Shown here: positions 1 to 64,000 of the stretch, one piece after another
Position numbering within the stretch: position 1 is the stretch's first letter
Layout of the letters: each line of letters begins with the position of its first letter
Virus record (IMG/VR): IMGVR_UViG_3300009103_000004
Location: 32,001-96,000 of that record
Reading direction: 5' to 3' (one strand)
Source of the DNA: a virus
Length of the DNA: 64,000 nt
Notes under the pieces: model-generated
What the model was told of the DNA's origin: nothing
Seen by the model: the letters and a program-made list of their open reading frames with translations, nothing else
Databases searched by the model: none
Program-made: the position numbers and the translations under genes

Positions 1-5
1 CCATC

Positions 6-293
6 TCAAGAGGCCTTCGATTTAGATTTCTCCGACGTTTCCAAGGTCTCCTGTACCCGGGCAAGTTGGTCGGTGATCTCCTTCACCCTGGCTTCCTTCT
101 TGGCGATTTCTGCCTTGAGCTCAGTCCGCTCCTTTACAAGAGCTTGAACCGAGCTTTCAGCCTGGGAGGCTTTTGCAGAAGCAGAGGTTTTGGCCGGCTC
201 AGCTGGCTCTCCCTTTTGGGGAACTGGCTTGTCTCCGCAAGAAGCGAAGAGCATGGCGATTGCGGCGAATAATGAAACGATGATTTTTTTCAT
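6..293 (-). CDS. small lipoprotein with C-terminal coiled coil
   Basis: MKK + hydrophobic stretch + lipobox LFASC; heptad-like LVKERTELKAEIAKKEARVKEITDQLARVQE. Confidence 0.7.
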   Translation of the reverse strand: MKKIIVSLFAAIAMLFASCGDKPVPQKGEPAEPAKTSASAKASQAESSVQALVKERTELKAEIAKKEARVKEITDQLARVQETLETSEKSKSKAS

Positions 294-400
294 AGTATGT
301 TGTATTTGTTTATTTTACTTTTGGTTTATTGGAGCAGAGGACTAATGACTAATCGTACTCCAAAGATATATAACCCGTTTTAGGTTATTATTTCATACGG

Positions 401-433
401 AAAAGGCGGGCTCGAAATCAATCGAGCCCGCCC
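401..433 (-). terminator. intrinsic terminator
   Basis: GGCGGGCTCGA-N6-TCGAGCCCGCC followed by TTTT on the minus strand, just after the stop of 455..1405. Confidence 0.85.
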
Positions 434-454
434 AGTTCCTATACTATGAACAAA

Positions 455-1405
455 CTATTTAGTGACAACTGCGCGCTTGATTATACTAGCCATACTTTCT
501 TCGCATATCTTCTCTTTGGTCTTAGCTAGTTGCCCTTCGTCAGAAGCGTATAAAATGTCCGCGTCTTCCTTAAGCAAACTGAAGTCGATGCTTGGGTCTT
601 CATTCCTCCTAAAAAAAGAGGTTCCTTCGCCACGATCATCATTCGAAACTACTACTGACACATCATGATCATTATCATTCAGGTAGTTATTAACGTACTT
701 AGTTGGGTTATCATCTCCGGGGATAATGCTAGTAGAGTCAAATACCTTCACGCCTTCGACGTAAAAAGTTCTGCACTGTTCTAGAACGACCTCGCGATCA
801 GTCACATTGTTGAAAGATTCAAAAATAGACCTACCAATTTGGGCTAGTAACTCTTGAGCTTCAGCATTATGCCATGGATGCTTAATGTCGATAAACCACT
901 GCTCGATAGGTGACTGCAGAGCAGGAGTGTACTTCTTACTTAAACGAACAGCAAAATCAAGCAACTGCGAGTTAGCCTTATTTTCTATACGCTCAGCCAT
1001 CTTTGTAGCGAACAGGGCTGGGGACCTGCCGAAGCTTAGTTCCATATACTCAACCCACGGATGTGCTTTCACTGCTACATCGTATACATCGAAGTAACGT
1101 AGTATTATACCAGTTACGGATTTTCCGTTGGCATCGTCCGAAGCTTCTTCATCGAAGCAACGTAGAGCTGCGTTATTCTTACCACCAACCCCAAGTAATG
1201 CGATTGTTGGGTTATCATAATCATCTTCGGTTATATCAGATGATTCTTTACATGTTATGTCCGCGTGACCTGCATTGGATTTAATACCTATAGCTCCCAG
1301 CAACAAACAGAGTGCCGTGAGGCTATCCCTGTTTTGTTCTGGAGAGACTATGATTTTTTCAATGCCCGGACCAGCGTCCAGGATCTTTTCAATCTTAGCT
1401 TTCAT
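455..1405 (-). CDS. MYG1/DHH-superfamily-like protein with degenerate catalytic motifs
   Basis: Motif order matches bacterial MYG1-like proteins (IIVSPEQNRDSLTALCLLL; DDYDNPTIALLGVGG..FDEE; SPIE; NDDRGEG..RRNEDPSIDFS; ILYASDEGQLAKT), but DHH is replaced by DEE and the His residues are lost. Confidence 0.55.
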   Translation of the reverse strand: MKAKIEKILDAGPGIEKIIVSPEQNRDSLTALCLLLGAIGIKSNAGHADITCKESSDITEDDYDNPTIALLGVGGKNNAALRCFDEEASDDANGKSVTGIILRYFDVYDVAVKAHPWVEYMELSFGRSPALFATKMAERIENKANSQLLDFAVRLSKKYTPALQSPIEQWFIDIKHPWHNAEAQELLAQIGRSIFESFNNVTDREVVLEQCRTFYVEGVKVFDSTSIIPGDDNPTKYVNNYLNDNDHDVSVVVSNDDRGEGTSFFRRNEDPSIDFSLLKEDADILYASDEGQLAKTKEKICEESMASIIKRAVVTK

Positions 1406-1434
1406 TATTATATATGGTTAATTACGTTAGACAT

Positions 1435-1462
1435 AAAAAAGCGACGATTATTAAACCGTCGC
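1435..1462 (-). terminator. intrinsic terminator
   Basis: GCGACG-N10-CGTCGC followed by T6 on the minus strand. Confidence 0.75.
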
Positions 1463-1467
1463 TCAAT

Positions 1468-1480
1468 TATATATAACACA
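1468..1480 (-). promoter_or_regulatory. recurrent promoter-like motif TGTGTTATATATA
   Basis: 13-bp match to 59601-59613; core also at 23312-23321 and 366-374; always intergenic and upstream of a minus-strand gene. Confidence 0.55.
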
Positions 1481-1494
1481 AACGCGTATATAAT

Positions 1495-2508
1495 TTACTT
1501 AGCCCTAGTAACCTCGTAATTAACCCCTCGAGTGTTAGGGTCTTTTGTCTTCTTCCAAAAAAAGCGTATCCACATAGCTCCATTGGGTTTGGGAGGCCCA
1601 CCTCGTTCTATATGCCAGCCACCATAACCATCTTCATATTCTTCTTTGTATCCTGGAGTTTTTAAATGCAGCTGTTCGTCGTGATATACTGTTCCCGTAT
1701 CATGAAGCCTAATTCGGGTAATAGGAAAGATCCATTCATTATGTGTGTGGCCTGTGCATACAATGTGAGCATCAGGTACATATACGGCTTGTCGTCCGGT
1801 CTGTATAGTCCCCTTGGTTACAGGAGCATCTCCTCCATAACCATGATGATACCAAAGATTAGTTGATGCCTGGCATTTTTGACTACCGTCAATCCGCATG
1901 TTTGAACCGCCTTGGGGTTTTCCATAATTAAATTTAAACTTAACCCACCCGCTATAACCACCTGTGCGTATCTTAGAACCAGTAGACATGTTTAAACGTT
2001 CAACGAGGCGTTCAGTTAGATTAGTCTCATGATGCTTCAGCATAGCAGTCTCATGATTGCCTGGACCCATAACGGCAAAGTTATTTGCGTAAGGTGCGTA
2101 AAACTCAGTAGCTGTGGCTACGAGCTTATCTAAATAATTACCATGCTGATGCTCGGGACGTATGTCGTCTTTACTAGCTCTTCGGTCAAACTTACCCTGC
2201 ATAGCACAAAACAGATCTCCGTAATCTATAATTACGGCGTTTCGTTCTTTAGCTTCGTCAAGATGCTTTTTCTCTAGCTCTTGATTACAATGGGGGTTGT
2301 CGTGATGTCGGTCACTGGTTAACAGGACCCAGAAGTTATCAGAAGTAGAAAGAAACCTATGATTTATAAAGTGAACGTTTCTACTTATCTCTTCTAGTGT
2401 TGTGTTGCCGGGTAGGTGTTTCTTTTCCGATTCCTCGGTCTTTACTTTTTTCTTGGTGGTTGATGTTTTATTAGTTGCTACTTTTTTATTTTTTTTAGTT
2501 TCGCTCAT
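1495..2508 (-). CDS. calcineurin-like metallophosphoesterase with Lys-rich N-tail
   Basis: SDRHHD, YGDLF, GNHE, HHG and GHTH motifs in canonical order. Confidence 0.85.
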   Translation of the reverse strand: MSETKKNKKVATNKTSTTKKKVKTEESEKKHLPGNTTLEEISRNVHFINHRFLSTSDNFWVLLTSDRHHDNPHCNQELEKKHLDEAKERNAVIIDYGDLFCAMQGKFDRRASKDDIRPEHQHGNYLDKLVATATEFYAPYANNFAVMGPGNHETAMLKHHETNLTERLVERLNMSTGSKIRTGGYSGWVKFKFNYGKPQGGSNMRIDGSQKCQASTNLWYHHGYGGDAPVTKGTIQTGRQAVYVPDAHIVCTGHTHNEWIFPITRIRLHDTGTVYHDEQLHLKTPGYKEEYEDGYGGWHIERGGPPKPNGAMWIRFFWKKTKDPNTRGVNYEVTRAK

Positions 2509-3411
2509 AATGTGTTAAATGATTTAAGTAGGCGGTGTGTTGTCAGGGGCGTCTTCCGCATCAAACGCTCCCCCGGCCCAGGCACCAGCAACACCGCCAG
2601 CACCTGTTCCCAAAAGCGTAAATAAAGCACGACGTTGTCTCTCTTTTCTGGCAGCTTCTTCACGAGCCTTAGAACTTCTAAAGTTAACCACGTTTGGAGT
2701 AAATAGCCCGGAAGTAATGTTTCCAATTAAACCGCCTGCAGTACCACCTGCTAAGCCACCAGCATAAGGAGCAGCTCCTTCAAGCTTTGCGCCTATTTCT
2801 GAAATAGGATCCATTGCTTTTCTTATGCCGTCAAAAAGACCCACATTGTCATCATCACCCCTGATGAGATCACCTATGCTATCTATGTTTTCTTGGAATT
2901 TAGTTCCGCCAGACTCAAGCTGAGAATGAAGCTCAGGAAGTAGGTGGTGTCCAGTACTCAACCCAATACCTCCAAGCATCTTCCCTGCAAGTGGCTTCCA
3001 ATTCGTTACGGGATTTCCGAAAATAGCTCTGCGAGCTCCTGGGTGAGCCAGTCCAACGCCATGGAGTCCACCTATAAGTTTATCAACAAAGTTCGGTTCC
3101 TCGCCTTTATTTTCCTCATCCTTCCAAATATCAGAATACCACTGACCGCCCAGGGGTATGTCAGCGTCATGCATATAGTAGCCGCCACCGGCACCTTGTA
3201 ACCCATGCGTACCCATCTGCAGACGTTTAAGTGTAGCGGGACTCCACCCACCAGCCCTGGTTGCCATATCACCCCCTCGACCAAACAAGGCATCAACATT
3301 TTTCCAGTTTCTTCCAGAACGCAAAGCAGACCAAAGCCTTGCTAGTTTACCAGGATCTGCTGCGGACTTTACAAATGGTAATCGATCCAATTTTTCAGAT
3401 AAGGTCTCCAT
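2505..3411 (-). CDS. Gly-rich putative virion/ejection protein (ORF 2524..3411)
   Basis: 295-aa ORF; leader ending VKSAA; glycine-zipper segments GGLAGGTAGGLIG and GAGGVAGAWAGG; lies in the RNAP-fragment block. Confidence 0.5.
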
Positions 3412-3435
3412 AATACTACAAAATACTTTACATGT

Positions 3436-4146
3436 TTACTCTGGAAGCGCAATCACTTTATTGGCCAAGTCTTTGGCTGACAACCACTCGTACTTTCCAG
3501 TGCGTGAATTTTTGAATCGTTGGTATATATTACCATCGCTTCCGAGCTTGGCTCCCCAAGCAATTCTAGTATCAACTCCAATACGTTCAGACTCAGGTCC
3601 TTCTATTGCAGAGAGGAACATAAATTCTGACGGGTGAAGGTTTTGTGCATCCTCTGTAATGGATGTAGAACTAGGTAAACCACCAGGTCCCATTTGAGAA
3701 ACCCGCCTAGCCTGCTCTGTGAGATGCATTGGGTTTATCTCCTCAAGAGCCAGGGACAATGGATTACCAGTAATTAACTTTTCCGAATACTTGTTAAAGT
3801 GGCCAGGAGCGATGCTGTTGAGATTTCCCATTCTGGATATCCTACGAACAGTGTTTCGCATCAGCTTCTCAGCATCCATGTCTATGCGCTCACGCAATAG
3901 TTTGTCAGGACCATACACCTTCCTGAACCTAAGAGAGTCGCGTTCGTCCGGGTCAACTAGGCCACGATTAATTGCCAGAACCTTTTCGGTAGCAGACAAT
4001 ATAGTGTCCACTCCACCATCTATCTCATCATCAGGGTCTTCGTCGTCGTACTTAAAGCTAGTAGTTGCAGCCTGCTTTTCATACTGAGACTCGATAGCCA
4101 TTAGCACAAAGTCATCTATGCTATCATCTTCTTCGGAATAACTCAT
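3436..4146 (-). CDS. rpoB: DNA-directed RNA polymerase beta subunit, middle fragment (fork-loop/rifampicin region)
   Basis: [12 protein letters not shown] ~ RpoB [34 protein letters not shown] ~ [46 protein letters not shown] ~ [23 protein letters not shown]; acidic leader ending EKQAA. Confidence 0.9.
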   Translation of the reverse strand: [236 protein letters not shown]

Positions 4147-5516
4147 GTGATGCTCAACGATGAATCTATAAAGTCAGATTTTGCATTTGATGAACCGTAC
4201 TGGTAACCGCCTAAGCCACCAAGTGCAAGACCTCCCATACCGCCAAGTAAATAGTTTGGAGTTCCTAACTCATCTTCTGCATCCTCTTCACTTATACCAT
4301 TTCTCTTAGCATAGTTAGAAACTCTGTTCTTATGAAGTAAGTATTGACCACCAACTCCCAACCCCGATCCTAGTATACTACCGTACAGCCCGCCACGCAG
4401 TCCCTCTCTAGGTATAGCATCCAAGCCAGAATTAATAGATTTCTTCCAATCATCAGTAATTTCATTGAATGTGTTCTTTGCCATTGCAAGTGCTCGGGCA
4501 TCTAAATCTGCCTTAGCTGCATCTACATCCGCGTTATGTTGATCTGTAGCGTCAATAATTTCATTTTGTTTGTCTTGGAGGAAAAGGTTATTAGCAACGT
4601 TTACAGCCTTGTTGGCTTCGTTGATGGCGCGCCCCTGCATGACGCCTGCTGTGCCAAGTACCATACCAGTCACGGGGTTCCAAAAAGTAGTTCCCAGCTT
4701 TTTACCTAAAGCGGGAAGACCAAACTGAGGCCCACTCATAAAGCCGGGTTTTGCAAGGCGGCGAAGGAAGTTACCTACGAAGCCTGTACGACCCTCAGGA
4801 AACAATGTGTTAAAAAAACTGATGTTTGTAGGTTTGTATGTGTTAGGCCCACTAAATATTCCACCATCACCCTTGCTCTTAGTACCAATTCTAAACTCAT
4901 CAGGAAGTATCCTGAGTCCCATCTTATCCTTAATACGACCCAAGCCATGCTTTAGGTTACTATACCAACTCAGAGGGTTTGCGGTAAATTTAGGCCGAAC
5001 GGGGTTGTGTCTTACAATATTACTTGACTGGCCTGGGATAACATTGGGTGAATTAGATGAGCCAGACAATCCAGACCTATGCAATGGATCATTTGGGTTT
5101 GATTTCATTTCCCTGGGATTTTTTTTACCAGTTAGCTTACCCCCCGTTCTAGATCTAGCTGCAAATGTACCGTCATCGGCCTTCTGCAATACAACCCTAG
5201 ATCTATGGCCCATACCTGGGAAACTCCCAGGAGCTCCCATAGTTGCTGGTGTGTGAGTTTCAACACGACGAACAACCTTGGGCCCTACACGGTTCTTTGC
5301 TGCAGTCCTAAAAGTATCTATGGGATGAAGTAGACTCCTGAAACTTATTGGAGTCCTAGCTATGCCGAGAGCCCTGCGACCTAAATTGGTGTTGAAGATA
5401 ACGTCACGACTTACACGCCCTGGCTGTTTGACGAAATCCCAAATCCCGATTTTGGCCTGCTTCTCAATTCCGTAAATCGGATCTCGTAACGCAGCTATCT
5501 TCTGCTCTAGAGTCAT
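4143..5516 (-). CDS. basic, Gly-rich putative virion protein
   Basis: 457-aa ORF; leader ending IEKQA; Arg/Lys-rich N-half, helical middle, two glycine-zipper hydrophobic segments. Confidence 0.5.
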   Translation of the reverse strand: MTLEQKIAALRDPIYGIEKQAKIGIWDFVKQPGRVSRDVIFNTNLGRRALGIARTPISFRSLLHPIDTFRTAAKNRVGPKVVRRVETHTPATMGAPGSFPGMGHRSRVVLQKADDGTFAARSRTGGKLTGKKNPREMKSNPNDPLHRSGLSGSSNSPNVIPGQSSNIVRHNPVRPKFTANPLSWYSNLKHGLGRIKDKMGLRILPDEFRIGTKSKGDGGIFSGPNTYKPTNISFFNTLFPEGRTGFVGNFLRRLAKPGFMSGPQFGLPALGKKLGTTFWNPVTGMVLGTAGVMQGRAINEANKAVNVANNLFLQDKQNEIIDATDQHNADVDAAKADLDARALAMAKNTFNEITDDWKKSINSGLDAIPREGLRGGLYGSILGSGLGVGGQYLLHKNRVSNYAKRNGISEEDAEDELGTPNYLLGGMGGLALGGLGGYQYGSSNAKSDFIDSSLSIT

Positions 5517-6550
5517 TGCGGTGGCGGCGTAGGTTGAACTGGTTGAACTGGTTGGACGGGGTCAACTTCTGGTGGATCTTCATATTCCGGATCCAATACT
5601 TTATGGAATCCTACATCAGCTAAGTGCTTGGGTATATTCGACATGAAATTACTAACGGCGGGAATTGCACTAAACGCATGGTTCATGTTGTCAGTTGCAG
5701 TCTGCCTGTAATCGTCAAAGTTCCTAGCAGTTAAAATGTCTTGCTGGCTCTTTGGCATTTGGCTGAAAGCAATTGCTGCCTGCGCCTGATCTAGCTTACC
5801 AGCATCCGGTTTAATCTTGAGATAGTTTTCACGAGCATCATTATATCTATTAGCGTTAGTAAGAGCCCAATTAGCCTTACCTATTAAGGTGCTAGTATCG
5901 TGCTCAGGATATTCTGGCACATCAAGTTCTGGCATTTCCTTAAACCCAAGCGCTGTTGTTGGGTTGTCCATAAAATTAGCTAAACCAGTTCTGGCGTTAC
6001 CCACTGCGTCTGACAGCTTGGTTTTTATAGTGTTTCCAGCTGCAGCAATATTGTCTTGTTTGTTATCCAGGATTGGGTTTCCTGTAATTCTGTTAACAGT
6101 ACTGGCAAATGTGTTAGCGCTGTTGACCTTATCTGGAAAGTCAGAAGCAGCTATCATATTTTGCCTGCTGACAGGCATATTGTTAAAATCGTTAAATGCT
6201 TTCCACGCACGGCCAAAATCAAACCCCTCGTCAGGATTTAACTTTCTATAATTCTGATAGGCATCCCAGTTACGCTTTATTCCTTCGAGACCTCCGACTT
6301 TGTCTAAAAGCCATCCGCCGCCACCTAACACTCCCAATGTTCCCAATGTTCCCAACATGGAACTCTTACCACCCATTATCCTGTTTAGTAACAAAGATAA
6401 ACCGCCAGCACCAAGGCCCCCAGCTAGGTAAGGATTGTTTCCTGCCCACCCACCAAGTTGCTTAAGTAGGGAAGAGTTAGTACCCTCTAAAGCAGCACGC
6501 TTAACTATACTATCCAACACAGCACGTTCTCTGTTAGGAAGATTAGACAT
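5513..6550 (-). CDS. Gly-rich putative virion protein
   Basis: 345-aa ORF; leader ending IVKRAA; LAGGLGAGGL and LGTLGTLGVLGGGG segments; C-terminal (PVQ)3. Confidence 0.5.
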   Translation of the reverse strand: MSNLPNRERAVLDSIVKRAALEGTNSSLLKQLGGWAGNNPYLAGGLGAGGLSLLLNRIMGGKSSMLGTLGTLGVLGGGGWLLDKVGGLEGIKRNWDAYQNYRKLNPDEGFDFGRAWKAFNDFNNMPVSRQNMIAASDFPDKVNSANTFASTVNRITGNPILDNKQDNIAAAGNTIKTKLSDAVGNARTGLANFMDNPTTALGFKEMPELDVPEYPEHDTSTLIGKANWALTNANRYNDARENYLKIKPDAGKLDQAQAAIAFSQMPKSQQDILTARNFDDYRQTATDNMNHAFSAIPAVSNFMSNIPKHLADVGFHKVLDPEYEDPPEVDPVQPVQPVQPTPPPQ

Positions 6551-6586
6551 TACTACAGATTACTTAATAATTAAATTATGTAAAGT

Positions 6587-9037
6587 TTATTGCTTTGTAC
6601 TGGATTCGGAATCAGGTTGATTATTATCCGTGTAGCACTTTGCTACATCCTCATCCGTAACGCGGATAATATTGATGCTATCCGCATCACTATCCAATAA
6701 CTTATAATACCGATGCCTACCGTCAATAATATCATTATTCTCATCAACCAATATAGGCTTAGTTGTATCAGCTTCTTCATAACGTTTTGATCCGAAGCCT
6801 GTGCGTTTGCTTCGGTTAGCCCCATTTGTAGAAAGACGTTCTAGAGCTATAGACTCAGTATCTCTACCCCCCACCAGATCAATTAATTTTATTATATCTA
6901 CTTCGTGACCGTTCTTTAGAGTCTTGGTGTGCAGGTGCACATTCTCTGCTTCTGGATTTTGGCGGTACTTACCTTTACGAGCATACTTTATTGTATTCTC
7001 TACCCACGCATCGCACGTGTTGTCTTTAACGCAACTAAAGTTAAACGCATTACAATGACCAACGTTAGTCCTATGTTGGCAAGTCCCACAAGTCTTATCT
7101 GGAGATTCAGAAGGACGATAATTAGGAGCTTCCAAGTTTATAGCAGCACCCTCTATAGAAGCCGCTGCCTTTGTGTCATCCAACCCTAGTATACCCATAG
7201 CTTGATCCCTGATATCAACTTGCGACTCATCTTTGATATCCAAGTCAGCCACAACATGCTTTGGGAGATGCAATCTAAATCCAGTGGGTGAGTGAGTAAC
7301 TCCAACAATACCTTCCTCACGAGTAGTTATAACAAAATCCTTAGGATTCTTATTCATTAAAGTACGCAACCGAACTTGCTTGTGGTGGTACTGCTTGTTG
7401 TCAGATTCATTCTTGGCCTTGATTAATTCGTCTAGAGCAGATCCCGGTTCCACTGCGGAGCTCTTCCTACGCTCCTCCTCCTCTTCAGCTTCCTGTGCAG
7501 CAAGCTCTTCCTCTTCTTCAAGACGTGCAAGCTCCTCATCAGTAAGTTCATGGGCACCATATATTTTCTTCTTATGACGAAAAGCTGCAGAGATAGGGTT
7601 GAACATAGCTTCCTTCTCATCAAATCTTTCTCTCTCTGGGTCCACTGCACCCATCTTGGGCATCATGGATTGTTCGGGCATTCCCATTTCGGGTTGCTGA
7701 GGCATTCCCATTTCGGGTTGCTGTTGCATCATGTCCTGCAACGGAGGTTGTTCAGGTATCTGCTGTTGCGGAAGACTTTGCCTTATTCTACCAAGAACAC
7801 GTTCGCGCTCTTGCTCTAAACGCTCCTGATCAGCACGATCCTTAATATCATGGAATTTATCCTGCAGCTTATCCTCTGCCTTTATCTTCTCCACATGTTT
7901 CTTGTTCTGGTGCTTTAGATCCTTTGTAACTTTCTTTGTCTTAATGGCCCTCTCAGTCTTCTGCTTATTATGCATATTTTGCATAACTTGCTTAACAACA
8001 GCATGCGGGTCGAGCTGACCACTCTCATTAAGCAAATCAGCGTTAAGTCCCTGTATCTCCAGCTTCTTCCTGCGTACCTCTAGGTCACGCTTAAACTCTG
8101 CCTGCTCTTGCTTTTTCTTAGCCTTGTCTTCCAGCTCCTGACGCTTCTGGTCCCACTTAACGAACTCCTCGGAATTTTGAGCCATTGAAAAAGGCTGTTG
8201 TGGAGCAGCAGGAGCCTGAAACCCAAACTTCCTCCAAACTGACGCAGCCTTTTCATTAAATAAATTAGGGAGTGTTCGCTCAACAGAAGACTTTGAAAGT
8301 TTAGTTAACTGTAGAGCATTCCTGACTGCAGTAACTTTATCCTCCCTGGATGCATCGGGATCCCCATTCCTAACAAGTTTACTGTATGCCTTATCCAGTA
8401 CCCTAGAGTCATACTTAGCCTTGTTAGCCTGTAGAACTTCAGGCCCCCACCTAAGCTCAAGGTCATCATCCGGTACTCCTATATCATGCAACAATGAATA
8501 CAAACGAAGAGAAGCTTGGTCTATATCCATTTTGTAAAGAGAGGTCTCTGGCTCTAATCTCAACCTGTAAGATTTACCAGTACCACGCTTTGCATTGATA
8601 TGAGCCTCGATCTCTCCAGATTCTTTTTTACGAGTGTATATGCCCGAAGATAGGCGGGCTTGATTTAATGTTACATACTCATTCCCATTATGTATCATGG
8701 TCCCACGATCTGTAACGTAGGGAACACGCATTAACGTAACTTTCTTTTTCTCTATAAGTCCGCCCTGATCTCTGTCGTAAAGGCTGAACGTTCCACGCAA
8801 CCTGTTACCAAGAAATTGATTTTTCATCAGGGCATTCTTCTGCTGTACAAGATCGTACTCTCCCTTATCAGCATAATGAACGTCATCAAGCTCCAGACGA
8901 TACTTTCCGTACTCCTGTGGAAAGCGTTTCTTAAATCCCTCAGCTACAGAGTTGAATGTGTCTTCCCTAAGTGCTGAGAAATCATCTAAGTCTCTAAGCC
9001 TAACTCCTGTAGGTACTATGTCTCCTTTTCCTATCAT
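6587..9037 (-). CDS. rpoB: RNA polymerase beta subunit N-terminal fragment fused to coiled-coil/Gln-rich, HiPIP-like and ParB-like domains (putative polyprotein)
   Basis: TLMRVPYVTDRGTMIHNGNEYVTLNQARLSSGIY ~ RpoB [36 protein letters not shown]..CGTC-x8-C-x12-CDAW; PILVDENNDIIDGRHRY. Confidence 0.85.
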   Translation of the reverse strand: MIGKGDIVPTGVRLRDLDDFSALREDTFNSVAEGFKKRFPQEYGKYRLELDDVHYADKGEYDLVQQKNALMKNQFLGNRLRGTFSLYDRDQGGLIEKKKVTLMRVPYVTDRGTMIHNGNEYVTLNQARLSSGIYTRKKESGEIEAHINAKRGTGKSYRLRLEPETSLYKMDIDQASLRLYSLLHDIGVPDDDLELRWGPEVLQANKAKYDSRVLDKAYSKLVRNGDPDASREDKVTAVRNALQLTKLSKSSVERTLPNLFNEKAASVWRKFGFQAPAAPQQPFSMAQNSEEFVKWDQKRQELEDKAKKKQEQAEFKRDLEVRRKKLEIQGLNADLLNESGQLDPHAVVKQVMQNMHNKQKTERAIKTKKVTKDLKHQNKKHVEKIKAEDKLQDKFHDIKDRADQERLEQERERVLGRIRQSLPQQQIPEQPPLQDMMQQQPEMGMPQQPEMGMPEQSMMPKMGAVDPERERFDEKEAMFNPISAAFRHKKKIYGAHELTDEELARLEEEEELAAQEAEEEEERRKSSAVEPGSALDELIKAKNESDNKQYHHKQVRLRTLMNKNPKDFVITTREEGIVGVTHSPTGFRLHLPKHVVADLDIKDESQVDIRDQAMGILGLDDTKAAASIEGAAINLEAPNYRPSESPDKTCGTCQHRTNVGHCNAFNFSCVKDNTCDAWVENTIKYARKGKYRQNPEAENVHLHTKTLKNGHEVDIIKLIDLVGGRDTESIALERLSTNGANRSKRTGFGSKRYEEADTTKPILVDENNDIIDGRHRYYKLLDSDADSINIIRVTDEDVAKCYTDNNQPDSESSTKQ
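7677..7723. repeat. 24-bp tandem duplication encoding QQPEMGMP x2
   Basis: ggcattcccatttcgggttgctg occurs twice with 24-bp period. Confidence 0.9.
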
Positions 9038-9039
9038 AA

Positions 9040-12000
9040 CTAGTTTACTGGGGGAACTTCTTCGTTAACCTGACCCTGTACTTGTTCATCAAATAAATCT
9101 CCATATGCTTTTGAGTTATCGTTAGCTTCTCCTATTTCTCGTGCAAGATTGTGTATAGTATCGATTGCGCCATCCTCTTGAAGATTTACACTGGGGCTTA
9201 CAGGGTAGCTATTTTGAGGGCCGAAGCGTGGGCGCTCAAACTTTGGCTGAATCATATTCTTAGGATGGTCTTTTATATTTCCAACCGGTTTTCCGTCATT
9301 ATATTTCGGATCCCTCATCAACCTCTCGTACGGCAGAGCCATGTCATTAGACATGCCAACCCCGCTACTACCACCAGCGTCTACGGAAAAGTTAGCACCT
9401 TCCGGATTCCAGGTGCGATTTTTGTGCAGCTCTGCTCGGGCGTTCGCTTCATCCTCGGCTTTATACTTAGCTTTTTGTGCCTGAGATACGAAGTCAACAC
9501 CTCTGTGATCAGTTTGAAACGTTTCATACGGGAAAAATTGCCCACCTTGAACCATACCAGTGTTTGGGTCCCAAGGAGCAGCAAAGTTATACGTGTTCAA
9601 CTGCTCGTCAGAAAACCCTTCAACATTTTTAAGGTATTCGTATTCTTGTGGGCCCATAAAGTAGCCAGTTCGAGAGTGAGGCTTAAGATCGACATACCTA
9701 CCATCCTCACCGTACGGTACTTTCGTAGGATAAAATTGGTCACGCAGATCGGTGTACTTGAACGTGTGACCTCCGCCCATCGTCGCGCCAGTAGAAATGC
9801 TGCCATCAGCTTCCCTATACTGATAGGGAAAATGCCCTCCCTGATATGCTGAGTCATTCCCACCAGGAAGTTCGCTAAGTGGAAGGGTTCCACGTCCACC
9901 AGGATCGTAATCAGTAAGTGGATGCCCTTGCTCGATAGTATCGCGCCCAGAATCGGTTAAGTTACCGTCTGCATCCAAAAAGCCTCGTTGGATAGAGTCC
10001 TCAGGGTTACTACGCATATATTCCTCCGTCCACACTGGTGTCTCAGTATCTATACCAATACTGTTAGCTCCACCGCCCAGTCTCCCGCCACCCTGAAGTG
10101 CTCCTATTGCACTAGGACCACGGGATATATAATTACCGCTACCGTCTGGTATGGGAGTACCAACGGCCATATTAAAACCGTCGTCATTTCCATAAGCCTG
10201 TATGTGTTGGGCTCTATATCGCTCAACATCCGCTGGAGTAGCAGAAGAATAGCCACTGCTATGACCAGCGTGAATGTTAAACATTTTTCTTAATCCTTGT
10301 GTAAGAAGTGGATCCCTCATGGTACCATCCGAAGTAAACGTGGGGGAGGCAGCGGGGGTACCCACTTGATCTGCCCAAAAAGTACCTATGGCCCCTTTTT
10401 GTAAATTGCTCATGGGAACTCTAGTGCCAGATGAAGGTAGCCAACTCTGAGGAATGACCTTCCCACCACCTCTTTTGATGGCCTGTGTAAATGCACCACC
10501 GGCGATGGTTGCGTCCACCAGACCCAATCCAATATCCATACTTCCCTGCAACGCAGCTTCGCCAGGAGTGTATACGGCAGTAGTGCCATCTGGATACACC
10601 ACTATTTGCGGGTGTAAATCCCCGGTCTCCTTGCCGCCTCTAAAAAAGTTCCTACCTGGAGCGCCCCAGCTTTCATTAACCTTAGTAGCACCTCCCCAAA
10701 CACCAGCGTTTATAGCCTGGGCCATACCCCCCACGGTGTTTCTGATTCTGTTACCACCACCAATCCTGGGGGCACGCCCAAGAAGGTTGGATTTTTGGTG
10801 AGAAAAAAGACCATTGCCGCCATGTGTGTCACCTGCCAAGGTGAAGAAGTTTGGCGTGCCTTCATTTTTACCCCAAGTATAATTCTCCCACCTTTCCTGC
10901 GGAGTGCGAACAGTTATGGGATCATCCATACTCTCGATCACACCATCTTTAAGAAGTCGCTGCTTTAACGCATAGTGTGGGTTCCAAGCATTTTCAGTAG
11001 GGGCATTAGCCCAAGTCCCGGTCTCATGATCGTACTTTGGCTGTATATAAGGAAGTAAACTTTCTTCCAACGCTTGTCTCTCTTGTACCTTAGCAGCAAT
11101 TTGTTGGTCGATGCCAGCTGCATCGGTAGGGCCCCCGCTTTGTTTGAGGGTTTGCAGCTGAGCTATCTCTTCTGATATCTTGTCAAGTTCCCCACCAGCC
11201 CCCTGCAAAAGCTTCTGGTAATCTTTTTTCCAATAAGAAGGATACATTTTTGTACCTGACGAGCGTTCCCCTGATGGAGCTGGTAAACCATGCTCATCTA
11301 GATTCCAATATTTACCTGGGTCTATTTCTGTTGTGTTGCCTATATTGGCATGACGCCAGCCGCCAGGCTGATTCATCATAGCTGGGTCTAGGTGTCGAAG
11401 TGGTTTACCTTCCCCGTCTAACCTTACATATTCACCGGGTACAATGCTGTTGTGCTCGCCTTGTGTCTTATGGGTCCAGCCATATGGCTGGCCGTATTGC
11501 TCTTGAGGAGGAGTTGCACCACCGCTAAATGTGAGGTCTGCATATTCACCTGTAGGGTTGCCTTCAGCATCAGTGGGTACACCTGAAAACGGGAGCCACT
11601 CACGAAACCTATAAGGTGCACCATCTTTACCCGTAGGTACTATATGTTTGTTCGCTATAGGATAGTAGTCAGGAGACAGCTGCTCTAATATGTGTTTCTG
11701 GATATCGGTTGTACGCATGGGGTCGTAATACCCACCCCCGCCTGGTAAACCAGCCGTAGATTGCATAAAATCTATATCTTCTTCTCCAGGAGTTCCAGTC
11801 GCACCGTACCACGCTGCCGAAGCTGCGTCGTCTATCATATTGGGAATGGAGAATAGCTCCTTATTCCTTTCCTTCCAGTACGCGTCATCTTCTTTTTCCT
11901 TAGCAAGCAGTTGTTTATACTCCCGGTCACCTGCCTCATTAAGCTGTACGTATGTTGGCTTACCCATCTGCTGCGTACTTAATTTCCATAACTTTTCCTT

Positions 12001-12393
12001 GTAGGCAAAGTCCTTAGCAGACATCTTGTCTGGCCAGTCAGGAGGGAAGTTACCAACCTGTATACCATTCTCAGTTGTGATTTCCCTTTGGGGATAAGCT
12101 GGAAGCTTGCCGCCATGGGAGTAGTCTATTTTTGATTTCAGTATTGGTAGTTCTTTTTCTTTTGGAAAGTCCGCTTCTATAGTCTCCTCGCTTACTGGCA
12201 GCATCTCCTTCATAGCTTTTTCATACGAAGGCCACTTTTTTTGTGGGTGTATAACTCTTAGCCGGTCTACCCAGGCAAACTCTTTAGGTGACATGGTGTC
12301 TGGATAACTGTCGTCGTCAACCCATTCACGCGTGTACACTGTACCATTTGGGCGTGTGATCCCAACCATCTTGCCGGCCTTCTTGGTGAGCAT
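9040..12393 (-). CDS. large Gly/Pro-rich putative virion protein (~1117 aa)
   Basis: Long ORF; probable start MLTKKAG at 12393 because the upstream extension is AT-rich; duplicated N-terminal motif; no recognised enzyme motif. Confidence 0.55.
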   Translation of the reverse strand: MLTKKAGKMVGITRPNGTVYTREWVDDDSYPDTMSPKEFAWVDRLRVIHPQKKWPSYEKAMKEMLPVSEETIEADFPKEKELPILKSKIDYSHGGKLPAYPQREITTENGIQVGNFPPDWPDKMSAKDFAYKEKLWKLSTQQMGKPTYVQLNEAGDREYKQLLAKEKEDDAYWKERNKELFSIPNMIDDAASAAWYGATGTPGEEDIDFMQSTAGLPGGGGYYDPMRTTDIQKHILEQLSPDYYPIANKHIVPTGKDGAPYRFREWLPFSGVPTDAEGNPTGEYADLTFSGGATPPQEQYGQPYGWTHKTQGEHNSIVPGEYVRLDGEGKPLRHLDPAMMNQPGGWRHANIGNTTEIDPGKYWNLDEHGLPAPSGERSSGTKMYPSYWKKDYQKLLQGAGGELDKISEEIAQLQTLKQSGGPTDAAGIDQQIAAKVQERQALEESLLPYIQPKYDHETGTWANAPTENAWNPHYALKQRLLKDGVIESMDDPITVRTPQERWENYTWGKNEGTPNFFTLAGDTHGGNGLFSHQKSNLLGRAPRIGGGNRIRNTVGGMAQAINAGVWGGATKVNESWGAPGRNFFRGGKETGDLHPQIVVYPDGTTAVYTPGEAALQGSMDIGLGLVDATIAGGAFTQAIKRGGGKVIPQSWLPSSGTRVPMSNLQKGAIGTFWADQVGTPAASPTFTSDGTMRDPLLTQGLRKMFNIHAGHSSGYSSATPADVERYRAQHIQAYGNDDGFNMAVGTPIPDGSGNYISRGPSAIGALQGGGRLGGGANSIGIDTETPVWTEEYMRSNPEDSIQRGFLDADGNLTDSGRDTIEQGHPLTDYDPGGRGTLPLSELPGGNDSAYQGGHFPYQYREADGSISTGATMGGGHTFKYTDLRDQFYPTKVPYGEDGRYVDLKPHSRTGYFMGPQEYEYLKNVEGFSDEQLNTYNFAAPWDPNTGMVQGGQFFPYETFQTDHRGVDFVSQAQKAKYKAEDEANARAELHKNRTWNPEGANFSVDAGGSSGVGMSNDMALPYERLMRDPKYNDGKPVGNIKDHPKNMIQPKFERPRFGPQNSYPVSPSVNLQEDGAIDTIHNLAREIGEANDNSKAYGDLFDEQVQGQVNEEVPPVN

Positions 12394-12478
12394 GGGGGTA
12401 CCAACTTTAAATAAATTGTACTTATCCTTATTAGTCACGTAGGAAATTAAATACCAAACGATAAAGTTATGCAACAGA

Positions 12479-12529
12479 TAAAAAAAATCGCGGGGGCAAA
12501 AAGCTGAGGGGCTTTCGCGATTTTTTTTT
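12479..12529. terminator. probable bidirectional terminator
   Basis: A-tract-TCGCG...CGCGA-T-tract inverted repeat between the 12558 gene and the virion block. Confidence 0.7.
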
Positions 12530-12557
12530 GATATACTAAATGATATGTTTATATTTA

Positions 12558-14270
12558 TTATTCACTTAAACCCGTGGGAGGGGTCAACTCATATACGCCG
12601 GCTTGGGAGCTATTATGCCAGGTAACATGATCTATCGCGTAGTATATGTACCCGATCTCCTGCATTGAATCTCGAAGTATATGAGAAAAGAATCCCGGGC
12701 ATTTGCTTAACAGGAAACTTTCTATAATCTCTAGAGACAACAGTAATACCTCTTCTACATGTTTTTGGTTCCTTACTCTAGAGAGCTCTGCCCATTCTTT
12801 ACGAATAGCGTTTACTATATAACTCTTTGGCAGAAGCCTGCTCTCGCAGTAGGAATCAAGCATTAAGAAGAACAAGAGGCGTGGGCAGGGGTTCTGCCAG
12901 AAATCAAACCTAACACTGTCAGCATTACCCGACACTTCTTGATTAGATACAGTGTTGTTAACTATAGAGTTGTAGTCATACCAGCGATGATTCCTATAAG
13001 TTTTAGCATCCAGATCTATGTAGGTACCAGTAGCACCGAATAGATTGGAACTAGCTCTAGTATTATCATCTCTGCCAGAGCCACCGCGTAGTACAGCTTT
13101 AGCAGGACCTCCAGATGATAGAAGTAACATATGCATCAGATATGATTTTATTAGCCCATACCGCAATGTATACGTACATTTTACATAAGGGTCCATAAGG
13201 CTCTCGACTGCAGAATACCTGTTCCTAGAATACCAATCATTAAAATCAAACTCTGATAGGTGGTCAGTTGGAACAGAAGGGTCTATTACACCATGATCTG
13301 CATCATAAGGAAAAAACGCATTTCCTCTTAAAGCAAGTATTGCCTGCAGAAGAATACCGTAACGTAGTATATGTTTATCCTTGGTTCGCAATAAAGCATC
13401 AGATGAATATAAATCTCCAGTAAGGAAATCACCATCTGGACCTCTCCAGCCCGCGTCTAGCCTATCTACTAGATGTTCTTGTGTTACGCCAGTATCGGAA
13501 TCTTCGTACCTAGCGTTCCTGTGAGAAAAGGGAACTTCCTCGTCTGAACAAAAAGAACAAAACGAAAGCCCGTAACCCAAGCTTTGTGTATATGCTTTAA
13601 GATAATCAATAGCGTAATTACGTATGACCTCCTTTAAAAACCGGATGCGATTGGTGTGAGTTCCGAATATAGAGTACATCCTACCATAACCACCCTCGAC
13701 GGTCCACCAACCACGTCGGTGTTCCATCCTGCCGTTTATATTGGTGTTGCCGTTCCTAACCATCCTGTAAGAGTAATACTGCGTATACTTATTGTTATGG
13801 GAATAATCTATAGTGTATGTATCCCTCACAAACTTGTTGTTGTCAGCGCCAACGCAGAGAATACCGGAGTTCTCAGACCTGTAGATACGAGAGCCAGTGT
13901 AGGAGAGAATACGATTCTTATAACCATTCGTTAGGTAGTAATTATTTCTTTGCTTGTGCAAAACCCAATGCGTGGTATGAATATCTATAATAGGCTCGCC
14001 GTAATACGACACCCTGTAGTATGACACCGGCGCACTGTTTTGGTTAGCTTTGGAAGCACATGCCATAGGGTAAAGGTACGTACTATCACATAGTTTCTTT
14101 CGACGTGATCCATATGGTCGTCGCCTATGTACCTGACGGCACTTATCGAAAGTCAGCAAACCATGGGCCCGTAATGTATAATTACCGCCAGGAGTGTCTC
14201 TGTAATCCCTACTAACTTTATGATCAATCTTGGGTAACTCTGTATTAGCATAATTAATTATATCAGTCAT
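12558..14270 (-). CDS. hypothetical protein (570 aa, Tyr/Arg-rich)
   Basis: Long ORF; no family recognised. Confidence 0.7.
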   Translation of the reverse strand: MTDIINYANTELPKIDHKVSRDYRDTPGGNYTLRAHGLLTFDKCRQVHRRRPYGSRRKKLCDSTYLYPMACASKANQNSAPVSYYRVSYYGEPIIDIHTTHWVLHKQRNNYYLTNGYKNRILSYTGSRIYRSENSGILCVGADNNKFVRDTYTIDYSHNNKYTQYYSYRMVRNGNTNINGRMEHRRGWWTVEGGYGRMYSIFGTHTNRIRFLKEVIRNYAIDYLKAYTQSLGYGLSFCSFCSDEEVPFSHRNARYEDSDTGVTQEHLVDRLDAGWRGPDGDFLTGDLYSSDALLRTKDKHILRYGILLQAILALRGNAFFPYDADHGVIDPSVPTDHLSEFDFNDWYSRNRYSAVESLMDPYVKCTYTLRYGLIKSYLMHMLLLSSGGPAKAVLRGGSGRDDNTRASSNLFGATGTYIDLDAKTYRNHRWYDYNSIVNNTVSNQEVSGNADSVRFDFWQNPCPRLLFFLMLDSYCESRLLPKSYIVNAIRKEWAELSRVRNQKHVEEVLLLSLEIIESFLLSKCPGFFSHILRDSMQEIGYIYYAIDHVTWHNSSQAGVYELTPPTGLSE

Positions 14271-14478
14271 TGTTGTTATTTCCTTCTGTTAAACACTTAT
14301 CCTCCACATCCACAAAACTACAAGAATGTACAAGGTCTGAATCGCCTAGAGAAGCTAAACGCTTTTTTATTGCAGATCGCAAAACCCTGCCGTCTATCTC
14401 ATCCCAAAGTATTAAGTTATTATTCTCTGGATCAGTAGGTACCTCGGCTGCGAAACAAATGTCTAGTACTACAAACAT
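14263..14478 (-). CDS. small hypothetical protein
   Basis: ORF overlapping the start of the next gene. Confidence 0.5.
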   Translation of the reverse strand: MFVVLDICFAAEVPTDPENNNLILWDEIDGRVLRSAIKKRLASLGDSDLVHSCSFVDVEDKCLTEGNNNND

Positions 14479-14553
14479 TGTTAATCCTCCTCCCTATTCT
14501 TACTGCGAAGCCAAAGCGGCACAAGGCCCACTGCTATAAGTGCACCCCAAACT

Positions 14554-14599
14554 AAAAAACCGCCGTTCTGCAGAAATATACCCAAAAGCAAAACGGCGG
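14554..14599 (-). terminator. intrinsic terminator
   Basis: CCGCCGTTTTGC-loop-GCAGAACGGCGG + T6 after the stop of 14621..15286. Confidence 0.8.
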
Positions 14600-14620
14600 C
14601 TACCATCAAAAATAAACTAT

Positions 14621-15286
14621 TCATTGTTTAATGTAACCATGTAATATTCTAACTCTTTCTTTATCAGGAACTTTTATGAGATGACGTATGAATGTACCAT
14701 CCAGACCATTAAGCTCCTTATAACTTTTTACAAACCGAAAACTCCTGGTGTTGGATTCCCACAAAAACCACAAAGCAAGTTGCTCATAAGGATGATGATA
14801 GAGAGAATCAGAGTTATCCAAGTAGCGATACGTGTCATAGAATGTTCCACCATAAGAAGGATCTTCGGGGACGTTCCACCACTTGTCCGCTAACTCAATA
14901 CCATTATTACCTCTGCTAAACAAAAATACTCCAGCGTTTGCTCTATCCGAATGGAAGACTGAGGACTCCAGCATTTGATCTCTGGCAAATAGCCCACAAA
15001 CATTGGGATCTTTAATATACCCTGTAAGCGGGCCTAAGTTCATTGATTGGTTTACTACGAAAGCATCGCCATCAACATACAAAACGTAATCATAATTTGG
15101 AAGCTGCTCACGCAAGTGCCAAACCCTGCCCCAGGCTGGGTGCCTGGGAAAGGATTCATCTAGCTTAAACTCCTTATAATCATAGCCATGCGAAGCTGCA
15201 TACTGCTTGTTTATTTTAGAAGATAGGCTAACGTACTCGGGTTCTGGAGCACCATATGATACCTGATATATAAGAATGTTACTCAT
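14621..15286 (-). CDS. GT34-like (MNN10/GMA12-type) glycosyltransferase
   Basis: NKQYAASHGYDY, PAWGRV, YVLYVDGDAFVVN (DxD), NAGVFLF, YEQLAL. Confidence 0.75.
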   Translation of the reverse strand: MSNILIYQVSYGAPEPEYVSLSSKINKQYAASHGYDYKEFKLDESFPRHPAWGRVWHLREQLPNYDYVLYVDGDAFVVNQSMNLGPLTGYIKDPNVCGLFARDQMLESSVFHSDRANAGVFLFSRGNNGIELADKWWNVPEDPSYGGTFYDTYRYLDNSDSLYHHPYEQLALWFLWESNTRSFRFVKSYKELNGLDGTFIRHLIKVPDKERVRILHGYIKQ

Positions 15287-15292
15287 TCCAAC

Positions 15293-16363
15293 CTACCACT
15301 GTGCCGTCTTACAACCTGTCTCTGTAGTAACTTCGGGCCTATAGTCTACAACGCATTTTAATGGATACCCTGTTAAAGGGCAGTAACACACATCATCCAT
15401 ATCTGCGTAAATCTCACCCTTACCTCGCTTGGTCTCATCTGATGTGATCTTATAACTATATATATCATTCTTTACATTCAACTCCCCGGATTCGCTGTGA
15501 ACGTCACCTAGGAACTTTGTGATTGAAGAATTAAAAACACACACTGACCACAAGGATGAAGTTCTACGTATCAGAGTAGATTGTAAAGCAGTGTGCATGT
15601 TCTCACTACTCATTGTAAGTGGAAGCCACATTTGATTGTTAAATGAATCATCTATGTCTTCCGGAAGGTCTGCCTTAATATATAGTAAATCTTTAAAGGC
15701 ACTAGTGGGGTTAGAACCCTGACCGAACCTGGCGGATAATATCTGATCCTTGAGCCTAAAGATAAAGTGACTGTCGCTGCGTGGAGTTGATGGCCTATCA
15801 TCAAAGTTGTACTGCACTGGATAGATTTCACGCGATACATCGGTGTTAGTAAAATCGCTAGTATTTTCAAAATTGATAACCATGTAGCTACCAGGGCCAT
15901 GTCGAAGATAAGCCCTGTTAACAGTATTAGGACCATCAATGTTTCTAAGTTCGAAAAAACTAAGATTAAATTGATTGCCCAAGACTTCCCTAGCAACCGT
16001 GTCCCTGAATACTAGCGGCCTTGCGGCAAACCTATTACCTGAATTTCCAGAATTTATGTAATCTATAAAGGGATCCACATTATTCCGTTGGTCACTTGCG
16101 AATCGCGAATCTAACCCAACTCGTTTCCAGCTATTGAACCAGCTGGTAAGTTGGTGGCTATAATCATCTATAACTAAATCGAGCCAGTCATAGACATTAA
16201 ACAATGGTTGTAACTTTCTCTTCTTGTTAAATTTTCCATTATCTACCAACTCAGCTTTAAGGTAGGGGGGCCCCATAGATTTGAACTTCCGCCAAATCTT
16301 GTTACCCATGCCCATACCCTGCTGCAGCATACCAGCTTTACTTTTGTATAATATGTTATCCAT
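15293..16363 (-). CDS. hypothetical protein
   Basis: 356-aa ORF in operon; no family recognised. Confidence 0.65.
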   Translation of the reverse strand: MDNILYKSKAGMLQQGMGMGNKIWRKFKSMGPPYLKAELVDNGKFNKKRKLQPLFNVYDWLDLVIDDYSHQLTSWFNSWKRVGLDSRFASDQRNNVDPFIDYINSGNSGNRFAARPLVFRDTVAREVLGNQFNLSFFELRNIDGPNTVNRAYLRHGPGSYMVINFENTSDFTNTDVSREIYPVQYNFDDRPSTPRSDSHFIFRLKDQILSARFGQGSNPTSAFKDLLYIKADLPEDIDDSFNNQMWLPLTMSSENMHTALQSTLIRRTSSLWSVCVFNSSITKFLGDVHSESGELNVKNDIYSYKITSDETKRGKGEIYADMDDVCYCPLTGYPLKCVVDYRPEVTTETGCKTAQW

Positions 16364-17168
16364 TATTCTTTTTTATTTGTTTCTTGAAATGATCTATCGC
16401 GTTTCCGCGAAATACAAATGTTCCTCTATGGTGTAGCGGGCACATAAGATCAGCCCACACCTCCCCGCCAGCTTCAATCCAACGCTGACAAAATGCATAA
16501 TCCTCAGAAAGATAACGCTTAGATTCAGGGTGTAGCCAAGTGTCAAAGAAAGCCCACATGTTTTCTGCCAAAGGAGTGCCAGCAAAAGATTTAATATCAT
16601 TACGATACTGTAACTCAGGATGCTTCTCCATTAACACAGTAAAGGCTTGTTTCTTTACTAGCATAAATCCCGTACCTATGTTTGCAACTCGAGCAAATCC
16701 GTCTTTTATCTTACCTACAGATTCCCGGTCAACTTCGGTACTATGAACATTGATTACATACCGTGCAGAGCTATGTATAAGTTCGTCGTTAGACAGGTCC
16801 GGGTTTTGCTTTATAGAATCCTTTACTGCATCCCAGTTAACCGTCTTCATAGGGTACACACCGCCAACAACATCCTTGTCAGCAGATAATAACCGATAAA
16901 TGGATTTTGGGTTAAACGTAATGTCTGCGTCTATGAACATAAGATGCGTTGCATCTTTGTCTGCTAAAAATGTAGCTAGTAAACAAGCACGGGCACGTGT
17001 GACCAAACTGTCGTTTGATATTGTTTGAATACTGTATTTTATACCAGTGTCGGATAACTCACTTATTAAGTTACACATACTGCGCATATACTCCACGCTA
17101 ACCATACCGCCGTAACACGGCGTAGCTAGATGTAGGTTAACGCCATCGAAATCATATGATTCGGACAT
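16356..17168 (-). CDS. GT-A fold glycosyltransferase-like protein (common phage type)
   Basis: LATPCYGG, NDSLVTRAR, HLMFIDADITF, GTGFMLVK, YLSEDYAFCQRW. Confidence 0.8.
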   Translation of the reverse strand: MSESYDFDGVNLHLATPCYGGMVSVEYMRSMCNLISELSDTGIKYSIQTISNDSLVTRARACLLATFLADKDATHLMFIDADITFNPKSIYRLLSADKDVVGGVYPMKTVNWDAVKDSIKQNPDLSNDELIHSSARYVINVHSTEVDRESVGKIKDGFARVANIGTGFMLVKKQAFTVLMEKHPELQYRNDIKSFAGTPLAENMWAFFDTWLHPESKRYLSEDYAFCQRWIEAGGEVWADLMCPLHHRGTFVFRGNAIDHFKKQIKKNNG

Positions 17169-17183
17169 AATAAATATTAATGC

Positions 17184-17651
17184 TTAGGTTATTGTACGGG
17201 TTAAAGAATCTTCCGATATTGCTCGAGATGCCGGAGAGTTTGTATTGCTGCTCAACGAAACGTTGTAGTTGGTAGATCCAGACGATGAAAACAAATCTTC
17301 CCAGTATACATAGTAACGTTGTTTCTTATAGTAATGGTCGAAATGCCCAACATACTGCATGTTTGAATCCGCTGTAGGTTGCATATTAAAAACACTTCGC
17401 AATGCAACATCGGTATTATAAAAGGTGTCGTAAAGACCTTCTAACGAACGTGGAGCAGGAATCGAATAAACCGTAACGTCAACTAAGTCAGATGCAACCG
17501 GGTCATCTGCATCATTAAAAGTCTGTAAAACAATTTGAGGGGCGACAATGTTACCACTAGGCGCTGGGTTTACAACATCTACAATCCTAGCATTGCTGGA
17601 AATAGTCACAACTTGCGGGCTACATTCTAATATAATCGAGTATAGTTTCAT
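17184..17651 (-). CDS. hypothetical protein
   Basis: 155-aa ORF with A/T-rich leader. Confidence 0.6.
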   Translation of the reverse strand: MKLYSIILECSPQVVTISSNARIVDVVNPAPSGNIVAPQIVLQTFNDADDPVASDLVDVTVYSIPAPRSLEGLYDTFYNTDVALRSVFNMQPTADSNMQYVGHFDHYYKKQRYYVYWEDLFSSSGSTNYNVSLSSNTNSPASRAISEDSLTRTIT

Positions 17652-17652
17652 A

Positions 17653-17679
17653 AAATAAAAAACCCTGCCTGGGCAGGGT
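17653..17679 (-). terminator. intrinsic terminator directly upstream of a start codon
   Basis: ACCCTGC-ccag-GCAGGGT + T-tract; a second hairpin ATAAAACGTC-acac-GACGTTTTAT lies at ~17698-17721. Confidence 0.7.
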
Positions 17680-17724
17680 CGTGTTAATAGTTAGATAATA
17701 AAACGTCACACGACGTTTTATTTA

Positions 17725-18351
17725 TTAATTTAAGTTCAAATCATCGAGATCAATATCATCATCAAACTTTAAGCCAAACCTATCCGAATAATCGTGCGGG
17801 GGTGGCTTTTTCTTCTTATAAAATAATTTAGGATTTGCGGGTTGTATCTCACTGTTGCTGACATGTGACAACTTACTAACTGGAACAACACAAAATTTAC
17901 CGTTTGATACAACTATAACATTATGGTCACTGTCTACAGCTGGTACTAAAAGCCTAACCATCTTTCCCCTGTACATAGCTGCGCCACCCTGCAGCATACA
18001 AAGGAAAAAATCAAACTCACCTTGTGGCATACCTGTAGGTGGTTTTAGAACAGGGGAGTCGGAAATACTCTTAAGTATAATGTGCTGTGCCTTGACATCG
18101 CCCGTGGCACGATACACTACTACTCGCTCTTCCTCAACAAGGGCAGAAACATCTAGGAAAAAATCACCAGGGTTTGGAGTTCTTATAGTGCCAGTCATAA
18201 CATAGCCGTCTGGAAGATTAACCAGGTTGTCTAACTCATGAAGTGCCCAGTCACTAAGACAAAGAGAGTTATTACCTCGATCGTTAAGGACCGAGTCAGG
18301 GGATAATCCCAAAAGGCTAGAAAATGCTTCTCGTAATTCGCCTCTATCCAT
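17725..18351 (-). CDS. hypothetical protein
   Basis: 208-aa ORF; GGTTATAAT lies a few nt upstream of the ATG. Confidence 0.6.
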   Translation of the reverse strand: MDRGELREAFSSLLGLSPDSVLNDRGNNSLCLSDWALHELDNLVNLPDGYVMTGTIRTPNPGDFFLDVSALVEEERVVVYRATGDVKAQHIILKSISDSPVLKPPTGMPQGEFDFFLCMLQGGAAMYRGKMVRLLVPAVDSDHNVIVVSNGKFCVVPVSKLSHVSNSEIQPANPKLFYKKKKPPPHDYSDRFGLKFDDDIDLDDLNLN

Positions 18352-18396
18352 AGCAGCTATTATAACCCCTACGACACCTAAATAAAAGGAAAAACA

Positions 18397-18633
18397 CTAA
18401 AGTGGGCGCGACACAATCTTTACTAACTTACACTTATTATACGGCCTAGCACACACTAGTACCTTCATGCCTACCTGTATGTCATACTTCCACGCATCTT
18501 CTCCTGAAATTAAGCGAATATTCTGTGCACCCTTGGTGTCTGAGTATACCGCAACCCAATGTTTGTGCCTAACTAGGTCAACCTCGGCTTCGTATGTCGT
18601 AGTATACTTTTCTGTAAGTTTAGACTTGGCCAT
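18397..18633 (-). CDS. small hypothetical protein
   Basis: ORF in co-oriented run. Confidence 0.55.
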   Translation of the reverse strand: MAKSKLTEKYTTTYEAEVDLVRHKHWVAVYSDTKGAQNIRLISGEDAWKYDIQVGMKVLVCARPYNKCKLVKIVSRPL

Positions 18634-18634
18634 G

Positions 18635-18934
18635 TCACTTCAGTGTTTGTTCTGCAAGATCTGGTATACGATCAAAAGCACAACTAAGACAATGCTCTAA
18701 TAATTTAGGATCTTTCAACACAGTATCTTTCATACCCTCTGTTATAAATGCTGTCAGTGCAAGCAAAACACCATTTGCTATACTCCTTTCGACAATACTC
18801 TCATCTGAAGGTATCGGAGTGCTGACATCGGTTAGAACATCTCCTGTATCGTTGGTCTTGATCGAAATACTTATACCGAGAGAGTCGAAATTTATACGCT
18901 CTTCATCACCAGGCTTTAATAAACTGTAAGGCAT
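18635..18934 (-). CDS. hypothetical protein
   Basis: ORF in co-oriented run. Confidence 0.55.
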   Translation of the reverse strand: MPYSLLKPGDEERINFDSLGISISIKTNDTGDVLTDVSTPIPSDESIVERSIANGVLLALTAFITEGMKDTVLKDPKLLEHCLSCAFDRIPDLAEQTLK

Positions 18935-18944
18935 AGTAGGTATG

Positions 18945-19451
18945 TTATTTGACTATTTTCCTAAAACGGTCAAGTAACAAGTTACCATACATATCAGCAT
19001 TTTTCTCAGTGTCTTCTGCATCTATCTGTTCTTCAGCGACTAAGTAATGATGAAGTTCATGACCAAATAAAAAAACCAAAGCTTCGCCGGGAGTGTTGAC
19101 CATCAGGGAACTCTCGAGTTTTACAGACACGGTTTGCTCCTTAAGGCAAACATTCCTAGACGTTATAACCTGGCCACTAGGAATTGACTTTTTTAAACCA
19201 GGGAGCGGGAGTACAAGCGGGGGTTCTTTTGTGGCGACCCTAAACGGGTACGGGCCTGGTATGTGAAGGACCATCTCATACGGACGATTTGCACCGTCTA
19301 TATGGTCCAGCCAGCCGTATACACCAAACCCGTACTTACCCCGCTTAACCTTAACATGAGACATGGAGTCACAGTCAAACTTGTATAACCAGACCTTGCA
19401 AAAATCCAATGCAGACTCGTCACATAGCTTGGTACTGATTCTCCAGTTCAT
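18945..19451 (-). CDS. putative HExxH zinc metallopeptidase-like protein
   Basis: LVFLFGHELHHY followed by EKNADMYG (third-ligand Glu). Confidence 0.6.
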   Translation of the reverse strand: MNWRISTKLCDESALDFCKVWLYKFDCDSMSHVKVKRGKYGFGVYGWLDHIDGANRPYEMVLHIPGPYPFRVATKEPPLVLPLPGLKKSIPSGQVITSRNVCLKEQTVSVKLESSLMVNTPGEALVFLFGHELHHYLVAEEQIDAEDTEKNADMYGNLLLDRFRKIVK

Positions 19452-19945
19452 GCCTCTAATTCAAACTCTCCCTGAATTTCTCTAAACCCACCGCTGGTTA
19501 ACTTAATAGTTAGGTCAGCTAAGTTAGCCTGCTCCCTCGGGTGAAGGCAAGTCTCGGGATACTTTATGTTAATCCTAAGCTTGCCCTGCTTCCACAGTTC
19601 AGCGTTTTGAACTATAGAGTTAAGAATCTGCATAACAAGTACGAACACGCACTTAACACCAGAACCTTCAGACCGGAAATCCTCCAGTGTCTTTGGTAAG
19701 TTTATAGCATCATCTTTAAACACAGTGTTGAAGCACGCCCGGAAAATACCAGAACCATTCGCAACTCTAATATCTTGCTCGTTTATACCGTCAGCTATCT
19801 GCAGAGATCTGGTAGTATCTATGACTACAGCATTCGGGACGTGAAGCGTAAAGCTATACCCGTAAAACAAAGTTATGGGTGCTAACTCTACCTCCTCCTC
19901 CTGCCCGTCTATTATAACAATCTCCTTCTCATTCTTATCAGACAT
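19448..19945 (-). CDS. miniature degenerate ABC-type (AAA_15/AAA_21-like) ATPase homolog
   Basis: VELAPITLFYG (pre-P-loop, no GKS), SEGSGVKCV (signature-like), INIKYPETCLHPREQ (Walker B/D-loop like EEPExHLHP..Q). Confidence 0.45.
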   Translation of the reverse strand: MSDKNEKEIVIIDGQEEEVELAPITLFYGYSFTLHVPNAVVIDTTRSLQIADGINEQDIRVANGSGIFRACFNTVFKDDAINLPKTLEDFRSEGSGVKCVFVLVMQILNSIVQNAELWKQGKLRINIKYPETCLHPREQANLADLTIKLTSGGFREIQGEFELEA

Positions 19946-19957
19946 ATATGTTCCTTT

Positions 19958-20329
19958 CTATATAGGTTTTATAGGTTCCCAGTCACGTATACCGCACTGA
20001 GATCGTAGTTTATCAGAAAATAATAAAAGCTGTCTTAGCCACTCAGTTATAGCAACTACATCCTTAGACTCATCAGTCATACCTGCAAGCAGACATGATA
20101 AACGTAAAATAATCAATACCCTGAACTTAACCTCATCCTTTACACCAACATCAAACGGGTAGAGCTCCTTACGTAGCTCATCTGTAAGATGTATACTAGA
20201 TCCAGCATCAAGGAAGTTGGCATCAAATACAGGAGGGCGAACCCACTTGGGGGTTAGCTTTCCTCGTCCTGCAATGTACTTTTCAGACTTCTGTTTATAC
20301 TTTTCCTTATCTTTTTTTTCAATCTTCAT
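19958..20329 (-). CDS. hypothetical protein
   Basis: 123-aa ORF. Confidence 0.55.
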   Translation of the reverse strand: MKIEKKDKEKYKQKSEKYIAGRGKLTPKWVRPPVFDANFLDAGSSIHLTDELRKELYPFDVGVKDEVKFRVLIILRLSCLLAGMTDESKDVVAITEWLRQLLLFSDKLRSQCGIRDWEPIKPI

Positions 20330-20375
20330 AATAAAGTTCTTGTAACCGAAAACTAAACTGCGTATTTATGCAACC

Positions 20376-20609
20376 ATGAATAAAGAAGAATTAGTAGTAG
20401 CGTATGACGAGTGTCAGGAACTTACTTCAGACTACCAGAATATGGTTGTAGACTATTGCAACAGGTTAGAACTTGCAAAACGCGCAAAGACGGATGAGGA
20501 GTTTACTATGGACATGCAGACGATGGAGTTCATGGAGAACAAACTGCAGGAAGCAGCAACTACGCTGGAAGACAAGATCCAGCGTCTAGAAATCTGCGTT
20601 GGGATGTAA
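20376..20609 (+). CDS. small acidic helical protein
   Basis: Only plus-strand gene locally; fills the gap between minus-strand genes. Confidence 0.6.
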   Translation: MNKEELVVAYDECQELTSDYQNMVVDYCNRLELAKRAKTDEEFTMDMQTMEFMENKLQEAATTLEDKIQRLEICVGM

Positions 20610-20610
20610 G

Positions 20611-20838
20611 CTAGTATACTTCTTCGTCCAGGAACTTGGTAAGCCTTACTTTAAGCTTACCGAGATCTCCTAGAGTCATATCTAACTCATCAGATAGCTC
20701 TATCGGCCAGTTAACTATAGAGCGCTCGGCAATTTGAACTATGAGTAATGTGTCCTCATAATCAAATTCTGAGTTTAGCCCATGGTGTTTTCTAACCGGG
20801 TGATTCGACTGTTGGTTTTTGTTCATTGTTGTCGCCAA
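20611..20838 (-). CDS. small hypothetical protein
   Basis: ORF convergent with 20376..20609; exact start uncertain. Confidence 0.5.
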   Translation of the reverse strand: MATTMNKNQQSNHPVRKHHGLNSEFDYEDTLLIVQIAERSIVNWPIELSDELDMTLGDLGKLKVRLTKFLDEEVY

Positions 20839-21049
20839 AATGCTTCCTTAGCGTGTCGAGCTTTGCTTCTGTAGCTGATAACTCATCTAGCTTAGACATT
20901 ACTTTAGAACTGCATGTGTTTCGCTCAGCCATGAGCTGTAGGTCTGCTAATATAATTTCTTTCTCACCAACTAATTTGTTGTGGTACCCAGCAACTGCCC
21001 TAAAGAAAGGACTTGGTGCTTCGTGACTATCTTCTTTTGATTCTGACAT
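20792..21049 (-). CDS. small coiled-coil hypothetical protein
   Basis: Probable start MSESKED at 21049 after an A-rich leader. Confidence 0.55.
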   Translation of the reverse strand: MSESKEDSHEAPSPFFRAVAGYHNKLVGEKEIILADLQLMAERNTCSSKVMSKLDELSATEAKLDTLRKHFGDNNEQKPTVESPG

Positions 21050-21095
21050 AACTTGTGGTTGTAAGTTGTTTATTAAATAATAGTTGTCAAGCGTG

Positions 21096-21467
21096 TTATT
21101 CTGGAAACAGTTCAAACTCAGCTTGATGCACTCTAACATTGTGAGATTCGCCAGCACTAACTACATGAGATATGCGAACTTCTTTAGTATCGTAATCATA
21201 CGTTATAGATATGGGAACAACGGCGCTAGTACCGGGATTGTTTAAAAGCCCAGAGCTGTCACCCCTAGGCATGACCTGCACGAAAAAGACATCGCGTGCA
21301 GACTTTACTGAACCGTTAGGATCCATCTCGCCCTCATGTATGTGCCTACCAATAACTGTTACACGAACGTGATGGGATTGGGCTTCAGAAGTTATCCCCG
21401 TAGTTTTATGACCGCACCTAGTTGCAGAACCTCTACCACCTAATACTTTACTGTAAAAATGACTCAT
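21096..21467 (-). CDS. hypothetical protein
   Basis: Probable start MSHFYSK at 21467; the upstream extension runs through a terminator. Confidence 0.6.
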   Translation of the reverse strand: MSHFYSKVLGGRGSATRCGHKTTGITSEAQSHHVRVTVIGRHIHEGEMDPNGSVKSARDVFFVQVMPRGDSSGLLNNPGTSAVVPISITYDYDTKEVRISHVVSAGESHNVRVHQAEFELFPE

Positions 21468-21475
21468 AGTTTTAT

Positions 21476-21504
21476 AAAAAAAACGCTCCCCACTATGGGG
21501 AGCG
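21476..21504 (-). terminator. intrinsic terminator
   Basis: CGCTCCCCA-tag-TGGGGAGCG + T8. Confidence 0.8.
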
Positions 21505-21569
21505 CTCAACACCACCGAACAGAAACAGCCGGGCGTTATGGCCCGATGTTTTTGTTTAGTAAATTTTAA

Positions 21570-21914
21570 TTAAAAAGAAGTCCTGGTAACATTGCCAGAA
21601 CGAAATTTTTTGTATTCTTCTTCTGTCATATCCACTATACCTTCTGGTGTGGATACCACATACGTCTTACCTCCGGACTTATACTTTATACGAACAAGAT
21701 TTTCATCGCGCTCATACTTGCCAAAAACTTTCTCGTAGTTATCTAAAAATAACTTACTGACAGGCTTGTCTACATCGCCCTTGCCCTGACCGCTCCACCT
21801 AGAAGGGTCGTCAACACTATGGCCTGGATGTGTGGGCTCTATGCCTGCCGCCCTATCGAGCTTCTCATCCTTTAGCCAGTTACCAAGTGAAGTTACCTTT
21901 TCTTCTTCGCTCAT
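21570..21914 (-). CDS. hypothetical protein
   Basis: 114-aa ORF with GKGD..PVS..F..NY..IFG-like segment; ATGA overlap with upstream gene. Confidence 0.6.
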   Translation of the reverse strand: MSEEEKVTSLGNWLKDEKLDRAAGIEPTHPGHSVDDPSRWSGQGKGDVDKPVSKLFLDNYEKVFGKYERDENLVRIKYKSGGKTYVVSTPEGIVDMTEEEYKKFRSGNVTRTSF

Positions 21915-22105
21915 AATACTTTTTCAAAAACATTGTCACTTAAAACCCAGTAGCATCCCTTTGGTACGCCAACCCCCTTGGGCCTAAAGAACGTCCCCAT
22001 AATGTCTTCCTTTACCTCAAGTACTTCAAACTCATCACCCACTTCGAGGATGTGATGGTTTATTCGCATCGGCTTTACCACTCTTACTTTCTTTGCATCT
22101 TTCAT
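21911..22105 (-). CDS. small beta-rich hypothetical protein
   Basis: 64-aa ORF; ATGA coupling. Confidence 0.55.
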   Translation of the reverse strand: MKDAKKVRVVKPMRINHHILEVGDEFEVLEVKEDIMGTFFRPKGVGVPKGCYWVLSDNVFEKVL

Positions 22106-22194
22106 TTTCTTTTAAAGGTATATCGCATGACTGTCTAACACAACCCATGAATATCTCAGAAGATTCATTCCAAGATTTTGGCTTAACTAATAGA

Positions 22195-22425
22195 TCAGTC
22201 CTCTTTCTCCAATATTTTCTTATTTTTTTCAACATCATTATCTAACGCAGCAAGACTCTCTTCGAGCATACTGGTAAGTCCTATTTTAAAATAATCATTT
22301 CTAGTAATTTCTTCTTCCCCAATTTTTACAATCATATCGTATGTTTCGTCCTCCATCTCCAAATCTACAGCACAAGACTCAACATCCCTAACCTCTAATA
22401 CTTTTATAACCGGCAAATCTAACAT
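22195..22425 (-). CDS. small acidic hypothetical protein
   Basis: Probable start MLDLPV at 22425; the listed longer start lies inside the structured RNA element. Confidence 0.55.
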   Translation of the reverse strand: MLDLPVIKVLEVRDVESCAVDLEMEDETYDMIVKIGEEEITRNDYFKIGLTSMLEESLAALDNDVEKNKKILEKED

Positions 22426-22462
22426 AAAATTAAATAGTAACACTGTTGCGTTACAGATAAAG

Positions 22463-22708
22463 AAAAAAAAGGTCGGACCACCTCGCCCTGAAACCAAGGC
22501 GAGGCTGCAAAATAAACTCGATAAAGAATTTTAAACTTTAATGCAGGAGGTTTAACTAATGAACATTCAATTTTGAATCTTAATGGCTAGTTACTCCGGG
22601 CCTTCAGCCCTTGTCGGCATCAATAGTTGGATTTCTTTATTCCTTGCATAGGAATGTTATAGCACGTTATTAGCGCGCAGTGAGTTTGTGTTTGCTGGTC
22701 ACGACCTT
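22463..22708 (-). ncRNA. putative ~240-nt highly structured non-coding RNA downstream of the DIP1984-like gene
   Basis: Nested helices AAGGTCG/CGACCTT, ACCA/TGGT, GCAAA/TTTGC, AAACTC/GAGTTT, AAAGAA/TTCTTT, AACT/AGTT, TTGATGC/GCATTAA, GGAG/CTCC, TAACTA/TAGTTA; branch hairpins including CCTCGCCTTG-gttt-CAGGGCGAGG; ends in a T-tract. Confidence 0.7.
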
Positions 22709-22717
22709 AAAGTCTCT

Positions 22718-23239
22718 TCAAACAGAGATGAAGGTTGTCGCGTTAATGCGATCTATTTCATCCTGAAGATCGGCAAGTTCTCGGTTGATGTCCTGCTCTT
22801 GCCTGTCCACATGCTCCTGGTTGAAGTGAGCTGTGTACTTAAGCTCGACAGGATTCTCAGACCTGTAACTTAGCATCTCTTCAAAATGCTTTCCGTCTTT
22901 TGTTTCGAGCCCACGAAAGAAGGATAAAGTATCCTTCATCTCCGAAAGGCGGTAAATCTTTTCCTGGACTCCAGTTTCAGAGTTGGCCCGCTGGATTGCA
23001 GACTTCAAAGAAACGAGCCTTTGCTTTGTTGTGGTGTATTCGTCAAACACCAAAGCACAATCCACGGTGGACGTGCTCTTTTCGCTCTTGGAGTTTTCAC
23101 GCTCCATTATTCCCCTTAAACGGGAAATTTCCTTAACTAGGAGGTTCTTTTCCTTCAAGGCTCTCGCGAGTGACATTTTGCCCTCGCCCACTTTTTCTGC
23201 ATTACTTGTATCAAGTATACCGTCACCAATATCTGTCAT
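22718..23239 (-). CDS. DIP1984-like (septicolysin-annotated) long coiled-coil protein
   Basis: MSLARALKEKNLL..EI..L, LKSAIQRAN, IYRLSEMK..L, C-terminal INRELADLQDEIDRINATTFI pattern. Confidence 0.6.
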   Translation of the reverse strand: MTDIGDGILDTSNAEKVGEGKMSLARALKEKNLLVKEISRLRGIMERENSKSEKSTSTVDCALVFDEYTTTKQRLVSLKSAIQRANSETGVQEKIYRLSEMKDTLSFFRGLETKDGKHFEEMLSYRSENPVELKYTAHFNQEHVDRQEQDINRELADLQDEIDRINATTFISV

Positions 23240-23256
23240 GATTTATTTTAGTTTTG

Positions 23257-23293
23257 AGTTTTATATAAAAAAAGCTCTCTAGGAAAGAGAGCT
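23257..23293 (-). terminator. terminator-like hairpin in the leader of the DIP1984-like gene
   Basis: AGCTCTCT-ttcct-AGAGAGCT + T-tract, lying between the promoter-like motif and the start codon. Confidence 0.7.
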
Positions 23294-23304
23294 AGCTAAT
23301 AAGC

Positions 23305-23321
23305 GTTCATGTATATATAAC
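23305..23321 (-). promoter_or_regulatory. promoter-like motif GTTATATATACATGAAC
   Basis: 17-bp exact match to 59594-59610. Confidence 0.6.
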
Positions 23322-23331
23322 GCAATTATGG

Positions 23332-23370
23332 ACAAGGTTGCACTTTACCCGAAAGCTGGGGCAACCTTGT
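23332..23370. other. hairpin at the 3' end of the glycan operon
   Basis: 10-bp perfect inverted repeat ACAAGGTTGC/GCAACCTTGT; no U-tract. Confidence 0.6.
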
Positions 23371-23939
23371 TATAGATTAAATACCATAACAGAATCTCTA
23401 AACCAACTACAATTTGTGCTAGATTTTTGTAGAGTTTCAGATAATTCATTGTCGTGGGTTAGGCCATACTCGTCCATAACGTCTATAACGTAATCTTGAT
23501 TTTGTTCATTAACATGACCACATCCTCTTTGCCCAATTTTAGCCCAACTAATTATTAGTAAATTGCTGCAATGCCTTAATAAGTTTTCAATATATATTTT
23601 TTCATATTCTTTAGGAATGTGTTCAGCAACTTCTAATGAACAGACCACATCGTACTTTTTATTAAGATCAAATGTTTTAGATAAATCTAAAACCTTACCA
23701 AATCCATCAGTCACTAATTCAACTTCTGGATTGCCGTCGTATGCTTCAACTGCAATTAATGGATTATTCTCTTTTATGTACTTTGCATACTTTGCATCAC
23801 CACATCCAAAGTCTACATATGTATTATAGTTAGAAACTATAGTATTAAGAGTTTTTGAGAAAGATTCATCGTAATGATGATTAATACACGCTCCTTCCCA
23901 GAATCCTCTAGAATTTATTTTTTGTCTATATCGTTTCAC
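23370..23939 (-). CDS. class I SAM-dependent methyltransferase
   Basis: YVDFGCGDA, CSLEVAEHIP, GHVNEQ. Confidence 0.85.
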   Translation of the reverse strand: MKRYRQKINSRGFWEGACINHHYDESFSKTLNTIVSNYNTYVDFGCGDAKYAKYIKENNPLIAVEAYDGNPEVELVTDGFGKVLDLSKTFDLNKKYDVVCSLEVAEHIPKEYEKIYIENLLRHCSNLLIISWAKIGQRGCGHVNEQNQDYVIDVMDEYGLTHDNELSETLQKSSTNCSWFRDSVMVFNL

Positions 23940-23940
23940 T

Positions 23941-24528
23941 TTAAAAGGGGCTTTTCAAGTGCCTCTTGTAGGGAGTAATGTAATTATCTCCGTACTGATC
24001 GGCCAGTACCTTTACCGTGTCCTTCTTGCTTGGCGCATACGTATCAACACCATACAGTTTGATTTTACGCAACTTATTGTAATCTATTTTGTAATCCATC
24101 CAGAAATCCGACTCTATGATATTAAGTACCAGGTCGCAATGTATGTTCATTTGGGGGAAAGATTTAGGACTGCCGGCAGTGTCAAACGTTAACAGCCATG
24201 CCTGTATTCCATTTATCTTCTGCTTGTCCATGTCGTGAAATCTTTTGTCGAAGGACAAATTGTATTTCGGGTTCTCTATATTGTTATCGTCGCTACAATA
24301 TATTTCCCATTGTGTAAGGTCGTCCACACAAAACCTGAGATCTATGTCATCATCGTGATAGATTGGCTTGCCACGCTCGTACTCTATCAAGTTACCATGC
24401 GAAATTACATATCGCACACCGACATCATCTAACAAAGCGGACATACCCTCCATCAACTGTCTTTTGTAAGACAATACGTATTTGTAAGTCTCCTCGGTTA
24501 CTACGACTTTGTTATGTTTGTATTTCAT
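23941..24528 (-). CDS. licD: LicD-family nucleotidyl/phosphotransferase
   Basis: YVISHGNLIEYERG..IYHDDDIDL. Confidence 0.75.
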   Translation of the reverse strand: MKYKHNKVVVTEETYKYVLSYKRQLMEGMSALLDDVGVRYVISHGNLIEYERGKPIYHDDDIDLRFCVDDLTQWEIYCSDDNNIENPKYNLSFDKRFHDMDKQKINGIQAWLLTFDTAGSPKSFPQMNIHCDLVLNIIESDFWMDYKIDYNKLRKIKLYGVDTYAPSKKDTVKVLADQYGDNYITPYKRHLKSPF

Positions 24529-24533
24529 TTTTA

Positions 24534-25334
24534 TTAGAAAAGTTCTTCACAATATATCCCACTGTTAATACCTTCCCATCTATGCCCATCAACGTTAAAA
24601 TCTTTTAAATCCTCTATTGGGATAGTAAGCCTTGAATCTCCCTCATCATACATCTCCGCAAATGCATCACGCTTTAACTTATGGTTGAATTGAATTTTAC
24701 ATGATTTAAAAACATCCTCACCATACTGACGTTTTAATAAATCTACGGAACAGTTTGGCACAGGGACAGTAAGTCCTTCGTAATCGGCCTTTAGAAGTGG
24801 GAATATATTGTCCACTGGATCCGAAAAAGATTTAATGTGGCCGGAGACCATTTGACGTTTGGGAATTGTCAGCATGCCATCTTTAATATCATAAGTATAA
24901 AAATCGATGAATGGGTAAGCCCTACCCCTGACATAAGTCTTAAATGGAACTCCCCAATCTTTTTTCCATAGAGTCAAGTCCCCTGGCCACAATCCATCTT
25001 CGGTATGTTTGTTTTCCTTTGTCTGCCCGGGAACATATTTTTCTGACCCGTGAATTATCCATTTAGTATATCCCTTTTCTATGTCCTTTGGTGAAGGAAC
25101 ATGTTTCTTTAAATTAGACGTTAATTTGGGTATGTCGTCAGCACTTATGACAATATCAATATCATCATCCCAAGGCATTCGTCTACCATGTCGCAAAGCT
25201 CCTATAAGTGTGCCAAAGGCCAGAAAAAATTTAATATCCTGACTGACTAGAAAGTTAAATGTTTGCTCAAATAAATAAACCAACCTAGCCTCCTGCTCTC
25301 GGCTGAGGTCCATTTCTTTAGATATGCTGTTCAT
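24534..25334 (-). CDS. licD: LicD-family protein
   Basis: FLAFGTLIGALRHGRRMPWDDDIDI; IFPL..YEG..VPVP..LL..QYG. Confidence 0.9.
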   Translation of the reverse strand: MNSISKEMDLSREQEARLVYLFEQTFNFLVSQDIKFFLAFGTLIGALRHGRRMPWDDDIDIVISADDIPKLTSNLKKHVPSPKDIEKGYTKWIIHGSEKYVPGQTKENKHTEDGLWPGDLTLWKKDWGVPFKTYVRGRAYPFIDFYTYDIKDGMLTIPKRQMVSGHIKSFSDPVDNIFPLLKADYEGLTVPVPNCSVDLLKRQYGEDVFKSCKIQFNHKLKRDAFAEMYDEGDSRLTIPIEDLKDFNVDGHRWEGINSGIYCEELF

Positions 25335-25352
25335 GAATAGACTAGTTTAGAT

Positions 25353-26261
25353 TTATGCAATTCTTTCCATGAAGGGGCACGCATCCATGATATCTTCGTA
25401 ATTAAAATTAATGGGCCTATCATCAAAGTTAAAATGTTTTTCCAGATTAGACGCGTCAAGAGCACCAGGGACATTTTTGATTTTATACATATGCCGGTCA
25501 CGGATCTTATCTACTGACATAAAATAATCCAGATATTTAAATCGCCCAGAGGCAGAGCAAGAGGCCCCGGTAACTTTTGGTGTCCAAAGCCATGCATTAG
25601 GAATATTAAATGCATCGGATATGATCAACCCATGCAGGGCTGAAGATACGATCTTCTCGCATGACAGTATATCTATAAGAGTTTTCTCAACATCCGTTGT
25701 TTTAAGGTCAATTAACTTTACATTATCTCCCGGTACAGCATCTTTCCAGGCCCAGTCATTACACCGTATAATTACTCCTATCTTATGTGTTTTTGGTATA
25801 TCTTCCCGGGTTTTATCAAATAAGTAAGGTACTAAAAGCGCTGGGTCTCCATATACTTCTGGGCAGTGGCCGCCGGCAGATGCTATTAAGCTCCGTGTTA
25901 ACGGTCCACGTACTGAATGATATTTAGCTTGTTCTGAATGATGTCCGGCACCTAGGGTCTTCATCTTTCTAAACGGCTCGGTACTATTTGCACCAGTTCC
26001 CCATACTATACTTGTCGGCCTGACATACAGTAGCATAGATCCTATAGCTATATAGTGCGGTTGTTTAATCAATTTAGTACATGTAGACGGGGGCTCAACA
26101 ACACTCCTGGCATTTATACCTGTCAATTTATGTATTAACCATGGTGATATAGCATCTCCCCAATTGTCGATCCGCCTCCACCACGTAAGTGGGACTTCAC
26201 CATCCCTTAAGATAATATCTTTTCTAGGCCTGTATTTAGAAGTAATTTCATTAACACCCAT
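25353..26261 (-). CDS. polysaccharide pyruvyltransferase-family protein (ExoV-like)
   Basis: NWGD, IGS, VWGTG, SVRGPLTR, GDPALL, SSALHGLIISDAFNIP. Confidence 0.85.
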   Translation of the reverse strand: MGVNEITSKYRPRKDIILRDGEVPLTWWRRIDNWGDAISPWLIHKLTGINARSVVEPPSTCTKLIKQPHYIAIGSMLLYVRPTSIVWGTGANSTEPFRKMKTLGAGHHSEQAKYHSVRGPLTRSLIASAGGHCPEVYGDPALLVPYLFDKTREDIPKTHKIGVIIRCNDWAWKDAVPGDNVKLIDLKTTDVEKTLIDILSCEKIVSSALHGLIISDAFNIPNAWLWTPKVTGASCSASGRFKYLDYFMSVDKIRDRHMYKIKNVPGALDASNLEKHFNFDDRPINFNYEDIMDACPFMERIA

Positions 26262-26283
26262 ACTGTCATCTCCTCTATTTAAT

Positions 26284-26760
26284 CTATCTAACTATCTTCT
26301 CAATTAACATTGTTGTAGATATCGAAGGTGTCCGGGGCAGGTACACTACTTCACATATATCCTTAAACTCGTCGAACTTACCCTTCCAGTCATCCCCCAT
26401 AACAAGGACATGCGCCTCATATTCTTTTATATATTCCCTTTTCTGCTCCATTGATTCCTCAAGAAATACTTTATCAACTACGCTTAAGGCCCCGACAATA
26501 GCCATCCTATCCTCTTGATTAACCACAGGATATTTCTTTTTTTTATCATAGTTCATCTTATCACTAGACACTCCAACTATTAGAGTAGGCTCTGGTCCAA
26601 ACCAACCTAGTTTTCTAATTTTTGGATTTTCAGTTTCCTTGTATGGGTATACCATAACTCGGCCAGCTTCATTCGCCCCATTAAGAATATTCAAATGCCC
26701 TATGTGAAATAGATCGAATGTGCCGAATGTGATTACATTACTAGTGGTCCTCTCTGTCAT
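26284..26760 (-). CDS. tagD: TagD-like (glycerol-3-phosphate-type) cytidylyltransferase
   Basis: VITFGTFDLFHIGHLNIL, LIVGVSSD, MGDDWKGKFD, YLPRTPSISTT; start MTERTT at 26760. Confidence 0.85.
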   Translation of the reverse strand: MTERTTSNVITFGTFDLFHIGHLNILNGANEAGRVMVYPYKETENPKIRKLGWFGPEPTLIVGVSSDKMNYDKKKKYPVVNQEDRMAIVGALSVVDKVFLEESMEQKREYIKEYEAHVLVMGDDWKGKFDEFKDICEVVYLPRTPSISTTMLIEKIVR

Positions 26761-26770
26761 GCCTTTGTTG

Positions 26771-27328
26771 TTACATATTACATTCGAAAATCTTATAATT
26801 CGTATCCCAATATTTTGAGTACTCACTTTCGACTAATCCCCTATTCCTATGAAATGTGGTATCGGCATGTGAGCCAGAAGGAACTTTCCAATTACCATAT
26901 AGTTGATCTAGATATAGCTCGCTTTCAATTGGTATTGTGTAAATTTCTTCATTCATTTTGACCTCCTCTAATTTCGGGAATGCTGGATTTGCGTAAACGT
27001 CACAATATAATTCAGCCCATTTAGTTTTAATACTAATCATGTTACCCCATTTTTTTTTAGGATAATGCTCATGCGCTTTAATTTTTATTAAGTCATATTT
27101 TTCAAAATTAATTTTCTTCAATTTGCCCCACTGAGATAGGTGAGTAGTTATATCGACGTCAGTATCACTTATTATTAAATCTTTATCTCTCACACAACCT
27201 ATCAGTGTACCACAATCCAAATAATATTTTATACCCTTAGCATTTAATATATGTACAACCTTTTTTAAAAGATAATTCATTAACTCCAATTTATGTCGAG
27301 CTACCTCATTCCAATATGCAAAATCCAT
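26771..27328 (-). CDS. licD: LicD-family protein
   Basis: YYLDCGTLIGCVRDKDLIISDTDVDI; YLDQLYGNWKVP. Confidence 0.85.
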   Translation of the reverse strand: MDFAYWNEVARHKLELMNYLLKKVVHILNAKGIKYYLDCGTLIGCVRDKDLIISDTDVDITTHLSQWGKLKKINFEKYDLIKIKAHEHYPKKKWGNMISIKTKWAELYCDVYANPAFPKLEEVKMNEEIYTIPIESELYLDQLYGNWKVPSGSHADTTFHRNRGLVESEYSKYWDTNYKIFECNM

Positions 27329-27341
27329 TGAACATTATCAT

Positions 27342-29108
27342 TTATTGTTTATTTTTTTGGCTAACCAAATAATCAAAACACCCTTGATATTTGTAAGCGT
27401 TAACGCCATCCGGGCGTATCCATTTCTTTTCCTTGAACTCTGGGAGGCCGCTAGCTTTGAAAATAGCATCCTCTCCAAAACCATATGTAAACTGCGTTAC
27501 TAATTTAAGATTATAAAACTCATTATTTAACACCTCTGTGCCAATACCCTGTTCAGACAAAAGAAAGGAGTGCACCATATCATCAGAAAACCTACAAGTA
27601 CTGCATTCGTTAGATACGGAAACCATTTTATTTATTGTATCCTCGTGTATGTCCGAAACCTTGTATGCTACACCTGAAAACCCTTCAGAAACAACTTTGT
27701 TCTCATGCGGCCAGTCTTTATCGTCAATGTCCCAAAAGGACAAGGTTGGCGCAGAAGCAGTAACCACCTTGTTATTGAGTTTAGACATTGCTAGGGCCAT
27801 TTCATTAACCATCCCAAACGGGTAAGCAGTGTCGTCATCGATTGTAATTAAAATAGCACTAGGGTCATGTTCCTTTAGGTACCTCAATGCGGGAATCAGT
27901 TTATTTATGGGTCCTAGATCATGCTCACCCCTAATAAGAGTTACCTTCTCATTAGAAGTTAAATCTTTGGGTATAATATAATCTTCCTCATCTCTGTACT
28001 TATCGGGCAACGATAATAGTATGGCATTAACAAACTCTAAATCCAATGTGTTTAAGGGGTAGTAGATTTTATCAAGCCTGGAAGGAGAAGAAGTCAACGA
28101 CACGTAAACGTTATGTTCTGAAAGATACGCAGAAAGCTCATCAGATACCACTCTTCGTTTTTGTTTAAGGCAAGCCTGTACGATACCGCGAAATTTATAA
28201 ATTGATTTATCACAAACATCACCGCCTGGGTATGGGAAATTAACAGTTGTAAGTTCACCGAACGAGGGGGTGACGCGGCCTTGCCAATTTTGCTCTATCT
28301 CTCCAAGGTGTACTACACGTACGCTTTTTAACGTAGTTTTCTTTTTAAACTTACCACTAAATAGTAGGTCTGAGTGTGAGGCATCACGATGGTGCTCGGG
28401 GTATGGCTGGTTGCCTATTTTACTACTCTTGAAGTTTAAAGAATTAAAAAGTTGAAAGTAACCTATAGGCATTCCGCGCGGGCTGTATGCTTTGGGTAGA
28501 GCTGTAAAGTCGCGTCCAGAAGACTTGTAGCTATCAAACTCCTCAGGCGTTTCCGCGAAATGACGTATTGCTCCGTATAAAGTCGTAGTATTCAAACTAC
28601 GAGTGTCCATGTAACGCTTGAAATATGGTGGAAACACAATATCTGCATCAAATATCAAAACCCAATTAGATTTATTAGTACCGATTTTCGAAAGACCCAA
28701 ATTAATACCTGCGCCCTTGTCAAAGAAAGAACCACCCCGGTAAAACACGTCAGTCTTTATCAACTCTACGAAATCATATTTTCGGCAAAGCTCCTCAGTA
28801 GCTTTATCGTTAGTGTCTGTTACTACATATAACTTTGTAAACACACCGACTGCAGACTCCAAACTATACTTAAAATAATCAGCATAGTTAACACAACAAA
28901 CAACTCCATACAACTTAGCAACAGGAACGGATGTATCTGGTACCCAAAGACCAGAACCAGAATCAGATGTCTTAGCAGCCTTAACCTCAAGCATAGGGTC
29001 TAAATCCTGACCGCCGCCGCGTCTGGGGTTGTCACCAATATAATTAATACTTTTCTTTATAGGAACGTTCCTCTTCTTTACATTTAAGTTAAAATTTATA
29101 TCCATCAC
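27342..29108 (-). CDS. two-domain GT-A glycosyltransferase fusion
   Basis: Domain 1: CVNYADY, FDKGAGIN, IFDADIV, GYFQLF. Domain 2: VSLTSSPSRL, DLGPINKL, ITIDDD, SDD. Confidence 0.75.
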   Translation of the reverse strand: MMDINFNLNVKKRNVPIKKSINYIGDNPRRGGGQDLDPMLEVKAAKTSDSGSGLWVPDTSVPVAKLYGVVCCVNYADYFKYSLESAVGVFTKLYVVTDTNDKATEELCRKYDFVELIKTDVFYRGGSFFDKGAGINLGLSKIGTNKSNWVLIFDADIVFPPYFKRYMDTRSLNTTTLYGAIRHFAETPEEFDSYKSSGRDFTALPKAYSPRGMPIGYFQLFNSLNFKSSKIGNQPYPEHHRDASHSDLLFSGKFKKKTTLKSVRVVHLGEIEQNWQGRVTPSFGELTTVNFPYPGGDVCDKSIYKFRGIVQACLKQKRRVVSDELSAYLSEHNVYVSLTSSPSRLDKIYYPLNTLDLEFVNAILLSLPDKYRDEEDYIIPKDLTSNEKVTLIRGEHDLGPINKLIPALRYLKEHDPSAILITIDDDTAYPFGMVNEMALAMSKLNNKVVTASAPTLSFWDIDDKDWPHENKVVSEGFSGVAYKVSDIHEDTINKMVSVSNECSTCRFSDDMVHSFLLSEQGIGTEVLNNEFYNLKLVTQFTYGFGEDAIFKASGLPEFKEKKWIRPDGVNAYKYQGCFDYLVSQKNKQ

Positions 29109-29953
29109 TCATCACAGTTTACAGCTATTGTGTCAGCAGACCACTTCGCGTAAAGATAAAAATTAGAATTATTAGAACCAACTACGTACGGGCACAATGA
29201 CATTATAATAGCATTCATTAATTCAGAACGTATAGGGTCTGTGTCGTGTTCTCTGAAGGTGAGTCTGTCACTGTACCTGTTTACAATATACTCAGCGTAT
29301 AAACTGTTACTCCCTATGGCAAATAACCTTATATTTATTTTCTTACAAACAAAAGAATCTACCGCATCTATAAAACTAGATAAGTTGCTTTCGTTAATGC
29401 AATTAAGATCTACGCCAATAACCGTACTGTCCTTAAATTTGTCTCGAAAATAACCCCGGGCTGCTTTGCTCTGAAACCACCTCGGGACTACCTTGTCCGC
29501 ACAGGCATTCCATAAAAAAGACCCTCGTGCCAAATCATCCGTAAAATACTCGTGCTCAAAAAAAGAATCATATGTAAATAGGCTGTAATTACCAACAGCG
29601 GAAGGGCCCCGCAACAAAGCGTCCCGATCTATGTTTTGTGGAGCAGCATTATCACGTATGACTTCAGGTATGTCTGAAAGAGAGTAAGCATACTGCTCTT
29701 TTATCTTTAGCTTAAAACAATCGTGAAAAACATTACTACCGTCCGTAGATACCTTTGAATCTGACCAATCGACAAAAATATTATACCCGCGCCAATGCCT
29801 GAGTGAAACCAAAACATCCACAACGGTAAGAACCCTGTTTATTACAGAAGAAGTCTCTGACCCGCGAATAACAATATATTTGTTAAACGCCTGAGGTATA
29901 AGACGCTCGGCAACGTAGTGTTTGTTATCAGTCATCTTCTTTCCTGGAAGCAA
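29105..29953 (-). CDS. NodZ/fucosyltransferase-like GT-B protein, degenerate
   Basis: INRV..., FVDW, VIGVDL (canonical GVHIR absent), AIIMSLCPYVVGS.NSNF. Confidence 0.4.
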   Translation of the reverse strand: MLPGKKMTDNKHYVAERLIPQAFNKYIVIRGSETSSVINRVLTVVDVLVSLRHWRGYNIFVDWSDSKVSTDGSNVFHDCFKLKIKEQYAYSLSDIPEVIRDNAAPQNIDRDALLRGPSAVGNYSLFTYDSFFEHEYFTDDLARGSFLWNACADKVVPRWFQSKAARGYFRDKFKDSTVIGVDLNCINESNLSSFIDAVDSFVCKKINIRLFAIGSNSLYAEYIVNRYSDRLTFREHDTDPIRSELMNAIIMSLCPYVVGSNNSNFYLYAKWSADTIAVNCDE

Positions 29954-30797
29954 AGTAATCTCTTATATCCGAATGCATAGTGCCTTTGTCTGAATCCCAA
30001 GTTAAAACACCGGACTCGTCAGAACCAAGATCAGTAGCAGGGTCAAACTGCGCCTTAAGCAAAACCTCGTGTCTATCAAGATAATTTCTATTCTTGAGAT
30101 TACCATGAAAGAAAGTATCGATCTTGTTTTCAGCGTAACCTATGTCGCCAGCAACCTTCGAATACCACTCATTTGACCAAGCTATAATGTCGTATATATG
30201 CTGCAAGGAATATGATCTCTTGCTAAACCAATCACGCAATTCGTTAAAAGCAGCAGCATATATAAGAGTATCGCCACCACCCACAACTAGGTTAGTGTAT
30301 AGCCCAAACCCGTCTGCAAATAAAGAAGAGGGGCAAGCCCACCCAAAACCCGTGGCAGGCGAGCATTGACCCATAGACGCCACAGTACTCTTCATTACCT
30401 TAAAGGCATCATCATCATCGTAACGTTTTATAACTTCAAATACCTGAACCAGAGTGCTCTCTAACAAAGCTTCTATAATCTTATCGTACCAACCATCATT
30501 TATAAAAATTATATCAGCATCAAGCCACGAGACATACTCGTACCCGCGAGATAAAACATCCCTTATGCCAATGTTAAGCAAAGCTTCCTTCTGCCACATC
30601 AAATGCTGTGTCCTAAACGACAAACGGTTTGGGAGTTCATCTAGATGAAAATCAGCGTCATCAAAAGCCAGCTCAACAGTAGTGAGTTGTTCAGCGTAGT
30701 CGCCAAGGCCTTCGTAAAACCTAAAGTAGTTATCCCTACGTCGTGAGTATCCGCACGGATTAAAGTAACAAGCAGTTAAGCCTAAATCAAAACTCAT
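29928..30797 (-). CDS. GT-A fold glycosyltransferase-like protein
   Basis: CYFNP, MWQKEALLNIG, YVSWLDADIIF, GFGWA, GGGD. Confidence 0.7.
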   Translation of the reverse strand: MSFDLGLTACYFNPCGYSRRRDNYFRFYEGLGDYAEQLTTVELAFDDADFHLDELPNRLSFRTQHLMWQKEALLNIGIRDVLSRGYEYVSWLDADIIFINDGWYDKIIEALLESTLVQVFEVIKRYDDDDAFKVMKSTVASMGQCSPATGFGWACPSSLFADGFGLYTNLVVGGGDTLIYAAAFNELRDWFSKRSYSLQHIYDIIAWSNEWYSKVAGDIGYAENKIDTFFHGNLKNRNYLDRHEVLLKAQFDPATDLGSDESGVLTWDSDKGTMHSDIRDYFASRKEDD

Positions 30798-31645
30798 GAC
30801 ACTATATCAAAATTATGTAAGGACTTGGCGCAATGTATAAATTCAGCAGCCTCAAACTCTGGATCATGAGAAGAATGTAAACGCTCAGACCCATGGTAGT
30901 GACGCCTGGATTTTCCAAGATCAAAACCGTAAAGCGTTACTCCCCCGAAGACCCTGATGCCAAACGCAGCTGCAGCATACCCTATAGATGGCTTCTTGGT
31001 AGAATGTAAAGAGCTAAGACATGCACGAAAAGAAGGCTTAAGCACTAACATAGCTGAAGGGTCTCCGCCAGAATCTAAGTAACGAGCATACTCTAGTAAA
31101 GCTGCAGTTTCATTAGTCGTGCCTATAGCTATGTTTAAAACACCGAGTAGCTGGAAATCATCTCTGGTTATATCGCGCGTGTAGTCATAAATCCTACGTT
31201 CATTAAATAAATGTATGGTAGTCTTAGTGCCTATATCTTCAGAATGCTCTGTTATAAAAGGATGATTAAGCCTACACACCACTTTGTTGGAATCTATATG
31301 CTTACCGTACTTTGAGTTAAGCAAACAACTACCCCCACCGACTATGGTTATATGACCACCATAGATAGAAAAATTAGATATATCGGAAAGACTGGGAAGT
31401 TTATCAGAAAAAACCGAACATATGTATGGAGCTGAATTGGGATCAGGCCAATCTTCTTCTAGCCAGTGCGTAGGCATATTCTCGCGAAGTAAGTCGCTAC
31501 TATTGTCTGATATAACGCCACGCTCGAAATCAGTGAAAGCTTCTTTATACAGAACAACTGACGATAGGTCAGATGTTACTGGGATATGACTTAGTCTCTC
31601 AAGCGTTGGGAATTCAGGTATGTTAACTAGTAAGTCCTCATTCAT
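30794..31645 (-). CDS. GT29 sialyltransferase-like protein
   Basis: Sialylmotif L (IVGGGSCLLNSKYGKHIDSNKVVCRLN..DIGTKTT), S (PSIG..VTLYGFD), III (HYH) and VS (HDPEFE). Confidence 0.85.
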   Translation of the reverse strand: MNEDLLVNIPEFPTLERLSHIPVTSDLSSVVLYKEAFTDFERGVISDNSSDLLRENMPTHWLEEDWPDPNSAPYICSVFSDKLPSLSDISNFSIYGGHITIVGGGSCLLNSKYGKHIDSNKVVCRLNHPFITEHSEDIGTKTTIHLFNERRIYDYTRDITRDDFQLLGVLNIAIGTTNETAALLEYARYLDSGGDPSAMLVLKPSFRACLSSLHSTKKPSIGYAAAAFGIRVFGGVTLYGFDLGKSRRHYHGSERLHSSHDPEFEAAEFIHCAKSLHNFDIVS

Positions 31646-32331
31646 TTAGGAGAACTGAAGTAACCTGATTTCATTAGAAAGGTCAACTCTTCAAAGTCTG
31701 CTGGCTCGTCTATCTCAAAGCTACGTTGCCTAGGCATTACATAGAGTCCAACATTACCACTAGCTCTATCCTTAGACGCTTCAAGCAAGCCCTTGCTGGT
31801 TATATAAAAAGCGCCGTTTTCTCTATAGACCTCGGGCCTGTCTTGTCGCTGATGATGATACTGGTTTGATCGTATAGCGCCATGCTTGCCATATGACCAC
31901 ATGAACCCCCCGCACAACCACCCGCCACTGTCTAGACAAACAGAGACCACAGAATCGTATGGATTGTATTTTAAAACGTCCAAGCCACCCTCTATATCTT
32001 CAACAGAAGTAAGAGGTGCAGTACACTGTAAGAACACCAACGTTTCAAAATCTGGTACACATTCAGCAAAATGAAGTAATACCTCTTCACTGTTTGTATC
32101 ATCTCCAGATATGCAGTCAGGACGCCTTACTATCTTTGCACCAGACTCAACAGCAACCTCTTCTATATCACAACAATCCGTGCTAACCCACACGTCGTCA
32201 ACATTAGACTCCAGCGCAGTTTTTATAGAATAATCTATAAGGGGCCTACCGTTTAACAATTTAATGTTTTTACCGGGAATGCCCTTGCTGCCACCTCTAG
32301 CTGGAATTACGGCAATAGTTTTTCCACTCAT
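31642..32331 (-). CDS. neuA: acylneuraminate cytidylyltransferase (CMP-nonulosonate synthetase)
   Basis: AVIPARGGSKGIPGKNIK, VSTD, LQCTAPL, YRENGAFY, SFEIDEPADF. Confidence 0.93.
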   Translation of the reverse strand: MSGKTIAVIPARGGSKGIPGKNIKLLNGRPLIDYSIKTALESNVDDVWVSTDCCDIEEVAVESGAKIVRRPDCISGDDTNSEEVLLHFAECVPDFETLVFLQCTAPLTSVEDIEGGLDVLKYNPYDSVVSVCLDSGGWLCGGFMWSYGKHGAIRSNQYHHQRQDRPEVYRENGAFYITSKGLLEASKDRASGNVGLYVMPRQRSFEIDEPADFEELTFLMKSGYFSSPK

Positions 32332-32337
32332 TATTTA

Positions 32338-32625
32338 TTAACTACTAAACGAAGAATATATAGAAATCAAAGATAAAAGTAAGACAAAACAAAGTATAAC
32401 GTTAACAACTAAAGAACTACGTTGCGATGTATCCTGTGAGACACAGCATTTGTTAGCACCACATTTGGGGCTTGTGCATTCTCGAACTTCGTAAGAGTCA
32501 TAGAGTGCTTTGTTTATAATAGTGTTCATCTCGTAGTCGTACTCCTCAGGATCTACTCCGAGCTCATCGTGTAACTTTACTGGGTCGCTACTCATAACTA
32601 TACTCGTCATCGTAGTACCCATCAC
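32338..32625 (-). CDS. small protein with Cys cluster and C-terminal transmembrane helix
   Basis: CTSPKCGANKCC followed by VVNVILCFVLLLSLISIY; start uncertain. Confidence 0.5.
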   Translation of the reverse strand: MMGTTMTSIVMSSDPVKLHDELGVDPEEYDYEMNTIINKALYDSYEVRECTSPKCGANKCCVSQDTSQRSSLVVNVILCFVLLLSLISIYSSFSS

Positions 32626-32812
32626 TTTTAGTAAGCCTGAGCAAAACCAAATCTTCTATAACATCACAACCTAGTTTTCTAAGAAGCTTAACACAGTCCA
32701 TGCGACTAAACTTCTTTTCAACCTCCTCAAGCTCAATGGCATCGTAACCACTGTTTAGCATAGTGCTAACATAATCGCGTAGTAACTCCATGTCTTCTTC
32801 TAAATCACTCAT
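32588..32812 (-). CDS. small acidic hypothetical protein
   Basis: Overlap-coupled ORF. Confidence 0.5.
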   Translation of the reverse strand: MSDLEEDMELLRDYVSTMLNSGYDAIELEEVEKKFSRMDCVKLLRKLGCDVIEDLVLLRLTKSDGYYDDEYSYE

Positions 32813-33698
32813 AAAACGAATAGTATAGAGATTCTGTCCATTTCTTACTCATTGCTTCGGGCGAAAAGTATTTTTTAGCATACATCCACCTGTCAATTCT
32901 TTTTTCTTCAGGATCGTTATCTATTAAATCCATAATCTGAGATACAACATCGTCAACAGAAGAGCTAGGATCTACACTTTCCATCCAGGGCTCGTCAACG
33001 TCATAGTTCAAAGTCCAGCGACCCTGAGCTACAACGTCATAGTTTATTCTGCCGAAATCTCCCAATTCGCCAAAGCGCACCATGCCGTGTACCATTGGTA
33101 GTATCTGACTGATGTTGGCCTTACCCAAGGCAATAACGTGAGGGGCCTGAACCCACCCCGATTTATGGGGCAGCATAAACACCTTAACACCATACTCGCC
33201 AAGTTTTTTTATAACAGCTTGCGCCAATTTTTTATGAGGCTTGAGACAACCATTCCACGGGCTGGCATACCACAGTATGAATTTATTGAATGAAACAGGA
33301 GGACACACATCAGGTATGTCAACATGGTTTGCCCTATACATAACCTTTGGGTCCAATCCTACCTCCAGAAGCTTACTCCGAAATGTGTTGTTGTTAACCC
33401 AGTAATCCTTGAGCGGGTGCTTGATCATGTACTCACGTATATTCTTTTTTCTCAAAAGCTTCCTGTTACAACTACCCAAACCAAACAAGATAGACCTGTC
33501 CCTGTACTCTGGAACTATGTGAGTTATACACTGAGATAATATACCGTCAAAAGGCTCCTGTTCAGGAATCCTGATGTCCCACTCATGTTTCTTAAAATCA
33601 GATAAGTAAACAAACTCTATGTCGTCCTTAACTAGATCTCTGATCCTCTTAAGGCCGGATTCGGTGCCACTCTGCGCTATCCCAAGTATTTTTAACAT
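32805..33698 (-). CDS. putative GT-B glycosyltransferase-like protein
   Basis: 297 aa; C-terminal DFGRINYDVVAQGR and AKKYFSPEAMSKKW resemble GT4 C-termini; island context. Confidence 0.4.
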   Translation of the reverse strand: MLKILGIAQSGTESGLKRIRDLVKDDIEFVYLSDFKKHEWDIRIPEQEPFDGILSQCITHIVPEYRDRSILFGLGSCNRKLLRKKNIREYMIKHPLKDYWVNNNTFRSKLLEVGLDPKVMYRANHVDIPDVCPPVSFNKFILWYASPWNGCLKPHKKLAQAVIKKLGEYGVKVFMLPHKSGWVQAPHVIALGKANISQILPMVHGMVRFGELGDFGRINYDVVAQGRWTLNYDVDEPWMESVDPSSSVDDVVSQIMDLIDNDPEEKRIDRWMYAKKYFSPEAMSKKWTESLYYSFYE

Positions 33699-33712
33699 TG
33701 GGGGTAAGTGAC

Positions 33713-34549
33713 TTATCTAAGCGATGTAATTTTAGATAACTCGCTGGGTGTTACAATTTTATCAGAACTACCAAGGGCCTTTTCCATATCTCGTATACCT
33801 CGAACCAGCTTAAACATAGCATGTGGCTCAAGCGAACACAGCTGATCACTACCCCACATAGTTCTGTCTAGAGTAACGTGACGCTCTATTATTTCTGCAC
33901 CAAGAGCAACTGACGCTATAGTTGGGGTCAAGGCAAACTCATGACCACTGTAACCTATCTTGCATTTTGGGAATCGAGCGCCAAGCGTGGGCATACAACG
34001 TAAGTTTAATTCTTCTAATGGGGCTGGGTAAGATGAGTTACAGTGCAAGATTGCAACTTTAGTACTCTTATCTGTTTTAGTAATCCAACTGTAAGCATCC
34101 TCAACATTAGACATGTCACTCATACCAGTGGACATAATAACTGAATCAAAAGATTCAGAGCATGCACGGACCAAAGACTCGTTAACTATAGATGCTGAAG
34201 CAAGCTTCACCCAAGGAAGATTAAATTCTTGTAAGAACTCAACAGAATCCAAATCCCATGGAGACGCAGACCAAGCAATGTTGTTTGTACTGCAGTGCTC
34301 GTCTATTTCCTTATACTGATCCAAATCAAATTCAACACGATGCTTGTAAGCCAAATAAGTAGTCTTGCCCCATGGCGTATCCCGAACCTTCTCTTTCATA
34401 TGTTCTGGAACGCAAACATCAGGATTACGTTTTTGAAACTTAACTGAGTCAAAACCAGCAGCAGCTGCAATAGTTATAAGGCGCTTAGCTACATCAAGGT
34501 CGCCATTATGATTAATACCGATCTCGGCTATTGTATATACTTTACTCAT
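33713..34549 (-). CDS. neuB: N-acetylneuraminate(-9-phosphate) synthase family, lacking the C-terminal AFP/SAF domain
   Basis: IAEIGINHNGD, VKFQKR, KLASA, STGMS, LHCNSSYP, GYSGHE, IERHVTLDRTMWGSDQ; start at 34549. Confidence 0.93.
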   Translation of the reverse strand: MSKVYTIAEIGINHNGDLDVAKRLITIAAAAGFDSVKFQKRNPDVCVPEHMKEKVRDTPWGKTTYLAYKHRVEFDLDQYKEIDEHCSTNNIAWSASPWDLDSVEFLQEFNLPWVKLASASIVNESLVRACSESFDSVIMSTGMSDMSNVEDAYSWITKTDKSTKVAILHCNSSYPAPLEELNLRCMPTLGARFPKCKIGYSGHEFALTPTIASVALGAEIIERHVTLDRTMWGSDQLCSLEPHAMFKLVRGIRDMEKALGSSDKIVTPSELSKITSLR

Positions 34550-34916
34550 CTTTAAAGAAATCTTCAGAATATACACCGCGATCATCCACATAACAGTCAG
34601 CGCCGAACTTTACGCCTAGCCGAAGCTCGTGGTACTTCAGCCCCCATTCCTTTAACTGTTTCTTGGTCATCTCGGTCCACTCTTCAAGCTTTTCGGGATA
34701 ACTGGTTGCTCGTGCGGTATCTATGTATATGTAATGCCCAGATTCGTAGAGACGATTTACTAAAGCTATACGCTCCTTGTGAGGCTTAGCATCTCTATAA
34801 GTCTCCCCAACACTGGAGTATACACCATGATTCTTTGGATCTACTTGTGTACACAATGTACCATCCAAATCAAAACAAATGGAAGGCGCGGAATCTTTTT
34901 TTACTCTTTCACTCAT
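34542..34916 (-). CDS. capless HAD-superfamily phosphatase
   Basis: CFDLDGTLC, DTAR, K, YVDDR motifs. Confidence 0.8.
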   Translation of the reverse strand: MSERVKKDSAPSICFDLDGTLCTQVDPKNHGVYSSVGETYRDAKPHKERIALVNRLYESGHYIYIDTARATSYPEKLEEWTEMTKKQLKEWGLKYHELRLGVKFGADCYVDDRGVYSEDFFKDE

Positions 34917-35584
34917 TACTCAGTTATATCAACATCTAAAAGTGTATAGTAGTCGTTATCGGAAGTTGCAAGTATTTTGTAAATACAATTGTTAAGTCCG
35001 TCTAAATCATTGAGTTCAGGGTATTTTTTAAAATTTTTAGTAACCTTCTGTTGAGGCTTCTTAAACTCCTTCCTGGCGGGATCATGGTTCCCCTTAAGCT
35101 CGCGGAAATGTTCCTTACCCCAAGCCCACTTCCTGTAGCCTTGAGATTCCTCCAACTGTATGCCCTTATTGTGAAACCTATGGCAGTAATTCCTATCCTC
35201 TCCGCCCCAACCCCAATAAGAATTAGCCCAGCCATTCAGCTCCCAATTAATCTTATTGTTAACTATTGATATCCCACCCATGCTCCACTTAGTGGGGCTG
35301 TGGACCTGCCTACCTGTTTCAGTGTAATGATAACCTGCGTTAGGTTTCTTAGGTAGCATATCCACATCATGAAAAGCAGTGTAGTCGGACTGGTCGTGAG
35401 TCTCCAAAAAACCAATATTCAATAACTTAGCACGATTAAATAAAAGATTATCAGCCTGGTTAACTACAGTGATGTGAAAAGGTATACCCTCTGCAGTTAA
35501 GTACTCATGGATAGCGGGAGCAAACTCGGATAAATGTTCCGGGCGGTCTCTGTAGGGTACTAGTATTTCTAAAGTGTAACTCAT
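34916..35584 (-). CDS. GT7 (beta-1,4-galactosyltransferase-like) glycosyltransferase
   Basis: VPYRDR, FNRAKLLNIGF, FHDVDMLP, NGWANSYWGWGGED. Confidence 0.9.
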   Translation of the reverse strand: MSYTLEILVPYRDRPEHLSEFAPAIHEYLTAEGIPFHITVVNQADNLLFNRAKLLNIGFLETHDQSDYTAFHDVDMLPKKPNAGYHYTETGRQVHSPTKWSMGGISIVNNKINWELNGWANSYWGWGGEDRNYCHRFHNKGIQLEESQGYRKWAWGKEHFRELKGNHDPARKEFKKPQQKVTKNFKKYPELNDLDGLNNCIYKILATSDNDYYTLLDVDITE

Positions 35585-35586
35585 GC

Positions 35587-36180
35587 CTATTTCTTGTTTA
35601 TCCTCCAGCCTTGCTTAATCTTCAAGTCACGAGACTTCAGGACTTTTAAATCAGTGCCTTCTGTAAACCTAGCTACCGCACGTATAACTTGCATACCGTT
35701 GGTCCCCTTTGCAACATAATCGTCGCCCGCAAGAACACCACCAGCCTTTATCTTAGGCCACCAAGCAACGAGCTCTTTATATACGTGCTCCGTCTCATGG
35801 TAATCGTCGACGTAGAGAAAGTCTATAGAGTTATCTTCGTACGCATCAGCAAGTTCAATAGCATCTCCTTTTATGATGTTAACATAATCAGATACGGGAG
35901 ATAAATTTTCTCTACATTTAGCTTCTATCCTACTGCCGTCTCGATTAGCGACATCCGCCTTCGTTTTTCTGCTCCCCGTGTCTCCTTCAAACAAGTCAAT
36001 AGAATCGAAACGTATGTTCTTACCACTATTGATAATCTCCACAGCCATACACGATGTACTCTTTCCCAGGTAACTACCGAGCTCCACAAATAAGGCGCCG
36101 TCATCAGCTTCCCTTACCATATTTCGATATAACTTTGCTGCATCAAACCAACCTTTTATTTTTTTGTAATAATGTTTCAT
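35587..36180 (-). CDS. class I SAM methyltransferase (Methyltransf_24-like)
   Basis: FVELGSYLGKS, IDFLYVDDYH, WWPKIKAGGVLAGDDY. Confidence 0.85.
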   Translation of the reverse strand: MKHYYKKIKGWFDAAKLYRNMVREADDGALFVELGSYLGKSTSCMAVEIINSGKNIRFDSIDLFEGDTGSRKTKADVANRDGSRIEAKCRENLSPVSDYVNIIKGDAIELADAYEDNSIDFLYVDDYHETEHVYKELVAWWPKIKAGGVLAGDDYVAKGTNGMQVIRAVARFTEGTDLKVLKSRDLKIKQGWRINKK

Positions 36181-36995
36181 ATTTTTATTTTATCAAAACC
36201 ATGTTGTATCTTTGAAATAGACGAAGAGTCTCCAGATCTTTTAGCATGGATAGTTGTACCACCATTGAGTATGGGCTCCATGCCTTTAAACCTAGTATCC
36301 GTAGCTATGTTAGTATGTACAAATATACAATCCGTACCGAGTGCTCGGCAGGGTAGCGCACAATGTAACCTAGGGGTAACAACAAGATCCGCACCTGCGT
36401 ACATAGATAATCTGTTCCTAGCAATATCAAGCCTGCGCTCAGGACTTGAATTAGGTAATACAGACAACCTGTGAGAAATGACTTCGCCCGAATAAGGTAT
36501 GTCTTTTAAAAATGGCTTGTTACCTCCCTTTGTCCACTGCTTATGACAGTCGCAAAAATACGTACCTCCTCGTTTACCTGAATAAGACTCAGGATTTAGG
36601 TATAGGGTTAAACAACCCGTAAAGTACGCAGAAATGCCATGTGACTTAAATAGGTCCACCGTCGAATAGTCACGACAGCCTATAGGCTCGTAACGTTTAA
36701 AATAATCCTTATATTTCTCAACCATTCCTACACTCTCATGCTGTATGTGAAAACTTATAAAAACAGGATGTATATTATTGGAAGGAGGGAACCTACTAAA
36801 GTCTGCCATGAACCATCCATTCATTATAAGGTTAACTGGATGTCCTTCGTAAGTGTGAAGAGACTCCCTATTCAAGATGGAAAATGAATCTACTCCTTTT
36901 TTACTTAAAAAATCTATAGCAGCTAACGTCTGTATATCGTCACCCAAATTGTAAGTAGGCGCGTAAACCACGGCGTAATCCTTATAATGTTTCAT
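36177..36995 (-). CDS. polysaccharide pyruvyltransferase-family protein
   Basis: NLGDDIQTLAA, IMNGWF, PIGCRD, VVTPRLHCALPC. Confidence 0.85.
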   Translation of the reverse strand: MKHYKDYAVVYAPTYNLGDDIQTLAAIDFLSKKGVDSFSILNRESLHTYEGHPVNLIMNGWFMADFSRFPPSNNIHPVFISFHIQHESVGMVEKYKDYFKRYEPIGCRDYSTVDLFKSHGISAYFTGCLTLYLNPESYSGKRGGTYFCDCHKQWTKGGNKPFLKDIPYSGEVISHRLSVLPNSSPERRLDIARNRLSMYAGADLVVTPRLHCALPCRALGTDCIFVHTNIATDTRFKGMEPILNGGTTIHAKRSGDSSSISKIQHGFDKIKI

Positions 36996-37555
36996 AATCT
37001 CTTAAAATGACCCTGCTCCACCCACTCGCCTATTAGCCTGCGTTCTTTGCCCATACTATGGTGGTGCCGGTTATAACTAGAATCGAGAGCGCATATACAT
37101 CTTTCTAAGCCGGGGAATAGGTTCTGGTCTTTTATTTTCTTCAACACAAGGAAACCTGTAGACGGTTTTTTATAATCCAAGTCAGCCATAACATCCGAAG
37201 CCTCTTCCATGCTTATGACAGTTCGAGGCTTATCAGTTACTCGAAGTCTTTGGAGTATCGTGGATTTTACTTTGTCTGCAATAGAATCCGAATCTCTCAG
37301 CCATACTGCTTTAACGGTCTGGAAATGCCTCATCCTAAAAGGATCCATTCTTCCACGGAAGCAATAGTGCCGCAAACTCCAGTTAGCCACAAGAACAATT
37401 AGATCCGTACGGTAACCCACTTTACCAGTGCCTAAATTATCCATCTTGTTAAACCTAAGAACAAGATCAGTATCCTTTATGTCAGGAGTAAAGTCTCGAG
37501 AAGGACGAGAGTTCCCGATTATAACCAGACGATTTTTACCTTCAGTAAGACTCAT
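36992..37555 (-). CDS. second GT29-like protein (compact)
   Basis: IIGN..D.VLRFN..VGYRTD; PSTGF; HHHSMGKE. Confidence 0.65.
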   Translation of the reverse strand: MSLTEGKNRLVIIGNSRPSRDFTPDIKDTDLVLRFNKMDNLGTGKVGYRTDLIVLVANWSLRHYCFRGRMDPFRMRHFQTVKAVWLRDSDSIADKVKSTILQRLRVTDKPRTVISMEEASDVMADLDYKKPSTGFLVLKKIKDQNLFPGLERCICALDSSYNRHHHSMGKERRLIGEWVEQGHFKRL

Positions 37556-38273
37556 TATATTTTAAAAACTTATCTTCAGGAGAACCCATCAAATGTTTCT
37601 TATCTGTGTAGTGACATATACTTACACGCGTATGCTTATTTAGCTTGGAATAACGGTAGTTCCAGTGGCTCTGTAAAGCGGTAATCGGGACTTTAGAGTA
37701 CCATGCAGAAGCGAGTAATAAAGGCTGCTCATACTTGAAAGCCCCGTATTTGATCCAATCCAGATGATCTAGCCCCGCATAAAATAAACAATTGCTCGTA
37801 GAACCTTGATCATCCTGATTCGATATCTCTTCGTAAGCTTCTAAAAACTTTACGGCACCAGGAGTATTAAAAAAACCAACTAAACCCCCGTTGTAAAAAT
37901 TTCTAAAATTTTCTGGAATATGTAGAAGAGATTTACGGACTTTCCAATTCAACCTCCATTGATGTCCCTTAACGGCAAAGACATCACCGCCCAAGTTAGA
38001 CATCTCTTGAAAAATGTTACCTGCCGAAGATGCTATGAGCATATCTAAGTCTAAGTGCAGTACCTGATCGTAACCTGAATTTATGTAGTCTAGAGCGTAC
38101 GGCAATCTGTGCCAGAAGTAGTTTGGGTTTAAGATACGTGGATGGAGCTCTGTCTCAATTTTAAATTCCGCACCAACAGAGTCACAGTAACGCTCGATAC
38201 AGGGTATGGAGAGATCCCTATATTTGTCATCAATACAATTATTGGTAGCGAGTGTATATATTATTCGGCGCAT
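37542..38273 (-). CDS. GT-A glycosyltransferase (GT34/GT8-like)
   Basis: YCDSVGAEF, YDQVLHLDLDML, YNGGLV, EQPLL, WNY, ICHY. Confidence 0.65.
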   Translation of the reverse strand: MRRIIYTLATNNCIDDKYRDLSIPCIERYCDSVGAEFKIETELHPRILNPNYFWHRLPYALDYINSGYDQVLHLDLDMLIASSAGNIFQEMSNLGGDVFAVKGHQWRLNWKVRKSLLHIPENFRNFYNGGLVGFFNTPGAVKFLEAYEEISNQDDQGSTSNCLFYAGLDHLDWIKYGAFKYEQPLLLASAWYSKVPITALQSHWNYRYSKLNKHTRVSICHYTDKKHLMGSPEDKFLKYNESY

Positions 38274-39139
38274 GACAACTCATGATAATCCCGCCATAAG
38301 TTATTTACTAACTTATAACTTCTGTGTTTACCCTTAAGGCGTATCCTGTCGCACGCTGTTGTAGTAGGTTTCCCACTAGTGTAATGTATGATCTTGAGAC
38401 TAGATAGAAAATCGGGTTTTCTTTTTACTAGACCGTCAGGAACCACACGACGTATTCGATTGTAGCGATTTGATACCAAGTAGTAGTCGTGATTGATAAA
38501 AAATCTGGAAAGTATTGTCTGCTCTCCAACGCGACCCCTCCCTAGCCGCTTGTAGAAAGATTTAAAATCCAGAGAGTTGGCGAAAGAAATTAGTTCGTCA
38601 AAGAACGAATCAGACATGTACTTCTTGGAAACAACGTAAACTCCACCGTTTATATCCCTAGTACTGCACTGCACGCCAGTGCCTGCAGGGTAAAACCCGT
38701 TATATCGATCCAGATCCCATGATATGCTGTCGGCAGCTCCAACAAAACCGTAATCACTTGAAAGCCTGAACAACTCTGTCAAATCTCCAGTAACCAGTGT
38801 GTCTGCATCCAGGTAGATTATATGGTCATATTCTGAGGGTTTAAACACCTCCCACTTATATATGCAAGGAAGTGTTCTTAAACGAGAGCCCTTGGCATTC
38901 TTCCTAATACTATAAAACAAATCAGAATAAGTAGTGGTATCTACTTTCTTAAATTTAATTTTTTTATAGGAGTTGCTCAGCAGTCGCTTAGCAGTGGGGG
39001 TAAGCTTACATATATCATCATCGTGCAGTATAACTATATCCCCACAAAACCATTTATTGTTTTTAAGAAAAGAAAAAATAAGAACATTAGCCATCAGTAC
39101 GACGGCATTATTACAAACAAGATATAAAGCTATATTCAT
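38261..39139 (-). CDS. GT8 glycosyltransferase
   Basis: YDHIIYLDADTLVTGDLTELF, INGGVYV, EQTIL, YN, IIHYTSGKP. Confidence 0.85.
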   Translation of the reverse strand: MNIALYLVCNNAVVLMANVLIFSFLKNNKWFCGDIVILHDDDICKLTPTAKRLLSNSYKKIKFKKVDTTTYSDLFYSIRKNAKGSRLRTLPCIYKWEVFKPSEYDHIIYLDADTLVTGDLTELFRLSSDYGFVGAADSISWDLDRYNGFYPAGTGVQCSTRDINGGVYVVSKKYMSDSFFDELISFANSLDFKSFYKRLGRGRVGEQTILSRFFINHDYYLVSNRYNRIRRVVPDGLVKRKPDFLSSLKIIHYTSGKPTTTACDRIRLKGKHRSYKLVNNLWRDYHELSCAE

Positions 39140-39148
39140 ATGTCTGGG

Positions 39149-40018
39149 TCAGCGCGGAGTAAGATTGCTGTATCTACTTATAATGGCGTCATCTCCATAT
39201 TTGTTTAAGACAGACTTCATAACATCCAAACCATACATCCACCGAGATCCGCCAAAATCTTCTTCAGCTTGCTTTAAAACTTCTCTTGCGCTCTCAACAT
39301 TATCTTCACAAAGATAGGGATAACCCTCGCCCAACATATCAATAGCACCTCCCGAATTATAACTGCAAAGTATATTACTCTCGCTATAAGCAGCTTGTAT
39401 TATTTTGTTACTGGGCTTGTATGGGGAATTGCGTATGGAAATATGCATGTTACAATCTCTCAATCCTTCGCCTATTGGACAAGAACCAGGATATGATTTG
39501 CACTTCCTGTCTAACTTGTACTGATACTTACTGAGAAATTTTTTTAAAGTTGGACCACCGTCATACCGCAAGAGGCTTCCAAAAAACCCGGGCTTGAACT
39601 TTGATTTATTTTCATTAGCAATTCTAAACGAAGGACTTATATAGTGGGGTATTACATCAAACTTGGAGTCCGGATACAGCTTAAAAAGAACATCTGCGTA
39701 CTCTTCGGTACGGCAAATAAAAGAATCAACACCTATAAGGTGATCGGACCCAGAAGCCAGAACTTTTTTTATTACAGATAAATCGAGGTCAATAATGTCG
39801 ATATGTACAAAAAAAGAATCAGGTATTTTGTTTATCCTGTCTATGTGTCCAGACCTGGGCTTTAAAAACACATAAGACTTAGTACTCTCTAATTTGAAGT
39901 CTTCCATCCACACAGACTTGCAGCTGATACCGTTAGAATTTAGAAGATCGGAAACCTCATCTCCGCAAGTGACTGCGGAAGATGTTTTCCTACATTTTAC
40001 AAATATTATATCATACAT
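39149..40018 (-). CDS. hypothetical protein, possible GT-B enzyme
   Basis: VIPHY, GFFGS, YKPSNKIIQAA segments; island context. Confidence 0.4.
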   Translation of the reverse strand: MYDIIFVKCRKTSSAVTCGDEVSDLLNSNGISCKSVWMEDFKLESTKSYVFLKPRSGHIDRINKIPDSFFVHIDIIDLDLSVIKKVLASGSDHLIGVDSFICRTEEYADVLFKLYPDSKFDVIPHYISPSFRIANENKSKFKPGFFGSLLRYDGGPTLKKFLSKYQYKLDRKCKSYPGSCPIGEGLRDCNMHISIRNSPYKPSNKIIQAAYSESNILCSYNSGGAIDMLGEGYPYLCEDNVESAREVLKQAEEDFGGSRWMYGLDVMKSVLNKYGDDAIISRYSNLTPR

Positions 40019-40019
40019 G

Positions 40020-40877
40020 CTACCACCCCATGTAGTGTTTAACTACTTTTTCTTTACTTATATAACTTGGGACTAAGCCCGCTAGACATTCTTCTATATT
40101 AAAAAGTTTATAATTATTTTCCTCTTTTACTTTTTCTAAATCTGGGAAGTCAGAGTAAAATAAAAAATTATAGTCAGTACTAGATTTCAGATCTGCGGCA
40201 ACCGGATCAGCTTCTGGGCCCGACAATAACATGTCAGTCATGACGTATACATTACCCGAAACATCCATGGAATTTAGTGTGCTTAGTATGTTATCCTTAC
40301 TGTGTGCAGAACCCCACTGTTCGGGAGTGATGTCTACTCCAGGTAATGGAGAAAAGTGAGCACGCTTGTAACCATGTTTAGAGACTCTGTCCCCCCTCCG
40401 TACATGGATAACGCAATTGATATTATGATCAGTTAACTGTCTGGCTGACGTTAACGTCGTTTTACTAAACGGTATGTCTATACGTAAACCACGTGTAATT
40501 TCCTTAGCGTAATCTCCATACATATCGCTACAGTAAAACCTTTTCATACACAGTAAAGAGCCACCGTAGCATTGCTTAGGATTTCGACAAAGCGCATACA
40601 ACTCGCCATTAACCTTAATGCCAGCTACATTATAGTAAGCGTACCACGCAAGAGGAACCTCCCTCCCCCTATTATGCTTAGCTGCTAATATAAAATTAGG
40701 TAAAACTAATTCCAACCCAAGTTTGTAAGCCACAGATATATATACTCGAAACTGTGAAACTAAATCCAGCAACCCAGAATCTCGGCTTTCGCAAGCATCT
40801 GTGATATATAAATACTTGTAGCTACCCACGGTATGGGCCGGGGCTTTGGTGTATTTTTTTAAGAGTTCGTCTAACAT
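40020..40877 (-). CDS. fucosyltransferase-like GT-B protein
   Basis: SGLLD..A..LG..LVLP; VIHVRRGD; VYVMTD. Confidence 0.65.
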   Translation of the reverse strand: MLDELLKKYTKAPAHTVGSYKYLYITDACESRDSGLLDLVSQFRVYISVAYKLGLELVLPNFILAAKHNRGREVPLAWYAYYNVAGIKVNGELYALCRNPKQCYGGSLLCMKRFYCSDMYGDYAKEITRGLRIDIPFSKTTLTSARQLTDHNINCVIHVRRGDRVSKHGYKRAHFSPLPGVDITPEQWGSAHSKDNILSTLNSMDVSGNVYVMTDMLLSGPEADPVAADLKSSTDYNFLFYSDFPDLEKVKEENNYKLFNIEECLAGLVPSYISKEKVVKHYMGW

Positions 40878-40882
40878 TACTT

Positions 40883-42517
40883 CTACATATGCTTAACTCT
40901 GTATTCAACTATAGAGTATTTATGAGTTCTATATAAAATGTCATAAGGAGACCTAGCAACAGAAGAATTACGATGAGCTAGTTTTCTGTTAGCTCTTTCA
41001 GATTTTCTCCTGTCCTTAATAGGGTAATTCTCAGTACGCTCACTTGTCGAATGAGGTATATGGAAAATGTAGTCCGACAAAGAATTAAATATAACGGACG
41101 TCACACCACTCTCGTCAAATCGTTCATATAAGTCAGTATCGTCATGACCCCAACCAACAAGTCTCTCATTGTACCATACAAAATCAGATTTATTGAAAAC
41201 ACAAAAACCCCCAAATGATTCGGAAAACCACCAAGCACCACGAATGTAGTAATCTGCCAGCCTTGTGCCAGTTTTGCGGTCAAGCAATAGGTAGTCCATC
41301 CATGTAGAAGACTTTATTGCGTAGTCAGTATCCAGCTTGATAACTACATCAAACACAGCCATGTCCACGGCAAGATTGTATGCCTTTCCCAAAGAAAAAT
41401 AAGACTCGTCCTCTACACGTATAATCCTGACATACCCAGCATCGACAAAGTAACGTATGACTTCGTTATCCATAATAGGAGAATCAGAAGCCCAATCAAC
41501 TACTATGATCTCAGTTATATATGGACAGTTTAGCCAAGTTGGTAAAGATTTTAGCAAGTTATCTATACGATTCATACATGCGCAAACTGCAGAAATTTTT
41601 AAATCGGAATTCTTGTGGTAGGCCCGTACATCCTTAAACCGTTTAGTAACTGGCAACTCATATACAACTCCTGTAGGTTCTACTCCACAAGCGGTGCCTA
41701 CATAGAAAGAATCCAATTCTTCGAATTCGTAAGACTTTTTTAAACCCCGAGATTCTGCGTAAGCATCCCATTGCTTTGCCCGATCCTCCCTAGGCATAAA
41801 ATTATCCATCTCACTTATGTACGACCTATAGTTGGGAAGGTCAGTTCTCAAATCAAGCCCACGCCTGACACCAAACAGGCGCTTCTGTCTGTTCAAAACT
41901 ACAACAGTGTCGACAATACATATAACACCTCCGCATAATGATGGGTCTACAATCTGACAAAAAAGCATATCCATGCCCCAACCTACCAGCTTACCATCGT
42001 ATGCGCCCATGAACATAGAAAGTGACTCCCTCTTGAAAGTTACAAAGTTCATCTCAGTAAAATTAGTTACACGAGCGTAGTTTTCATATACGGGGCGCAT
42101 AAACCAATGCGGTAGAAGACCTGCAGCGTGCTGAGCTGCTCCAGCTATTAATAGTTCTGAGCTAGAGTTAAGTACGTCAACTATATCCGACAAACTGCCC
42201 TTCTGAATACGAGCATCGTCATCCCATACAGTTACTGTATCAAACAACTTAATTCTTGATGACGACTTATGATACACGTAATGAAGATTCTGAAACTTAC
42301 TCCCAGAGCGTGCGTAAAATTCGTCAGCACCGCCGCGCAACTGTTTTTTCTTAGATTTGGATGTACCATAGAATACTATAATAACATAAAACCTACTCTT
42401 CAAATAACGAAGAGAGTAAGACGCAAAAACCTCATGATCACCGGCGGAAATAAAAATACAATCTCTACGCCCAGATAATTTAGGTTTTTTAAAATTACTC
42501 CAAAAACTCATATCCAA
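40883..42517 (-). CDS. two-domain glycosyltransferase fusion (DUF707-like + GT2/GT7-like)
   Basis: N-half: SAGD, GSKFQNL, VWDDD, TNFTEM, GWGMD. C-half: ACMNR, VVDWAS, KLDTD, YNERLVGWGHDDTDL. Confidence 0.7.
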   Translation of the reverse strand: MDMSFWSNFKKPKLSGRRDCIFISAGDHEVFASYSLRYLKSRFYVIIVFYGTSKSKKKQLRGGADEFYARSGSKFQNLHYVYHKSSSRIKLFDTVTVWDDDARIQKGSLSDIVDVLNSSSELLIAGAAQHAAGLLPHWFMRPVYENYARVTNFTEMNFVTFKRESLSMFMGAYDGKLVGWGMDMLFCQIVDPSLCGGVICIVDTVVVLNRQKRLFGVRRGLDLRTDLPNYRSYISEMDNFMPREDRAKQWDAYAESRGLKKSYEFEELDSFYVGTACGVEPTGVVYELPVTKRFKDVRAYHKNSDLKISAVCACMNRIDNLLKSLPTWLNCPYITEIIVVDWASDSPIMDNEVIRYFVDAGYVRIIRVEDESYFSLGKAYNLAVDMAVFDVVIKLDTDYAIKSSTWMDYLLLDRKTGTRLADYYIRGAWWFSESFGGFCVFNKSDFVWYNERLVGWGHDDTDLYERFDESGVTSVIFNSLSDYIFHIPHSTSERTENYPIKDRRKSERANRKLAHRNSSVARSPYDILYRTHKYSIVEYRVKHM

Positions 42518-43139
42518 ATTTATTGATGTCCTCAGAGTAAATGTCTGCCACAGCGGCTACGGAATCGGAGTCATAATATTCCGAGTAGCTCCCACGAGAT
42601 GTTTTGTTAGCGTGACCTAGTTTTAAATCTGGTAGTCCCAGTTTACTGGAAAGAAGAGAGTAATCCGTAGATAAGTCTTCAAGCTTGAAAACCGAATCAA
42701 CGAGAACGTTTCCGGAACTGTCGCAAACGTACTCATACTGAGGCTTCCTATGTATATGATTTTTGGCGTAGTCTAGGAATGCTATCTTCTTGCACCGGGA
42801 GTGCTTTCTTAGGAAGCGCCTGCACTCCTTTCTGATCCTTGTGACGCGAGGATCGCAATGGTGTGTTATCCACCTTCCCTTTATATTGAAATGAAACATT
42901 GAAACTAAGCGATCCCAAGGATTTCTTACTACCGCAAATGTAAAGTATTCGTTCCAAATGTCAGCACCATAGTGATCTATTATCTGCTCAGCAGTGGAAT
43001 GTCGCCATATATCACCCTTATTCTTTTTATCATCGGGGACGTAGTAATCCTTAGCACACCTCCTAATGCTTCTGTTTACAGAAACACTTCCGCACTTTCC
43101 TATGTTAACGTATATAAACTTATGTTTGTGACTAATCAT
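42495..43139 (-). CDS. sulfotransferase family 2 (carbohydrate sulfotransferase-like)
   Basis: 5'-PSB YVNIGKCGSVS; 3'-PB VVRNPWDRLVS. Confidence 0.88.
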   Translation of the reverse strand: MISHKHKFIYVNIGKCGSVSVNRSIRRCAKDYYVPDDKKNKGDIWRHSTAEQIIDHYGADIWNEYFTFAVVRNPWDRLVSMFHFNIKGRWITHHCDPRVTRIRKECRRFLRKHSRCKKIAFLDYAKNHIHRKPQYEYVCDSSGNVLVDSVFKLEDLSTDYSLLSSKLGLPDLKLGHANKTSRGSYSEYYDSDSVAAVADIYSEDINKFGYEFLE

Positions 43140-43753
43140 TCTCCAAATTCATACCCAAAATACTCAATGTCTTTTGCGTATTTTTCCGCAACGATTTCAC
43201 GAGTTTCATCATCGTAGTATTCGGTGTAGTGTTTATGCGTTGATTTGTTGCGGTGTAGAAGTTCTTGTCGGGGTATTCCTATCTTGTCGCAAACAACGTT
43301 GAAGTCTTCTTGGAGATTTTCAAATCTTCCAACTAAGTCCACCTCACTCGACCAAGTTAGTTGCTCGGGTTCCCAGTACTTTCGATTTCTTAAAAAATCG
43401 CAAAAAGTATTACAACCCTCCAATGCTTTGGTATACATTTTGTAGCTTTCAATCCACACAGGATTAGTTGGGGGGTTTTCCTTCCAGTACTTCAACATTT
43501 TCTTGCGATAGGTATACTCACTAAAAACTTTAGCCCAAGAGTTTCTGACAAAACAAAAACTAAAATAACCAGCTATATCTAATTCTAAAGACCTGGTACT
43601 AAGAAGCTCATGCTTACCTGTGAATAATCTTCCCCTCCTAAGAACTGGGTGGTTACAAGGTTCCCCATAATTACCCAATACGGACTCTATGGAACTAGTA
43701 CCCGTCTTGGGAATAGCAACAAATACAAACCTATGCTTATGTGATATTATCAT
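43136..43753 (-). CDS. sulfotransferase family 2
   Basis: FVAIPKTGTSSI; FVRNSWAKVFS; GRFENL. Confidence 0.88.
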   Translation of the reverse strand: MIISHKHRFVFVAIPKTGTSSIESVLGNYGEPCNHPVLRRGRLFTGKHELLSTRSLELDIAGYFSFCFVRNSWAKVFSEYTYRKKMLKYWKENPPTNPVWIESYKMYTKALEGCNTFCDFLRNRKYWEPEQLTWSSEVDLVGRFENLQEDFNVVCDKIGIPRQELLHRNKSTHKHYTEYYDDETREIVAEKYAKDIEYFGYEFGE

Positions 43754-44364
43754 AACTTTTCGTAAATTAAATCCATGTGTCCTTTGGCAATCCCTTTTGT
43801 GAAAAGTTTGTGCTTATTTAAGAAAGCATTTAGTTCGTCAAATAGAACTCCACCTGTATAATAGATTGCCTTCACAGATACTTCTGTGTGCAGCCAATCA
43901 ATTTTATATATATGGTCATCAAAACTTTTTAAAACTTCAAGCTCTGCGCCTTGCACATCTAAAAATACATCATACTCTTCAATATTTAAATTGAGAGAAG
44001 ATATTATACTAGACATTCTTGTTGACTGTAATTTTATTGACCCTTTGTAGCCTAATTTTTTTTCGTGCTTTTTGCGCATCTCAAATATACTAGAAGAAGC
44101 CAGCATATTGTCTGTGCTGTATAACTTAAAATCGTATGTCTCCGATTCTTTATTGGTCACTAATGCTTGTAGTGCTTGAAAATTATTTCCGTTTGATTCG
44201 TTTACTTGATTTAAATTTTTCTGTAACTCTTTAAAAACTTCGGGAATCGGCTCGATGAATAAACCTTCTTTGTATTTGTCTTTGTACTCAGGACGCTTAC
44301 CAGTAGGAAGCATTTCACGCATATCATTTGCGCCTATGAACAAAATTTTCTTTTTATTTTTCAT
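43750..44364 (-). CDS. FkbM-family methyltransferase
   Basis: FIGAN, FIEPIP, SSSIF, LDVQGAELEVLK, TEV. Confidence 0.85.
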   Translation of the reverse strand: MKNKKKILFIGANDMREMLPTGKRPEYKDKYKEGLFIEPIPEVFKELQKNLNQVNESNGNNFQALQALVTNKESETYDFKLYSTDNMLASSSIFEMRKKHEKKLGYKGSIKLQSTRMSSIISSLNLNIEEYDVFLDVQGAELEVLKSFDDHIYKIDWLHTEVSVKAIYYTGGVLFDELNAFLNKHKLFTKGIAKGHMDLIYEKL

Positions 44365-44372
44365 TAAGACCT

Positions 44373-45032
44373 TTAATAGACAATATTTCGCCAGTCTAGA
44401 GTTTTAGAAACAACTCCAAAACCGGCTCCGTAATTTGACAAATTTTCAGACTGAAGTTTTTCGACGTAATCCATATCCACTAAATCTGGGTGTACGTACC
44501 AATCTTCATAAACCCACTTTGGGTGCTTGTTGGTAATGTCCCCAAATACTAAGTAGTATCCTCTATCTTCTAGTATTTCCCTAGATTCATTTCTTGGGCC
44601 TGCATCTTTACCGTGGCAGTAATCATGCTCAAATGTTACAGTGGCAAACTTGTAGTCACCCATAACTTGCCCATCCAGAGCTTTAAGCACATTTAAAGTT
44701 TTTCTGGGGGGTTCAATATCTAATTGTAAGTAGTCTATGTTTTGAGGGGCGTTATATGTATTAAATATTTCTCGGTAGTTGTGTTGTTGAGCATCACCAA
44801 ATACGTAGTTACTATTAGGCCTGTGCTTCTTATACAACCTTTCATATTTTTTTCGCTTAAACTCAAACATTATACCTGTCCAATTTAAACTAGATTCTAA
44901 TAAGTAAGTATTATTTATACGTATTGGGGTATGCGACCCCACCTCAATAAAGAAGCCATCGGTTTTATTTTTTAGAATCTTGCAGACAAATTTATCTTGT
45001 TCTGCTTGCCCATTATATTTTACAGGTTTCAT
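44373..45032 (-). CDS. FkbM-like (Methyltransf_21) methyltransferase
   Basis: GQAEQD, GFFIEVGS, NNTYLLE..WTG, IDYLQLDIE, TFEHD, EDWYVHP. Confidence 0.8.
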   Translation of the reverse strand: MKPVKYNGQAEQDKFVCKILKNKTDGFFIEVGSHTPIRINNTYLLESSLNWTGIMFEFKRKKYERLYKKHRPNSNYVFGDAQQHNYREIFNTYNAPQNIDYLQLDIEPPRKTLNVLKALDGQVMGDYKFATVTFEHDYCHGKDAGPRNESREILEDRGYYLVFGDITNKHPKWVYEDWYVHPDLVDMDYVEKLQSENLSNYGAGFGVVSKTLDWRNIVY

Positions 45033-45034
45033 TA

Positions 45035-45787
45035 TTAATCTTCAAATTGATAACCGAAGTATTCTATATCCTTAGCGTAGCGTTTTGCTACAATTTCTCT
45101 AGTTTCATCATTGTAGTACTCTGTGTAATGCTTACCCTTTGCTTTGTTCACATGCGGTAGTTCCAAATCGGCACCTATACGTTCACAGACCTTTGGCCAT
45201 TCTTCCTTAAGGTTTTCCATCTTAATGATCATGTCCATACAATCTTGCCGTGTCTCGTCGACAATAAACGTTATCTGGCTAACGCCATGCCACTTCACCC
45301 ACGCGTAATCGGAACCTAACCATTTGTAGCCGTGACAGTTTCCTGGCTCAGAAAGACTTTTGACAAAGCCCTCAAAAGTGTCGCCGTGCTTGTCGTGAAA
45401 CTCTTTAAGAAATTCTCTACGAGTACGTAACCATTTTTCAGAGGATGCACTGTCGGGGTTCTCGACTACGGAGTCGGTAGTAGCGATCTGTATGTCGTAT
45501 TTGTAAGAAGACACGAGTCTAGACCAGGGGTTACGCACTATAGCAAACTTGAAGTACTCATCCCAGCACTCTGCATATGACGGATCATTATGAGGAGAAG
45601 GATATATCTTAGGTATCGGGTACTCCCGACCAATTTGATTCTTATGCCAATATCCCTTGTTAACCCAAGCGGGATCGTGCTTACCCTTACCCTTTATATG
45701 CTTGATATACCCAAACGCTCGCTCTACCGAAGAGCCTGCGTTCTTCGGAATGTGTATAAAAATGCATTTATGTTTATGGCTTATCAT
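45035..45787 (-). CDS. sulfotransferase family 2
   Basis: FIHIPKNAGSSV; IVRNPWSRLVSSY. Confidence 0.9.
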   Translation of the reverse strand: MISHKHKCIFIHIPKNAGSSVERAFGYIKHIKGKGKHDPAWVNKGYWHKNQIGREYPIPKIYPSPHNDPSYAECWDEYFKFAIVRNPWSRLVSSYKYDIQIATTDSVVENPDSASSEKWLRTRREFLKEFHDKHGDTFEGFVKSLSEPGNCHGYKWLGSDYAWVKWHGVSQITFIVDETRQDCMDMIIKMENLKEEWPKVCERIGADLELPHVNKAKGKHYTEYYNDETREIVAKRYAKDIEYFGYQFED

Positions 45788-46530
45788 GTTTGGTTGGTAT
45801 TCCTAAGATGATTAGTATAACCTGACCGAAGTAGCGTCCTGTATTTATCGTCAGCTTCTTTCCCGTGTATACTTTTGGGAAAGGTATTAAAGTCAGGAGG
45901 GTCCTGTAGATCCCATATTACGTTATTAGGATTGATACTAGCTGCCAGCCAACTAAAGGAACGGTAACCAACTAAAAAATTCTTTGCAGTGGCAAGAGCA
46001 CAAAAGTCATCATCCACAGAATTTGAAACAAGCTCGCACTTCATGCCGAGGCCTTCCAGTGCAGTTACGAGCTCATCCAAGTAACGCTTTGAAGCAGAAG
46101 CCATCAGATTCGTATGGTTGCCGTGAAATATGCAACAACGATCAAAGCTCTCAGACAGTCCGTTGGAACTTATTATAAAAGCATATTCTTCAGGAGAGGG
46201 TGGCTTTTCTGTAGGTATCTTAAATACATCTCCAACTCGAACGTGTAAAGCCAGGGCATCATCCGGTACAGTCTCAAAAGTTCTTGAGCTAACTATACCT
46301 GATAAAAGGTCAAAGTCTAATTTCGTAAAAGAAGGCATAAGACCCCATGCGCTTTCCTGTAGTGGTAAGTCGACGCTAGACAGATATCTGTGCACTATAG
46401 AATCCTCAGGATGTAATAACCCTTTGGGATTCAAAGTTATTATCATATCCCCAAGGTTATATATGCTAAGCCACTTCTTCTGACCTTTGCTAAGTTTACG
46501 TGATCCCATTATATATATTTCTTCATACAA
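45784..46530 (-). CDS. fucosyltransferase-like GT-B protein
   Basis: YNLGD, LALHVRVGDV, DDDFCALATAKNF..SFSW. Confidence 0.6.
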   Translation of the reverse strand: MYEEIYIMGSRKLSKGQKKWLSIYNLGDMIITLNPKGLLHPEDSIVHRYLSSVDLPLQESAWGLMPSFTKLDFDLLSGIVSSRTFETVPDDALALHVRVGDVFKIPTEKPPSPEEYAFIISSNGLSESFDRCCIFHGNHTNLMASASKRYLDELVTALEGLGMKCELVSNSVDDDFCALATAKNFLVGYRSFSWLAASINPNNVIWDLQDPPDFNTFPKSIHGKEADDKYRTLLRSGYTNHLRNTNQT

Positions 46531-47468
46531 TCATCTATTTTAGAAAAATCTGGGTACCCTAGATGTTTATAATATCTTTGATGCAGGGACAGTCCTATCC
46601 TTTTACCTTTAAGTGTTAGTCCTACTAAAGGAGATGGGGCACCTCTATAATGATTTATGTAAGCCAGATTAGGATCGCATACGACACTATGCGTATCCTT
46701 ATCTGCACAACCAGCATTATGTATAGATATGATGACAGGACTCTTTGCTAAAGTTTTATACATACCTTTAACCATTACCCATTTCTTCTTCTTTGTTTTT
46801 TTTGTCGGGTGATTAAATGTATCATAAGCGTATTCATGCATACTTCGTACTGGCACACCTGGTTTTCGAGATGGGCGAACTCGCTGATGAAGACGAAGGG
46901 CACCTAGTTTACCTTCTAGATTATGTTCGGATAACAAATCACCAATAGTGTCAGCCTCCATCCAAATAAACTCATCTGGGTCTATCAACATCCACCAGTC
47001 GGAATCATTATTCTCAATAGCGTCTTTATAAATAGATAATTGGGCATTGCTATTAACCTGACGTTTTCTAGAAACTCCCCAATTTTTGGACTCCAGCCGA
47101 TATGGCTTGTGCCAAGGTTTTAAATGAACTCCAGGGTATTTGGATGCGATGCTACGTAACCGTTCCATATTATCTTCATAAGAAGCATCAGATATGTGAG
47201 CCCCGGGCTTCATTTTCCACGCCTTGCCATCTTCCCTATCACCCTCAAACCAATCCGCAAAGTCCTTCTTACGAACTGATTCCTCTTTATACGAGTCGCA
47301 TAGTTCAACATCCCTAGAAGAATCGATTAAACGCTTATCTATAGACTTAGGGCCGTTCTCATAAATATGTATATCCGTGAAGCCGATTGACAAGTTGTGG
47401 TCGATCCACTCTTCTATAAAATCAATCTCCAAGCTAGGAAGTATAACAGTGGCTATAGAATATTTCAT
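46509..47468 (-). CDS. GT92/GT2-like glycosyltransferase
   Basis: EIDFIEEWIDHNLSIGF..IHIYEN, WWMLIDPDEFI, INHY. Confidence 0.75.
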   Translation of the reverse strand: MKYSIATVILPSLEIDFIEEWIDHNLSIGFTDIHIYENGPKSIDKRLIDSSRDVELCDSYKEESVRKKDFADWFEGDREDGKAWKMKPGAHISDASYEDNMERLRSIASKYPGVHLKPWHKPYRLESKNWGVSRKRQVNSNAQLSIYKDAIENNDSDWWMLIDPDEFIWMEADTIGDLLSEHNLEGKLGALRLHQRVRPSRKPGVPVRSMHEYAYDTFNHPTKKTKKKKWVMVKGMYKTLAKSPVIISIHNAGCADKDTHSVVCDPNLAYINHYRGAPSPLVGLTLKGKRIGLSLHQRYYKHLGYPDFSKIDDCMKKYI

Positions 47469-48118
47469 TTGTTAAAACCCCAGCCAAACATGTCAGTGTC
47501 CTCACAATAGACTTTGCCAACTGTATCCACCAAGTCCCCTGTATAGTGTTCAGAACAAGAACCGTGCTTAGTTGTATTCTTTTTGGGTAGTAGAGAAACG
47601 TTAGGAGCTTCAAGGTAGTCGCAAAGCAAAGGTAGCATGGCGGTAATATCAGAAATATCGAACAAAAGTCCTACATCAGATTCAAACACGTTCTGGTAAG
47701 CAGTAATAATAGTAGAAGCTGGAATAACATGCCAAGCATCTCGCTCTCTACCCCCTTTACTACCGCCCACGTAATCCTTTACAAATTCCTCAAACGATAA
47801 GCCCTTTAGTGGGCTATACTGCTTGGGCGAATTGTTTAGCATTGTCCAGTAAGACAATATCCGCTCCCAGGGATTCCTTAATATTGCGAACGACTTAAAA
47901 CTGGAATCCACTCCAGCGTCCTGTAAAACCCTAAAATAGTTCTTATAGCCATCCAGCATCCACGCAGCATACCGCCTATCCACATTCTTCATCTTTTTAA
48001 ACGCAGGTAAGTCCTTAACCTCCAGAGAGTTGTCAGAAAAGAGTCGAGACTTCTTTATGGACGTACCGGCACACTTTGGTATGTGTATAAATAAAATCTT
48101 TCTATCAAAATCAATCAC
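47465..48118 (-). CDS. sulfotransferase family 2
   Basis: FIHIPKCAGTSI; ILRNPWERILSY. Confidence 0.9.
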   Translation of the reverse strand: MIDFDRKILFIHIPKCAGTSIKKSRLFSDNSLEVKDLPAFKKMKNVDRRYAAWMLDGYKNYFRVLQDAGVDSSFKSFAILRNPWERILSYWTMLNNSPKQYSPLKGLSFEEFVKDYVGGSKGGRERDAWHVIPASTIITAYQNVFESDVGLLFDISDITAMLPLLCDYLEAPNVSLLPKKNTTKHGSCSEHYTGDLVDTVGKVYCEDTDMFGWGFNK

Positions 48119-48124
48119 GACATT

Positions 48125-49141
48125 CTAAAAATTACGAAGCTTGGTCATAACTTGTTTTATAGCCATCCACATGTCTAAATACTTATAAGTAGCCAGCCGC
48201 CCCAGGAACAACACATTGTTCTGTGATTGAGCTATCTTCTTGTACTTGCTATATATGTACCGGCCCTCACCGAAGTTCATTGGGTATATGGCGAGGTTCT
48301 TTCCAGGTATATGTTGTTGGGGATAGTCCCTGGTTATCACTGTTTCTGGACCTTGCTCGTTCAAGTATACGCTATTGTCTGAAGTACGATTGTACGGAGC
48401 GTCTCCACATTCATTCAATATAGCACCCTTATCCCAGTTAAACTCTGCCTCATCCTTGGTGACGACAGTGTGCTCGAACCTAAGGGATCTGTACGGAAGG
48501 TGACCATGAGCGTGGTCGCAATAATCATCCACCTTGCCTGTGTATATGAGTTTGTCACAACTGTACATGCCATCCATCCACCGCTTCCATTCGTCGGGGC
48601 CAACGCCAAGATTAACCTCAATACCGGACAACATGTTGTTCATCATATCAGTATACCCACGAACAGGTATGCCTTGGTGCTTATCTGTAAAATATCTATC
48701 GTCCCAATCGTCGCGCTTGCCAGGGACACGGTTGGTTATGGAGCTGGGGAGGTCACACCAAGGTACGCCCCAGTGGCGCTCCGAGTACTTGGTGAAAACA
48801 AGATCCCTTATTTCTTCAGGAGTGAGTGATCTGCCGAGCTGCTCTTCAGTCTTCTTATTGTAGGGTATACTGATCCTCCCTAGATCAGTGTTGGCCTCTA
48901 CACGATGCGTATATCCGTTAAACGAAGTATACCTATTTACAAACTCCCAGACCTCATCGTCATTCGTGTGGAATATATGCGGGCCGTATTGGTGTACGGT
49001 TACATTGTTAAGCAAGCCATCAAAACAGTTGCCCCCGATATGACGCCTAGTGTCAAATACCTCTACAGAGTGTCCCTTGTCCCGCAAAAGTATTGCAGAG
49101 ACAATCCCGGATAGTCCGCAACCAACAATGTTGATTTTCAT
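48125..49141 (-). CDS. glf: UDP-galactopyranose mutase
   Basis: IVGCGLSG, HIGGNCFD, HQYGPHIFHT, YFTDKHQGIP..GYT, LPYRSL, GRLATYKYLDM. Confidence 0.93.
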   Translation of the reverse strand: MKINIVGCGLSGIVSAILLRDKGHSVEVFDTRRHIGGNCFDGLLNNVTVHQYGPHIFHTNDDEVWEFVNRYTSFNGYTHRVEANTDLGRISIPYNKKTEEQLGRSLTPEEIRDLVFTKYSERHWGVPWCDLPSSITNRVPGKRDDWDDRYFTDKHQGIPVRGYTDMMNNMLSGIEVNLGVGPDEWKRWMDGMYSCDKLIYTGKVDDYCDHAHGHLPYRSLRFEHTVVTKDEAEFNWDKGAILNECGDAPYNRTSDNSVYLNEQGPETVITRDYPQQHIPGKNLAIYPMNFGEGRYIYSKYKKIAQSQNNVLFLGRLATYKYLDMWMAIKQVMTKLRNF

Positions 49142-49932
49142 CCAGACTTACTACTAAACGGCAACTCATTTAGCAAGTCTTTAGGGCCATATATAACTGG
49201 TGATTGTTTCAACTTACTGCGTTTCCTGACCCTACCCGAGAAGGCCCTGAAGAGTTCAGCCCAAGAACTGTTTCTATACTTGGGAGTGCGTATGTAGTTA
49301 AGGAATACGGCGGTCATCAAACCTTGCCTGCGCCTGCGGTACACAACCTCATATGCCACGCCACCAGAGTTGCAAGCAGCCAGCAAAATGTGACGCTGAG
49401 TTTCAGGATCCTTCTGCTTCCTGCCTAGCTTGCGTACGGCAACACCATCGCCTAGCTCACTTATCTTGTCACGTATAGGCTCGGGGTGAAAATCCGTTTT
49501 GTTATCCTCATCAGTCATGGTGCCGCTATGGCATGCATCTATTATAAGCGTAACCCCAACACCTCTGTTGTGACCCCACAAGCATTGCTTTATATCATCA
49601 TCAGTAAGCGCATCATCCCAATCGTGGTCATAAGTTATAAGGCATTCGTCTAAAAAGTCCGCCTCGTCATCGTCCTTATCAGGTACTTGACCGCCGTGAC
49701 CACTAAAGTAGAACAGTACATGGTCGCCACTAGTTGAAGTGTTTATAAGAGTTTTAAGTGCAATCAGTATATTTAACTTTGTAGCTTTTTCATTAAGTAG
49801 CATTTGTATGTCGTTAAACTTGAACCTGTTAGAACATACACGAGCTACCTTAGACGCATCATTCATACAGCCTCTAAGGTTTTTTCTTGAATCCGCATAT
49901 CTGTTTATACCAACTATTAGTGCTCTATTCAT
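49138..49932 (-). CDS. metacaspase (peptidase C14) with intact His/Cys dyad
   Basis: ALIVGINRY, LRGCMNDA, FYFSGHG, IIDACHSG, Q.P. Confidence 0.9.
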   Translation of the reverse strand: MNRALIVGINRYADSRKNLRGCMNDASKVARVCSNRFKFNDIQMLLNEKATKLNILIALKTLINTSTSGDHVLFYFSGHGGQVPDKDDDEADFLDECLITYDHDWDDALTDDDIKQCLWGHNRGVGVTLIIDACHSGTMTDEDNKTDFHPEPIRDKISELGDGVAVRKLGRKQKDPETQRHILLAACNSGGVAYEVVYRRRRQGLMTAVFLNYIRTPKYRNSSWAELFRAFSGRVRKRSKLKQSPVIYGPKDLLNELPFSSKSG

Positions 49933-49980
49933 ATTATTTATCTATTTTAGAGAATCTGTACCAACTAGCCAAGCTCATCT

Positions 49981-50793
49981 TTACCACCCCCTGCTAAGCA
50001 AAGTGCCATGCTCGCCATGCTTGATGACACAATGGCCAGCATAAGAAGAATCGTGTTCCTTGAGATCAGAACACGCAAAACCCTTATAGTCTAAATATGT
50101 TGGAACCAAAGACTCACAATAACCACGTATACCAGACCTGTGACCTGACACTAAAGTTTTAACAGCATCATTACTCAATCTAAACACAGCAAAATGGCAG
50201 CCATAATTGTTAAGAGGATCGAAACCAGAAACAATCTCCCACCAGGGCCACCAAGAACCACCCCCGCCTTTCACACTAAGATTGTACGCCAGAAAGCCAT
50301 CATCCACTGAGTCGTAAGCAAGAAGATACTTAGCAAAGTCACCGCTAGGCCAAGAGTCATACTCTATGTTCCAGTAGTATGCTGCGCTAGAATCGGAACG
50401 AAGATAGTAATCTAGTGTGCCGAACTCGCCATTGAACCATAGCGGGTTTCCTTTGAGGAACCGTTCGGTTTTGTCGCCTGGTGTGATGGGGTAATTAAAG
50501 TTGGGACACTTATTGGTTACGAACCCGTTTGCTATAATGTCCTTAACAGTAAAATCGTGAACAGCAAAAGCCAAAGGATCTCCCAAATTATCGGACGCAT
50601 TATCATACAATATTACAAGCTCGTAATCATATTTGCGAGTACTAATACCGTTATATTCGGATATCCCTTTTTGCAAGCGTGCTAAAACACTTTGTTGTGA
50701 TATGCCCTTGGTACGGCTCGTATCGTCCGTAAAAGGCCAAACATGTGTTCTGTAAAGTAGCTTACAAGTTGGTAGTTGTTTCTTTACTGACAC
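49981..50793 (-). CDS. glycosyltransferase-like protein (DUF3405-like)
   Basis: LYRTH, WFNGE, YYWNIEYD, RLS, GYCE..VPT; probable GTG start at 50793. Confidence 0.5.
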   Translation of the reverse strand: MSVKKQLPTCKLLYRTHVWPFTDDTSRTKGISQQSVLARLQKGISEYNGISTRKYDYELVILYDNASDNLGDPLAFAVHDFTVKDIIANGFVTNKCPNFNYPITPGDKTERFLKGNPLWFNGEFGTLDYYLRSDSSAAYYWNIEYDSWPSGDFAKYLLAYDSVDDGFLAYNLSVKGGGGSWWPWWEIVSGFDPLNNYGCHFAVFRLSNDAVKTLVSGHRSGIRGYCESLVPTYLDYKGFACSDLKEHDSSYAGHCVIKHGEHGTLLSRGW

Positions 50794-51001
50794 TGGGATC
50801 AATCCAAGTGTTTCCAGTCTCAGGGCCAAACTCCGCAACTAGTATCTCATCTAACTCAGCGTCAACACTAGCTTGGTGCTTGTGCTCATAACCGGCTTTA
50901 AACATCTCAGAAGCAACCGAAACATTTTCAGCGTTGTAATACATATAGTGCTCTTTCAAGCAAGTCTCGCCCTTATTTTTATATCGTATCTTATATAGCA
51001 T
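50762..51001 (-). CDS. small hypothetical protein
   Basis: ORF fills the gap between coupled genes. Confidence 0.5.
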   Translation of the reverse strand: MLYKIRYKNKGETCLKEHYMYYNAENVSVASEMFKAGYEHKHQASVDAELDEILVAEFGPETGNTWIDPSVSKETTTNL

Positions 51002-51004
51002 AGT

Positions 51005-51652
51005 TTATCTGTTTATTTTATTGGGATTAAAGATATACGACCAAGCTCTTTCTAAAAAATGACCTTCTTCTGGATCGCGTTCATTACTTACGGTTGTTAG
51101 TAACTTTCTATAATATTTTTTCGAATGTGACAACACATATTTCTTTGAAACTGAGAAACATGCACCAAAAGAACATCTAAATTCATCTTTGTCAGGAACT
51201 TCCAAATTTAAATATTTTTCCCACCATTTTTTAAAAGTTAACTCCGACCTAGTGAAGTTTTTCCATTTTAACATTCTTGGTATATGATCCCAGTTAGTAT
51301 ACCTGTTGCTTGATTCGTTACTATCAAGTTTCATGGAAGCAGATGGCTTGTCCGTATCTATGTCTAAGTATAAATCCCACCTGTAGCCGTAACCATGTGG
51401 TCTCGGCTCGCCCTGAACAAATACAGTTATATCTGACAGAGTATCATAGTTATTAACTATATGTGTAAGATACGTATGTGATTCCCTACCTATGTTAGGC
51501 ATGCGTTTTATCTTATCTATACGCTCCAATATCTCTGGGCGTATAGCGCGCCTGTCTTTAGAGTAAACAGTTACCTTAACATCGTCAGGGACATCCAGTA
51601 CCCATTTCAGATCTTCCTTATACCTAGCTACTACAATTTCTTTTGTTATCAT
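51005..51652 (-). CDS. DUF3431-family protein
   Basis: VVARYKEDLKW, NIGRESHTYLTHIVNNYDTL..TVFVQG, GACFSVS, LERAWSYIF. Confidence 0.85.
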   Translation of the reverse strand: MITKEIVVARYKEDLKWVLDVPDDVKVTVYSKDRRAIRPEILERIDKIKRMPNIGRESHTYLTHIVNNYDTLSDITVFVQGEPRPHGYGYRWDLYLDIDTDKPSASMKLDSNESSNRYTNWDHIPRMLKWKNFTRSELTFKKWWEKYLNLEVPDKDEFRCSFGACFSVSKKYVLSHSKKYYRKLLTTVSNERDPEEGHFLERAWSYIFNPNKINR

Positions 51653-52272
51653 TAACTAAATGAGTAATCAAATTTCTCACAATCAATTTTAAAGACATCA
51701 CCTATAATGTCCCGTGTTTCAGAATCATAGTAAGAAGAATATTTACCACGGTCGCCAGTATTAAGGCGGCGCAAAGTATTTTGCTTATCCGGCATATCCA
51801 ACTTTCTACATACCTTGTTAAAGTCAGTAAGTAATTGCTCAAAACGTCCTATGAAGTCAACTAGTATATTACCTGAATCATCGGTAAGCCACAGATATTG
51901 AGGACTAAGCTCGAGAGTAGAGTCCAAACCAGAATGCCCGAGAGTAGTGTTTGGATCATTATTAACCCATTGAACGAATCGAACCCAATCTGAAAAAAGG
52001 GTTGTACCGAACATGTTGGTGCATTGTTGCAGGAGTTTCTTGTGCGCGGGCCCATTAGATCGCAAACACATTGTATGGAATGATACCATACGGTCCCACG
52101 GATTCCTGACAAAAGCGAAAGCGAAGTAGTCCTCGTATGACGCACCCAACAAGGTCTTATATTGCAGGGCGGTAAGGTGGCGATCCCTCCTATTAAATAA
52201 AGTACGCGTTATAGATGTTCCTGCACACTTTGGAATGTGTACATGGATACACTTGTACTTGTTAGATATCAC
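51652..52272 (-). CDS. sulfotransferase family 2
   Basis: HVHIPKCAGTSI; FVRNPWDRMVS; probable GTG start overlapping the upstream TGA. Confidence 0.9.
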   Translation of the reverse strand: MISNKYKCIHVHIPKCAGTSITRTLFNRRDRHLTALQYKTLLGASYEDYFAFAFVRNPWDRMVSFHTMCLRSNGPAHKKLLQQCTNMFGTTLFSDWVRFVQWVNNDPNTTLGHSGLDSTLELSPQYLWLTDDSGNILVDFIGRFEQLLTDFNKVCRKLDMPDKQNTLRRLNTGDRGKYSSYYDSETRDIIGDVFKIDCEKFDYSFS

Positions 52273-53186
52273 AAACCAATGCTTTCCTTCCAACCAGGAA
52301 CCCAGTCCTCTAGGTTCATAGTCGGTGCCCAGCCCAGTACGTCACGTATCTTATTGTTGTCAGCAAGTGTCTCCCTAGGCTCTATGACAGGGTCCAGCTG
52401 AACTCGGTCACCACCGATAAGATCCGCCAAGTCGTTTACAGACCTGTTATCACAGTTACCTACGTTGAATACTTCACCACCACCAATCTTACTAGATTCA
52501 GATGCAAGGATGTTAGCACGTACGACATCACGTACGTAAGTGAAATCTCTACGCTGCTCACCATCACCGTTAATAGTCAGTGGCTTGCCTTGCAACCTCT
52601 GATCAGCAAAAATGCCCATAACCAGTGCGTATGCTCCAGTAAGAGGCTGTCTCTCACCGTAAACGTTAAAATACCTGAGGCAGACTGTAGGCAGAGAATA
52701 AACATCAGAGAATAGCTTACAGTAAATCTCGCCTATGAGCTTTTGCGCTGCATATGGGCTTAGGGGGTTTGTAGGGTGTTCCTCATCAGATGGTAAATAC
52801 TCAGGCTCTCCTAGTACCGAAGATGACGAGCTGAAGACGAAACGGTTGACATTGTAATCGCTACATAGCTTTAGCATGCGCAGAGTACCGCCAACATTTA
52901 CTGAGTCAAACCCAACGGGATCTTCTATAGAAGGCTGCACACGAGCCTTGGCGGCAAGATGAAACATAGTGTCAACACCACCGTCCAGCTCAGATATAAT
53001 AGCAGCTTCGGAACACTCCTGGCTTATATCGACTATAAGCAACTTTGACTTCGTGTTTACATTCTTATATACGCCGGTGGACATATCATCTACCACCAGA
53101 ACCTCGTCACCCTGTGATATGAGCTCGTCAACAAGATTGCTGCCAATGAAACCCGCACCACCTACTACTATATGTTTTTTACTCAT
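52269..53186 (-). CDS. NAD-dependent nucleotide-sugar epimerase/dehydratase (extended SDR)
   Basis: GGAGFIGS, HLAA, SSSS, YAAQK, LRYFNVYG, GDGEQRRDFTYV. Confidence 0.92.
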   Translation of the reverse strand: MSKKHIVVGGAGFIGSNLVDELISQGDEVLVVDDMSTGVYKNVNTKSKLLIVDISQECSEAAIISELDGGVDTMFHLAAKARVQPSIEDPVGFDSVNVGGTLRMLKLCSDYNVNRFVFSSSSSVLGEPEYLPSDEEHPTNPLSPYAAQKLIGEIYCKLFSDVYSLPTVCLRYFNVYGERQPLTGAYALVMGIFADQRLQGKPLTINGDGEQRRDFTYVRDVVRANILASESSKIGGGEVFNVGNCDNRSVNDLADLIGGDRVQLDPVIEPRETLADNNKIRDVLGWAPTMNLEDWVPGWKESIGL

Positions 53187-53236
53187 GAGTACTGTTAATA
53201 CTTAATCTTCGTTATTTGTAAACAGAAATGTTCTTC

Positions 53237-54667
53237 TTAATCTACAGTGATTACGCTATCTGCAACAGAATATATGTTATTGTTATAGTCTAACCTGCCG
53301 TGGTAGCAATACCCTAAGCGCATTAACTTGGTGTGGTACACGCTAGTTTTCCACTCATGTATCGGAGACTCGGATATTATTATAGGAAGTTGCTGCTCTA
53401 TCAAATGCAACGCACCTCGTATAACCGACCACTCGTAACCTTCCGTATCGAGATGTATGACAGATACCTCACACTCTTTAGGCAAGTATGAATCTAAAGT
53501 TGTAGCTTCCACGGTTTGAACTTCGCCATCTTCCTCTAGTGTACTAACTCTGGACCCACCACCAAGCTCACCCCTCAAACGGGTGCTTACAACCATATCT
53601 ACATGTCCCTGTTGGCGGGATAGCGCCTTGTTCTCCAAAACCACGTTGTCTAACTTATTTAACTCTATGTTACGGACAGCATACTCGTAATTCTTTGGAA
53701 CAGGCTCAAAAGCATAAATAGTACCAGAAACCCCAGCACTCAAACCAGGAAGCATCTCACCTATGTACGCACCAGCATGAACTATAGATTTTCCGTCCGA
53801 ATTAGCTGTAATAAAATCAATGGTTTCACGCTCCCATACTTCACTGTCGGATAGCGTATGATATACAGGACGCGAGCAGTGACTGTTGGGCATGTAGAAC
53901 CTACCGTGTTCGTTCTCAAATAAACTCTCGCCCTGATGTTGTTTAGTCACTTGTAACTTGTATACACTTTCTTCCTCCTGCTTCTCACGCCAGTTGTCAA
54001 ACGTAAGCTCCTCGTGACCCTTATATTTATGCTTGAACACACCGCGATAGTTGCGTCCATAACATCTTGTACATATATCGTCTTTACACACGGTAAAATC
54101 AGACCCCTCAGAAACATCCTCCCAAGAAACTGCTTGTCCATAAGATTGATTAAAATACCTCTTCACTCCCCTAGAAAACGCAGTAGGGCCCGTGAGTGCA
54201 TGAACTCTATCATACCTACGACAACATATATTTCGTGTCACAACCTCTATAACTTTTTCAAGCATGGGGTGTTGGGGCTCAAACACTAAAGCCCATTGTG
54301 CGTATAACTGTGTACCATGGTAGCCATGTATAGGCTCGCTACTAATTAAGGCAGCATCTGTTTCATTCAAAAAATGAGATAATGTGCAAACAATAGTAGC
54401 GTCCATATCCAAATACACACCACCGTCTTGATACATTATGAGATAACGCCAAAAATCAGTCTTAGCAACAATGTTAGCTAACTGATTGTAAGCAAGCAAT
54501 ATGTCACCGTCAAAATAGTCATGCACATACGAATCTATTTCAGCATCTTCAAATATAGTATGTTTGAAATCTTTATTCCTATCCATAAATAACTCTGCTT
54601 GTGCTAAGGCAGGTTTAGGAATATTACTAACGTCCGGGTAGGTTTGGAATATTTGTTTCGGTATCAT
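53237..54667 (-). CDS. GT32 (OCH1-like) glycosyltransferase fused to FkbM methyltransferase
   Basis: IPKQIFQT, KTDFWRY..GGVYLDMD, TGP; then HAGAYIG, FEP, IHLDTEGYE. Confidence 0.85.
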   Translation of the reverse strand: MIPKQIFQTYPDVSNIPKPALAQAELFMDRNKDFKHTIFEDAEIDSYVHDYFDGDILLAYNQLANIVAKTDFWRYLIMYQDGGVYLDMDATIVCTLSHFLNETDAALISSEPIHGYHGTQLYAQWALVFEPQHPMLEKVIEVVTRNICCRRYDRVHALTGPTAFSRGVKRYFNQSYGQAVSWEDVSEGSDFTVCKDDICTRCYGRNYRGVFKHKYKGHEELTFDNWREKQEEESVYKLQVTKQHQGESLFENEHGRFYMPNSHCSRPVYHTLSDSEVWERETIDFITANSDGKSIVHAGAYIGEMLPGLSAGVSGTIYAFEPVPKNYEYAVRNIELNKLDNVVLENKALSRQQGHVDMVVSTRLRGELGGGSRVSTLEEDGEVQTVEATTLDSYLPKECEVSVIHLDTEGYEWSVIRGALHLIEQQLPIIISESPIHEWKTSVYHTKLMRLGYCYHGRLDYNNNIYSVADSVITVD

Positions 54668-55389
54668 TTGTATCCAAGTAGCTCAAAATCTTCCTTAAAA
54701 TACTCCCGCGCCATGGCCTCGGACTCATCGTCATAATAATCCATATAAGGCTTACCAGCATCTTTTGCCTTTCGCGTAGTTGGGAGTTTTATCTTTGGTA
54801 TACCCAAATCAGAACATACGGCGCTGAAGTCATTCTGTAAATTCTCAAAGCGAATAAGCCTGTCAACCAGAAGTTGCCCATCACGGTTAGGTATATAACA
54901 AATTTGTGGGCGAGTGTGAGTCCACGTATGCGGTCTCCAATTTTTTTCCGCAGAACCAGAAAGTAACAAGCTCAAAGCTTCTTTAAATCCTACTTCCTGG
55001 TATTGAAGTACATAGTTATAACTAGAGACAAAGCGAGATAAAGGGTGTCTGCATTGGGTAAATTTGTAAGCATCTTCAAAAAATGCTTTGTAACGCTGTG
55101 AGTAATCCCACCACTGCTCACCGTTAACCTGGCAGATGTGAGTTTTGGATGGAAAATCCCCAGACAGGTACTTACCAGGAAACTTATCCAATGGATGGTG
55201 GTCAGACATGATTCGAATTATGCCGTCAGCATTTAAGCGTTTACTCGTTCGGTATTTATCAAACATATCACACTCAAACTCATGTGAATCTGCATGCTTG
55301 CGCTCAAAATAAAGATCTGACAAACCCAGAAGTGCAGCCCTGACTGATGTGCTGGCCGTCTTGGGTGCTCTAAACCAAATTGCCTTCAT
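54664..55389 (-). CDS. sulfotransferase family 2
   Basis: WFRAPKTASTSV; CRHPLSRFVSSY; start MKAIW at 55389. Confidence 0.85.
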   Translation of the reverse strand: MKAIWFRAPKTASTSVRAALLGLSDLYFERKHADSHEFECDMFDKYRTSKRLNADGIIRIMSDHHPLDKFPGKYLSGDFPSKTHICQVNGEQWWDYSQRYKAFFEDAYKFTQCRHPLSRFVSSYNYVLQYQEVGFKEALSLLLSGSAEKNWRPHTWTHTRPQICYIPNRDGQLLVDRLIRFENLQNDFSAVCSDLGIPKIKLPTTRKAKDAGKPYMDYYDDESEAMAREYFKEDFELLGYK

Positions 55390-58234
55390 GTGTCCATTTA
55401 GTGTTAAAATATTTTTGTTTTTCTGAAAAAGAATCAGGAAACAATTTATTACCAGTACCACCCCATTCATGTTCAAAGCCTCCGGATGAGTTGATTCGTA
55501 GTATCTTGTATCCACTATCCTTAAGCTGAAGGCATAAGTCTGTATCTTCTAGCCAAAAGGGCTTGAACTTTAAATCCATCTCAAATGCAACACCATAGAG
55601 AGATCTTCTGAAAATTTGACAACAACCAGCTAGAGTGTCCACAAACCCCTCGCCATCACCGTCAAAGACATCAGTATGTTCAAACGTAGAGTAGTCTTGA
55701 AAATAAGCACCCACAACTCCACACATACCAATACCAGTGTCGGATAACACAAATTTTGCTCTATCAAGAAAAGAACTGTTACGGATGTAAGAGTCACTGT
55801 CTACACTAACAACTATGTCGCCACGCGCTTCCTCAAACAGAACAGCCCTACCCCCGGCAACACCGTCATTGTCATCAGAATAAATTACTCTAACTTTTGA
55901 AAAGCGCTCCTCAATCAAGCGAAGCCACTCTCTAAACTCAGAGTTACTAGCGTTATCATATATTAACACCTCCTCTATGTCATCACGATGCTCAGCTAAC
56001 TCTAACCACGTAGACATGCAATCCTTTGTTTTATCCAACCTGTTGTGTGTTAAAAATACTAAGGATATAGAGGCCTGGGACATATCGTTGTAAGCAGGGG
56101 CTGCAAAACTGGCGTACATGGATTTAGAAGCGGATATGTATTCAGGCGTAATAACTTCATCGTTAACAGACTCATCATGATTCCACAAATGTACCGAGTA
56201 GGATCCGCGATATTCCTCTTCGTACTGCGCGCTATCTTCAGATAACAAACAATCATTTATCTTATCCCACAGAGGCCAGAAAAAAGAATGCGATCCCAAA
56301 ATCTTCAGTTTGTTCTGAGGCCAGTGCTTGGAATTTGCTATAACGTTAGGGACAACAACAGAATGCCAATCCCAAGCGTCGTCCCTACCCGCAGATTTGA
56401 AGGACCTGTATGAGTATATCCAATCAAGTATAAATTCAGATCCAGGCTTGGCCACTATAGTCGCATTACACAGACCATAATAATCATATTTATCGTAAAG
56501 TGCAGGATCCATAAAAATGCGAGCGGAATCCTGTATACCAAGAGATGTCTCAATATCGTAAAGATTTTCAAATGAAGAAACAGTTATGGTGTCCAAATCA
56601 AGGTATACACCACCATACTTGTACAACATTAGCAACCTAACCACATCAGACATATGGGCGTAATGCACAACTGGGTTACCAAAGATCTCGTGTACAAGAT
56701 CAACCTTGTTCATAGTGAGGTAGGGCTTTATTAGATCCCACCACACACCATGTGGCTCAGAATGATAGTGGAAGTAAACAGCGTCTGGAGCGTTATAGTG
56801 TATAGCTGTCTTAATAGCCAAGTATTGAACAAAAGTAAACTCCTCTGGAATATTGGACATACCAAAAGAGAAGTGGAATATATTCGGAACCTTGTTGTGA
56901 TCATACGAAATAGGATCTGGTATAAAATCCGGGGTTACGCTTGTGCCATTCTCAAAAACATAACCGCCTAACTCAATGTCTTCGGAAAAAGACTTGGCTA
57001 CGATCTCCCTAGTCTCGTCGTCGTAGTAATCCGAATAATGGTTGGGGTATGTCTTGATGGTGTCGCTGAATGTGACACCTTTGAATATAGAAGAGTCAAG
57101 TGAGTGCCTATCTTCGACGCAAAAGACATGATCAACACAGTCGCCCAAGTAATACTGTTGTTTGCGAACATTGGTTGTACGAACGTAGTCTTCAAAACTT
57201 ATAGTGTCTGAAGCACGTTTGTCAAAATCACGAAAGTACATAGAAACCAACCGCTCCCAGGGGTTAACAACAAAAGCAAAAGAAGTGTAGGAGTCACAAG
57301 TGTCCTGACCGTAAATATCTCTAACCTCAGAAGCCCTGAGCTCTACCGGGTTGTACAGGCCAGTGTCCACCATTGCTTGTTTGCAATTATCATCTGGGAG
57401 CGTAATTGGTATGAGTTGACGCTTGTGGTTTATAAGAGGCAAATGAAGCCTGTACAAATCTGCGTCCAGTTTGGTTGAAGGCTTACGCATGGAGAACCAG
57501 CCCGGGCCACACTTGCTGTCTTTACCAGAATGGTTCTCACCAGTACCCATGTTATATGCAGCAGCAGTTACATTGGGCCATTTCTCCAAACTGTCATAAC
57601 AGTTAAAGAAATAAGTCTCGTAGTTCATATGACACCCCAGAACACCCTTGAGGAAAAAAGGATGTACATTATCTCGTATGTCCTTGGCTGAAGACTCAAC
57701 GGACAACTTGTCCATGGATATATCTGTTATAAGAGTACGGTAGTTAAGTATATGAGAAGTACCGCAAGTTTCTCTGAAGCCCACGCGATGAGTAATCTTG
57801 TAGTTCTGTACATACACACCGCGATCAAACCACCACCCCATCCTACCAGGCATGTCCTTAACCGACGAAACTGTCTTATCCGAAATAAAATCATCAGCGT
57901 CAAAGAACATTACATACTCAGGGTCATACTTCTCAGCCGCTATCAACCCTACCACAAACTTAAGGCCCCTGTCATAATTACAAGCTGGCACACCAGTAAC
58001 TGGGCCATCAGCAAGAGATGGCGAATCGAAGCCCACCTCTACAAACTCAACGTGATCCTTTATTCTATGGTTATCGGAAAAGTCATCCAGTATCCTGTTG
58101 CACACTACTATTACACGAAAGTCCTTGTCTGTCTGGCTGCACACCGAAAATAGGGTGTCTCTAAGCAGGTCCCAGACGCGCTCATAGTAAAAGCTATTCT
58201 TAGGGTGCCTTACGGAGGTTATAAATGTAAACAT
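55370..58234 (-). CDS. four-domain fusion: GT-A + degenerate sulfotransferase + GT32 + GT2
   Basis: [75 protein letters not shown]. Confidence 0.8.
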   Translation of the reverse strand: [954 protein letters not shown]

Positions 58235-58887
58235 CAGTCAAAGGTATATTTAAACGTTTCTATATCTTCAGCATACAGCTTAGACACTATGTCCACAGAG
58301 TCACTATCATAGTACTCTCTGTAATCCTTTTTACGCTCGGACTCGTTCTTAACCTCGAGTGCGGATGTTCTCAACCTAAGCTTAAGCGTAGAGGCTATCA
58401 AGCCCAAGTCATCCGTAAGAGTTTCGTATCTTCCTATAAAGTCTGGGAGCAGGTGACCCTTGTAACAAACAAACTCAACCTGTGGGAGTAAGTGAGGAGA
58501 ACTCTTGTAGCTGTAAGGTATAAAGTGAGCCTTGGCATTAAACCAAGTATCATGGTTCTTCACAAACTCGTTGAAATCACCATCGTAATGCTGAATGTAT
58601 AAATTTGAAACACGATTATCCGTAAAGTTTATACCACCCAGCGCCAAATAGTGGAAAGCTGACACAAGACGATCCCAAGGATTTCTTACAAAACATAGTT
58701 TGAAGTAGTCTGCCCACAAGTCAGATGACTTTCCGAAGTTGTCATAGAGATGCTCCATACTCTCATGCTCACCGATTTGCATATCTATGTCGTGTGTCTT
58801 TCTCAATTTATGGAGTAGGGCTGTGCCAGCGACCCTGGGAACATGAAAGAATATAAATCGCTTGTCGTAGCAAATGTACATCACCAA
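58234..58887 (-). CDS. sulfotransferase family 2
   Basis: FFHVPRVAGTAL; FVRNPWDRLVSAF; GRYETL. Confidence 0.88.
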   Translation of the reverse strand: MVMYICYDKRFIFFHVPRVAGTALLHKLRKTHDIDMQIGEHESMEHLYDNFGKSSDLWADYFKLCFVRNPWDRLVSAFHYLALGGINFTDNRVSNLYIQHYDGDFNEFVKNHDTWFNAKAHFIPYSYKSSPHLLPQVEFVCYKGHLLPDFIGRYETLTDDLGLIASTLKLRLRTSALEVKNESERKKDYREYYDSDSVDIVSKLYAEDIETFKYTFD

Positions 58888-58925
58888 TAGATAAAAAAAA
58901 GAACCACGCCTGTCAACGGATACAT

Positions 58926-58960
58926 AAAAAAAGCGGCACCTATTGGGGTACCGCCTTTTT
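58926..58960. terminator. probable bidirectional terminator
   Basis: A7-GCGGCACC-loop-GGTACCGC-C-T5; on the minus strand GCGGTACC/GGTGCCGC + T7. Confidence 0.75.
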
Positions 58961-58975
58961 CACATATGAACAAAC

Positions 58976-59575
58976 TTAAAGTTCTAAGTTATCAGCTAAT
59001 TCCATTTCTTCGTTATAGTACTCTGTGTGCAAGTGGAGGTCATCAGCTGGAGAAGGTATAAAAACACGGTTCTCCAAGTGCTTAGGTAGCTTATCCCCAC
59101 CATAGTGAAGGTGCACATCGTAAGCATCATCCAGAGTCTGCTGGTCGGCCTCACCGACCTTCCACGCATTAGCTAAATACTTATCAGGTATACACCTCGT
59201 GTTCCAAAGTTGCAAAATGTGACCGTCGTCAACGTCCAGTTCGTATGAGAAGGCTGGCTTGCTGAGTGGACTTAGGGGCGTAATAACGGTGCAGCTGGTA
59301 TTGGACCATATGTTATCTCGACCCCAATGTTCAGCGTTATCACTCATTACCATCACCATCAACGGCCTATTTGCTCCACCGAGAAGTGTGGGAGATAAAA
59401 GAAAGATATCCCCATCCTTGATCTGTTCTACATCAACATCGTAAGGCTTATCCAGCCCACGAAATACATTTTTACGCGCCTTAAACTTAATCCACTCGCT
59501 GACCCAATTATTAAATTGAGCTATGTGCATAGCAGAGGAAGCATGGTGCGAAACCGCTTGCATTAGATTATTCAT
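58976..59575 (-). CDS. hypothetical protein, weakly PemK/MazF-like pattern
   Basis: GDIFLL..RPLMVMVMS..ITPLS; stand-alone unit with its own promoter-like motif and terminator. Confidence 0.4.
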   Translation of the reverse strand: MNNLMQAVSHHASSAMHIAQFNNWVSEWIKFKARKNVFRGLDKPYDVDVEQIKDGDIFLLSPTLLGGANRPLMVMVMSDNAEHWGRDNIWSNTSCTVITPLSPLSKPAFSYELDVDDGHILQLWNTRCIPDKYLANAWKVGEADQQTLDDAYDVHLHYGGDKLPKHLENRVFIPSPADDLHLHTEYYNEEMELADNLEL

Positions 59576-59593
59576 GACATAAGTATGTTAGTT

Positions 59594-59613
59594 GTTCATG
59601 TATATATAACACA
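59594..59613 (-). promoter_or_regulatory. promoter-like motif TGTGTTATATATACATGAAC
   Basis: Matches 23305-23321 (17 bp) and 1468-1480 (13 bp). Confidence 0.6.
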
Positions 59614-59636
59614 GGACTTAATAATATTTTTTAACC

Positions 59637-59666
59637 TTGAAATGAAATTAATGATACTATTATGAT
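59637..59666 (+). promoter_or_regulatory. sigma70-like promoter
   Basis: TTGAAA-18-TATGAT ending 6 nt before ATG 59673 (near-leaderless). Confidence 0.45.
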
Positions 59667-59672
59667 ATACTT

Positions 59673-59867
59673 ATGTTATCTTGGCAAGTACTAAATGCAC
59701 GTGGTAAATTATGTTATGCGCTGTGCATCATCAACTTAGCTATAGCGTTTACCCTAGTAGTAAATGGACATCTAATAGGCCTGTGCCACGCAGTATTCGC
59801 AATGCTCTTGGGACTAGCTACATATGATCCAAGAAACCAAAAAGAAAATGATAATAAGACAAAATGA
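59673..59867 (+). CDS. small two-TM membrane protein
   Basis: Two hydrophobic segments and a charged C-tail. Confidence 0.55.
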   Translation: MLSWQVLNARGKLCYALCIINLAIAFTLVVNGHLIGLCHAVFAMLLGLATYDPRNQKENDNKTK

Positions 59868-60120
59868 CGATGAATGGCATTACGCTAACGAATACCAAGA
59901 ATTGCTAAAGCTAGATATGGGGGAAGCTCTAAACAAACCAAGTAAGTTAGAGACTAACCTCAAGGATGTTATACTCAAAGTCCTTTACAACTTACAAAGG
60001 ACAGACCTTAACCTGGAAAGCCCAGCAGCTAAGGAGATGTTAGCTACAGAAATAGCTAAGGGTATGAAAGATATAGCAGATAAAAAACAATGGTTCGATA
60101 AACGCTTTTACGAGTTTTAA
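59824..60120 (+). CDS. hypothetical protein
   Basis: ORF; true start possibly at 59848. Confidence 0.55.
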   Translation: MIQETKKKMIIRQNDDEWHYANEYQELLKLDMGEALNKPSKLETNLKDVILKVLYNLQRTDLNLESPAAKEMLATEIAKGMKDIADKKQWFDKRFYEF

Positions 60121-60126
60121 AATTAA

Positions 60127-60744
60127 CTAAAACAATTCGTATGAGACAGAACGTATACAACCCCCGCGAGCTTTTATTTCAGATAAAGTTTTTTTAGATT
60201 TAAACTTTAGATTAAAAGGCTCTTTATCTATTTCTACTCCGCTTTCGTTTTTACAGTCCAACCGTATGTGTGGATTTGTTGGCTTATCAATGTTAGGAAT
60301 AAAGTTTCCTATAGGTAAGTGATCAGTAAAAACTAAAAACTTAAACGGAGTTTTATTATTTACTTGGTTGATAAATCTTAAAATGCTTTCATTGGAAAGA
60401 TGTTGTAGTACCTGCCTAATGATTGCCACGTCAGCTACCGGTAAAGTATCTCTACATATGTCTAGGTGCCTAAACCTAACATTAGGGATGTTAAATCTTT
60501 TTATGTTCCTGTTTATTATAACTTCCGATACATCACAAGCAGTGTATCGTTCACAATAATTAACCAAATGCTGGCCTACATTGAAATCCCCGCACCCGAG
60601 ATCAATGATGGTCTTAGGTTTTACAGACTCTAAAAAGACTGCAACTGCTTCCACATAAGACGACAGGTACGCCCCTTTACTCCCATACCCACTTGAACCC
60701 CAAACGTCTTTTGTGTAAATTTCGTCAAAAATGTTAGTATCCAC
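60127..60744 (-). CDS. class I SAM methyltransferase
   Basis: F..IY...WG.SG.GS, IIDLGCGDF, RQVLQHL. Confidence 0.85.
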   Translation of the reverse strand: MDTNIFDEIYTKDVWGSSGYGSKGAYLSSYVEAVAVFLESVKPKTIIDLGCGDFNVGQHLVNYCERYTACDVSEVIINRNIKRFNIPNVRFRHLDICRDTLPVADVAIIRQVLQHLSNESILRFINQVNNKTPFKFLVFTDHLPIGNFIPNIDKPTNPHIRLDCKNESGVEIDKEPFNLKFKSKKTLSEIKARGGCIRSVSYELF

Positions 60745-60761
60745 AGGACACAGAAACGCTT

Positions 60762-61571
60762 TTACGAATTTTGATTATCTACCCAAGGTGGATTACTAAA
60801 TAAGTCCACGGATTGTTTTTTCTCCATCTTCTTGTCACCATCAGTAAGAGCCTCATATGCCTTGCCACCACCAACCACAGCCGCAGTGGCTCCCAATGCT
60901 TTTGCCTCTAAAGATTGAACTTCTTTCTTGGACATTTGACTTGCAGCGGCATCTCTCTCAGCTTTAGTAAAACTACCGGGGTGCTTGGGTGTACCACCTT
61001 CGGGCACAGTCCTGTCAGCTGATGGCTTACGTGGCATACTGCCCGGATTTCCGCTAGCTGCAGGATTTGTAACAGCTGCTGTTCGCTTTGGTGGCTTGAG
61101 GCCGGTAGGACCTTGAGGGCTTACAGGGGGCTTAGGAGCGGGCGTGCCGTACGGGATCGTGGGCTTGAACTTGGGCTTGGGCTTGGGCCTGAACTTGGGA
61201 ACAGCAAACTTAACAAGGGGAGCGGCTAGCTTAGCAATCTTTGATAATATGTTGGCATCCTTACCCCAGGGAGGAGTGGCGGGTAATGGGAGTTCACGTG
61301 GAGCTTCTGGCTTTGGTAACCAGTCACCAGGATTACTCCCGCCAGGCCCTTCTGGCAGTGGAGTAGGAAGAGGCCCCTCTTCCCAGGGAGCTTTACCTCC
61401 AGGGCCCCTAGGGTTGGGAGGTAGGGGGCCGTCCCAGGGGGGACGCTCAGGCCCAGGCAATTCACGAGGCGGCTCACGCTCAGGCAAACCAGGGAGAGTT
61501 GATGTAGGCTCTACCGGGGGTGTATGCGGTGGGAGCGGAAAGTCATGTATTGGACCTGCTTCTTTATTCAT
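60762..61571 (-). CDS. Pro-rich low-complexity protein with K-x-A motifs, putative virion protein
   Basis: MNKEAG; repeated PRELP..PPW; GKDAN, AKLAA, VKFAV; KPKPKFKP; ALGATAAVVGGG. Confidence 0.6.
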   Translation of the reverse strand: MNKEAGPIHDFPLPPHTPPVEPTSTLPGLPEREPPRELPGPERPPWDGPLPPNPRGPGGKAPWEEGPLPTPLPEGPGGSNPGDWLPKPEAPRELPLPATPPWGKDANILSKIAKLAAPLVKFAVPKFRPKPKPKFKPTIPYGTPAPKPPVSPQGPTGLKPPKRTAAVTNPAASGNPGSMPRKPSADRTVPEGGTPKHPGSFTKAERDAAASQMSKKEVQSLEAKALGATAAVVGGGKAYEALTDGDKKMEKKQSVDLFSNPPWVDNQNS

Positions 61572-61579
61572 AGTTAGAA

Positions 61580-61608
61580 AGATTACGGTAATATTATGTA
61601 ATTGCCAA
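61580..61608 (-). promoter_or_regulatory. sigma70-like promoter
   Basis: TTGGCA-17-TAATCT shortly before ATG 61571; the -35 overlaps a divergent TTGCCA-16-TATTAT. Confidence 0.4.
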
Positions 61609-61651
61609 GTAAATACCGTGGTTTATTATTACACAATACAAATATATATAT

Positions 61652-61966
61652 ATGTTAATAATAATAGATGCAGAGTTATCCGACCCTCCTAGCTCAAGAA
61701 CATGTTTTAGAGATACTACGTTATATGCTTCGATTTTTGTAGATGCAGACGTTCTAGTTGAGTGCAGCCCGCATACAATAGATTTCTATTGGAAATGGTT
61801 AAAGCGGGGTGGAGCAATGGACTTCGTTTCACAAATTATAAAATTTGGCGAAGAGACAGGGTTCTCCATACGTCGCTGTTGTGGCGGTAGCATAAACTTG
61901 GAACGCCTAGATGAAGTTTCTTTATCTAGGGTCATATCTACGCTGAATGCATATCGTAAGACTTAG
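61652..61966 (+). CDS. hypothetical protein
   Basis: 104-aa ORF after the divergent intergenic region. Confidence 0.55.
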   Translation: MLIIIDAELSDPPSSRTCFRDTTLYASIFVDADVLVECSPHTIDFYWKWLKRGGAMDFVSQIIKFGEETGFSIRRCCGGSINLERLDEVSLSRVISTLNAYRKT

Positions 61967-62819
61967 CATATTACTGCTCGTAAGCAGTTGTAGTAAATTT
62001 AGAGAACCGCAATTAAATATACTTGATTGTGGTTGTCACGGCCACTATCCTGCTAGAAATTGTCCATGTAGTGAATTTGGTATATGTGGGTGTGATGTAA
62101 CAGTAATGTCCAGCAGACAAGCAGAATTTAGAAAAACGGTATATAAGGAGCCAGTACTTTGGTTTGTATACTATACTCGTGTGTTAGAATACGGTAGCGA
62201 ACGAGATGTACGAACTGTGATCAAGGCATGCAGTGCGGATGAAGCAAAGAAAATACTTATCGAGCAGCTTGGTGTTGAGTTCCCATATCATAGAGCCAAA
62301 GCAATAACATTATATAAGTTGTGGCACGGATTTAGAAAGGGCTACAAATTTGGTAACTTTAATGATTTAAATGTAGACGACATAGCTACAATAGCGTTCC
62401 CGAACAAGGTGGGGAAACTGTACCATGTTGAGAAACAAAGGCCTGAGGGGTGGAAGAACAGGTTTAATTTCTCACAGCCTAAGGATGGTAGTAATAATGG
62501 CTTTGAATCTGGGGAAAAGAACTGGGCCTTCATACATAGGAAGGGGAAGTCACTACCTGAAGCTGAGAGGCACATGTACCGCTATAAAGGTAAGTGGATA
62601 CGCATAACGGAAGAAGAAAAGGAAAAAGAAAAAGAAGAGATACGGGATGCGCTACTTAGGGCAGAAGGTAATAGAAGAAAAGCATGTGAGTATCTAGGTG
62701 TTAGAAGTCACAAACTATACAAGATGATGAAACGACACCCAGAAGTTGATTGGAACAAAGAAATTCCAAAGGGCGGTATAGGGTTATGGATGGGAGGAAA
62801 GAATGACAAGAAGTGTTGA
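61947..62819 (+). CDS. protein with C-terminal Fis-type helix-turn-helix
   Basis: EIRDALLRAEGNRRKACEYLGVRSHKLYKMMKRH; alternative start at 62106. Confidence 0.7.
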   Translation: MHIVRLSILLLVSSCSKFREPQLNILDCGCHGHYPARNCPCSEFGICGCDVTVMSSRQAEFRKTVYKEPVLWFVYYTRVLEYGSERDVRTVIKACSADEAKKILIEQLGVEFPYHRAKAITLYKLWHGFRKGYKFGNFNDLNVDDIATIAFPNKVGKLYHVEKQRPEGWKNRFNFSQPKDGSNNGFESGEKNWAFIHRKGKSLPEAERHMYRYKGKWIRITEEEKEKEKEEIRDALLRAEGNRRKACEYLGVRSHKLYKMMKRHPEVDWNKEIPKGGIGLWMGGKNDKKC

Positions 62820-63048
62820 ACAACAAATAAGAATGATGCTTGATAAGTATCAGGAGTCTAACTTTACAGTACCTGAAGTTCGGAGGTGCCTAGCTGAGGT
62901 TATTGAAAACCAGCTAGAGAAAAGAATTAAGAAGATGGAGGAGCATCGTGTTCGAGGAGTTGATGGGATTGAAAAATTTCCGCATAACGATCAAGAGCGC
63001 TATCCCGGGTCAAATGTGTCTGACCAAACTCCCACGCCCCCTGTATAA
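62803..63048 (+). CDS. small hypothetical protein
   Basis: Coupled to the upstream gene; GGAGG before ATG; 3' half overlaps the convergent gene. Confidence 0.4.
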   Translation: MTRSVEQQIRMMLDKYQESNFTVPEVRRCLAEVIENQLEKRIKKMEEHRVRGVDGIEKFPHNDQERYPGSNVSDQTPTPPV

Positions 63049-63805
63049 GCTTAAACTCTAAGCTAATATCTGATCTAACCTTTTCCAGGTTTTCCAAAAG
63101 ATCCGACAAATCTCGCTTCACTGGAACATAGTGTTCCCACGGTACGAGATGCTCGTAAAAGAATTCTTCCCACGGCCTGTCTACTATAAAAAGAGGGCGA
63201 TAAGCAAAAAACTGAAGTTTGGTACGAGCCGAGTAGCCATGCCCCTCCATGTCTATTAAGTACTTAAACGCTTTAACCTGATCGACCATACTCATGTACT
63301 TTGGGGTTATAGCCTTTTCAGCAGTTCGGGTCCATACGATGTTCCTGTAAAATAGAGTGTCCTTACCTACCTCACGCGCCATACGTATAAATCTTTTCCT
63401 AACAGACGCCGTTGTAGCCCCTATCCAACCCATGGCTTCAGTAGAAGATTCCCGCATTCCCGAGCCCATCATGCGTACCCTAAACTCTTCATAGTCTCCT
63501 ATGCCGGCATACTGCCAATCTTTATAAAGAAAGTCTGGATATGTTTTATTGTACTCTTTGCAAGTTGTTGAAAAGCTATAAACTGGGTATTCACTCACAG
63601 TCTCGGGCTTATCATTAAAGTCAAAAATCAAAGTAGGGAAATCACGTGGAACACTCCTGTGTTTACAAGTTTCCTCTATAAGCCACCGGACTTTGTCGCC
63701 GCGTTGCTCCGGGTGGTCGTGGACATTAAAAGATAAAATGCCTTTTTCTCGTTTGACAGCCAGTGTCCATTTAGGCATTCTTTCAGGAAATTTAAATTTA
63801 TCCAT
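62927..63805 (-). CDS. GT90 (CAP10/POGLUT-like) glycosyltransferase
   Basis: PDF..W, WIGA, KYLIDMEGHGYSARTK, EFFYEHLVPWEHYVPVKRDLSDL; probable start MDKFK. Confidence 0.85.
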   Translation of the reverse strand: MDKFKFPERMPKWTLAVKREKGILSFNVHDHPEQRGDKVRWLIEETCKHRSVPRDFPTLIFDFNDKPETVSEYPVYSFSTTCKEYNKTYPDFLYKDWQYAGIGDYEEFRVRMMGSGMRESSTEAMGWIGATTASVRKRFIRMAREVGKDTLFYRNIVWTRTAEKAITPKYMSMVDQVKAFKYLIDMEGHGYSARTKLQFFAYRPLFIVDRPWEEFFYEHLVPWEHYVPVKRDLSDLLENLEKVRSDISLEFKLIQGAWEFGQTHLTRDSALDRYAEIFQSHQLLEHDAPPSS

Positions 63806-64000
63806 AAGTAGGTAACATTTAACCGTAAACAAAAATCATGATTGAATTCTATAACGTTAGAAAAAAAGCAAAAGTGTCAATATCCGAAGAGGATGTAGAG
63901 AAAGTTGTCTATAACTCAACAACAAAAACGGGGAAGACTGTCACGAGATATGGAATAAAAGCTGTGGACGATGACGGGACAAAACTAACTAAGTTTGTAA

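Follow-up and report, generated by a model that had tools for sequence, protein, structure and literature searches.

The virion RNA polymerases of jumbo phages of the phiKZ/AR9 type are multisubunit, α-less enzymes in which β is divided into three pieces and β′ into two, and the break in β′, like that in cyanobacteria, comes after the catalytic barrel (PMC7598289; PMC7824862). The subunits of these enzymes are very divergent from their cellular counterparts, and the phages that encode them also have a second, non-virion polymerase set. The cultured Salmonella phage Arash (gp206 plus gp216, accession OQ632216) has a bacterial-like enzyme in which the C-terminal part of β is fused to the N-terminal part of β′ and the break in β′ follows the catalytic domain; the β N-terminus, the fork and the β-C/β′-N fusion together form one ORF of ~1525 aa, as in Vibrio phage D69. 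Mass spectrometry of Arash virions places both proteins among the most abundant (PMC10585845). Other tailed phages with cellular-like β and β′ were collected in the mReC survey, which required separate β and β′ proteins (COG0085 and COG0086), each of at least 800 aa and the latter with NADxDGD (Weinheimer and Aylward, 2020; PMC7481178). In addition, the polyvalent proteins, which include the N4-type virion RNA polymerase fusions, chain an early enzyme to other modules in a late-gene context (Iyer et al., 2017; PMC5512222).

A further arrangement is present in an uncultured marine phage with a 167-kb record, from which a stretch of 64,000 nucleotides (hereafter, the window) was analyzed together with the remainder of the record. 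Four scattered genes of this phage specify a bacterial-type RNA polymerase of its own and follow one another from N to C along the minus strand over 27.5 kb; a search of the literature found no paper describing this layout. All of the features whose coordinates are given below are on the minus strand. The first gene, piece A (6587-9037, 816 aa), is headed by the RpoB N-terminus, a domain that occupies residues 1-262 (8252-9037) and ends in TLPNLFNE. Residues 6-261 of piece A align with residues 7-263 of Arash gp206 (31% identity, blastp E 1.6e-24), residues 89-223 are collinear with residues 91-227 of cyanobacterial RpoB (phmmer against the PDB, E 3e-4), and 66 further homologs carry the same domain; a profile search of piece A found no match to Pfam Rpb2_1/2. 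The second gene, piece B (3436-4146, 236 aa), encodes the β fork and spans the fork loop 2/rifampicin-pocket region, including the GPGG and EGPES motifs. It matches Pfam RNA_pol_Rpb2_3 (PF04565, E 2.7e-7; score 31.1 bits, cut-off 21), residues 402-617 of Escherichia coli β (E 1.5e-7) and residues 263-469 of Arash gp206 (E 1e-21), with homology to gp206 and bacterial β starting at about residues 30-44. Among 40 members of the piece B family 36 columns are invariant, the GPGG and E.PE motifs included. Pieces A and B thus correspond exactly to two adjoining stretches, residues 7-263 and 263-469, of gp206, a single protein of 1525 aa, and both assignments bear out the first-pass annotation, which had recognized RpoB N-terminal motifs at ~8260-9037 and a collinear fork segment in 3436-4146. 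When the fork protein was modeled alone with AlphaFold (40 sequences), the pLDDT was 59, a low value that fits an obligate fragment and proves nothing.

The same annotation had reported that the C-terminal part of β and all of β′ were absent from the window and had proposed a search of the rest of the contig, guided by NADFDGD; that search located both, as pieces C and D, outside the window in the same record. Piece C (C1:20808-24482, 1224 aa) contains the catalytic barrel of β (Rpb2_6, PF00562, E 1.9e-57) fused to the N-terminal half of β′ (Rpb1_2, PF00623, E 5e-22), with NADFDGD intact at residue 1133, and piece D (C1:13561-15399, 612 aa) contains the C-terminal part of β′ (Rpb1_5, PF04998, E 1.6e-20). 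Therefore, β is not one continuous chain separate from β′: it is made as three polypeptides, in keeping with the earlier estimate of at least three, and the third is joined to the N-terminal half of β′, a fusion that had gone unnoticed. Every contig in the portion of the mReC survey table that was covered has two proteins of at least 800 aa that carry the β and β′ signatures, whereas here one polymerase protein of at least 800 aa bears both. Each polymerase domain was detected once in the record, which amounts to one polymerase set, in contrast to the two sets of phiKZ/AR9 phages. Profile searches for α and sigma (PF01000, PF04542, PF04545) gave no match anywhere in the record and tblastn with the Arash sigma factor gp196 gave none in this genome, whereas Arash encodes sigma factors; no other specificity factor was detected, and divergent or host factors may be used instead. 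Scans for consensus promoters and terminators returned matches at chance level.

Judged from its sequence, this polymerase resembles the bacterial enzyme rather than the phiKZ-type one. The best 60 matches in the PDB are all cellular β or β′ chains (E down to 3.5e-47), upholding the earlier impression that the motifs align to cellular RpoB, and among 21 phage records matched at E 1e-10 or better none came from a phiKZ-type phage. The proposal that a distinct phage lineage is represented holds insofar as the enzyme is multisubunit and bacterial-like, but the lineage is not an unknown one, as it has cultured members in Arash and Vibrio phages D69, D181 and D148, with which there is collinear homology across the whole enzyme at 26-35% identity. 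The fused β-C/β′-N and the β′ split after the catalytic domain are shared with the Arash type. However, pieces A to C correspond to one ORF in Arash and the three Vibrio phages and to three genes spread over ~20 kb here; relative to Arash, the first break here holds a tail of 555 aa, a pair of genes and a leader, and piece C has an insert of ~195 aa. Yersinia phage YerA41 also has a split β′, and identity to its β is 24%, as against 28-29% for bacterial β.

The split is a trait of a clade and not an artefact. Stand-alone fork proteins of ~235 aa form at least 248 clusters, and each of the nine distinct relatives examined encodes pieces A and B in different ORFs that are 0 to 5 genes apart; the closest relatives are 80-88% identical. 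The notion that a formerly intact polymerase gene has decayed into these fragments, for which the fragmentation itself is the one argument, is scarcely credible given that hundreds of independent contigs retain the same, clearly conserved pieces and that the catalytic and structural motifs are all intact. It is also very improbable that a continuous β is restored by intron removal or by a split intein. Introns are common invaders of phage genes, and relatives of this phage do have inteins in these genes, between GPE and S and after NADFDGD. Nevertheless, a search of positions 2000-13000 of the window against Rfam, at E values up to 1, gave zero matches, the junctions lack the Cys/Ser...Asn+Ser/Thr/Cys signature of inteins, the fork protein of this phage has an uninterrupted EGPESERIG, the gap is occupied by two long ORFs, closely packed and in part overlapping the adjacent genes, and the content of the spacer differs in every relative. 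Excision of the intervening DNA, which the first-pass annotation had named as the finding that would speak against a split β, is thus not what was found. Readthrough was a separate candidate that was considered and rejected.

The break between pieces A and B holds the 555-aa tail of piece A, two Gly-rich genes and the 23-residue leader of piece B; the two genes had been seen before, but the 555 non-polymerase residues on the first ORF had been overlooked. Polymerase homology in piece A stops at a KAAS motif (residues 263-266, 8240-8251), a putative head-protease site, and three modules follow. Module 1 (residues 263-524, 7466-8251) is a charged, low-complexity, coiled-coil-like spacer of which residues 263-419 are 42-76% conserved across ~19 relatives. 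Module 2 (residues 525-622, 7172-7465) opens with RRKSSA and is a small α/β domain, conserved in ~18 relatives, with an AlphaFold pLDDT of ~88-92 over most of its length; a structure comparison gave no clear match (Z of 5 or less). Module 3 (residues 623-816, 6590-7171) opens with TKAAAS and has a Cys cluster (CGTC...C...C...C) followed, at about residues 725-805, by a domain with a DGRHR motif that varies little or not at all across 22 sequences. Structural models place this C-terminal domain in the ParB/sulfiredoxin fold: ParB, Noc and sulfiredoxin proteins make up all of the top Foldseek matches (E 5e-3), and VIA-align gave Z scores of 8.8 for sulfiredoxin, 8.1 for a serine kinase and 7.7 for KorB. 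Pfam, at E values up to 1-10, gave zero matches for the piece A tail modules, the two Gly-rich proteins, a 1144-aa upstream protein and the piece C insert. An ESM Atlas search returned a weak ParB lead.

The first of the Gly-rich genes, g345 (5513-6550, 345 aa, 9% Gly), encodes a protein tagged with VKRAA at its N-terminus and containing two glycine-zipper helices; it has 8 representative relatives among 1.84 billion proteins, in which K17, A19, E22 and the Gly-zipper residues do not vary, and it is a candidate capsid cargo or membrane-active protein. The second, g457 (4143-5516, 457 aa, 12.7% Gly), has KIAA (residue 6) and EKQAK (residue 19) close to the N-terminal end; its start codon shares bases with the stop of g345 (ATGA), as its stop codon does with the start of piece B. 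Neither protein has a PHROG match either, no relative of g457, g345 or the RT-bearing P0139 turned up in IMG/VR scans, and a homolog search with g457 recovered, among the best 8000 candidates, only its own cluster; because it has no detectable relatives, any role given to g457 is a guess. The products of both genes are probably packed in the capsid with the polymerase. Piece B itself opens with a leader (residues 1-23, 4078-4146, MSYSEEDD...ESQYE) that is hypervariable in sequence across the family, that precedes a KQAA motif, and that is lacking from the fork protein of some relatives, such as L015; the mature protein would consist of residues 24-236 (3436-4077, including the stop codon). Downstream, d295 (2524-3411, 295 aa, 16.9% Gly) has an N-terminal FVKSAA tag (K15-S-A-A) and belongs to the same tagged gene block, with no Pfam match above noise.

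Comparison of relatives revealed that the material at the breaks is exchangeable. The β N-terminus is fused in relatives to NUDIX, InPase, 2H phosphoesterase, SleB-type hydrolase, GH108 or lysozyme modules, the polymerase gene is broken at different sites, and in G001, a complete 184-kb relative, the insert seen here in β′ is attached instead to the β fork protein. These observations bear on the suggestion that the piece A tail, g345 and g457 are accessory subunits that replace α, ω or sigma. Such a role would account for the lack of detectable α and sigma homologs in the record and for the translational coupling of these genes to polymerase pieces, but the tail is replaced by unrelated NUDIX, InPase, 2H or lysozyme modules in relatives and the intervening genes lack conservation and vary in number from 0 to 5, which argues against it because a core subunit would be conserved; we consider it improbable.

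Every boundary between pieces or modules is marked by a K-x-[AS]-[AS] motif. It takes the form LPN[LM]F..K.A[AS].W in ~60 of the 66 piece A homologs, and the sequence beyond it diverges completely. The motif lies within the first 45 residues of 85 of 114 stand-alone fork proteins, whereas in a similar test K-x-A-[AS] was found in the first 35-38 residues of ~5% of the ORFs of this genome; four consecutive genes here have it at residues 6-24. The EKQAA that had been described as the end of an acidic leader is therefore a conserved feature, but the acidic stretch YDDEDPDDE belongs to the conserved mature protein. Within piece C, K650 and K846 flank the ~195-aa insert, and gene boundaries in G001 fall within ~10 residues of the equivalents of these two lysines. 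Arash gp206 has no motif at the equivalent of the A-B junction, where its chain runs straight through. The motif is also enriched in head-assembly proteins: 11 of 25 lysines in a scaffold-like head protein and 13 of 42 in a candidate head-maturation protease (C1:3805-5280), assigned by a single PHROG match (phrog_18299, E 1e-7), are in K-x-A, compared with 6.9% genome-wide. Its presence at every boundary and this enrichment suggest that K-x-[AS]-[AS] is probably a head-protease cut site; alternatively, the motif and the conserved Trp (KAAS.W) could be a docking element. Prohead proteases such as T4 gp21 and phiKZ gp175 act on short N-terminal leaders and internal sites that mark head-loaded, trimmed proteins. 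The T4 capsid-targeting site is Glu-based, in contrast to the putative Lys-x-Ala/Ser-Ala/Ser motif proposed here.

The homology, the exact tiling, the conserved split and motif, and module swapping are direct observations, and together with the features above they make it probable, in our view, that this phage has a four-piece polymerase core that functions without splicing, with the A-B break used as a loading site. In this model, pieces A to D would assemble post-translationally; the break would be loaded with three extra modules, two Gly-rich genes and the piece B leader; precursors would enter the procapsid and be cut by the head protease at Lys-x-Ala/Ser-Ala/Ser motifs; and the mature fragments and freed modules would be injected with the DNA, the former for early transcription and the latter to act on the host. 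We infer packaging, cleavage, injection and module activity, in the case of packaging from the Arash virion proteomics, the boundary motif and the kinds of modules that are fused. The swapped-in modules match the repertoire of polyvalent proteins (exchangeable ParB-like, InPase, 2H, NUDIX and lysozyme modules), a class of proteins predicted to be packaged and injected. Like a polyvalent protein, piece A has several unrelated modules on one late-gene polypeptide, its own tail comprising three conserved modules of which the last is modeled as a ParB/sulfiredoxin fold. There are also differences: the modules here are anchored to part of a multisubunit polymerase rather than to the single-subunit N4 enzyme, Pfam searches of piece A gave no match to a peptidase, such as a metallopeptidase (MPTase) for self-processing, and a short Lys-x-Ala motif is found at the boundaries instead. 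The multisubunit composition, with no α detected, and the division of β into three pieces and β′ into two are shared with the phiKZ/AR9 virion enzyme, and capsid packing would be as well; descriptions of that type include neither a β-β′ fusion nor K-x-A boundaries or exchangeable enzyme modules.

It is unlikely, although it deserves more weight than the other alternatives, that the polymerase is instead a cytoplasmic, non-virion enzyme for middle or late transcription, in which the K-x-A motif and the tails serve docking or regulation and nothing is packaged. As the sole detectable polymerase set, the enzyme must also serve after infection unless transcription passes to the host RNA polymerase; a typical cut site is shorter than KAAS.W; and, unlike in Arash, the portal gene is ~94 kb away from the polymerase genes, which counts against packaging. 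On the other hand, the Arash homologs are top virion proteins, the wall-hydrolase modules on the β N-terminus of relatives are sensible only if injected, the motif is concentrated in head-assembly proteins, and the gene breaks of G001 match motif sites.

If packaging and cleavage do occur, then the gene could break at motif sites without cost, because the enzyme already works as fragments. This leads to a more tentative proposal, to which we give slightly less than even chances: the polymerase gene may be a loading rack in which exchangeable injected effectors are carried at surface-tolerant points between protease-cut Lys-x-Ala sites, and in which such cleavage has repeatedly let the gene break, move and even be fused out of order.

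The split, capsid-packed polymerases of phiKZ-type jumbo phages are too divergent for the origin of their splits to be traced, but the enzyme described here can be aligned residue by residue to RpoB and RpoC and has an unsplit cultured relative in Arash, a combination suggesting that gene fission may have arisen by way of protease processing. The hundreds of natural variants with mappable breaks constitute a natural map of the tolerance of bacterial-type RNA polymerase to chain breaks and insertions. If the Lys-x-Ala motif is a cut site, then it would represent a new head-protease specificity. The modules borne on the polymerase pieces of these phages (ParB-like, NUDIX, InPase, 2H phosphoesterase and wall hydrolases) are candidates for injected counter-defence or host-takeover enzymes.

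The beta subunit of this phage's RNA polymerase is encoded in separate pieces within a 167,189-bp IMG/VR source record (estimated completeness, 94%) in which the minus strand carries nearly all genes; the window corresponds to positions 32001-96000 of that record. Piece A, the translation of an 816-aa ORF at 6587-9037 (-), aligns over its first ~262 residues to positions 7-263 of gp206, the 1525-aa polymerase protein of Salmonella phage Arash (31% identity, E 1.6e-24), and its residues 89-223 are collinear with bacterial RpoB N-termini in the PDB (E 3e-4); Pfam did not call this beta N-terminal domain. Piece B, a 236-aa fork protein at 3436-4146 (-), contains Pfam RNA_pol_Rpb2_3 above the curated cut-off and aligns to residues 402-617 of Escherichia coli beta and 263-469 of gp206. 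Where gp206 runs uninterrupted (TLGKSFG|GIEPETLL), the corresponding sequence here stops at TLPNLFN (residue 261 of A) and resumes with GGVDTILSA (from residue 44 of B), so that by alignment the two pieces meet exactly at one point on the Arash protein. The first-pass annotation had described a beta subunit split around two Gly-rich genes, and this arrangement is confirmed as a real and well conserved feature, with genes g345 (5513-6550, -; 345 aa) and g457 (4143-5516, -; 457 aa) lying between A and B.

The remaining beta and beta' pieces, including the NADFDGD motif, which that annotation had proposed to look for in the rest of the record, are encoded there. Piece C (C1:20808-24482 in whole-record coordinates, -; 1224 aa) carries Rpb2_6, Rpb1_2 and NADFDGD at residue 1133, and piece D (C1:13561-15399, -; 612 aa) carries Rpb1_5. 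The domains of Arash gp206 (Rpb2_3, Rpb2_6, Rpb1_1 and Rpb1_2) make it a fusion of beta with the first half of beta', and gp216 (606 aa) supplies the second half; piece C aligns to gp206 493-1524 and piece D to gp216. The polymerase thus comprises four genes in N-to-C order that span 27.5 kb immediately upstream of the head genes, and because each signature domain was found once in the record, these form one polymerase set; a search of the record detected no alpha or sigma. The proposed resemblance to the cellular enzyme also held, as the best 60 PDB matches shown for B, C and D were cellular chains throughout (beta, beta' or cyanobacterial gamma). The break between B and C is a clean fission without added sequence, and that between C and D falls close to the point where cyanobacteria separate gamma from beta', a position also reported for jumbo-phage polymerases (PMC7598289).

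An intron or intein that rejoins A and B was considered and rejected: Rfam, allowed E values up to 1, matched no family in 2000-13000, the genes leave little space (g345/g457 and g457/B each overlap at an ATGA, with gaps of 24-36 nt from A to g345 and from B to the next gene), and the A/B junctions lack intein residues. Inteins do occur in relatives, whose fork proteins can carry in-frame elements of 109-341 aa at an invariant GPE|S (our residue 186) with Cys/Ser1 ... Asn|Ser junctions (L016:9773-11014, L015:9986-11113, L017:4009-5802, L021:8822-11659), one with a weak LAGLIDADG match. In G001, whose 184-kb genome is complete, the beta' middle piece contains a LAGLIDADG intein of ~615 aa right after NADFDGD (L029:2250-5384; LAGLIDADG_3, E 1.6e-6), with a non-canonical first residue (Glu) and a canonical C-terminal junction (SN|T).

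Beyond its polymerase homology, piece A has a 555-residue tail of three modules, all kept in 18-21 closer relatives: a charged, low-complexity stretch (residues 263-524), a small domain with a confidently predicted fold (525-622; pLDDT ~90) but without a structural match, and a Cys cluster followed by a ParB/sulfiredoxin-fold domain (623-816). The top Foldseek matches of this last module are all ParB, Noc or sulfiredoxin (E 5e-3; VIA-align Z 8.8, 8.1 and 7.7), and its DGRHR motif is fully or almost fully invariant. Family members differ in the modules that follow the beta N-terminal domain, which include NUDIX, InPase (E 4.8e-51 in locus L009), 2H phosphoesterase, SleB-type hydrolase, GH108, phage lysozyme, LigD_N and reverse transcriptase. 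Much of this repertoire matches that of polyvalent phage proteins, which are predicted to be packaged and injected and include a DdrB-like ParB DNase (Iyer et al., PMC5512222). In four homologs (P0134, P0139, P0140, P0141) an in-frame reverse transcriptase of group-II-intron type (RVT_1, RVT_N, GIIM, YADD) follows the beta N-terminal domain; judged from the proteins alone, it resembles a fused module more than an intron because it lies only ~60 residues from a shared tail module.

Neither Gly-rich gene has a Pfam or PHROG match. The g345 family has 8 representatives among 1.84 billion proteins, with K17, A19, E22 and two glycine-zipper helices invariant, and no g457 relatives were detectable among the matches listed. 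Upstream, a 1144-aa ORF (9040-12474, -; start codon uncertain, TTG) stops 2 nt before the start of A and matches nothing in Pfam, PHROG or Arash. TGTAGTA precedes by a few bases the ATG of g345 (6551-6560, -) and of d295, the 295-aa gene downstream of B (3412-3420, -), and no Shine-Dalgarno-like motif was found before any gene of the A-to-d295 block. Two genes downstream of B lies a 337-aa SbcD-like calcineurin-like phosphoesterase/DNA-repair exonuclease (1495-2508, -; Pfam Metallophos, phrog_7339) without an N-terminal K-x-A tag.

A search for stand-alone fork proteins, restricted to proteins of 129-413 aa, returned at least 248 clusters, many from marine samples and on contigs of up to 206 kb; the best 120 of the 248 are mostly 210-240 aa, and 36 columns of the polymerase core are invariant across 40 sequences. 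A and B are separate ORFs in 13 of 13 IMG/VR loci (nine distinct), where 0 to 5 genes intervene, and the split is a clade trait. It is also derived, since more distant relatives (~500-560 aa) hold the beta N-terminus and fork in one ORF, and Arash, D69 and bacteria are contiguous at this point.

A Lys-x-Ala motif marks many of these boundaries. LPN[LM]F..K.A[AS].W closes the beta N-terminal domain in ~60 of 66 homologs, which diverge after it, and K-x-[AS]-[AS] occurs inside the hypervariable fork-protein leader of 85 of 114 members; by a similar test (K-x-A-[AS] in the first 35-38 residues), the rate among this genome's ORFs is ~5%. The motif is N-terminal in four consecutive genes (d295 K15, B K24, g457 K6, g345 K17), recurs at the module borders of A (residues 263, 525, 623), and at K650 and K846 flanks an insert in C that is absent from Arash. 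G001 breaks the equivalent of our 1224-aa piece C into three genes, with ends in the insert region within ~10 residues of the K650/K846 equivalents, and its insert, with FAKAAST after it, forms the N-terminal part of a fusion with the fork protein, out of canonical order (L014:8822-10633 / L028 in G001 and L027 in G002, compared with residues 660-845 of C1:20808-24482). K-x-A accounts for 11 of the 25 lysines in a 403-aa scaffold-like head protein and 13 of the 42 in a head-maturation protease candidate (phrog_18299, E 1e-7), against 6.9% genome-wide. We infer that the motif is the cut signal of the head protease. The unsplit D69 (L022:7197-11780) and Arash (L002:14197-18774) proteins both start MPK[SK]AS, and D69 has KQAS at residue 1136, matching the place of our insert. 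A 523-aa GNAT acetyltransferase (C1:24479-26050, -), directly upstream of C and overlapping its start, has K-x-A-S at residues 22, 63 and 147 and is possibly a further tagged cargo enzyme.

In purified Arash virions, gp206 and gp216 rank with the most abundant proteins (3516 and 1210 spectra; PMC10585845). Together with the boundary motif, the relatives' fusions to wall hydrolases and the location beside the head genes, this makes capsid packaging of the polymerase pieces the best reading, in which the pieces would be loaded and cut at the motif.

Among cultured phages, Arash and the Vibrio phages D69, D181 and D148 are closest (beta-C identity, 33-35%), compared with 28-29% for bacterial RpoB and 24-26% for Cobetia phage Carin-5 and Yersinia phage YerA41; in YerA41, beta'-N, beta'-C and beta are adjacent genes. 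The phiKZ-type enzymes share the principle of a split, alpha-less, packaged polymerase (packaging here being the likely case), but lack the sequence closeness to bacterial polymerase seen here. To enter the mReC survey, a contig had to encode two proteins of at least 800 aa, as do all contigs in the portion of its table covered; judged from that portion, the filter would probably miss the present architecture. We found no paper on the A/B split or cargo modules in this lineage. The feature is best described as a fragmented multisubunit phage polymerase, probably capsid-associated, that is combined with putative cargo of the polyvalent type.

What the first reader, a model, noticed from the sequence alone, without database searches (positions are those of the whole stretch)
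22463..23321. Self-contained unit: promoter motif, leader terminator, DIP1984-like coiled-coil gene and a ~240-nt structured RNA (candidate novel protein-ncRNA system)
Seen: ~10 nt after the stop of 22718..23239 the minus strand folds into one closed structure. Its 5' and 3' ends pair (AAGGUCG/CGACCUU, ACCA/UGGU) and it ends in a U-tract. A basal junction carries a 10-bp hairpin (22481-22504). A long interrupted rod follows (GCAAA/UUUGC, AAACUC/GAGUUU, AAAGAA/UUCUUU, AACU/AGUU, UUGAUGC/GCAUUAA, GGAG/CUCC, UAACUA/UAGUUA), with three side hairpins and an apical AAGAUUCAAAAUUGAAUGUUCA segment. Nine correctly nested helices is far more than a terminator needs, and a ~290-nt non-coding gap is exceptional in this dense genome. 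I do not recognise it as tRNA, tmRNA, 6S, SRP, RNase P or a known riboswitch. Knowledge: the protein pattern resembles the uncharacterised DIP1984 family. Inference: protein and RNA form a cognate ribonucleoprotein or toxin/antitoxin-like pair carried by the phage.
Basis: partly seen in the sequence, partly recalled or inferred. Interest (0 to 1): 0.9.

Follow-up and report, generated by a model that had tools for sequence, protein, structure and literature searches.

The report
Heptad-repeat RNA partnered with DIP1984-like gene
Right behind a small phage gene of unknown function lies a real, strongly folded RNA of about 240 bases with eight evenly spaced 7-base units. The same gene-plus-RNA pair recurs in many phages and bacteria and matches no catalogued RNA family, so it is probably an undescribed protein-RNA particle.

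Summary
No Rfam family matches.

The gene is a distant DIP1984/DUF6847 member. The HMM matches fall below the curated cut-offs, but the predicted fold matches crystal structure 3KDQ at Z 13.6. Its true start is probably Met22 (23176).

The gene-RNA pair is conserved. In 111 distinct homolog loci the 5' and 3' ends of the downstream stretch pair, spanning about 213 nt. The closing stem and an inner hairpin covary. The core is an array of eight 7-nt units, n-U-Y-A-A-r-n.

A model built only from other loci finds the window's array (22521-22588) as its top hit, E 6.4e-5. It also hits 22 of 28 bacterial and 49 of 81 viral loci, always just downstream of the gene and on its strand.

Protein-RNA binding is inferred, not shown. 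A toxin-antitoxin reading has no support. The upper helices of the rod, the promoter and the "leader terminator" are unverified.

This scan has noted the same module on other DNA (24 notes). I found no published description.

The parts
23311..23320 (-). TTATATATAC motif, candidate phage promoter element (unproven)
   Evidence: With up to 1 mismatch it occurs 25 times in the window against 9.2 +/- 3.0 in shuffles. Several minus-strand copies lie just upstream of gene starts. The longer 17-mer is unique. There is no sigma-70-like match on this strand.
23266..23293 (-). 8-bp hairpin plus T7 run (terminator-like). It may be the terminator of the upstream operon or a leader hairpin of the unit.
   Evidence: Terminator scan. 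It lies inside the block that is 100% identical in L003 and L004, whose upstream gene differs.
23181..23185 (-). GAGGG Shine-Dalgarno-like element, 4 nt before the ATG at 23176
   Evidence: Read directly from the sequence. The annotated ATG at 23239 has no such element.
22718..23176 (-). DIP1984/DUF6847-fold protein gene, 152 aa from Met22. The longest ORF runs to 23239 (173 aa).
   Evidence: NF038048 E 7.5e-9 at 35.9 bits, cut-off 70. PF20935 E 5e-5 at 23.7 bits, cut-off 27. 981 homologs, nearly all aligning from query residue 21-22. AF2 pLDDT 93. 3KDQ matches at Z 13.6, rmsd 2.9 A over 144 residues and at Foldseek TM 0.61/0.68.
22463..22708 (-). Whole structured RNA, about 246 nt: +10 to +255 after the stop, from the closing stem to the end of the U run
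   Evidence: MFE and z-score, strand asymmetry, no Rfam match.
22682..22708 (-). 5' strand of the basal rod P1 (AAGGUCG, GACC, GCAAA, AAACUC)
   Evidence: The equivalent 5'/3' duplex exists in 111 distinct homolog loci, median -31 kcal/mol against -19.9 for control segments, p 5e-19. In one subfamily it covaries: 10 of 14 pairs show compensatory changes.
22641..22678 (-). Two 5'-domain hairpins (22662-22678 and 22641-22653, UUCCU/AGGAA)
   Evidence: A UUCCU-loop-AGGAA type hairpin in the same place is visible in relatives L087, L091, L035, L015 and L137.
22633..22640 (-). AUAAAGAA, predicted to pair with the array tail UUCUUUAU (22521-22528)
   Evidence: Relatives have AAAGAG/CUCUUU, AAAAAG/CUUUUU or UUAAAGA/UCUUUAA at matching places. 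The pairing is not universal at a fixed register (at most 62% paired in A4), so it is tentative.
22598..22610 (-). G+C-rich pre-array hairpin GGGCU-GAA-GGCCC
   Evidence: A hairpin directly before the array is conserved, and all 7 of its pairs covary in subfamily A3.
22528..22583 (-). Array of eight in-phase 7-nt units: UUAAGAU UCAAAAU UGAAUGU UCAUUAG UUAAACC UCCUGCA UUAAAGU UUAAAAU. The tail UCUUUAU follows at 22521-22527.
   Evidence: All five YYAA cores share one 7-nt register. Model R1, built without the window, hits 22521-22588 at 19.1 bits, E 6.4e-5, and E 1.5e-4 in the whole 167-kb genome. Family consensus is n-U-Y-A-A-r-n, with the two A at 97% and 81%.
22480..22505 (-). 11-bp G+C-rich hairpin inserted in the 3' strand of P1. 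Most relatives lack a hairpin at this position, although several carry a separate hairpin after P1.
   Evidence: It is absent from most relatives' 3' parts.
22463..22479 (-). 3' strand of the closing stem (GGUC, CGACCUU) and the U run: probable intrinsic terminator and 3' end of the RNA
   Evidence: About a third of relatives have at least 6 U in the 12 nt after P1. Others carry a separate terminator hairpin.

Best explanation
The stretch is one transcription unit with two products.

The first is a 152-aa DIP1984-fold protein, probably at least a dimer.

The second is a roughly 245-nt structured RNA that starts about 10 nt after the stop codon. It forms the 3' part of the same transcript and ends at its own closing stem plus U run.

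The RNA belongs to a widespread, uncatalogued family. Its members have a long basal rod made by the 5' and 3' ends, one or two 5' hairpins and a short G+C hairpin. Then comes an array of eight 7-nt units (n-U-Y-A-A-r-n) that thermodynamic folding predicts to be less base-paired than the rest of the RNA.

The most likely mechanism is that the array is a multivalent platform. Copies of the cognate protein would bind one unit each (core YAA plus a 4-nt spacer), giving a particle of defined stoichiometry. TRAP and HutP read spaced triplets in this way.

Shown: the fold, the conservation, the covariation of the rod and hairpin, the array, and the gene-RNA linkage.

Inferred: co-transcription and 3' end, protein-RNA binding, the stoichiometry, and any cellular role. 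A link to tRNA or translation is only hinted at by the frequent position in phage tRNA islands.
For: 1. Fold far better than chance on the gene strand.

2. Linkage. In 111 distinct loci of protein homologs that are only 28-46% identical, the downstream stretch closes on itself over a median of 213 nt. The duplexes are much stronger than in control segments.

3. Covariation in an 8-member subfamily. 92% of cells are paired, against 35-50% when partners are slid. 17 of 21 pairs show compensatory changes, and 0 of 500 shuffles reach the observed values. G-U pairs fit the gene strand.

4. The array. YYAA cores recur at 7-nt spacing 82 times against 11.8 expected (z about 20), with further peaks at 14 and 21 nt. 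34 diverse RNAs align almost without gaps through eight units. The array is 57 nt long in 30 of 33 of them.

5. Membership and specificity. Model R1, built without the window, has its top window hit on the array at E 6.4e-5. It hits 22 of 28 independent bacterial loci and 49 of 81 viral loci, always on the gene strand just downstream of the gene, with no hit elsewhere in 523 kb.

6. In all 33 relatives tested, the array is predicted to be less paired than the rest (0.53 against 0.32 unpaired probability).

7. The protein is a confident DIP1984 fold.

8. The model supports, but does not show, a homodimer. ipSAE is 0.64 and the best of 3 controls 0.01. This mark was reached by 20 of 30 proteins solved as pairs of one chain and by 1 of 23 solved as single chains. 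The runs share at least 96% of contacts and partner pLDDT is at least 89. My own alignment was used, so these counts hold only roughly.

9. The only substitution in the 52 RNA bases shared with near-identical contigs lies in an unpaired bulge at +29.
Against: No experiment or read data shows a discrete RNA or any protein-RNA contact.

In the window itself the array is predicted to be largely base-paired with upstream linker segments (0.35 unpaired against 0.31 for the rest). Units 4 and 6 lack the AA core.

The window's R1 score (19 bits) is modest, and the E-values of the shortened calibration are rough.

No inner helix beyond the rod and the pre-array hairpin could be shown to be universal.

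The dimer pass may reflect the model's memory of the 3KDQ crystal. The most conserved protein motifs (RENS loop, strand 133-139) sit at the predicted dimer interface, so their conservation need not reflect RNA binding.

Conserved linkage fits a cis-acting 3' UTR equally well.
Confidence: 0.58

Rival explanations
1. Cis-acting 3' UTR. The structured element stays part of the DIP1984 mRNA and only controls that mRNA's termination, stability or translation. It might do so through feedback binding by the protein. No stable trans-acting particle would form.
For: The element starts 1-10 nt after the stop in nearly all loci, leaving no room for its own promoter. Its closing stem plus U run looks like the terminator. 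A ribosome terminating at the stop would overlap the first closing helix.
Against: A terminator or stabiliser needs neither about 200 conserved nucleotides nor an almost indel-free array of eight 7-nt units kept across phyla. Several relatives carry a separate terminator after the element.
Confidence: 0.2
2. The RNA works on its own. It could be a sponge or decoy for a host or phage factor that reads UYAA units or 7-nt loops, possibly tRNA-related. The DIP1984 protein would merely be co-expressed or act as a helper.
For: 25 of 80 viral loci carry same-strand tRNA genes within 2.5 kb. One locus also holds GOLLD and freshwater-1 RNAs. The unit U-Y-A-A-R resembles positions 33-37 of anticodon loops that read UUR codons; this resemblance is my own observation and untested.
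Against: R1 found no array away from a DIP1984-like gene in any locus searched. The window has no tRNA gene, and its genome's only one lies far from the locus. Bacterial loci mostly lack them.
Confidence: 0.13
3. Type III-like toxin-antitoxin or abortive-infection pair, with the protein as toxin and the repeat RNA as antitoxin.
Against: In ToxIN-type systems the RNA lies upstream, has repeats of about 36 nt, and the toxin is an endoribonuclease of a different fold. Here the RNA is downstream, the units are 7 nt and the protein is a helical DIP1984 fold. There is no significant PADLOC match.
Confidence: 0.05
4. A DNA-level element, such as an imperfect palindrome of a miniature mobile element, a recombination site or an origin. 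Its transcript would fold only incidentally.
For: Long inverted ends flank an A+T-rich core. Two independent assemblies of near-identical relatives break 30 and 52 nt into the element.
Against: There is one copy per genome. Position and orientation relative to the gene are fixed. G-U pairs and the better fold on the gene strand point to RNA. The ends covary instead of being conserved in sequence.
Confidence: 0.04

Closest known systems
DIP1984 family / Pfam DUF6847 (PF20935, NCBIfam NF038048; crystal structure 3KDQ of a Corynebacterium diphtheriae protein), often annotated 'septicolysin'
   Same: Same fold: Z 13.6, rmsd 2.9 A over 144 of 152 residues. Same length and significant HMM matches.
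   Different: Scores fall below both curated cut-offs, so this is a divergent phage/PVC-bacterial branch. The family has no known function. I found no paper on it beyond annotation mentions.
HutP with the hut leader and TRAP with the trp leader (Bacillus): ring oligomers that read spaced triplets. This comparison comes from textbook knowledge and was not tested here.
   Same: A short conserved core separated by spacers of fixed length, repeated many times. HutP sites are NAG plus a 4-nt spacer, also a 7-nt period.
   Different: Unrelated proteins. Those RNAs are 5' leaders that control antitermination of other genes. Here the array sits in a closed structured RNA in the 3' part of the protein's own transcript. 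Binding is not shown.
Ro60/Rsr with bacterial and phage Y RNAs (YrlA type)
   Same: A structured RNA of 100-250 nt whose 5' and 3' ends form a long closing stem. It is encoded next to its protein partner and often sits near tRNA-related genes in phages.
   Different: There is no TROVE-domain protein, no tRNA-like module and no Rfam Y-RNA match. The heptad array has no counterpart in Y RNAs.
6S RNA
   Same: About 200 nt, rod-like, with paired ends and a large, less-paired central region. In Verrucomicrobiota the module sits just after a sigma-70-family gene.
   Different: No match to any Rfam 6S model. The central region is a one-sided repeat array, not a promoter-like bubble.
Type III toxin-antitoxin systems (ToxIN, CptIN, TenpIN)
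   Same: A protein gene adjacent to a repeat-containing RNA in mobile DNA.
   Different: Opposite gene order, 7-nt rather than about 36-nt repeats, a different protein fold, and no defence-model match.

Membership tests
DIP1984 family (NF038048 / PF20935) | HMM score above the curated cut-off | tested here: not met
   NF038048 scores 35.9 bits against a cut-off of 70 (E 7.5e-9). PF20935 scores 23.7 bits against 27 (E 5e-5). The matches are significant but below threshold, so this is a divergent relative.
DIP1984 family (NF038048 / PF20935) | Fold of the solved member 3KDQ | tested here: met
   The AF2 model has pLDDT 93. VIA-align gives Z 13.6, rmsd 2.9 A and 144 aligned residues; the next match is at Z 8.8. 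Foldseek gives probability 1.00 and TM 0.61/0.68.
Heptad-array RNA partnered with DIP1984-like genes (uncatalogued; defined here from 34 loci) | Lies directly 3' of a DIP1984-like gene on the same strand | tested here: met
   The closing stem starts 10 nt after the stop. The same holds in the homolog loci.
Heptad-array RNA partnered with DIP1984-like genes (uncatalogued; defined here from 34 loci) | 5' and 3' ends form a long closing rod | tested here: met
   The window duplex is -29.2 kcal/mol with helices as. The family median is -31 against -19.9 in controls. The rod covaries in subfamily A3.
Heptad-array RNA partnered with DIP1984-like genes (uncatalogued; defined here from 34 loci) | Array of eight n-U-Y-A-A-r-n units followed by a YUCUUU-type tail | tested here: met
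   There are eight in-phase units and the tail UCUUUAU. Model R1, built without the window, gives 19.1 bits and E 6.4e-5. Units 4 and 6 are degenerate, and all steps are 7 nt, whereas the family consensus has one 8-nt step.
Heptad-array RNA partnered with DIP1984-like genes (uncatalogued; defined here from 34 loci) | Short hairpin immediately before the array | tested here: inconclusive
   A G+C hairpin is present at 22598-22610. In the window, however, 14 extra nt separate it from the array, and no close relative is available to test covariation.
Any Rfam 15 family (including 6S, Y RNA, tmRNA, RAGATH-27, GOLLD) | Covariance-model match | tested here: not met
   Nothing matches in the element at E <= 10 or at gathering score. 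Nothing lies on the homologous elements of 18 loci at E <= 0.1 or of 20 loci at E <= 0.01.
Type III toxin-antitoxin | RNA repeats upstream of an endoribonuclease toxin, separated from it by a terminator | tested here: not met
   The RNA lies downstream and the units are 7 nt. The protein has a helical DIP1984 fold. There is no significant PADLOC match.
Intrinsic terminator | G+C-containing stem followed directly by a U run | tested here: met
   CGACCUU closes the stem and runs into 8 U. The 'loop' is the whole RNA, so the simple scan does not list it. Termination itself was not tested.

The most novel reading that the evidence does not exclude
The eight-unit array is a molecular ruler that assembles a fixed number of DIP1984 subunits, for example four dimers, into a new kind of ribonucleoprotein particle. 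Phages, Verrucomicrobiota/Lentisphaerota and, according to other notes of this scan, archaea would share it. The particle would act on tRNA or translation. That would explain why large phages keep it inside their tRNA islands and why its units resemble U33-R37 of an anticodon loop.
Probability: 0.2. Interest if true: 0.9.

Novelty: categorically new. Interest (0 to 1): 0.8.

Why it matters
A domain of unknown function with a crystal structure from 2009, and about a thousand 50%-identity cluster representatives in the search, would gain its first functional handle: an obligate RNA partner.

The RNA would be a new, widespread, structured family with an unusual design: eight phased 7-nt units inside a closed rod. 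It is absent from Rfam.

The pair occurs in large phages, often beside tRNA genes and other orphan RNAs such as GOLLD, and in bacterial chromosomes. It may therefore mark an unrecognised RNA-based process common to cells and viruses.

It is directly testable, because cultured carriers exist.

Tried and rejected
- **RNA similarity:** blastn of the RNA against 50,697 phage records found nothing.
- **Protein searches:** the word-indexed search found only a 99% twin. The single-protein scan of viral contigs found nothing. Profile-based scans were needed.
- **Near-identical relatives (L003, L004):** the contigs end 52 and 30 nt into the RNA. The window-specific upper helices therefore could not be tested by covariation.
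- **Mixed alignment:** RNAalifold on 27 full-length elements gave no consensus because the 5' parts align poorly. Only a subfamily worked.
- **Inner helices:** I tested whether AAAGAR pairing with the YUCUUU tail, or unit 7 pairing with the tail, is universal. At a fixed register only 62-65% of cells pair, so neither is established. A linker-to-unit-5/6 helix seen in several relatives is not in register between them, so I dropped it.
- **Single-sequence periodicity:** lag-7 autocorrelation was weak (the window z is 2.1; 12 of 54 sequences reached the cut-off of at most 2 of 100 shuffles). The pooled motif-spacing test was decisive.
- **Phage T5:** I found no DUF6847, A1-profile or significant R1 match there, so I could not reproduce it. 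My models cover one branch only.
- **RAGATH-27:** It matched nothing in the window's 3-kb search region at E <= 10 or in 18 homolog loci at E <= 0.1. No paper in the library mentions it.
- **Protein leads:** PDB sequence search with the profile gave only chance-level hits. The ESM Atlas gave no lead.
- **Virus type:** neither the NCLDV nor the T4-type capsid family matched the genome, but neither matched any control genome either, so this says nothing.
- **Weak R1 hits at 60191-60383:** no DIP1984-like gene lies there. They are probably chance.
Full report
**Setting.** The window is part of a 167-kb IMG/VR virus record judged 94% complete. Genes around the finding all run on the minus strand. 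Upstream lies a long island of glycosyltransferase, LicD, pyruvyl-transferase and methyltransferase genes. The window has no tRNA gene. The genome's single one lies far from the locus.

**The observation.**
- a closing stem (AAGGUCG/CGACCUU, GACC/GGUC) that runs into eight U ending at 22463;
- an 11-bp hairpin at 22480-22505;
- a nested series of helices, with three side hairpins.

The MFE is -87.6 kcal/mol, against -56.6 +/- 4.6 for 200 dinucleotide-preserving shuffles (z -6.75; none as good). The complementary strand is clearly worse (-80.9, z -4.68). No ORF worth considering lies between the stop at 22718 and the next ATG at 22425. Rfam 15 gives nothing in the element even at E <= 10.

**The protein.** The ORF matches NCBIfam DIP1984 (E 7.5e-9) and Pfam DUF6847 (E 5e-5), both below the curated cut-offs.
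- An exhaustive HMMER search finds 981 cluster representatives.
- They align from query residue 21-22, and a GAGGG element sits 4 nt before that ATG. The real start is therefore probably 23176, giving 152 aa.
- AlphaFold2 with 39 homologs gives pLDDT 93: four long helices plus a small sheet.
- The only convincing structural match is 3KDQ, the DIP1984 crystal structure. VIA-align gives Z 13.6 and rmsd 2.9 A over 144 residues, with the next hit at 8.8. Foldseek gives probability 1.00.
- A two-copy prediction passes its controls. ipSAE is 0.64 and the best of 3 controls 0.01. The mark was reached by 20 of 30 proteins solved as homo-pairs and by 1 of 23 solved as single chains. The runs share at least 96% of contacts and pLDDT is at least 89. 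My own alignment was used, so the counts hold only roughly, and the pass may reflect memory of 3KDQ.
- There is no literature on function. 'DIP1984' and 'septicolysin' occur only as annotation labels, and 'DUF6847' does not occur at all.

**Conservation of the pair.** I fetched three sets of loci:
- 80 viral loci;
- 80 metagenomic loci;
- 28 loci from bacterial genomes, namely Verrucomicrobiota (Opitutae, Akkermansia and the cultured Geminisphaera colitermitum TAV2), Lentisphaerota and one Eubacteriales MAG.

Their proteins are only 28-46% identical to the window's. Nearly all are followed by 150-400 nt without an ORF. In 111 distinct downstream sequences, the first 45 nt form a strong duplex with a segment a median of 213 nt away. 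The median is -31 kcal/mol, against -19.9 for control segments of the same loci (p 5e-19).

In an 8-member subfamily (A3), the closing rod and a hairpin before the array are 92% paired, against 35-50% when partners are slid by 1-3 columns. 17 of 21 pairs have compensatory changes, and 0 of 500 shuffles reach the observed values. So RNA structure, not sequence, is under selection.

**The array.** I had noticed recurring UCAAA/UUAAA words in all downstream regions. After reading earlier notes of this scan that speak of 7-base units, I tested the period.
- Pooled over 54 distinct sequences, YYAA cores are 7 nt apart 82 times against 11.8 expected (z about 20). Further peaks lie at 14 and 21 nt.
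- MAFFT aligns 34 diverse cores almost without gaps through eight units. The array is 57 nt long in 30 of 33.
- The consensus is n-U-Y-A-A-r-n, with the two A at 97% and 81%. There is one 8-nt step after unit 3.
- The window has eight units in a strict 7-nt register at 22528-22583, followed by the family's tail (UCUUUAU). Units 4 and 6 are degenerate.

**Membership by an independent model.** A covariance model built from those 34 cores excludes the window. RNAalifold found no shared pair, so it scores sequence only (R1).
- In the 64-kb window its best hit falls exactly on the array: 22521-22588 (-), 19.1 bits, E 6.4e-5.
- In the whole genome the same hit has E 1.5e-4, and there is no second copy.
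- It hits 22 of 28 bacterial loci, none of which were used for training, and 49 of 81 viral loci.
- Every hit lies on the gene strand, 50-330 nt after the stop. Nothing is hit elsewhere in 523 kb.
- Rfam has no match on these elements in 38 loci.

**What remains uncertain in the anatomy.**
- the basal helices (closing stem, GCAAA/UUUGC, AAACUC/GAGUUU), which correspond to the family's rod;
- the UUCCU/AGGAA hairpin;
- the G+C hairpin.

AAAGAA/UUCUUU has look-alikes with compensating changes in some relatives (AAAGAG/CUCUUU, AAAAAG/CUUUUU). It is not universal at a fixed register.

The upper helices (AACU/AGUU, UUGAUGC/GCAUUAA, GGAG/CUCC, UAACUA/UAGUUA) pair array units 4-7 with linker segments. 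I could not test them, because the only close relatives are contigs that end 30 and 52 nt into the RNA. In all 33 relatives tested, the array is predicted to be less paired than the rest (0.53 against 0.32). In the window it is not (0.35 against 0.31). So either the window masks part of its array, or the thermodynamic fold is wrong there.

**The 'unit'.** Two near-identical contigs share a block that begins sharply near window 23345 and runs through the hairpin+T7 (23266-23293), the gene and the start of the RNA.
- Upstream of the block they lack the methyltransferase gene present in the window.
- The 5' non-coding part of the block has no substitution. The coding part has about 19.
- The RNA part has one substitution, in an unpaired bulge.
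- The TTATATATAC motif at 23311-23320 is enriched in the window (25 against 9.2 expected) and sometimes precedes genes. This does not prove a promoter.
- The hairpin may simply terminate the upstream operon.

**Context clues.** 25 of 80 viral loci have same-strand tRNA genes within 2.5 kb, some in arrays of 12-14. One locus also has GOLLD and freshwater-1 RNAs. In at least 12 Verrucomicrobiota loci a sigma-70-family gene lies just upstream. Both are leads only, because related genomes share synteny.

**Interpretation.** The best-supported reading is a two-part module in which the RNA is the cognate partner of the DIP1984-fold protein. The almost indel-free array of eight phased units is what a multivalent binding platform for an oligomer would look like. 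The closest analogies in logic are HutP (NAG plus a 4-nt spacer) and TRAP.

Binding, stoichiometry and function are inferred. A purely cis-acting 3' UTR, an RNA acting on another factor, a toxin-antitoxin pair and a DNA-level element are weighed in the rivals. The last two fit the data poorly.

**Novelty.** This scan has already noted the same module on other DNA (24 notes, including another note on this very stretch). I reproduced the heptad and 3KDQ claims. I could not reproduce the T5 and RAGATH-27 claims. I found no published description of the RNA or of the pairing.

Noticed in passing
window 23333-23939: The 189-aa methyltransferase gene (23370-23939) is absent from two near-identical relatives (L003, L004). 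In them, a 195-aa ORF that follows the LicD gene runs straight into the conserved block starting near 23345. This is a recent gene gain or loss at the edge of the DIP1984 unit.
   Followed up: partly
window 24500-58300: A long minus-strand island of sugar-modifying genes: several GT2 and DXD glycosyltransferases, LicD, a polysaccharide pyruvyl transferase, an FkbM methyltransferase and a galactosyltransferase-like domain. That is unusually many for a phage.
   Followed up: partly
window 60191-60383: Three weak hits of RNA model R1 (E 0.13 to 9) in an A+T-rich stretch. No DIP1984-like gene lies nearby, so they are probably chance.
   Followed up: partly
window 22437-22454: A second small terminator-like hairpin (GTAACGC...GTGTTAC) lies between the RNA's U run and the next gene's ATG at 22425.
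   Followed up: no
L016 1-5426 (also L017, L018, L030-L034): In these lake phage contigs the DIP1984-RNA module sits inside an array of 12-14 tRNA genes. In L016, the one locus of this group scanned against Rfam, a full GOLLD RNA (3637-4071) and a freshwater-1 RNA (1870-1932) also lie in the array. This is a dense island of stable RNAs.
   Followed up: partly
L001 3660-3900 (huge phage LR756500): Downstream of the module there is a broken TnpB-like remnant. It reads ...NPAYTSQTCSECG... and is followed by stop codons.
   Followed up: no
L166 607-1335, L183 612-1319 and at least 10 more Verrucomicrobiota loci: A sigma-70-family gene of about 240 aa (regions 2, 3 and 4) lies directly upstream of the DIP1984-like gene, on the same strand. 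A conserved gene of about 415 aa with no Pfam match converges on the RNA's 3' end.
   Followed up: partly
window-wide: TTATATATAC (up to 1 mismatch) occurs 25 times against 9.2 expected. Minus-strand copies lie shortly upstream of several gene starts (near 1405, 3411, 34591 and 58234). It is a possible phage-specific promoter element.
   Followed up: partly
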